Part shown: piece after piece, positions 1-11,451 of the stretch
Layout of the letters: each line of letters starts with the position of its first letter
Position numbering within the stretch: position 1 is the first letter of the stretch
Origin: a virus
Taxonomy: Duplodnaviria; Heunggongvirae; Uroviricota; Caudoviricetes
IMG/VR virus record: IMGVR_UViG_2690316318_000003
Strand: one strand, 5' to 3'
Length of the DNA stretch: 11,451 nucleotides
Translations under genes and position numbers: made by a program
Notes under the pieces: model-generated
The model's database searches: none
What the model saw: the letters and a program-made list of their open reading frames with translations, nothing else
Told to the model about the DNA's origin: nothing

Positions 1-1795
<1,795 letters not shown>

Positions 1796-1815
<20 letters not shown>

Positions 1816-3115
1816 TCTCCCGCATATTGCCAGCATGGCCTTTAATGAGCCGCTGATGCTTGAACCCGCCTATGCGCGGGTTTTCTTTTGTGCGCTTGCC
1901 GGCCAGCTTGGGATCAGCCGCCTGACGGATGCGGTGTCCGGCGACAGCCTGACTGCCGGAGAGGCACCCGCGATGCTGGCGTTATCCGGTAATGATGACG
2001 GACCACGACAGGCCCGCAGTTATCAGGTCATGAACGGCATCGCCGTGCTGCCGGTGTCCGGCACGCTGGTCAGCCGGACGCGGGCGCTGCAGCCGTATTC
2101 GGGGATGACCGGTTACAACGGCATTATCGCCCGTCTGCAACAGGCTGCCAGCGACCCGATGGTGGACGGCATTCTGCTCGATATGGACACGCCCGGCGGG
2201 ATGGTGGCGGGGGCATTTGACTGCGCTGACATCATCGCCCGTGTGCGTGACATAAAACCGGTATGGGCGCTGGCCAACGACATGAACTGCAGTGCAGGTC
2301 AGCTGCTTGCCAGTGCCGCCTCCCGGCGTCTGGTCACGCAGACCGCCCGGACAGGCTCCATCGGCGTCATGATGGCTCACAGTAATTACGGTGCTGCGCT
2401 GGAGAAACAGGGCGTGGAAATCACGCTGATTTACAGCGGCAGCCATAAGGTGGATGGCAATCCCTACAGCCATCTTCCGGATGACGTCCGGGAAACACTG
2501 CAGTCCCGGATGGATGCAACCCGCCGGATGTTTGCGCAGAAGGTGTCGGCATATACCGGCCTGTCCGTGCAGGCCGTGCTGGATACCGAAGCTGCAGTGT
2601 ACAGCGGTCAGGAGGCCATTGATGCCGGACTGGCTGATGAACTTGTTAACAGCACCGATGCGATCACCGTCATGCGTGATGCACTGGATGCACGTAAATC
2701 CCGTCTCTCAGGAGGGCGAATGACCAAAGAGACTCAATCAACAACTGTTTCAGCCACTGCTTCGCAGGCTGACGTTACTGGCGTGGTGACAGCGACGGAG
2801 GGCGAAAACGCCAGCGCGGCGCAGCCGGACGTGAACGCGCAGATCACCGCAGCGGTTGCGGCAGAAAACAGCCGCATTATGGGGATCCTCAATTGTGAGG
2901 AGGCCCACGGACGTGAAGAACAGGCACGCGTGCTGGCAGAAACCCCCGGTATGACCGTGGAAACGGCCCGCCGCATTCTGGCCGCAGCACCACAGAGTGC
3001 ACAGGCGCGCAGTGACACTGCGCTGGATCGTCTGATGCAGGGTGCACCGGCACCGCTGGCTGCAGGTAACCCGGCATCTGATGCCGTTAACGATTTGCTG
3101 AACACACCAGTGTAA
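1796..3115 (+). CDS. C: prohead protease / minor capsid protein gpC, S49 (SppA-like) serine peptidase family (439 aa)
   Basis: Same frame as track ORF 1661..3115, but start placed at GTG 1796, which is preceded by GAGGAGGA (1783-1790) and gives the lambda gpC length; the track ORF start lies deep inside B. Putative nucleophile Ser in the NCSAGQ motif (codon 166, nt 2291-2293). Overlaps the B 3' end by 20 nt. Confidence 0.85.
2510..3115 (+). CDS. nu3: scaffolding protein gpNu3, in-frame internal start within C (201 aa)
   Basis: ATG at 2510 in the C reading frame, sharing the C stop at 3113-3115; Ala/Gln-rich C-terminal segment typical of a scaffold. Start chosen by analogy to lambda; no strong Shine-Dalgarno visible, so the exact start is uncertain. 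Confidence 0.6.
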   Translation: MDATRRMFAQKVSAYTGLSVQAVLDTEAAVYSGQEAIDAGLADELVNSTDAITVMRDALDARKSRLSGGRMTKETQSTTVSATASQADVTGVVTATEGENASAAQPDVNAQITAAVAAENSRIMGILNCEEAHGREEQARVLAETPGMTVETARRILAAAPQSAQARSDTALDRLMQGAPAPLAAGNPASDAVNDLLNTPV

Positions 3116-3124
3116 GGGATGTTT

Positions 3125-3457
3125 ATGACGAGCAAAGAAACCTTTACCCATTACCAGCCGCTGGGCAACAGTGACCCGGCTCATACCGCAACCGCGCCCG
3201 GCGGATTGAGTGCGAAAGCGCCTGCAATGACCCCGCTGATGCTGGACACCTCCACCCGTAAGCTGGTTGCGTGGGATGGCACCACCGACGGTGCTGCCGT
3301 TGGCATTCTTGCGGTTGCTGCTGACCAGACCAGCACCACGCTGACGTTCTACAAGTCCGGCACGTTCCGTTATGAGGATGTGCTCTGGCCGGAGGCTGCC
3401 AGCGACGAGACGAAAAAACGGACCGCGTTTGCCGGAACGGCAATCAGCATCGTTTAA
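3125..3457 (+). CDS. D: capsid decoration / head stabilisation protein gpD (110 aa)
   Basis: Track ORF 3119..3457; start placed at ATG 3125 ([20 protein letters not shown]...), matching lambda gpD N-terminus and length. Confidence 0.92.
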
Positions 3458-3477
3458 CCTGACCCTTCATCACTAAA

Positions 3478-3499
3478 GGCCGCCTGTGCGGCTTTTTTT
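3478..3499 (+). terminator. intrinsic-terminator-like hairpin downstream of D (GCCGC-CTGT-GCGGC stem-loop followed by T7)
   Basis: Read directly: stem gccgc (3479-3483), loop ctgt (3484-3487), stem gcggc (3488-3492), then a run of 7 T (3493-3499), located 21 nt after the D stop. Confidence 0.45.
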
Positions 3500-3512
3500 A
3501 CGGGATTTTTTT

Positions 3513-4538
3513 ATGTCGATGTACACAACCGCCCAGCTGCTGGCGGCAAATGAGCAGAAATTTAAGTTTGATCCGCTGTTTCTGCGTCTCTTTTTCCGTG
3601 AGAGCTATCCCTTCACCACGGAGAAAGTCTATCTCTCACAAATTCCGGGACTGGTAAACATGGCGCTGTACGTTTCGCCGATTGTTTCCGGTGAGGTTAT
3701 CCGCTCCCGTGGCGGCTCCACCTCTGAATTTACGCCGGGATATGTCAAACCCAAGCATGAAGTGAATCCGCAGATGACCCTGCGTCGCCTGCCGGATGAA
3801 GATCCGCAGAATCTGGCAGACCCGGCTTACCGCCGCCGTCGCATCATCATGCAGAACATGCGTGACGAAGAGCTGGCCATTGCCCAGGTCGAAGAGATGC
3901 AGGCCGTTTCTGCCGTGCTTAAGGGCAAATACACCATGACCGGTGAAGCCTTCGATCCGGTTGAGGTGGATATGGGCCGCAGTGCGGCGAACAACATCAC
4001 ACAGTCCGGTGGCACGGAGTGGAGCAAGCGTGACAAGTCCACGTATGACCCGACCGACGATATCGAAGCTTATGCGCTGAACGCCAGCGGTGTGATTGAT
4101 ATCATCGTGTTTGATCCGAAAGGCTGGGCGCTGTTCCGTTCCTTCAAAGCCGTCAGTGAGAAGCTGGATACCCGCCGTGGCTCTCATTCCGAGCTGGAGA
4201 CAGCGGTAAAAGACCTGGGCAAAGTGGTGTCTTATAAGGGAATGTATGGCGATGTGGCCATCGTCGTATATTCCGGACAGTACGTGGAAAACGGCGTCAA
4301 AAAGAACTTCCTGCCGGACAACACGATGGTGCTGGGTAACACTCATGCACGCGGTTTGCGCACTTATGGCTGTATTCAGGATGCGGATGCATTGAGTGAG
4401 GGTATTAATGCGTCTCCCCGTTATCCGAAAAACTGGAAGACATCCGGCGATCCGGCGCGAGAGTTCACCATGATTCAGTCAGCACCGCTGATGCTGCTGG
4501 CTGACCCTGATGAGTTCGTGTCCGTACAACTGGCGTAA
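3513..4538 (+). CDS. E: major capsid protein gpE (341 aa)
   Basis: Track ORF 3486..4538; start placed at ATG 3513 (MSMYTTAQLLAANEQKFKFDPLF...), giving 341 aa as in lambda gpE; stop TAA 4536-4538. Confidence 0.92.
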   Translation: MSMYTTAQLLAANEQKFKFDPLFLRLFFRESYPFTTEKVYLSQIPGLVNMALYVSPIVSGEVIRSRGGSTSEFTPGYVKPKHEVNPQMTLRRLPDEDPQNLADPAYRRRRIIMQNMRDEELAIAQVEEMQAVSAVLKGKYTMTGEAFDPVEVDMGRSAANNITQSGGTEWSKRDKSTYDPTDDIEAYALNASGVIDIIVFDPKGWALFRSFKAVSEKLDTRRGSHSELETAVKDLGKVVSYKGMYGDVAIVVYSGQYVENGVKKNFLPDNTMVLGNTHARGLRTYGCIQDADALSEGINASPRYPKNWKTSGDPAREFTMIQSAPLMLLADPDEFVSVQLA

Positions 4539-4563
4539 AAATGGCCCTTCGGGGCCATTTTTT
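4537..4563 (+). terminator. terminator-like hairpin immediately after E (7-bp stem, UUCG tetraloop, A-run / T-run flanks)
   Basis: Read directly: aaaa (4537-4540), stem atggccc (4541-4547), loop ttcg (4548-4551), stem gggccat (4552-4558), T-run to 4563. Perfect inverted repeat. Confidence 0.5.
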
Positions 4564-4579
4564 CTCTGTGGAGGAGTCC

Positions 4580-4975
4580 ATGACGAAAGATGAACTGATT
4601 GCCCGTCTCCGCTCGCTGGGTGAGCAACTGAACCGTGATGTCTGCCTGACGGGGACGAAAGAAGAACTGGCGCTCCGTGTGGCAGAGCTGGAAGAAGAGC
4701 TTGATGACACGGATGACACTGCCGGTCAGGACACCCCTCTCAGCCCGGAAAATGTGCTGACCGGGCATGAATATGAGGTGGTATCAGCGCAGCCGGGTAC
4801 CGTGACTGATACGGCTGCTCTGGTCACGGTCGTGGCACTGGTGACGCTGCATACTGATGCACTTCACGCCACGCGGGATGAGGCTGTGGCATTTGTGCTG
4901 CCGGGAACGGCGTTCCGTGTCTCTGCCGGTGTGGCAGCTGAAATGACAGAACGCGGCCTGGCCAGAATGCAATAA
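4580..4975 (+). CDS. FI: DNA packaging / head assembly accessory protein gpFI (131 aa)
   Basis: Same frame as track ORF 4541..4975; start placed at ATG 4580 preceded by GGAGGAG (4570-4576); the upstream ATG at 4541 lies inside the hairpin and lacks an RBS. Acidic, Glu/Asp-rich protein positioned as in lambda. Confidence 0.85.
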   Translation: MTKDELIARLRSLGEQLNRDVCLTGTKEELALRVAELEEELDDTDDTAGQDTPLSPENVLTGHEYEVVSAQPGTVTDTAALVTVVALVTLHTDALHATRDEAVAFVLPGTAFRVSAGVAAEMTERGLARMQ

Positions 4976-4986
4976 CGGGAGGCGCT

Positions 4987-5340
4987 GTGGCTGATTTCGA
5001 TAACCTGTTCGATGCTGCCATTGCCCGCGCCGATGAAACGATACGCGGGTACATGGGAACGTCAGCCACCATTACATCCGGTGAGCAGTCCGGTGCTGTG
5101 ATACGTGGTGTTTTTGATGACCCTGAAAATATCAGCTATGCCGGGCCGGGCGTGCGTGTTGAAGGCTCCAGCCCGGCCCTGTTTGTCCGGACTGATGATG
5201 TGCTGCAGCTACGGCGCGGCGACACGCTGACCATCGGTGAGGAAAACTTCTGGATAGACCGGATTTCGCCGGATGATGGCGGAAGCTGTCATCTCTGGCT
5301 CGGGCGGGGCGTACCGCCTGCCGTAAACCGTCGCCGCTGA
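4987..5340 (+). CDS. FII: head-tail connector / head completion protein gpFII (117 aa)
   Basis: ORF 4987..5340, GTG start preceded by GGGAGG (4977-4982); 117 aa as in lambda gpFII; sequence MADFDNLFDAAIARADETIRGY... matches my recollection. Confidence 0.87.
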   Translation: MADFDNLFDAAIARADETIRGYMGTSATITSGEQSGAVIRGVFDDPENISYAGPGVRVEGSSPALFVRTDDVLQLRRGDTLTIGEENFWIDRISPDDGGSCHLWLGRGVPPAVNRRR

Positions 5341-5351
5341 AAGGGGGATGT

Positions 5352-5885
5352 ATGGCCATAAAAGGTCTTGAGCAGGCCGTTGAAAACCTCAGCCGTATCA
5401 GCAAAACGGCGGTGCCCGGTGCCTCCGCAATGGCCATTAACCGCGTGGCCACAACGGCAATGAATCAGTCGGCGTCACAGGTTGCCCGTGAGACAAAGGT
5501 GCGGCGAAAACTGGTAAAGGAAAGGGCCAGACTGAAAAAGGCCACGGTCAAAAATCCGCACGTAAAAATCATTGTTAACCGCGGTGATTTACCTGTCATC
5601 AAACTGGGGATACGGATCACCGGAAGTCGTCCCAACAGTACGCTACGGGCCGGTCAGCATCGTTATCAGCGGGCATTTATCCAGCGATTAAAAAATGGTC
5701 GCTGGCATGTCATGCAGCGAGTGGCCGGGAAAAACCGTTACCCCATTGATGTGGTGAAAATCCCGATGGCGGTGCCGCTGACCACGGCGTTTAAACAGAA
5801 TATTGAACGGATACGGCGTGAGCGTCTTCCGAAAGAGCTGGGCTATGCGCTGCAGCATCAGCTGAGGATGGTAATAAAGCGATGA
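5352..5885 (+). CDS. Z: tail completion protein gpZ (177 aa; central segment appears divergent from lambda)
   Basis: ORF 5352..5885, RBS AAGGGGGA upstream; N- and C-terminal thirds read like lambda gpZ (MAIKGLEQAVENLSRISKTAVPG... and ...[62 protein letters not shown]); stop overlaps the U start. Confidence 0.85.
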   Translation: MAIKGLEQAVENLSRISKTAVPGASAMAINRVATTAMNQSASQVARETKVRRKLVKERARLKKATVKNPHVKIIVNRGDLPVIKLGIRITGSRPNSTLRAGQHRYQRAFIQRLKNGRWHVMQRVAGKNRYPIDVVKIPMAVPLTTAFKQNIERIRRERLPKELGYALQHQLRMVIKR

Positions 5886-6277
5886 AACATACTGATATCC
5901 GTGCAGCCGTACTGGATGCACTGGAGAAGTATAACACCGGGGCGACGTTTTTTGATGGTCGCCCCGCTGTTTTTGATGAGGCGGATTTTCCGGCAGTTGC
6001 CGTTTATCTCACCGGCGCTGAATACACGGGCGAAGAGCTGGACAGCGATACCTGGCAGGCAGAGCTGCATATCGAAGTTTTCCTGCCTGCTCAGGTGCCG
6101 GATTCAGAGCTTGATTCGTGGATGGAGTCCCGGATTTATCCGGTGATGAGCGATATCCCGGCACTGTCAGATTTGATCACCAGTATGGTGGCCAGTGGCT
6201 ATGACTACCGGCGCGACGATGATGCGGGCCTGTGGAGTTCAGCCGATCTGACTTATGTCATTACCTATGAAATGTGA
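5882..6277 (+). CDS. U: tail terminator protein gpU (131 aa)
   Basis: ORF 5882..6277; ATG 5882-5884 overlaps Z stop TGA 5883-5885; 131 aa as in lambda gpU. Confidence 0.92.
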
Positions 6278-6284
6278 GGACGAT

Positions 6285-7025
6285 ATGCCTGTACCAAATC
6301 CTACAATGCCGGTGAAAGGTGCCGGGACCACACTGTGGGTTTATAAGGGGAACGGTGACCCTTATGCGAACCCGCTTTCAGACGTTGACTGGTCGCGTCT
6401 GGCTAAAGTTAAAGACCTGACGCCCGGCGAACTGACCGCTGAGTCCTATGACGACAGTTATCTCGATGATGAAGATGCTGACTGGACCGCGACCGGACAG
6501 GGGCAGAAGTCAGCCGGAGATACCAGCTTCACGCTGGCGTGGATGCCTGGAGAGCAGGGGCAGCAGGCGCTGCTGGCGTGGTTTAATGAAGGGGATGTCC
6601 GGGCCTATAAAATCCGCTTCCCGAACGGCACGGTCGATGTGTTTCGTGGCTGGGTCAGCAGTATCGGTAAGGCGGTGACGGCGAAGGAAGTGATCACCCG
6701 TACGGTGAAGGTCACCAATGTGGGCCGTCCGTCAATGGCAGAAGATCGCAGCACTGTGACGGCGGCAACCGGCATGACGGTAACGCCAGCCAGTGCTTCC
6801 GTAGTGAAAGGGCAGAGCACCACGCTGACCGTGGCATTTCAGCCGGAAGGTGCAACCGACAAGAGCTTCCGGGCGGTGTCTGCGGATAAAACAAAAGCCA
6901 CCGTGTCGGTCAGTGGTATGACCATCACCGTGAAGGGTGTTGCTGCAGGTAAGGTCAACATTCCGGTTGTATCCGGTAATGGTGAGTTTGCTGCGGTTGC
7001 AGAAATCAACGTCACCGCCAGTTAA
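6285..7025 (+). CDS. V: major tail tube protein gpV with C-terminal Ig-like (Big_2-type) domain (246 aa)
   Basis: Track ORF 6255..7025; start placed at ATG 6285 preceded by GAGGA (6276-6280), giving 246 aa ([22 protein letters not shown]...); Thr/Val/Ser-rich beta-type C-terminal domain from about nt 6750. Confidence 0.92.
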
Positions 7026-7040
7026 TCCGGAGAGTCAGCG

Positions 7041-7463
7041 ATGTTTCTGAAAACCGAATCATTTGAACATAACGGCGTGACCGTCACGCTTTCTGAACTG
7101 TCAGCCCTGCAGCGCATTGAGCATCTCGCCCTGATGAAACGGCAGGCAGAACAGGCGGAGTCAGACAGTAACCGGAAGTTTACTGTGGAAGACGTCATCA
7201 GAACCGGCGCTTTTGTGGTGGCGATGTCCCTGTGGCATAACCATCCGAAGAAAACGCAGATGCCGTCCATGAATGAAGCCGTTAAACAGATTGAGCAGGA
7301 AGTGCTCACCACCTGGCCCACAGAGGCGATTTCTCATGCTGAAAACGTGGTGTACCGGCTGTCCGGTATGTATGAGTTTGTGGTGAATGATGCCCCTGAA
7401 CAGGCAGAGGACGCCGGGCCTGCAGAGCCTGTTTCTGCGGGAAAGTGTTCGACGGTGAGCTGA
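7041..7463 (+). CDS. G: tail assembly chaperone gpG (140 aa)
   Basis: ORF 7041..7463, 140 aa, immediately upstream of the tape measure gene with a slippery site near its 3' end. Confidence 0.92.
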   Translation: MFLKTESFEHNGVTVTLSELSALQRIEHLALMKRQAEQAESDSNRKFTVEDVIRTGAFVVAMSLWHNHPKKTQMPSMNEAVKQIEQEVLTTWPTEAISHAENVVYRLSGMYEFVVNDAPEQAEDAGPAEPVSAGKCSTVS

Positions 7464-7870
7464 GTTTTGCCCTGAAACTGGCGCGTGAGATGGGGCGACC
7501 CGACTGGCGTGCCATGCTTGCCGGGATGTCATCCACGGAGTATGCCGACTGGCACCGCTTTTACAGTACCCATTATTTTCATGATGTTCTGCTGGATCTG
7601 CACTTTTCCGGGCTGACGTACACCGTGTTCAGCCTGTTTTTCAGCGATCCGGATATGCATCCGCTGGATTTCAGTCTGCTGAACCGGCGCGAGGCTGACG
7701 AAGAGCCTGAAGATGATGTGCTGATGCAGAAAGCGGCAGGGCTTGCCGGAGGTGTTCGTTTTGGTCCGGACGGGAATGAAGTTATCCCCGCTTCTCCGGA
7801 CATGACGGAGGATGACGCAATGCTGATGACAGTATCAGAAGGGATCGCAGGAGGAGTCCGGTATGGCTGA
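7041..7870 (+). CDS. T: tail assembly chaperone gpGT fusion made by -1 frameshift (join 7041..7445, 7445..7870)
   Basis: G frame to the slippery heptamer, then -1 frame ORF 7445..7870 (VFDGELSFALKLAREMGRPDWRAMLAGMSSTEYADWHRFY...); conserved chaperone-frameshift arrangement upstream of tape measure genes. Confidence 0.8.
7439..7445 (+). other. programmed -1 ribosomal frameshift slippery heptamer G GGA AAG
   Basis: Read directly: GGGAAAG at 7439-7445 in G frame as G-GGA-AAG; shifting -1 (GGG AAA G) enters the 7445..7870 reading frame, which has no plausible independent start/RBS. Confidence 0.85.
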
Positions 7871-10424
7871 ACCGGTAGGCGATCTGGTCGTTGATTTAAG
7901 TCTGGATGCAGCCAGATTTGACGAGCAGATGGCCAGAGTCAGGCGTCATTTTTCCGGTACGGAAAGTGATGCGAAAAAAACAGCGGCAGTTGTTGAGCAG
8001 TCGATGAACCGACAGGCGCTGGCTGCACAGAAAGCTGGTATCTCTGTAGGGCAGTATAAAGCTGCCATGCGTATGCTTCCTGCACAGTTCACCGACGTGG
8101 CCACGCAGCTTGCAGGGGGGCAGAACCCGTTTCTCATCCTGCTGCAACAGGGCGGCCAGGTAAAAGATTCCTTCGGTGGGTTGATCCCCATGTTCAGGGG
8201 GCTTGCCGGTGCAGTCACCCTGCCGATGGTGGGGCTCACTTCGCTGGCAGTTGCCACCGGAGCGCTGGCGTATGCCTGGTATCAGGGGGATTCAACCCTG
8301 TCCAGTTTCAATAAAACGCTGGTCCTTTCCGGTAATCAGGCAGGACTGACGGCAGATCGTATGCTGGCCCTGTCCAGAGCCGGGCAGGCGGCAGGGCTGA
8401 CGTTTAACCAGACCAGCGAGTCACTGACGGCGCTGGTGAATGCCGGTGTGCGTGGTGGTGAGCAGTTTGAGGCGATCAGCCAGAGTGTGGCGCGTTTCTC
8501 CTCTGCATCGGGCGTGGAGGTGGACAAGGTTGCTGAAGCCTTCGGGAAGCTGACCACAGACCCGACGTCGGGGCTGACAGCGATGGCGCGCCAGTTCCAT
8601 AACGTGACAGCGGAGCAGATTGCGTATGTTGCTCAGTTGCAGCGTTCCGGCGATGAAGCCGGGGCATTGCAGGCGGCGAACGAGGCCGCAACGAAAGGGT
8701 TTGATGACCAGACCCGCCGCCTGAAAGATAACATGGGCACGCTGGAGACCTGGGCAGACAAGACAGCACGGGCATTTAAATCCATGTGGGATGCGGTGCT
8801 GGATATTGGTCGTCCTGATACCGTGCAGGAGATGCTGATTAAGGCAGAGGCTGCGTTTAAGAAAGCAGACGACATCTGGAATCTGCGCAAGGATGATTAT
8901 TTTGTTAACGATGAAGCACGGGCGCGTTACTGGGATGATCGTGAAAAGGCCCGTCTTGCGCTTGAAGCCGCCCGAAAGAAGGCTGAACAGCAGAGTCAAC
9001 AGGACAAAAATGCGCAGCAGCAGAGCGATACCGAAGCGTCACGGCTGAAATATACCGAAGAGGCGCAGAAGGCTTACGAACGTCTGCAGACTCCGCTGGA
9101 GAAATATACCGCCCGTCAGGAAGAACTGAACAAGGCACTGAAAGACGGAAAAATCCTGCAGGCAGATTACAACACGCTGATGGCGGCAGCGAAAAAGGAT
9201 TATGAAGCGACGCTGAAAAAGCCAAAGCAGTCCGGCGTGAAGGTGTCTGCAGGCGATCGCCAGGAAGACAGTGCTCATGCTGCCCTGCTGACGCTTCAGG
9301 CAGAACTCCGGACGCTGGAGAAGCATGCCGGAGCGAATGAGAAAATCAGCCAGCAGCGCCGGGATTTGTGGAAGGCGGAGAGTCAGTTCGCTGTACTGGA
9401 GGAAGCGGCACAACGTCGCCAGCTGTCCGCACAGGAGAAATCCCTGCTGGCGCATAAAGACGAGACGCTGGAGTACAAACGCCAGCTGGCGGCACTTGGC
9501 GACAAGGTGACGTATCAGGAGCGTCTGAATGCGCTGGCGCAGCAGGCGGATAAATTCGCACAGCAACAACGGGCAAAACGGGCCGCCATTGATGCGAAAA
9601 GCCGGGGGCTGACAGACCGGCAGGCAGCGCGGGAAGCCACTGAACAGCGCCTGAAGGAACAGTATGGCGATAATACGCTGGCGCTGAATAACGTCCTGTC
9701 AGAACAGAAAAAGACCTGGGCGGCTGAAGACCAGCTTAACGGGAGCTGGATGGCTGGCCTGAAGTCCGGCTGGAGCGAGTGGAAAGAGAGTGCCACGGAC
9801 AGTATGTCGCAGGTTAAAAGTGCTGCCACGCAGACCTTTGATGGTATTGCGCAGAATATGGCGGCGATGCTGACCGGCAGTGAGCAGAACTGGCGCAGCT
9901 TCACCCGTTCCGTGCTGTCCATGATGACAGAAATTCTGCTAAAGCAGGCAATGGTGGGGATTGTCGGGAGTATCGGCAGCGCCATTGGCGGAGCTGTTGG
10001 TGGTGGCGCATCAGCGTCAGGCGGTACAGCCATTCAGGCAGCTGCGGCGAAATTCCATTTTGCGACCGGAGGATTTACGGGGACCGGCGGCAAATATGAG
10101 CCAGCGGGGATTGTTCACCGTGGTGAATTTGTCTTCACGAAGGAGGCAACCAGCCGGATTGGCGTGGGAAATCTCTACCGGCTGATGCGCGGCTATGCCA
10201 CCGGTGGTTATGTCGGTACACCGGGCAGTCTGGCGGACAGCCGGTCGCAGGCGTCCGGGAAGTTTGAGCAGAATAACCATGTGGTGATTAACAACGACGG
10301 TACGAATGGTCTGCCAGGGCCACAGGCGCTGAAGGCTGTTTATGACGTAGCCCGTAAGGCAGCAATGGATGTTGTGACCGGGCAGATGCGCGATGGTGGT
10401 CTGTTCTCCGGAGGTGGGCGATGA
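7863..10424 (+). CDS. H: tail tape measure protein gpH (853 aa)
   Basis: ORF 7863..10424, 853 aa as in lambda gpH; start ATG 7863 overlaps the T-frame stop (7868-7870); hydrophobic segment near the N-terminus, long Ala/Gln/Lys/Glu-rich coiled-coil-like centre, Gly-rich C-terminal part. Confidence 0.93.
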   Translation: MAEPVGDLVVDLSLDAARFDEQMARVRRHFSGTESDAKKTAAVVEQSMNRQALAAQKAGISVGQYKAAMRMLPAQFTDVATQLAGGQNPFLILLQQGGQVKDSFGGLIPMFRGLAGAVTLPMVGLTSLAVATGALAYAWYQGDSTLSSFNKTLVLSGNQAGLTADRMLALSRAGQAAGLTFNQTSESLTALVNAGVRGGEQFEAISQSVARFSSASGVEVDKVAEAFGKLTTDPTSGLTAMARQFHNVTAEQIAYVAQLQRSGDEAGALQAANEAATKGFDDQTRRLKDNMGTLETWADKTARAFKSMWDAVLDIGRPDTVQEMLIKAEAAFKKADDIWNLRKDDYFVNDEARARYWDDREKARLALEAARKKAEQQSQQDKNAQQQSDTEASRLKYTEEAQKAYERLQTPLEKYTARQEELNKALKDGKILQADYNTLMAAAKKDYEATLKKPKQSGVKVSAGDRQEDSAHAALLTLQAELRTLEKHAGANEKISQQRRDLWKAESQFAVLEEAAQRRQLSAQEKSLLAHKDETLEYKRQLAALGDKVTYQERLNALAQQADKFAQQQRAKRAAIDAKSRGLTDRQAAREATEQRLKEQYGDNTLALNNVLSEQKKTWAAEDQLNGSWMAGLKSGWSEWKESATDSMSQVKSAATQTFDGIAQNMAAMLTGSEQNWRSFTRSVLSMMTEILLKQAMVGIVGSIGSAIGGAVGGGASASGGTAIQAAAAKFHFATGGFTGTGGKYEPAGIVHRGEFVFTKEATSRIGVGNLYRLMRGYATGGYVGTPGSLADSRSQASGKFEQNNHVVINNDGTNGLPGPQALKAVYDVARKAAMDVVTGQMRDGGLFSGGGR

Positions 10425-10750
10425 AAACCTTCCGCTGGAAAGTAAAACCCGGCATGGATGTGGCTTCGGCTCCTTCCGTAAGAAAGGTGCGCTTTGGTGA
10501 TGGTTACTCCCAGCGAGCGCCTGCCGGGCTGAATTCCAACCTGAAAACGTACAGCGTGACGTTTTCTGTTCCCCGTCGGGAGGCCACGGCGCTGGAGTCG
10601 TTTCTGGCTGAGCACGGGGGCTGGAAAGCCTTTCTGTGGACGCCGCCTTATGAGTGGCGGCAGATAAAGGTGACCTGCGCAAAATGGTCGTCGCGGGTCA
10701 GTATGCTGCGTGTTGAGTTCAGTGCAGAGTTTGAACAGGTGGTGAACTGA
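10421..10750 (+). CDS. M: tail tip assembly protein gpM (109 aa)
   Basis: ORF 10421..10750; ATG 10421-10423 overlaps H stop TGA 10422-10424; 109 aa as in lambda gpM. Confidence 0.9.
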   Translation: MKTFRWKVKPGMDVASAPSVRKVRFGDGYSQRAPAGLNSNLKTYSVTFSVPRREATALESFLAEHGGWKAFLWTPPYEWRQIKVTCAKWSSRVSMLRVEFSAEFEQVVN

Positions 10751-11448
10751 TGCAGGATATCCGGCAGGAAACACTGAATGAATGCACCCGTGCGGAGCAG
10801 TCGGCCAGCGTGGTGCTCTGGGAAATCGACCTGACAGAGGTCGGTGGAGAACGTTATTTTTTCTGCAATGAGCAGAACGAAAAAGGTGAGCCGGTCACCT
10901 GGCAGGGGCGACAGTATCAGCCGTATCCCATTCAGGGGAGTGGTTTTGAACTGAATGGCAAAGGCACCAGTACGCGCCCCACGCTGACGGTTTCTAACCT
11001 GTACGGTCTGGTCACCGGCATGGTGGAAGATATGCAGAGTCTGGTCGGCGGAACGGTGGTCCGGCGTAAGGTTTACGCCCGTTTTCTGGATGCGGTGAAC
11101 TTCGTCAACGGAAATATCGAGGCAGACCCGGAGCAGGAGGTGATCAGCCGCTGGCGCATCGAGCAGTGCAGCGAACTGAGCGCGGTGAGTTCCTCCTTTG
11201 TACTGTCCACGCCGACGGAAACGGATGGCGCTGTTTTTCCGGGGCGTATCATGCTGGCCAACACCTGCACCTGGACCTATCGCGGTGATGAGTGCGGTTA
11301 TCACGGTCCGGCGGTCGCGGATGAATATGACCAGCCGACGTCCGATATCACGAAGGATAAATGCAGCAAATGCCTGAGCGGCTGTAAGCTCCGTAATAAC
11401 GTCGCCAACTTTGGCGGTTTTCTGTCCATCAACAAACTTTCGCAGTAA
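10750..11448 (+). CDS. L: tail tip protein gpL with C-terminal cysteine cluster (232 aa)
   Basis: ORF 10750..11448; ATG 10750-10752 shares one nt with M stop TGA 10748-10750; 232 aa as in lambda gpL; Cys at residues 173, 182, 205, 208, 212. Confidence 0.9.
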   Translation: MQDIRQETLNECTRAEQSASVVLWEIDLTEVGGERYFFCNEQNEKGEPVTWQGRQYQPYPIQGSGFELNGKGTSTRPTLTVSNLYGLVTGMVEDMQSLVGGTVVRRKVYARFLDAVNFVNGNIEADPEQEVISRWRIEQCSELSAVSSSFVLSTPTETDGAVFPGRIMLANTCTWTYRGDECGYHGPAVADEYDQPTSDITKDKCSKCLSGCKLRNNVANFGGFLSINKLSQ

Positions 11449-11451
11449 ATC

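Follow-up and report, generated by a model that had tools for sequence, protein, structure and literature searches.

A conserved terminator-like hairpin closes the major capsid cistron in the late operon of a lambda-like Escherichia coli prophage

Hairpins that are built like intrinsic terminators and lie inside an operon, behind a capsid gene, form an ordinary and long-recognised class of elements. The element described here belongs to this class, and current views of it stand. The closest phage cases are T-phi of T7, the corresponding terminator of LUZ100 and the terminator of the procapsid module of the P22-like phage L, all of which resemble our hairpin in following directly after the most expressed structural gene within the late block. 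For such capsid-gene terminators either partial read-through or no known role has been reported (PMC10134795; PMC8022706). T7 and LUZ100 differ from the locus studied here in that they transcribe from a local promoter with a phage-encoded RNA polymerase, and there is no sequence relationship, whereas lambda-type phages use the host polymerase, made terminator-resistant by Q.

Another comparison is offered by mRNA-stabilising stem-loops between bacterial cistrons, the malE-malF REP element and the Rhodobacter puf hairpin. In these, as at our locus, a stable hairpin lies between a highly expressed upstream cistron and a weakly expressed downstream one, and the stem is conserved without a U-tract. 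However, by eye the hairpin looks unlike the REP consensus, and its stabilising effect is putative. A search of Rfam at a permissive E-value returned matches at chance level only (best 13-17 bits against gathering thresholds of 34-50, E at least 0.8).

The lambda late operon is expressed as one long antiterminated transcript whose protein yields differ about a thousand-fold, E being the most abundant late protein, and polymerase modified by Q resists hairpin terminators over tens of kilobases. The late genes form one 27-kb PR' transcript (PMC10695390). In the GenBank records of lambda and 434 the hairpin that follows E is not annotated, and no paper specifically describing it was found in a literature search whose reach ended short of several key lambda papers.

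The E-FI junction and its hairpin

The window analysed here is a stretch of viral DNA of 11,451 nucleotides (IMG/VR record IMGVR_UViG_2690316318_000003). Judged by its ORF layout and by the 93% nucleotide identity of the E-FI region to lambda, it is the late head and tail region of a lambda-like E. coli prophage. The open reading frames follow the order W, B, C/Nu3, D, E, FI, FII, Z, U, V, G/T, H, M, L, and those from FI through L, downstream of the hairpin, lie on the same strand as E. The chromosome of E. coli 377323_2f matches the window at 100% over 201 bases around the hairpin and carries a prophage there. In this prophage a co-oriented gene for 'antitermination protein Q' lies about 11.6 kb upstream of the hairpin; behind it come tRNAs, the lysis genes, terminase and the genes for head and tail, without a change of strand. 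The position of this Q gene and the common orientation of the genes agree with the sequence-only reading from which this work started, which had placed the hairpin in an antiterminated late operon. No promoter-like site was found in the window between the hairpin and position 10831. The E-FI junction is present in 3,204 of 5,426 complete E. coli genomes. Its features in the window are as follows.

3513 to 4538, plus strand: major capsid gene E, with a translation of 341 aa and the stop codon TAA at 4536-4538; annotated by RefSeq as 'major capsid protein' in the identical chromosome.
4570 to 4582, plus strand: ribosome-binding site and start of FI, with GGAGGAG at 4570-4576 and ATG at 4580; the RefSeq start of FI is the same ATG.
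4541 to 4558, plus strand: conserved core hairpin ATGGCCC-UUCG-GGGCCAU, with 7 bp (4541-4547 paired with 4552-4558) and the loop at 4548-4551; RNAalifold gives the same 7 pairs.
4537 to 4562, plus strand: allele-specific extended stem, 11 bp and perfect, with four extra A-U pairs (4537-4540 with 4559-4562); it overlaps the stop codon by 2 nt.
4558 to 4563, plus strand: T6 run, the U-tract, whose first T is also the outermost 3' base of the 7-bp core stem; tail score 4.74.
4537 to 4541, minus strand: A5 run, read from the minus strand as a T-tract, TTTTTACGCC (d = 12.8, see below); absent from lambda and from nearly all relatives.

The element consists of AAAAATGGCCC at 4537-4547, TTCG at 4548-4551 and GGGCCATTTTT at 4552-4562, followed by T4563; written from the E stop onward it reads TAA-AAATGGCCC-TTCG-GGGCCATTTTT-T. 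The core stem begins 2 nt past the E stop, contains five G-C pairs and is closed at the loop as C(UUCG)G. The initial description of a perfect 7-bp stem with a UUCG loop directly after the E stop was thus exact, and the folding energies bear it out. On the plus strand the fold reached -17.6 kcal/mol over 41 nt (z = -4.6) and -16.0 kcal/mol over 27 nt (z = -3.5), and on the minus strand -16.0 kcal/mol (z = -5.7), with 0 of 200 shuffles as good in each case. Elsewhere in the window the only perfect-stem hairpin to reach -15 kcal/mol on the plus strand lies inside E, at 4239-4274, and the minus strand of the window holds no other of this kind.

The ATG at 4541 lies inside the stem and in frame with FI. 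A hidden N-terminal extension of FI from this codon was considered and rejected: it has no SD sequence before it and is hidden within the stem, other alleles have GTG in its place, it is missing from other genera where the spacer differs, and RefSeq starts FI at 4580. A site for RNase III was rejected as well, a stem of 11 bp being too short for this enzyme.

Terminator likeness and sister hairpins

Terminator likeness was expressed as a score, d, which combines the hairpin energy per nucleotide with a weighted T-tail and for which all truncations of the stem were tried. The formula is of the d'Aubenton-Carafa 1990 type; it was checked against lambda and used for ranking only. The hairpin ranked first in the window on the plus strand (d = 36.9), and its minus-strand reading ranked fourth overall (d = 12.8). 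The top lambda hairpins in the same scan had d = 29.6, 25.0 and 22.4; by their place on the lambda map, we take these to be t_oop, tR2 and tL1. They resemble the E-FI hairpin in having a G+C-rich stem of 6-8 bp, a loop of 4-8 nt, 5-6 T and comparable scores. They differ in that they end transcription units or are N-antiterminated early terminators, and stand clear of the preceding stop codon, whereas the E-FI hairpin abuts a heavily translated gene in an operon antiterminated by Q, and its U-tract is not kept in relatives.

In its anatomy the window allele agrees with an intrinsic terminator, for which a G+C-rich stem of about 5-14 bp and a loop of 3-8 nt are expected: the stem has 7 or 11 bp, the loop 4 nt, and the U-tract TTTTTTCTC follows GGGCCA. 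The tail score of this T6 run is the highest among E. coli-class alleles. A terminator scan of the window based on maximal stems did not list the site, since the 11-bp stem swallows the T-run and leaves TCTCTGTG as the residual tail. A Term-seq dataset is available for EHEC Sakai (PMC7547250).

The E-FI hairpin of lambda (J02459 7163-7180) is the ortholog of the one in the window: the gap is likewise 41 nt long, the core ATGGCCC-TTCG-GGGCCAT again starts 2 nt past the E stop, and the ribosome-binding site of FI is the same. It differs in having TAATC upstream, TTGTTTC downstream and a stem of 7 bp; its plus-strand score is marginal (d = 9.7), and its minus-strand score is -28.

Further terminator-like hairpins accompany the E-FI hairpin in the window.

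3475 to 3499, plus strand: hairpin AAAG-GCCGC-CUGU-GCGGC-U7 in the D-E gap, upstream of E; d = 22.2; in lambda at 6101-6114.
1865 to 1880, plus strand: third terminator-like hairpin, 50 nt past the stop of the portal gene.

The D-E hairpin is a more canonical terminator-like hairpin than the E-FI one. It is conserved in more than 130 loci and has a compensated variant, GGCCGC-ATGA-GCGGCC. In the lambda late region five plus-strand hairpins have d > 0, namely those after B, in the D-E, E-FI and I-J gaps and after J, and none on the minus strand does. Since the D-E hairpin precedes E, the genes FI through J are essential, no promoter-like site follows before 10831 and there is a single PR' transcript, these hairpins cannot be efficient stops for Q-modified polymerase. 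The D-E hairpin also bears on the proposal that the E-FI hairpin raises the abundance of D and E transcripts. As D has a downstream hairpin of its own, the main beneficiary of the E-FI hairpin would be the E segment.

Conservation of the stem and of the U-tract

For the comparison, 314 loci that encode a relative of E were gathered from IMG/VR and from a set of genomes with one per species, and the stretch behind each capsid-gene stop was taken. Of 113 distinct downstream sequences, 111 have a hairpin of -8 kcal/mol or stronger. By identity of the capsid protein, the hairpin and the terminator-grade T-tract (d > 0) are distributed as follows.

At least 96% identity: hairpin in 29/29, T-tract in 26/29.
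80-93% identity: hairpin in 72/72, T-tract in 28/72.
60-79% identity: hairpin in 5/6, T-tract in 2/6.
Below 60% identity: hairpin in 5/6, T-tract in 1/6.

The stem is thus kept where the U-tract is not, which argues for a conserved function independent of canonical termination. That selection keeps the stem and not the U-tract is the usable clue from this comparison.

All E. coli-type alleles have a gap of 41 nt and retain the core ATGGCCC-TTCG-GGGCCAT; the variants include an A>G change at the first stem base, which gives a G-U pair, and the loops UUAG and UUCU. The tail after the stem is TTTTCTC in the commonest allele, TTGTTTC in lambda, and TTGTCTC in others. In other Enterobacteriaceae, whose E is 84-88% identical, the flanks and spacer lengths vary while GGCCC-N4-GGGCC stays, and the outer pairs are compensated (GTGGCCC/GGGCCAC, CGGCCC/GGGCCG, ACGGCCC/GGGCCGT, TTGGCCC/GGGCCAA). 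The largest clade outside E. coli has GGCCC-UGCG-GGGCC followed by CUGUUCC, with flanks and loop varying and the stem constant. In distant relatives (E 68-74% or about 42% identical) the stems occupy the same position but are unrelated in sequence, as in TGGTCCC/GGGGCCA, GGGGC/GCCCC, GGCTCC/GGAGCC at locus L320, CATGCCCC/GGGGCATG at L318 and AAAAAGGGGCGC/GCGCCCCTTTTT at L139.

Covariation was assessed in 51 distinct sequences, aligned on the GGCCC/GGGCC core as anchor; at identities of at least 73% this anchor failed in one sequence only. Columns 5-22 hold GU 15, AU 14 and GC 11 times, and columns 6-21 hold UA 35, CG 7 and UG 1 times. Paired cells amounted to 95%, against 55-57% with the partner shifted by one column, and the covariation score was above that of all 500 shuffles. 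The RNAalifold consensus of the 51 relatives is the same 7-bp helix. The inner five pairs are invariant among relatives at least 84% identical, where only the outer two covary, so that the evidence from covariation rests on two pairs together with the non-homologous replacement of the stem in distant relatives.

As the G-U pairs fit only RNA of the plus strand, the object of selection is a structure of the late transcript, and not DNA or an antisense RNA. A DNA palindrome or protein-binding site was rejected on these grounds, with G-U pairs in 15 distinct alleles and the sequence replaced in distant relatives. The loop is C(UUCG)G in the window and in most E. coli alleles; relatives also have UGCG and UCCG, of the same UNCG class, and further UGUC, UGUU, AUUC, UUUC, UUAG, GCA and AGCA. 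Since it varies to this extent, the loop sequence appears to be dispensable. We conclude that the element is conserved at the RNA level, in structure, in position and by covariation on the plus strand, and that its U-tract is variable.

What would be expected of a stabilising hairpin in its structure, that is, a stable stem-loop that ends the more highly expressed cistron and is itself conserved, is found here. The sequence-only reading had favoured a stabilising or read-through element over a plain stop. The near-universal stem, the T-tract frequencies of the two closest classes (26/29 and 28/72) and the terminator-like hairpin upstream of E agree with that preference, while the mechanism itself stays putative.

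Proposed function and alternative explanations

Our preferred reading, which we hold tentatively, is that of a terminator-type hairpin bypassed with the help of Q, whose conserved role would be that of a barrier to 3' exonucleases for the capsid segment and whose secondary role would be to stop unmodified, untranslated transcription. We infer the read-through by Q, the barrier to exonucleases and the termination of unmodified polymerase. An intercistronic stem-loop built like an intrinsic terminator would close the major capsid cistron of lambda-type late operons. During lytic growth, Q-modified RNA polymerase would pass through the hairpin, which would then fold within the late mRNA of roughly 25 kb. 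After endonucleolytic cuts farther downstream, it would halt 3'-to-5' exonucleases, and the E segment would outlive the FI and tail segment. To a polymerase with neither Q nor a close ribosome, as in leaky or spurious transcription in a lysogen, the hairpin and U-tract would present a real terminator, and the U-tract and stem of the window allele look unusually good in this capacity. Together with its sister before E, the conserved hairpin behind the capsid gene is a candidate for the means by which segments of the late mRNA survive differently or depend on Q.

Some points weigh against a stabilising function. Ribosomes terminating on E must melt the 5' arm, which may weaken the role as a barrier. 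Work by Sampson et al. in PNAS in 1988 is said to have found that differences in the yield of lambda late proteins come mainly from translation initiation and not from the mRNA level, which counts against a stabiliser. This reading and the alternatives below are not mutually exclusive.

It is possible, though we consider it somewhat unlikely, that the hairpin acts solely as an insulator, an intrinsic terminator selected to stop polymerases without Q that read in from upstream or start spuriously in a lysogen. The head-completion and tail genes downstream would thereby be strictly Q-dependent, and the stability and ratios of late mRNA would be unaffected. The full terminator anatomy, present here and in 26 of the 29 close alleles, fits such a role, as does the bias of the lambda late region, with its five terminator-like hairpins on the plus strand and none on the minus strand. 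The same role was proposed for the intra-operon terminators of phage L, although their roles are called unknown there (PMC8022706). Against this stand the 80-93% class, where 44 of the 72 distinct sequences have the stem but no terminator-grade U-tract, and the place of the hairpin within ribosome reach of the stop codon. In all relatives at least 80% identical, 1-12 nt separate its 5' base from the stop codon, and in the window the extended stem overlaps the stop. In E. coli in vivo, a stop codon placed 5 nt from tR2 cuts termination from about 90% to less than 10%, and uncoupled translation restores it (PMC4824070). The clearance of about 10-15 nt or more from a terminating ribosome is absent here, this clearance being a condition of efficiency on translated RNA and not a strict mark of the terminator family. 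Ribosome proximity thus leaves the hairpin poorly placed to terminate on translated RNA and free to do so on untranslated RNA.

A partial attenuator, in which a fraction of the Q-modified polymerases would stop and FI and the tail genes would be lowered relative to D and E by the logic of T-phi in T7, appears unlikely to us. The hairpin does stand after the most abundant structural gene, as in T7 and LUZ100 (PMC10134795), inefficient terminators are known to tune gene dosage in phages (PMC9163698), and the score of the T6 allele matches those of strong lambda terminators. However, E is itself preceded by a terminator-like hairpin at least as good, which would make such attenuation pointless; conservation of the U-tract is poor, and the tail genes downstream include the abundant V. 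The resistance of Q-modified polymerase to hairpin terminators also speaks against attenuation.

An effect on translation seems to us just as unlikely as attenuation. The hairpin would block ribosomes from sliding out of E and re-initiating at FI, and may shield the FI ribosome-binding site from long-range pairing, so that the output of FI would be set independently of that of E and far below it. FI is indeed needed in far smaller amounts than E, as established for lambda. The conservation of the stem without the U-tract is consistent with this idea, and the SD and start codon of FI lie in a small hairpin of their own, at 4568-4581. The distance from the hairpin to the FI start is 18-21 nt in most of 103 distinct sequences, and is thus tighter than the distance to the E stop. 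This tighter spacing fits a role in FI translation and the barrier to exonucleases equally well; moreover, the same spacing would result if hairpin, U-tract, SD and spacer were simply packed as closely as possible, and in distant relatives the hairpin lies 29-30 nt or more before the next start.

The 5' arm lies within the footprint of a ribosome terminating on E, and for this reason we also considered a ribosome-gated checkpoint, in which polymerase would enter FI and the tail genes only with capsid translation close behind and would otherwise terminate. We regard it as improbable. If it were true, transcription of the head-completion and tail genes would be coupled to capsid translation, independently of Q.

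The sequence-only reading had further noted that the structure resembles a terminator on either strand. For the window allele this holds, both strands scoring as terminators, with A5 at 4537-4541, T6 at 4558-4563 and a minus-strand fold of -16 kcal/mol. The likeness to bidirectional intrinsic terminators, pairs of which are described in phage LUZ7 (PMC9163698), extends to the A5, the 11-bp palindromic stem and the T6. Such terminators, however, usually lie between convergent genes, whereas the genes of the window are co-oriented and almost no relative has the A-tract. The exact window allele was found in 2 of 5,426 complete E. coli genomes, in 2 of the 314 loci and in one IMG/VR contig. Its differences from the commonest allele are three substitutions (TC>AA, C>T), all of which lengthen the stem, and the 11-bp extension is unpaired in most relatives. 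In lambda, the minus-strand reading scores as a non-terminator. No convergent or antisense gene is annotated over 28 kb; between terminase and the tail fibres, and over about 14 kb downstream, all annotated genes share one strand. The bidirectional look is a private quirk of a rare allele and not a property of the element, and the terminator likeness of the opposite strand in this allele is probably incidental. A two-way insulator selected between the head and tail modules of this prophage is very improbable, since the scores on both strands (d = 36.9 and 12.8) and the stem-extending direction of all three substitutions are set against the rarity of the allele, the lack of convergent or antisense genes over those 28 kb and the lambda minus-strand score.

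A recombination joint of mosaic phages at the hairpin was considered and rejected, as the two partial BLAST matches that might indicate one are insertions of IS4. In phage PhiR70_1 and in E. coli ECO_2_R, IS4 lies exactly inside the E-FI hairpin, with a 12-bp target duplication, GGCCCTTCGGGG. The insertions are on different alleles, one with A and the other with G at the first stem base. The insertion makes PhiR70_1 a natural mutant that has lost the E-proximal hairpin, and if this phage grows normally, the hairpin is dispensable. In E. coli N3, IS4 interrupts a different terminator hairpin of the cUUCGg kind, CCGCCC-TTCG-GGGCGG-T7, which lies between two fumarase genes, and the junction of GCCCTTCGGGG with IS4 was found in 127 genomes. 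This suggests that IS4 prefers the cUUCGg terminator-type hairpin as a target.

Terminator-like hairpins along the late operon

The hairpin that directly follows the E stop codon has a sister just 5' of the capsid gene, in the D-E gap, which also carries an A-run and a T-run (AAAG-GCCGC-CTGT-GCGGC-TTTTTTT). By our own hairpin and T-tail score, used for ranking only, this sister ranks above the E-FI hairpin of lambda. More than 130 loci keep it, non-E. coli classes among them, and a compensated variant (GGCCGC-ATGA-GCGGCC) was also found. Every positive-score terminator-like site that the scan returned in the lambda late region is co-oriented with transcription. These sites are listed below, followed by one further hairpin of the window, which lies within E.

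Hairpins of the window and of lambda
Window 3475-3499 (core 3479-3492, T7 3493-3499); lambda 6101-6114: terminator-like hairpin with A-run and T-run, D-E gap
Window 1865-1880; lambda 4487-4502, + strand: hairpin with T-run within gene C, 50 nt 3' of the stop of portal gene B
Lambda 15466-15479, + strand: hairpin with T-run, I-J gap
Lambda 18920-18935, + strand: hairpin with T-run, 3' of J
Window 4239-4274, + strand: of all perfect-stem hairpins in the window the strongest (-17.6 kcal/mol, G-U pairs included), within the E coding region

IS4 insertions in cUUCGg hairpins

The insertion sequence IS4 was found exactly within the E-FI hairpin, flanked by a 12-bp target duplication (GGCCCTTCGGGG), and two different alleles of the hairpin have been hit. 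After insertion, the only intact hairpin copy is the FI-proximal one. The GCCCTTCGGGG/IS4 junction is present in 127 E. coli genomes. IS4 also lies in another cUUCGg terminator hairpin. This hairpin type appears to be a target of the element.

Loci with IS4 in a hairpin
L344 159-1640: E-FI hairpin, phage PhiR70_1 (PV340577.1)
L345 1296-1380: E-FI hairpin, E. coli ECO_2_R
L346 1690-3160: cUUCGg terminator hairpin in the gap that separates two fumarase genes (CCGCCC-TTCG-GGGCGG-T7), E. coli N3

The FI start region

A second, small hairpin contains both the Shine-Dalgarno sequence and the start codon of FI, and this predicted structure may keep FI translation low.

Window 4568-4581: small hairpin GUGGA-GGAG-UCCAU

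An ATG at 4541, within the E-FI hairpin, is in the FI frame, which is free of stops up to FI (4541-4579), and a start there would lengthen FI by 13 residues (MALRGHFFSVEES). We rejected this start, since it lacks a Shine-Dalgarno sequence, lies hidden within the stem, and in other alleles reads GTG or is missing; the RefSeq start of FI is at 4580.

Prophage neighbourhood and lambda E in other assemblies

In the E. coli 377323_2f prophage (L343), upstream of the region matching the window, the head of the late operon carries tRNA genes directly 3' of the Q gene.

L343 2691-3000: four tRNA genes (Ile, Lys, Thr, Gly)

Beyond its tail fibre genes, this prophage has a gene for a T3SS effector of the NleG family.

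Near-identical copies of lambda E (protein 93-100% identical across the matched part) were also collected from genome contigs (loci L086-L101 and L117-L155) of assemblies that bear the names Neobacillus, Kitasatospora, Bradyrhizobium, Shewanella, Paenibacillus and Akkermansia, among others. The contigs are short, several being titled with about 1x coverage, and the copies most likely represent lambda DNA contamination or spike-in rather than real prophages.

What the first reader, a model, noticed from the sequence alone, without database searches (positions are those of the whole stretch)
5607..5675. Central segment of tail completion protein Z appears replaced or deleted relative to lambda
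The Z termini read like lambda gpZ, but the central stretch KLGIRITGSRPNSTLRAGQHRYQRAFIQRL differs from what I recall of lambda, where this region is longer and strongly Arg/Lys-rich. A localised swap inside an otherwise conserved small tail protein would mark a recombination junction or an adaptive change at the tail-tube terminus.
Basis: inference. Interest (0 to 1): 0.45.

Follow-up and report, generated by a model that had tools for sequence, protein, structure and literature searches.

The report
Short-loop allele of lambda tail protein Z
This lambda-like prophage carries a common, already catalogued alternative version of the small tail completion protein Z, acquired by recombination, in which a long positively charged loop of lambda's protein is replaced by a short turn; it is an ordinary example of phage mosaicism.

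Summary
The Z gene (5352-5885, 177 aa) matches lambda gpZ (192 aa) at both ends. Its centre differs and is 15 residues shorter, lacking lambda's RRRRRKK run. The cause is recombination. Over 5417-5807 the window is essentially identical to the Z gene of phage 2B8 and of an E. coli prophage remnant, and it is lambda-type on both sides. Synonymous divergence from lambda inside the patch is 0.48-1.7, against 0.05-0.16 in neighbouring genes, so this is an imported older allele and not fast local change. The allele is common. Its central DNA occurs in 1699 of 5426 complete E. coli genomes, and the lambda type in 3498. It is also present in cultivated phages. Across 32 Enterobacterales homologues the usual segment is 29 aa; the short allele has 21 and lambda has 36. 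AlphaFold models place the difference in one beta-hairpin. Lambda has a 20-residue, low-confidence basic loop where the window has a 6-residue turn. Phages with either allele share identical or near-identical W, FII, U and tape-measure N-terminus. There is therefore no sign of partner co-adaptation and no evidence for an adaptive role. Verdict: real, ordinary and already known. Low interest.

The parts
5352..5885 (+). Gene Z, tail completion protein, 177 aa. It lies between FII (4987-5340) and U (5882-6277), and its stop overlaps the U start codon (ATGA).
   Evidence: ORF list and sequence; PF06763 E=2.5e-62 over the full length; gene order as in lambda.
5417..5807 (+). Recombinant patch carrying the short-allele (2B8/RM14723-type) sequence inside a lambda-type backbone.
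   Evidence: 72 of 73 informative sites in this interval follow 2B8; the one exception, at 5434, is private to 2B8. There is one mismatch to RM14723 (5720) and two to 2B8 (5434, 5720) across this interval. dS to lambda is 0.48 (aa 22-86) and 1.7 (aa 108-125), against 0.05-0.16 in FII, U and E.
5412..5416 (+). Left junction interval. The last lambda-type informative site is 5411 and the first 2B8-type site is 5417. It follows a 61-nt stretch (5350-5410) where both parental types are identical.
   Evidence: Mismatch lists and informative-site runs.
5808..5808 (+). Right junction. The last 2B8-type site is 5807 and the first lambda-type site is 5809.
   Evidence: From 5809 to 5873 the window matches lambda (2 mismatches) while 2B8 differs at 15 positions.
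5610..5672 (+). Length-variable hairpin segment (residues 87-107, IRITGSRPNSTLRAGQHRYQR). The predicted layout is strand 87-90, tight turn 91-96, strands 97-100 and 103-106. It replaces lambda's 36-aa segment with its polybasic loop.
   Evidence: Protein alignments; AlphaFold2 models of both alleles.
5809..5885 (+). Lambda-type 3' end of Z (C-terminus ...[14 protein letters not shown]), continuous with a lambda-type U gene.
   Evidence: 2B8 and PhiR12_1 have ...YALKQQLRIAIKR here.

Best explanation
The window is a lambda-like prophage structural module (W to L). Its Z gene carries a natural alternative allele of the tail completion protein.

A tract of about 390 nt (5417-5807) came from a more divergent lambdoid lineage by homologous recombination, with crossovers in stretches that are conserved between alleles. 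The result is a three-part Z gene: lambda-type 5' end, short-allele middle, lambda-type 3' end.

At the protein level the decisive difference lies in one beta-hairpin of the beta-sheet region between the two long helices. The strands are kept. Lambda's roughly 20-residue, disordered, highly basic loop (SRRRRRKKGQRSSLKGGG) is replaced by a 6-residue turn (GSRPNS).

The protein most likely still does the normal gpZ job: it is added to the finished tail and is needed for infectious particles. The hairpin tip behaves as a tolerant, length-variable surface loop, not as a specificity determinant.

Shown: the mosaic structure, the junctions, the raised synonymous divergence, the allele frequencies, and the family-wide length variation. 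Predicted only: the hairpin and loop placement (AlphaFold2). Inferred: retained function, because cultivated phages carry the allele, and the possibility that the loop faces the DNA end, by analogy with the 80alpha tail completion protein.
For: - Alignment with lambda, 2B8 and PhiR12_1.
- Per-100-nt identity profile, mismatch coordinates and informative-site runs. The 2B8-type run of 70 sites at 5447-5807 is the longest 2B8-type run in the window.
- dS inside the patch is 0.48-1.7, against 0.05-0.16 in neighbouring genes and 0.11 in aa 126-177 of Z.
- The same 177-aa allele type is annotated in phage 2B8, in the PhiR12 and PhiR5 phages, and in prophages of E. coli O55:H7, O26 and others.
- The short-type central DNA occurs in 1699 of 5426 complete E. 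coli genomes, and the lambda type in 3498.
- In 32 diverse Enterobacterales homologues the segment is usually 29 aa, against 21 here and 36 in lambda. Another E. coli prophage shows an independent truncation.
- W is identical, the first 47 residues of H are identical, and U and FII are 95-99% identical among the window, lambda and 2B8.
- Lambda_2B8 belongs to a set of cultivated temperate coliphages (PMC6969025).
Against: - The exact placement of the gaps within the hairpin is ambiguous: MAFFT gave 10+5 and 3+7+5.
- gpZ has never been resolved in lambda virions (PMC10721106, PMC12617516). What the loop touches is therefore unknown, and a functional consequence of losing about 7 positive charges cannot be excluded.
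Confidence: 0.85

Rival explanations
1. The short centre arose in place within the lambda lineage, by in-frame deletions plus rapid (possibly positively selected) amino-acid change, without any recombination.
For: The segment is homologous to lambda's and differs by in-frame indels. The hairpin tip varies in length across the whole family, so local indels do occur there.
Against: The flanks of the core are also divergent, and mostly at synonymous sites: dS is 0.48 and 1.7, against a background of 0.05-0.16. The 390-nt tract is virtually identical to the Z gene of 2B8 and of the RM14723 prophage remnant. The same allele sits in the much more divergent PhiR12_1 structural module, which is 45-75% identical to the window outside Z. 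Both boundaries are sharp.
Confidence: 0.04
2. The allele is an adaptive change, co-evolved with a partner at the head-proximal end of the tail. The partner could be the tape-measure N-terminus, the terminator U, FII or W, or the DNA end. Under this reading loop length and charge tune DNA positioning or ejection.
For: In phage 80alpha the tail completion protein sits inside the neck, caps the DNA end with a positively charged face, and pairs its beta-hairpin with the tape-measure N-termini (PMC11661146). Lambda's loop is strongly basic, and the short allele carries about 7 fewer basic residues. Two alleles persist at high frequency in E. coli.
Against: The candidate protein partners do not co-vary. 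W is 100% identical and the first 47 residues of H are identical. U and FII are 95-99% identical between lambda (long allele) and 2B8 and the window (short allele). All combinations of centre type and C-terminus type occur: the window, 2B8 and P0056. That pattern fits free recombination and not linked co-adaptation. No fitness or phenotype data exist.
Confidence: 0.1
3. The short gene is a decaying or defective copy in a cryptic prophage, or an assembly artefact.
For: One carrier of the identical patch, E. coli RM14723, is a degraded prophage with an IS3-interrupted V gene and a truncated capsid gene.
Against: The reading frame is intact and matches the Pfam model end to end. All 15 neighbouring structural genes in the window are intact and of lambda length. 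The allele occurs in cultivated, plaque-forming phages. The same sequence was recovered in independent samples.
Confidence: 0.02

Closest known systems
Bacteriophage lambda gpZ (tail completion protein; UniProt P03731; J02459 7977-8555)
   Same: Same Pfam family (PF06763) and the same gene position between FII and U. Residues 1-21 and 113-177 are identical. The predicted architecture is the same: long N- and C-terminal helices with a beta-sheet region between them.
   Different: The protein is 177 aa, not 192. There are 10 substitutions in residues 25-74. The hairpin segment is 21 aa, not 36, and lacks the RRRRRKK...LKGGG loop. The underlying 390-nt tract has much higher synonymous divergence than the rest of the module.
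Z protein of Escherichia phage 2B8 (YP_009909843.1, NC_049952) and of the RM14723 prophage remnant (WP_001358134.1)
   Same: Same 177-aa short allele. The nucleotide sequence is essentially identical over 5417-5807, and the proteins are 96% identical overall.
Tail completion protein gp51 of S. aureus phage 80alpha / SaPI1 (PDB 9mu2 chain P; 'HK97 gp10 family')
   Different: Identity is only 14%. Sequence search of the PDB finds nothing. The lambda-family Z proteins have an extra beta domain at the apex (PMC11661146), and this is where the variable hairpin lies. gpZ's position in the virion has not been observed.

Membership tests
Pfam PF06763 Minor_tail_Z (lambda gpZ family of tail completion proteins) | Sequence match to the family profile above the curated threshold, over the full length | tested here: met
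   210.5 bits against a cut-off of 23.9, E=2.5e-62. Residues 3-177 match profile positions 1-190 of 190.
Pfam PF06763 Minor_tail_Z (lambda gpZ family of tail completion proteins) | Gene located between the head-tail joining gene (FII) and the tail terminator gene (U) of a lambda-like structural module | tested here: met
   FII is at 4987-5340, Z at 5352-5885 and U at 5882-6277, within the order W, B, C/Nu3, D, E, FI, FII, Z, U, V, G, T, H, M, L.
Pfam PF06763 Minor_tail_Z (lambda gpZ family of tail completion proteins) | Tail completion protein fold: two long side-by-side helices plus a small beta-sheet | tested here: met
Pfam PF06763 Minor_tail_Z (lambda gpZ family of tail completion proteins) | Function: joins the finished tail and is required for fully infectious particles | not testable with these tools
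   Only indirect evidence: cultivated phages (2B8, the PhiR12 series) carry the same allele type.
Lambda-type (192-aa) allele of gpZ | 36-aa hairpin segment with the polybasic loop NARVVLSRRRRRKKGQRSSLKGGGSVLVVGNRRIPG | tested here: not met
   The window has the 21-aa segment IRITGSRPNSTLRAGQHRYQR. It belongs to the short-allele group, together with 2B8, PhiR12 and P0001-P0013.

The most novel reading that the evidence does not exclude
The short allele acts as a natural loop-deletion experiment. It would show that lambda gpZ's polybasic hairpin loop is dispensable for tail completion, even with lambda-type W, FII, U and H. The E. coli-wide dimorphism (short, 29-aa and 36-aa loops) would then reflect tuning of how the DNA end is held in the neck or tail lumen, affecting particle stability or ejection, and would not be neutral drift.
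Probability: 0.12. Interest if true: 0.35.

Novelty: already known. Interest (0 to 1): 0.12.

Why it matters
It matters little beyond bookkeeping. The finding is a clean, finely mapped example of intragenic homologous recombination between lambdoid phages, which is a well-known process. It also documents that the gpZ hairpin tip is a length-variable site with two common alleles in E. coli prophages. The one practical use follows from the fact that gpZ has not been located in any lambda cryo-EM map. The natural short-loop allele, which works alongside lambda-identical partner proteins, tells experimenters that the disordered polybasic loop can probably be removed when designing constructs to locate or study gpZ.

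Tried and rejected
- Sequence search of the PDB with the window Z found nothing at E<=0.01.
- An Rfam scan of the whole window at gathering thresholds gave no RNA family, so there is no sign of an embedded RNA element.
- The minus-strand ORFs overlapping the site (5465-5635, 56 aa; 5688-5921, 77 aa) lie antisense to a well-supported gene. I did not pursue them, because nothing suggested they are real.
- I considered a compensated double frameshift of the lambda sequence as the origin of the divergent centre. I rejected it because the nucleotide sequences themselves are only about 60% identical there, and the divergence extends about 190 nt upstream in the same frame.
- I considered nucleotide-level constraint as the reason the 5649-5772 tract is nearly identical in all E. 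coli alleles. Distant homologues show ordinary synonymous change there, so a shared recombination tract is the simpler reading.
I could not measure the spatial position of the hairpin relative to the helices or superpose it on 9mu2.

Full report
**What is there.** The window is contig CYCK01000060.1 of NCBI assembly GCA_001286085.1. It holds a lambda-like structural module, genes W through L, that is about 96% identical in nucleotides to phage lambda and phage 434. It matches Pfam PF06763 (Minor_tail_Z) end to end, E=2.5e-62. It sits between FII and U, as in lambda.

**Checking the observation.** I aligned the protein with lambda gpZ (192 aa).
- Residues 1-21 and 113-177 are identical.
- Residues 25-74 carry 10 substitutions.
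- The stretch between IKLG and AFIQ is 21 aa here (IRITGSRPNSTLRAGQHRYQR). In lambda it is 36 aa (NARVVLSRRRRRKKGQRSSLKGGGSVLVVGNRRIPG).

Nucleotide identity to lambda per 100 nt is 97% at 5301-5400, then 88%, 84%, 60% and 96% in the next four blocks. Most of the rest of the window is 95-99% identical. The divergent block is wider than 5607-5675, however.

**Mosaic structure.** A three-way comparison of the window, lambda and 2B8 shows short alternating runs of informative sites across most of the 11.4 kb. The Z gene is the exception.
- The window is lambda-type up to 5411.
- It is 2B8-type at 72 of 73 informative sites from 5417 to 5807. The one exception, at 5434, is a private change of 2B8 that the RM14723 prophage does not share.
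- It is lambda-type again from 5809 through U (16 sites).

The left crossover follows 61 nt (5350-5410) where both parental types are identical. The right crossover lies between 5807 and 5809, just after a 71-nt identical stretch.

Synonymous divergence from lambda is 0.48 for residues 22-86 and 1.7 for residues 108-125. It is 0.11 for residues 126-177, and 0.05-0.16 in FII, U and E. Raised synonymous divergence with sharp edges indicates import of an older allele by homologous recombination. It does not fit in-place deletion or fast protein evolution.

**How common the allele is.**
- The 177-aa allele type is annotated in phage 2B8 (YP_009909843.1) and in the PhiR12 and PhiR5 phages. It is also annotated in prophages of E. 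coli O55:H7, O26 and other strains, and in E. albertii.
- The short-type central DNA is found in 1699 of 5426 complete E. coli genomes. Most of these copies are the IRML subtype, at about 77-80% identity to the window.
- The lambda-type centre is found in 3498 of 5426 genomes.
- The window's exact protein is indexed in 86 blocks of the public collection. Five independent contigs carry the same phage at 99.2-99.98% identity.

This is a circulating lineage and a long-standing dimorphism.

**Polarity.** In 32 diverse Enterobacterales homologues the segment is almost always 29 aa, with the pattern xAxVRLS-RRKxxxxGx-xSVLxIG-xFxFPx. These come from Erwinia, Rahnella, Kluyvera, Klebsiella, Pantoea, Providencia, Proteus, Morganella, Xenorhabdus and other genera. 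The short allele has lost about 3 residues before the first strand and about 5 in the basic turn. Lambda has gained 7 residues in the turn. Both E. coli alleles are thus derived, in opposite directions. Another E. coli prophage (L090) shows an independent truncation, so this is a length-variable spot across the family.

**Structure.**
- AlphaFold2 on the window protein gave pLDDT 82. It predicts long helices at 2-48 and 140-176 with a beta region between them. The variable segment forms strand 87-90, a 6-residue turn at 91-96, and strands 97-100 and 103-106.
- The lambda-type protein (P0027, 99% identical to lambda gpZ) gave pLDDT 76. It predicts strand 88-91, a 20-residue loop at 92-111 with pLDDT below 50 for residues 94-109, and then strand 112-115.
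- The allelic difference is therefore, in the models, the length and charge of one hairpin loop. The strands are retained.
- There is no sequence relative in the PDB, and Foldseek found nothing significant.

**What the loop might do.** gpZ is detected in lambda virions by mass spectrometry. It has not been resolved in any cryo-EM map (PMC10721106; PMC12617516; PMC11784142). In 80alpha a single copy sits inside the neck, caps the DNA end with a positive face, and pairs its hairpin with three tape-measure N-termini. The authors of that study note that lambda gpZ models have an extra beta domain at the apex (PMC11661146). By analogy, lambda's basic loop could face the DNA. This is inference only.

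Against a specific partner interface, phages carrying either allele share the following:
- an identical W;
- identical first 47 residues of H;
- U and FII at 95-99% identity.

2B8, which has lambda-like partner proteins and the short loop, belongs to a set of cultivated temperate coliphages (PMC6969025). The simplest reading is that the loop tip is tolerant of change.

**Verdict.** The recombination reading is supported and refined to 5417-5807. The adaptive reading is unsupported. The allele is already present and annotated in public phage and genome records. This is ordinary lambdoid mosaicism and is of low interest.

Noticed in passing
window 6701-6869 (3' part of V, Ig-like domain), 8426-8472 (H) and 10301-10400 (3' end of H): There are further small mosaic patches. 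At 6701-6869 and 8426-8472 the window follows 2B8 rather than lambda (17 and 18 consecutive informative sites; 81-86% identity to lambda). At 10301-10400 it is 65% identical to lambda and 93% identical to phage 434.
   Followed up: partly
window 5649-5772 (Z residues 100-140): This tract is nearly identical in all the E. coli Z alleles compared, including PhiR12_1, which differs at only 3 of 124 nt here against about 20% elsewhere in the gene. Distant homologues show ordinary synonymous change there, so it looks like a shared recombination tract and not a nucleotide-level constraint.
   Followed up: partly
proteins P0030 and P0043 (191 aa): A third common E. coli Z form combines the short hairpin with a 14-residue insertion after HVMQR (LPEARYAKGNDDKGRKKRNRLPIQ). 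Its clusters hold 750 and 1460 member sequences.
   Followed up: no
loci L013-L022, L025-L031, L062, L077-L082, L087 and L091: Lambda-type Z sequences, apparently lambda itself, turn up on short and often low-coverage contigs. The assemblies are labelled Aquabacterium, Kitasatospora, Neobacillus, Shewanella, Pseudomonas, Bradyrhizobium, Paenibacillus and others. This most likely reflects lambda DNA contamination or spike-in in those assemblies.
   Followed up: no
locus L005 (E. coli RM14723, NZ_CP027103.1 2887940-2901473): This is a degraded prophage. It keeps FI, FII, Z and U with the identical short-allele patch, but has a truncated capsid gene and an IS3-interrupted V gene. It lies next to the type III effector genes nleB2 and nleC.
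   Followed up: no
locus L090 (E. coli ECMA0423, CP178302.1 1825167-1831742): A distant Z homologue (43% identity, 196 aa) shows an independent truncation of the same hairpin (NTTR----RRAGEGLRVG).
   Followed up: no

Follow-up and report, generated by a model that had tools for sequence, protein, structure and literature searches.

Does the hydrophobic segment near the N-terminus of a lambda-like tape measure protein (TMP) serve only tail assembly, or does it also enter a host membrane when DNA is injected? We addressed this question in an 11,451-nucleotide stretch of DNA from a virus of the Caudoviricetes (IMG/VR record IMGVR_UViG_2690316318_000003; the window), in which gene H (7863..10424, + strand) encodes an 853-amino-acid tail tape measure protein, an ortholog of lambda gpH. 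Residues 1–853 of H aligned collinearly and over their full length with residues 1–853 of lambda gpH (PDB 8iyk_H), and the order G-T-H-M-L is kept, with G, T, M, and L open reading frames flanking H. The lambda reference protein (NC_001416) and H are 95% identical in amino acids over all 853 residues, and nucleotide identity is ~95% to lambdoid phages and Escherichia coli prophages. About 70% of complete E. coli genomes carry the gene. H carries the Pfam module TMP_2 (PF06791; residues 54–256, 8022..8630, + strand; E = 5e-70; 235.8 bits versus a gathering cut-off of 30.2), which holds the hydrophobic segment, and Tape_meas_lam_C (PF09718; residues 627–701; 74.5 bits versus a cut-off of 23). 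Genes G and T (7041..7870, + strand) encode the tail assembly chaperones gpG and gpGT (Phage_TAC_2, E = 2.4e-59; Phage_tail_T, E = 1.1e-14), and a −1 slippery heptamer, GGGAAAG, lies at 7439–7445. A sequence-only reading of the window had called H a tape measure protein beside the G/G-T chaperones, and the four Pfam families and the slip site bear this out.

The same reading had placed one long hydrophobic stretch at H residues 104–140. The stretch is real, as the peptide FGGLIPMFRGLAGAVTLPMVGLTSLAVATGALAYAWY is found in the 853-residue frame, and its start at 8172 was correct, but the end given (8283) is one base too long, residues 104–140 corresponding to 8172..8282. Its description as a single stretch holds for residues ~122–140, which are kept apolar, but not for residues 104–106, which belong to a polar/Gly motif, nor for position 112, which is mostly basic. 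These patterns come from a panel of 95 homologs (<50% identity, within Pfam TMP_2) obtained by an exhaustive search of representatives; a word-indexed search gave little beyond close E. coli fragments, so that the exhaustive search was needed for diversity. The N-terminal 276 residues of H matched 4,447 representatives (50% clustering) at E ≤ 1e-3.

Residues 104–140 are a composite of the end of a motif, an amphipathic, Pro-terminated piece, and an apolar helix. The motif, QQGGQVKDSFGG (QQGGQxKDxFGG; residues 95–106, 8145..8180, + strand), is near-invariant, with Q95, Q96, G97, G98, Q99, D102, F104, G105, and G106 each 96%–99% conserved across the panel, and its last three residues, FGG (104–106), are the first three of the hydrophobic segment. 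It is followed by a short amphipathic helix, LIPMFRGLAGAVTLP (residues 107–121, 8181..8225, + strand), with a conserved basic residue (R112) and a terminal conserved proline. Among the 95 homologs, column 112 is basic/charged in 79%, column 120 is proline in 64%, and column 122 is charged in 25%. The hydrophobic moment of this piece is 1.01 (versus 0.22 for residues 122–140), and residues 107–121 are not TM-like across the family. The remaining part, MVGLTSLAVATGALAYAWY (residues 122–140, 8226..8282, + strand), delimited by conservation and the Hessa scale, is a conserved apolar helix that is rich in Ala and Gly and capped by aromatic residues. It is the TM-like core of the segment and corresponds to the published prediction for lambda gpH 116–140.

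Within the panel, columns 125–139 contained 0% charged and ~0% polar residues, and Ala/Gly made up 60%–94% at most columns of 124–138. The aromatic cap (Y137/W139/Y140) is followed by Q141 and E145, positions that are polar or charged in 69%–85% of homologs. Polar-free runs had a median of 18 residues, and the maximum Kyte-Doolittle value over 19 residues (KD19) had a median of 1.74, reaching at least 1.6 in 73%; a Hessa sum ≤0 was reached by 0 of the 95. Entropy was 2.18 bits in the columns of the apolar helix versus 0.93 in the flanking motif. Since columns 125–139 are free of charge while the sequence itself varies, selection acts on apolar composition, the usual pattern for helices that face lipid or pack tightly. 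We also looked for heptad or helical (100°) periodicity of bulky versus small residues in columns 123–140, but the periodogram had no clear peak near 100° and was strongest at 160–180°, driven by the alternating A-Y-A-W-Y end; we therefore make no claim of a coiled coil or glycine zipper.

The hydrophobicity of the segment in H is marginal. KD19 peaked at 1.68 (residues 113–131; conventional threshold 1.6), the best 19-residue Hessa window (central-position scale, simplified sum) gave +3.2 kcal/mol (residues 122–140), the Wimley-White octanol value was −3.3 (residues 107–125), and GES gave −1.82. The Hessa and Wimley-White values follow the published scales and are supported by the expected behavior of holin and spanin controls. 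As genuine TM helices, those of the Bas14 holins and i-spanin scored KD 2.0–2.4 and Hessa −0.4 to +1.5, whereas in the other 14 proteins encoded by the window no segment was above KD 1.53 or below Hessa +5.0; the segment of H lies between the two groups, short of the controls on KD19 and on the simplified Hessa scale. The hydropathy check proposed with the sequence-only reading put KD above the threshold of 1.6, and both KD and Hessa short of real TM helices. Peak height was dropped as a significance test for KD, Hessa, and Wimley-White, as 12%–42% of shuffles of this Ala/Leu/Gly-rich protein match it (KD, 17%; Hessa, 12%; by GES, 2.4%), and run length and conservation were therefore used instead. 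The run of 28 residues (113–140) with no D, E, K, R, H, N, or Q had P~0.001 in shuffles of H. With 28 apolar residues in H, and ~15–18 in the family core, the segment attains the length that spans a bilayer (~18–20 apolar residues or more).

H contains a second, Gly-rich hydrophobic stretch at residues 683–724 (9909..10034, + strand; KD19 1.53), at the end of Tape_meas_lam_C and near the gpH-to-gpH* cleavage region. It includes a 29-residue polar-free run (696–724), and none of 20,000 shuffles of H held a pair of such runs. Of the 95 homologs, 55 have another polar-free run (≥17 residues) at ~85% of their length, and a weaker TM prediction for gpH 691–712 has been published (PMC12617516). The first description of the rest of H as highly charged is thus right in part only, as H is 24% D/E/K/R, but this second stretch contradicts it.

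PDB entries 8IYK/8IYL/8K35, 9E7M, and 9L9P hold complete TMP sequences, of which the models cover just the last ~30–36 residues at the C-terminus (gpH 818–849; T1 gp38 921–956), so that the segment is covered by no solved structure. The AlphaFold2 (AF2) monomer model has a helix at 107–116, a coil at 117–124, and a long helix at 125–156, with pLDDT <50 for residues 115–135, so that the model does not bury the helix with confidence inside a monomer. Downstream, residues 160–300 (8340..8762, + strand; the remainder of TMP_2 and an extension) are predicted to form an all-helical domain, with pLDDT about 87–98 in blocks across 161–290. A Foldseek search of the model against the PDB found no neighbor at E <0.2, only generic helical-repeat matches.

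The feature and both of its proposed roles (chaperone and membrane) are already published for Ur-lambda, TP901-1, and T5. In lambda, gpH 116–140 was named a potential TM domain by Yu et al. (Sci Adv 2025, working on Ur-lambda), although it was called by some TM predictors only (PMC12617516). The published description of a hydrophobic, possibly TM segment agrees with the values measured in H, where only M107L, I118V, and A125L differ from lambda within residues 104–140; the window is a lambdoid variant, in which A125L makes H slightly more hydrophobic. [quoted passage not shown] A part in a membrane channel, which the sequence-only reading had also raised, is the leading published hypothesis for the segment; the conservation, the low AF2 confidence, and the sites of SNIPE escape fit it, while hydrophobicity below that of real TM helices does not.

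We somewhat favor the reading that residues 122–140 are a latent membrane-insertion helix that anchors the gpH* conduit in a host membrane. The helix is too weakly hydrophobic for constitutive anchoring in a membrane of the producing cell, and so would stay soluble, held by protein-protein packing. Its packing partners would be first the gpG/gpGT coat and then, within the tail lumen, a bundle of six gpH* copies. Upon receptor-triggered ejection, the six copies of the helix would insert into the host membrane, where they may anchor one end of the trans-envelope DNA conduit formed by gpH*. We infer both that residues 122–140 themselves insert and that the membrane concerned is the inner one.

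The choice of membrane draws on work with phage Bas14 and the nuclease SNIPE. TurboID-ManZ labels gpH during injection, the Bas14 TMP is crosslinked by SNIPE carrying N250pBPA, a position within its cytoplasmic DUF4041 domain, and SNIPE escape in this TMP arises by Q100P, A105E, V117D, and deletion or duplication of residues 144–150 (PMC13190303). The Bas14 TMP is collinear with H (28% identity over 680 amino acids, E = 6e-53; TMP_2 and Tape_meas_lam_C), and the alignment is ungapped with an offset of +25. The sites map to H Q75, A80, I92, and 119–125 (TLPMVGL), the last aligning with the 7-residue deletion/duplication and lying inside the hydrophobic segment. Because the sites fall in and just upstream of the helix and the crosslinking SNIPE domain is cytoplasmic, the mapping hints at an inner-membrane rather than an outer-membrane location, in contrast to the outer membrane suggested for the N-terminal third in Ur-lambda. 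The escape mutations could, however, act allosterically rather than mark a contact site, and the position of the indel may reflect mutational opportunity. Selection for one heptad as the basis of the 7-residue indel was weakened as an explanation, as CTCG/GGCC microhomology on either side of the 21-bp unit means that slippage can account for its position.

T1 gp38 (PDB 9L9P_B) and the TMP of Bas14/TheodorHerzl (Dhillonvirus) have TMP_2 and Tape_meas_lam_C as in H, together with a QQ(G/L)xQ...FGG motif and, at the matching place in the alignment, an apolar helix, although identity is 28%–40% and their module starts between 25 and ~170 residues later in the protein. With KD 1.94 and Hessa +1.4, inside the range of the real TM controls, and a polar-free run of 28 residues (138–165), the helix of Bas14 exceeds that of H in hydrophobicity; genetic data on this region (SNIPE escape) come from Bas14 rather than lambda. 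As escape mutations align to H Q75, A80, I92, and 119–125, recognition of the TMP_2 module by DUF4041 is suggested. A tentative extension, which we regard as possible but short of probable, is that the module forms the end of the conduit at the inner membrane, with conserved helices 62–103 (QQGGQxKDxFGG) in the cytoplasm, residues 122–140 spanning the membrane, and SNIPE DUF4041 recognizing the module. This inner-membrane reading would reverse the tentative Ur-lambda orientation, and what SNIPE recognizes in siphovirus TMPs would be this conserved module.

The main competitor to membrane insertion is that the apolar helix is a packing or oligomerization surface, in the cytoplasm and the tail lumen, that never enters a membrane; candidates are a gpG/gpGT binding site, a six-helix gpH bundle, and a contact with the head-proximal tube or terminator. 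Marginal hydrophobicity in H and in every homolog (Hessa minimum >0 in 100%) is what this account expects, a richness in small residues suits close helix-helix packing, and an AlphaFold3 hexamer of gpH 1–319 is tube-like without a membrane (PMC12617516). On the chaperone shielding raised by the sequence-only reading, published work shows gpG coating gpH, but at multiple regions, with 104–140 not singled out (PMC5009743). Genetic data come from TP901-1: its otherwise helical, repeat-rich TMP has two hydrophobic regions, of which the first is essential and its deletion shortens tails, and Mahony et al. (2016), who proposed both chaperone binding and membrane insertion, considered chaperone recruitment or assembly the more likely role (PMC5099701). 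This phage differs from the one studied here in its Gram-positive host, its unrelated TMP family, and its three predicted TM spans per region in mid-protein (390–460, 591–679). An exclusively structural role also sits poorly with the aromatic cap and the polar/charged residues after it, which resemble a membrane-interface signature, with the demonstrated exit of gpH* from the tail to span the envelope (PMC12617516), and with Bas14 SNIPE-escape mutations that affect an inner-membrane event yet leave the phage viable. We consider this account plausible but rather unlikely.

Two further explanations fare worse. The stretch might be hydrophobic as the interior of a folded globular TMP_2 domain, given that it lies inside this Pfam domain and that residues 160–300 downstream fold confidently as a helical domain. 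Against this, the model gives low confidence around residues 115–135 and makes the helix an N-terminal extension of the long helix 125–156, composition rather than specific residues is kept (the entropy contrast noted above), unlike in the usual core helix, and Bas14 tolerates ±7-residue indels; we judge a buried core improbable. A chance fluctuation of composition without specific function in a protein rich in Ala, Leu, and Gly could explain the peak heights so often matched by shuffles, but hardly so long a polar-free run, nor its presence at the same alignment position in 95 homologs, and this explanation, to which we give next to no credence, is effectively refuted by the conservation analysis.

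Insertion of hydrophobic TMP segments has been proposed in other systems. In T5, the TMP pb2 is cleaved and ejected, and hydrophobic helices of pb2* are proposed to insert and form a DNA channel in the host membrane (PMC10038345). By published description, pb2* has 46 hydrophobic residues in two helices near the C-terminal end by the tail tip, in three copies and modeled in the outer membrane, whereas H has a single helix in an N-terminal module and gpH* six copies. Residues 104–140 thus lack the helix pair of ~46 residues by a C-terminal cleavage site, and the positional analog of the pb2 helices in H is the second stretch (683–724). For the F-type pyocin PyoF5, puncture of the inner membrane by its ejected TMP has been proposed (PMC12874032); PyoF5 delivers no DNA, and its likeness to H lies in the lambda-like non-contractile tail and the proposed role.

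How siphophage DNA passes the inner membrane is still an open question, lambda included, and within gpH, residues 122–140 are the best candidate for an element that spans a membrane. Knowing which membrane this helix enters would settle how the gpH* conduit is oriented, and would also account for the ManYZ dependence and for the way in which the SNIPE nuclease finds incoming DNA.

The window has the gene order W-B-C/Nu3-D-E-Fi-FII-Z-U-V-G-T-H-M-L, a lambda-type morphogenesis block, in which the H ORF (7863..10424) encodes an 853-aa tape measure protein (TMP) that aligns over its full length with lambda gpH (PDB 8iyk_H) and is 95% identical to H of NC_001416. It carries the Pfam domains TMP_2 (PF06791, residues 54–256, E=5e-70) and Tape_meas_lam_C (PF09718, residues 627–701). 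The H gene shares ~95% DNA identity with many lambdoid phages and has homologs in 3,735 of 5,426 complete E. coli genomes; the number of places per genome had a median of two and a maximum of eight, and 36 places were on plasmids. Only two records were ≥99% identical to it, and the exact allele is thus uncommon. Divergence from lambda gpH is ~27% in the C-terminal 37 residues (817–853; 10311–10421), where 10 positions differ (817, 818, 821, 829, 833, 835 and 837–840), versus ~5% over the whole of H. As the gpH C-terminal region is the part resolved by cryo-EM, where it contacts gpI, the window's phage may have a co-varying gpI (gene I lies outside the window).

The sequence-only reading described a membrane-like hydrophobic segment in H, and the peptide it quoted is exactly residues 104–140, starting at 8172 as reported and ending one base earlier, at 8282 rather than 8283. 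The segment is indeed hydrophobic, with a Kyte-Doolittle maximum over 19 residues (KD19) of 1.68 at residues 113–131, a 19-residue Hessa central-scale sum of +3.2 kcal/mol at 122–140, a Wimley-White octanol value of −3.3 at 107–125 and a GES value of −1.82 at 117–136. The Hessa and Wimley-White values follow the published scales, and controls gave the expected results. Since Ala, Leu, Gly and Val are abundant in H, 12–42% of shuffled H sequences peaked as high on the Kyte-Doolittle, Hessa and Wimley-White scales, but only 2.4% on GES. What is unusual is the length of the polar-free run, 28 residues (113–140) lacking D/E/K/R/H/N/Q (P ~0.001 by shuffling). The hydropathy check gave a split result: the segment lies above the 14 other window proteins (KD19 maximum ≤1.53, Hessa sum ≥+5.0) but below real transmembrane controls (holins and i-spanin of phage Bas14; KD19 2.0 to 2.4, Hessa −0.4 to +1.5), and hence between soluble and membrane proteins. 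The description of H as otherwise highly charged needs qualification for a second hydrophobic, Gly-rich stretch, SVLSMMTEILLKQAMVGIVGSIGSAIGGAVGGGASASGGTAI (9909–10034, residues 683–724; polar-free run 696–724, KD19 1.53), which lies where Tape_meas_lam_C ends, near the region of gpH-to-gpH* cleavage. Two such runs in one protein appeared in 0 of 20,000 shuffles of H, and 55 of the 95 divergent homologs examined have a comparable second run at ~85% of their length.

Searched exhaustively, H residues 1–276 matched 4,447 cluster representatives (E ≤1e-3). The 95 homologs, each <50% identical to H, were aligned with phmmer, and in this alignment the segment divides into three parts. Residues 104–106 (FGG) end the motif QQGGQVKDSFGG (QQGGQxKDxFGG; 8145–8180, residues 95–106), which is more strongly conserved than any other element of the TMP_2 module, with key residues each 96–99% conserved; the literature consulted assigns it no function. 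Residues 107–121 form a short amphipathic piece (position 112 basic in 79%, position 120 Pro in 64%), and 25% of the homologs have a charged residue at 122. Residues 122–140 form a conserved apolar helix, in which columns 125–139 are 0% charged and essentially 0% polar, small residues (Ala/Gly/Ser/Thr) make up 60–94% at most positions and bulky ones fall mainly at 125, 128, 132 and 135; an aromatic cap (137, 139, 140) precedes polar or charged positions 141 and 145. Entropy is ~2.2 bits here versus 0.9 for the motif, indicating that composition rather than identity is conserved. Among the homologs, the median KD19 maximum was 1.74 (≥1.6 in 73%), the median Hessa minimum +3.2 (≤0 in none) and the median polar-free run 18. 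The module's distance from the N-terminus varies, with the helix starting at residue 72–436 (median 19% of protein length).

No experimental structure covers residues 104–140; only gpH 818–849 and T1 gp38 921–956 have been modeled. An AF2 monomer of residues 1–320 (51-sequence alignment, mean pLDDT 74.9) predicted a confident all-helical domain at 160–300 (8340–8762; pLDDT ~87–98), for which Foldseek found no structural neighbor in the PDB; the whole model matched only generic helical repeats (E >0.2, best E=0.24). The C-terminal edge of this domain is the site of lambda A304V, which bypasses ManYZ (PMC13190303). In the model, pLDDT is <50 at 115–135 and the apolar helix begins a long helix (125–156), and so it is not confidently buried in the monomeric fold.

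Escape mutations in the homologous TMP of phage Bas14 align in and near the segment. The TMP of Bas14 (TheodorHerzl, MZ501107; 880 aa, TMP_2 81–282, Tape_meas_lam_C 665–731) is collinear with H (28% identity over 680 residues, E=6e-53), and H 48–167 matches Bas14 73–192 ungapped (offset +25; anchors FGG and NKTLxLSGN). Bas14 mutants escaping the defense nuclease SNIPE all map within TMP residues 100–150: Q100P, A105E, V117D, and deletion or duplication of 144–150 (PMC13190303). By alignment, the last (GPVGIGL) corresponds to H 119–125 (TLPMVGL), within the segment, and Bas14 remains viable with these ±7-residue changes. The substitutions correspond to H Q75 (an invariant column), A80 and I92, in two helices just upstream of the motif. 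The Bas14 apolar run (138–165; 28 residues, KD 1.94, Hessa +1.4) matches the i-spanin control in hydrophobicity. CTCG/GGCC microhomologies flank the 21-bp unit (Bas14 genome 11952–11972; …TTCCTCGGCCCAGTAGGGATCGGCCTCGCC…), consistent with an origin of both 144–150 alleles by replication slippage. Neither "hydrophobic" nor "membrane-spanning" occurs in the accessible portion of the SNIPE study's text (Nature 2026, PMC13190303).

The hydrophobic segment itself is already published for lambda, and the gene that carries it is very common: some, not all, transmembrane predictors favor gpH 116–140, and 691–712 much less confidently (PMC12617516, Ur-lambda). Both interpretations attached to it, chaperone shielding during assembly and membrane channel formation during DNA injection, are likewise existing hypotheses. 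As to the former, the G and T chaperone genes do adjoin H, as the two ORFs upstream (Pfam), with the canonical G/GT −1 slippery heptamer GGGAAAG (7439–7445) toward the end of G; at 7863–7870 (ATGGCTGA) the start codon of H and the stop of the T frame overlap, as in lambda. Multiple gpH regions are bound by gpG (PMC5009743), and of two genetically dissected hydrophobic regions in the TP901-1 TMP, the first essential and the second dispensable, chaperone recruitment was favored by the authors over membrane insertion (PMC5099701). As to the latter, six copies of gpH* (cleaved gpH) are present and make up at least a major part of the trans-envelope channel seen by cryo-ET, and AF3 hexamers of gpH 1–319 and 320–691 are tube-like (PMC12617516); older work cited there showed that gpH* acquires full protease resistance in LamB proteoliposomes. 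In T5 pb2*, 46 hydrophobic residues are modeled as two transmembrane helices entering the outer membrane (PMC10038345), for which the positional analogue is H 683–724, and puncture of the inner membrane has been proposed for the TMPs of F-type pyocins (PMC12874032).

On balance, we lean toward a role for the segment in the gpH* conduit, as a latent helix that inserts into a membrane. A packing or chaperone element serving assembly only, which the gpG and TP901-1 results would suit, appears a less probable but serious alternative. That the helix is buried in the core of a globular domain seems improbable, given the monomer model, and chance composition, a negligible prospect despite the ordinary peak height, is excluded by conservation across homologs.

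If the segment does insert, we somewhat favor the inner membrane over the outer, in which the gpH N-terminal segment has been tentatively placed in a scheme "by no means intended to be definitive" (PMC12617516). TurboID-ManZ labeled gpH during injection, the DUF4041 and nuclease domains of SNIPE are cytoplasmic, and pBPA at SNIPE N250 crosslinked to the Bas14 TMP (PMC13190303). Should the escape sites mark contact with the cytoplasmic SNIPE domain, the N-terminal module would lie at the inner membrane and the helix would cross there; SNIPE escape could instead be allosteric, and the position of the 21-bp indel may owe to the microhomologies on either side of it. A304V, together with the divergent region 300–400 of PhiR68.2 (PMC13190303), also ties the N-terminal half to inner-membrane events. 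The orientation question on which the segment touches is testable with existing public proteomics data.
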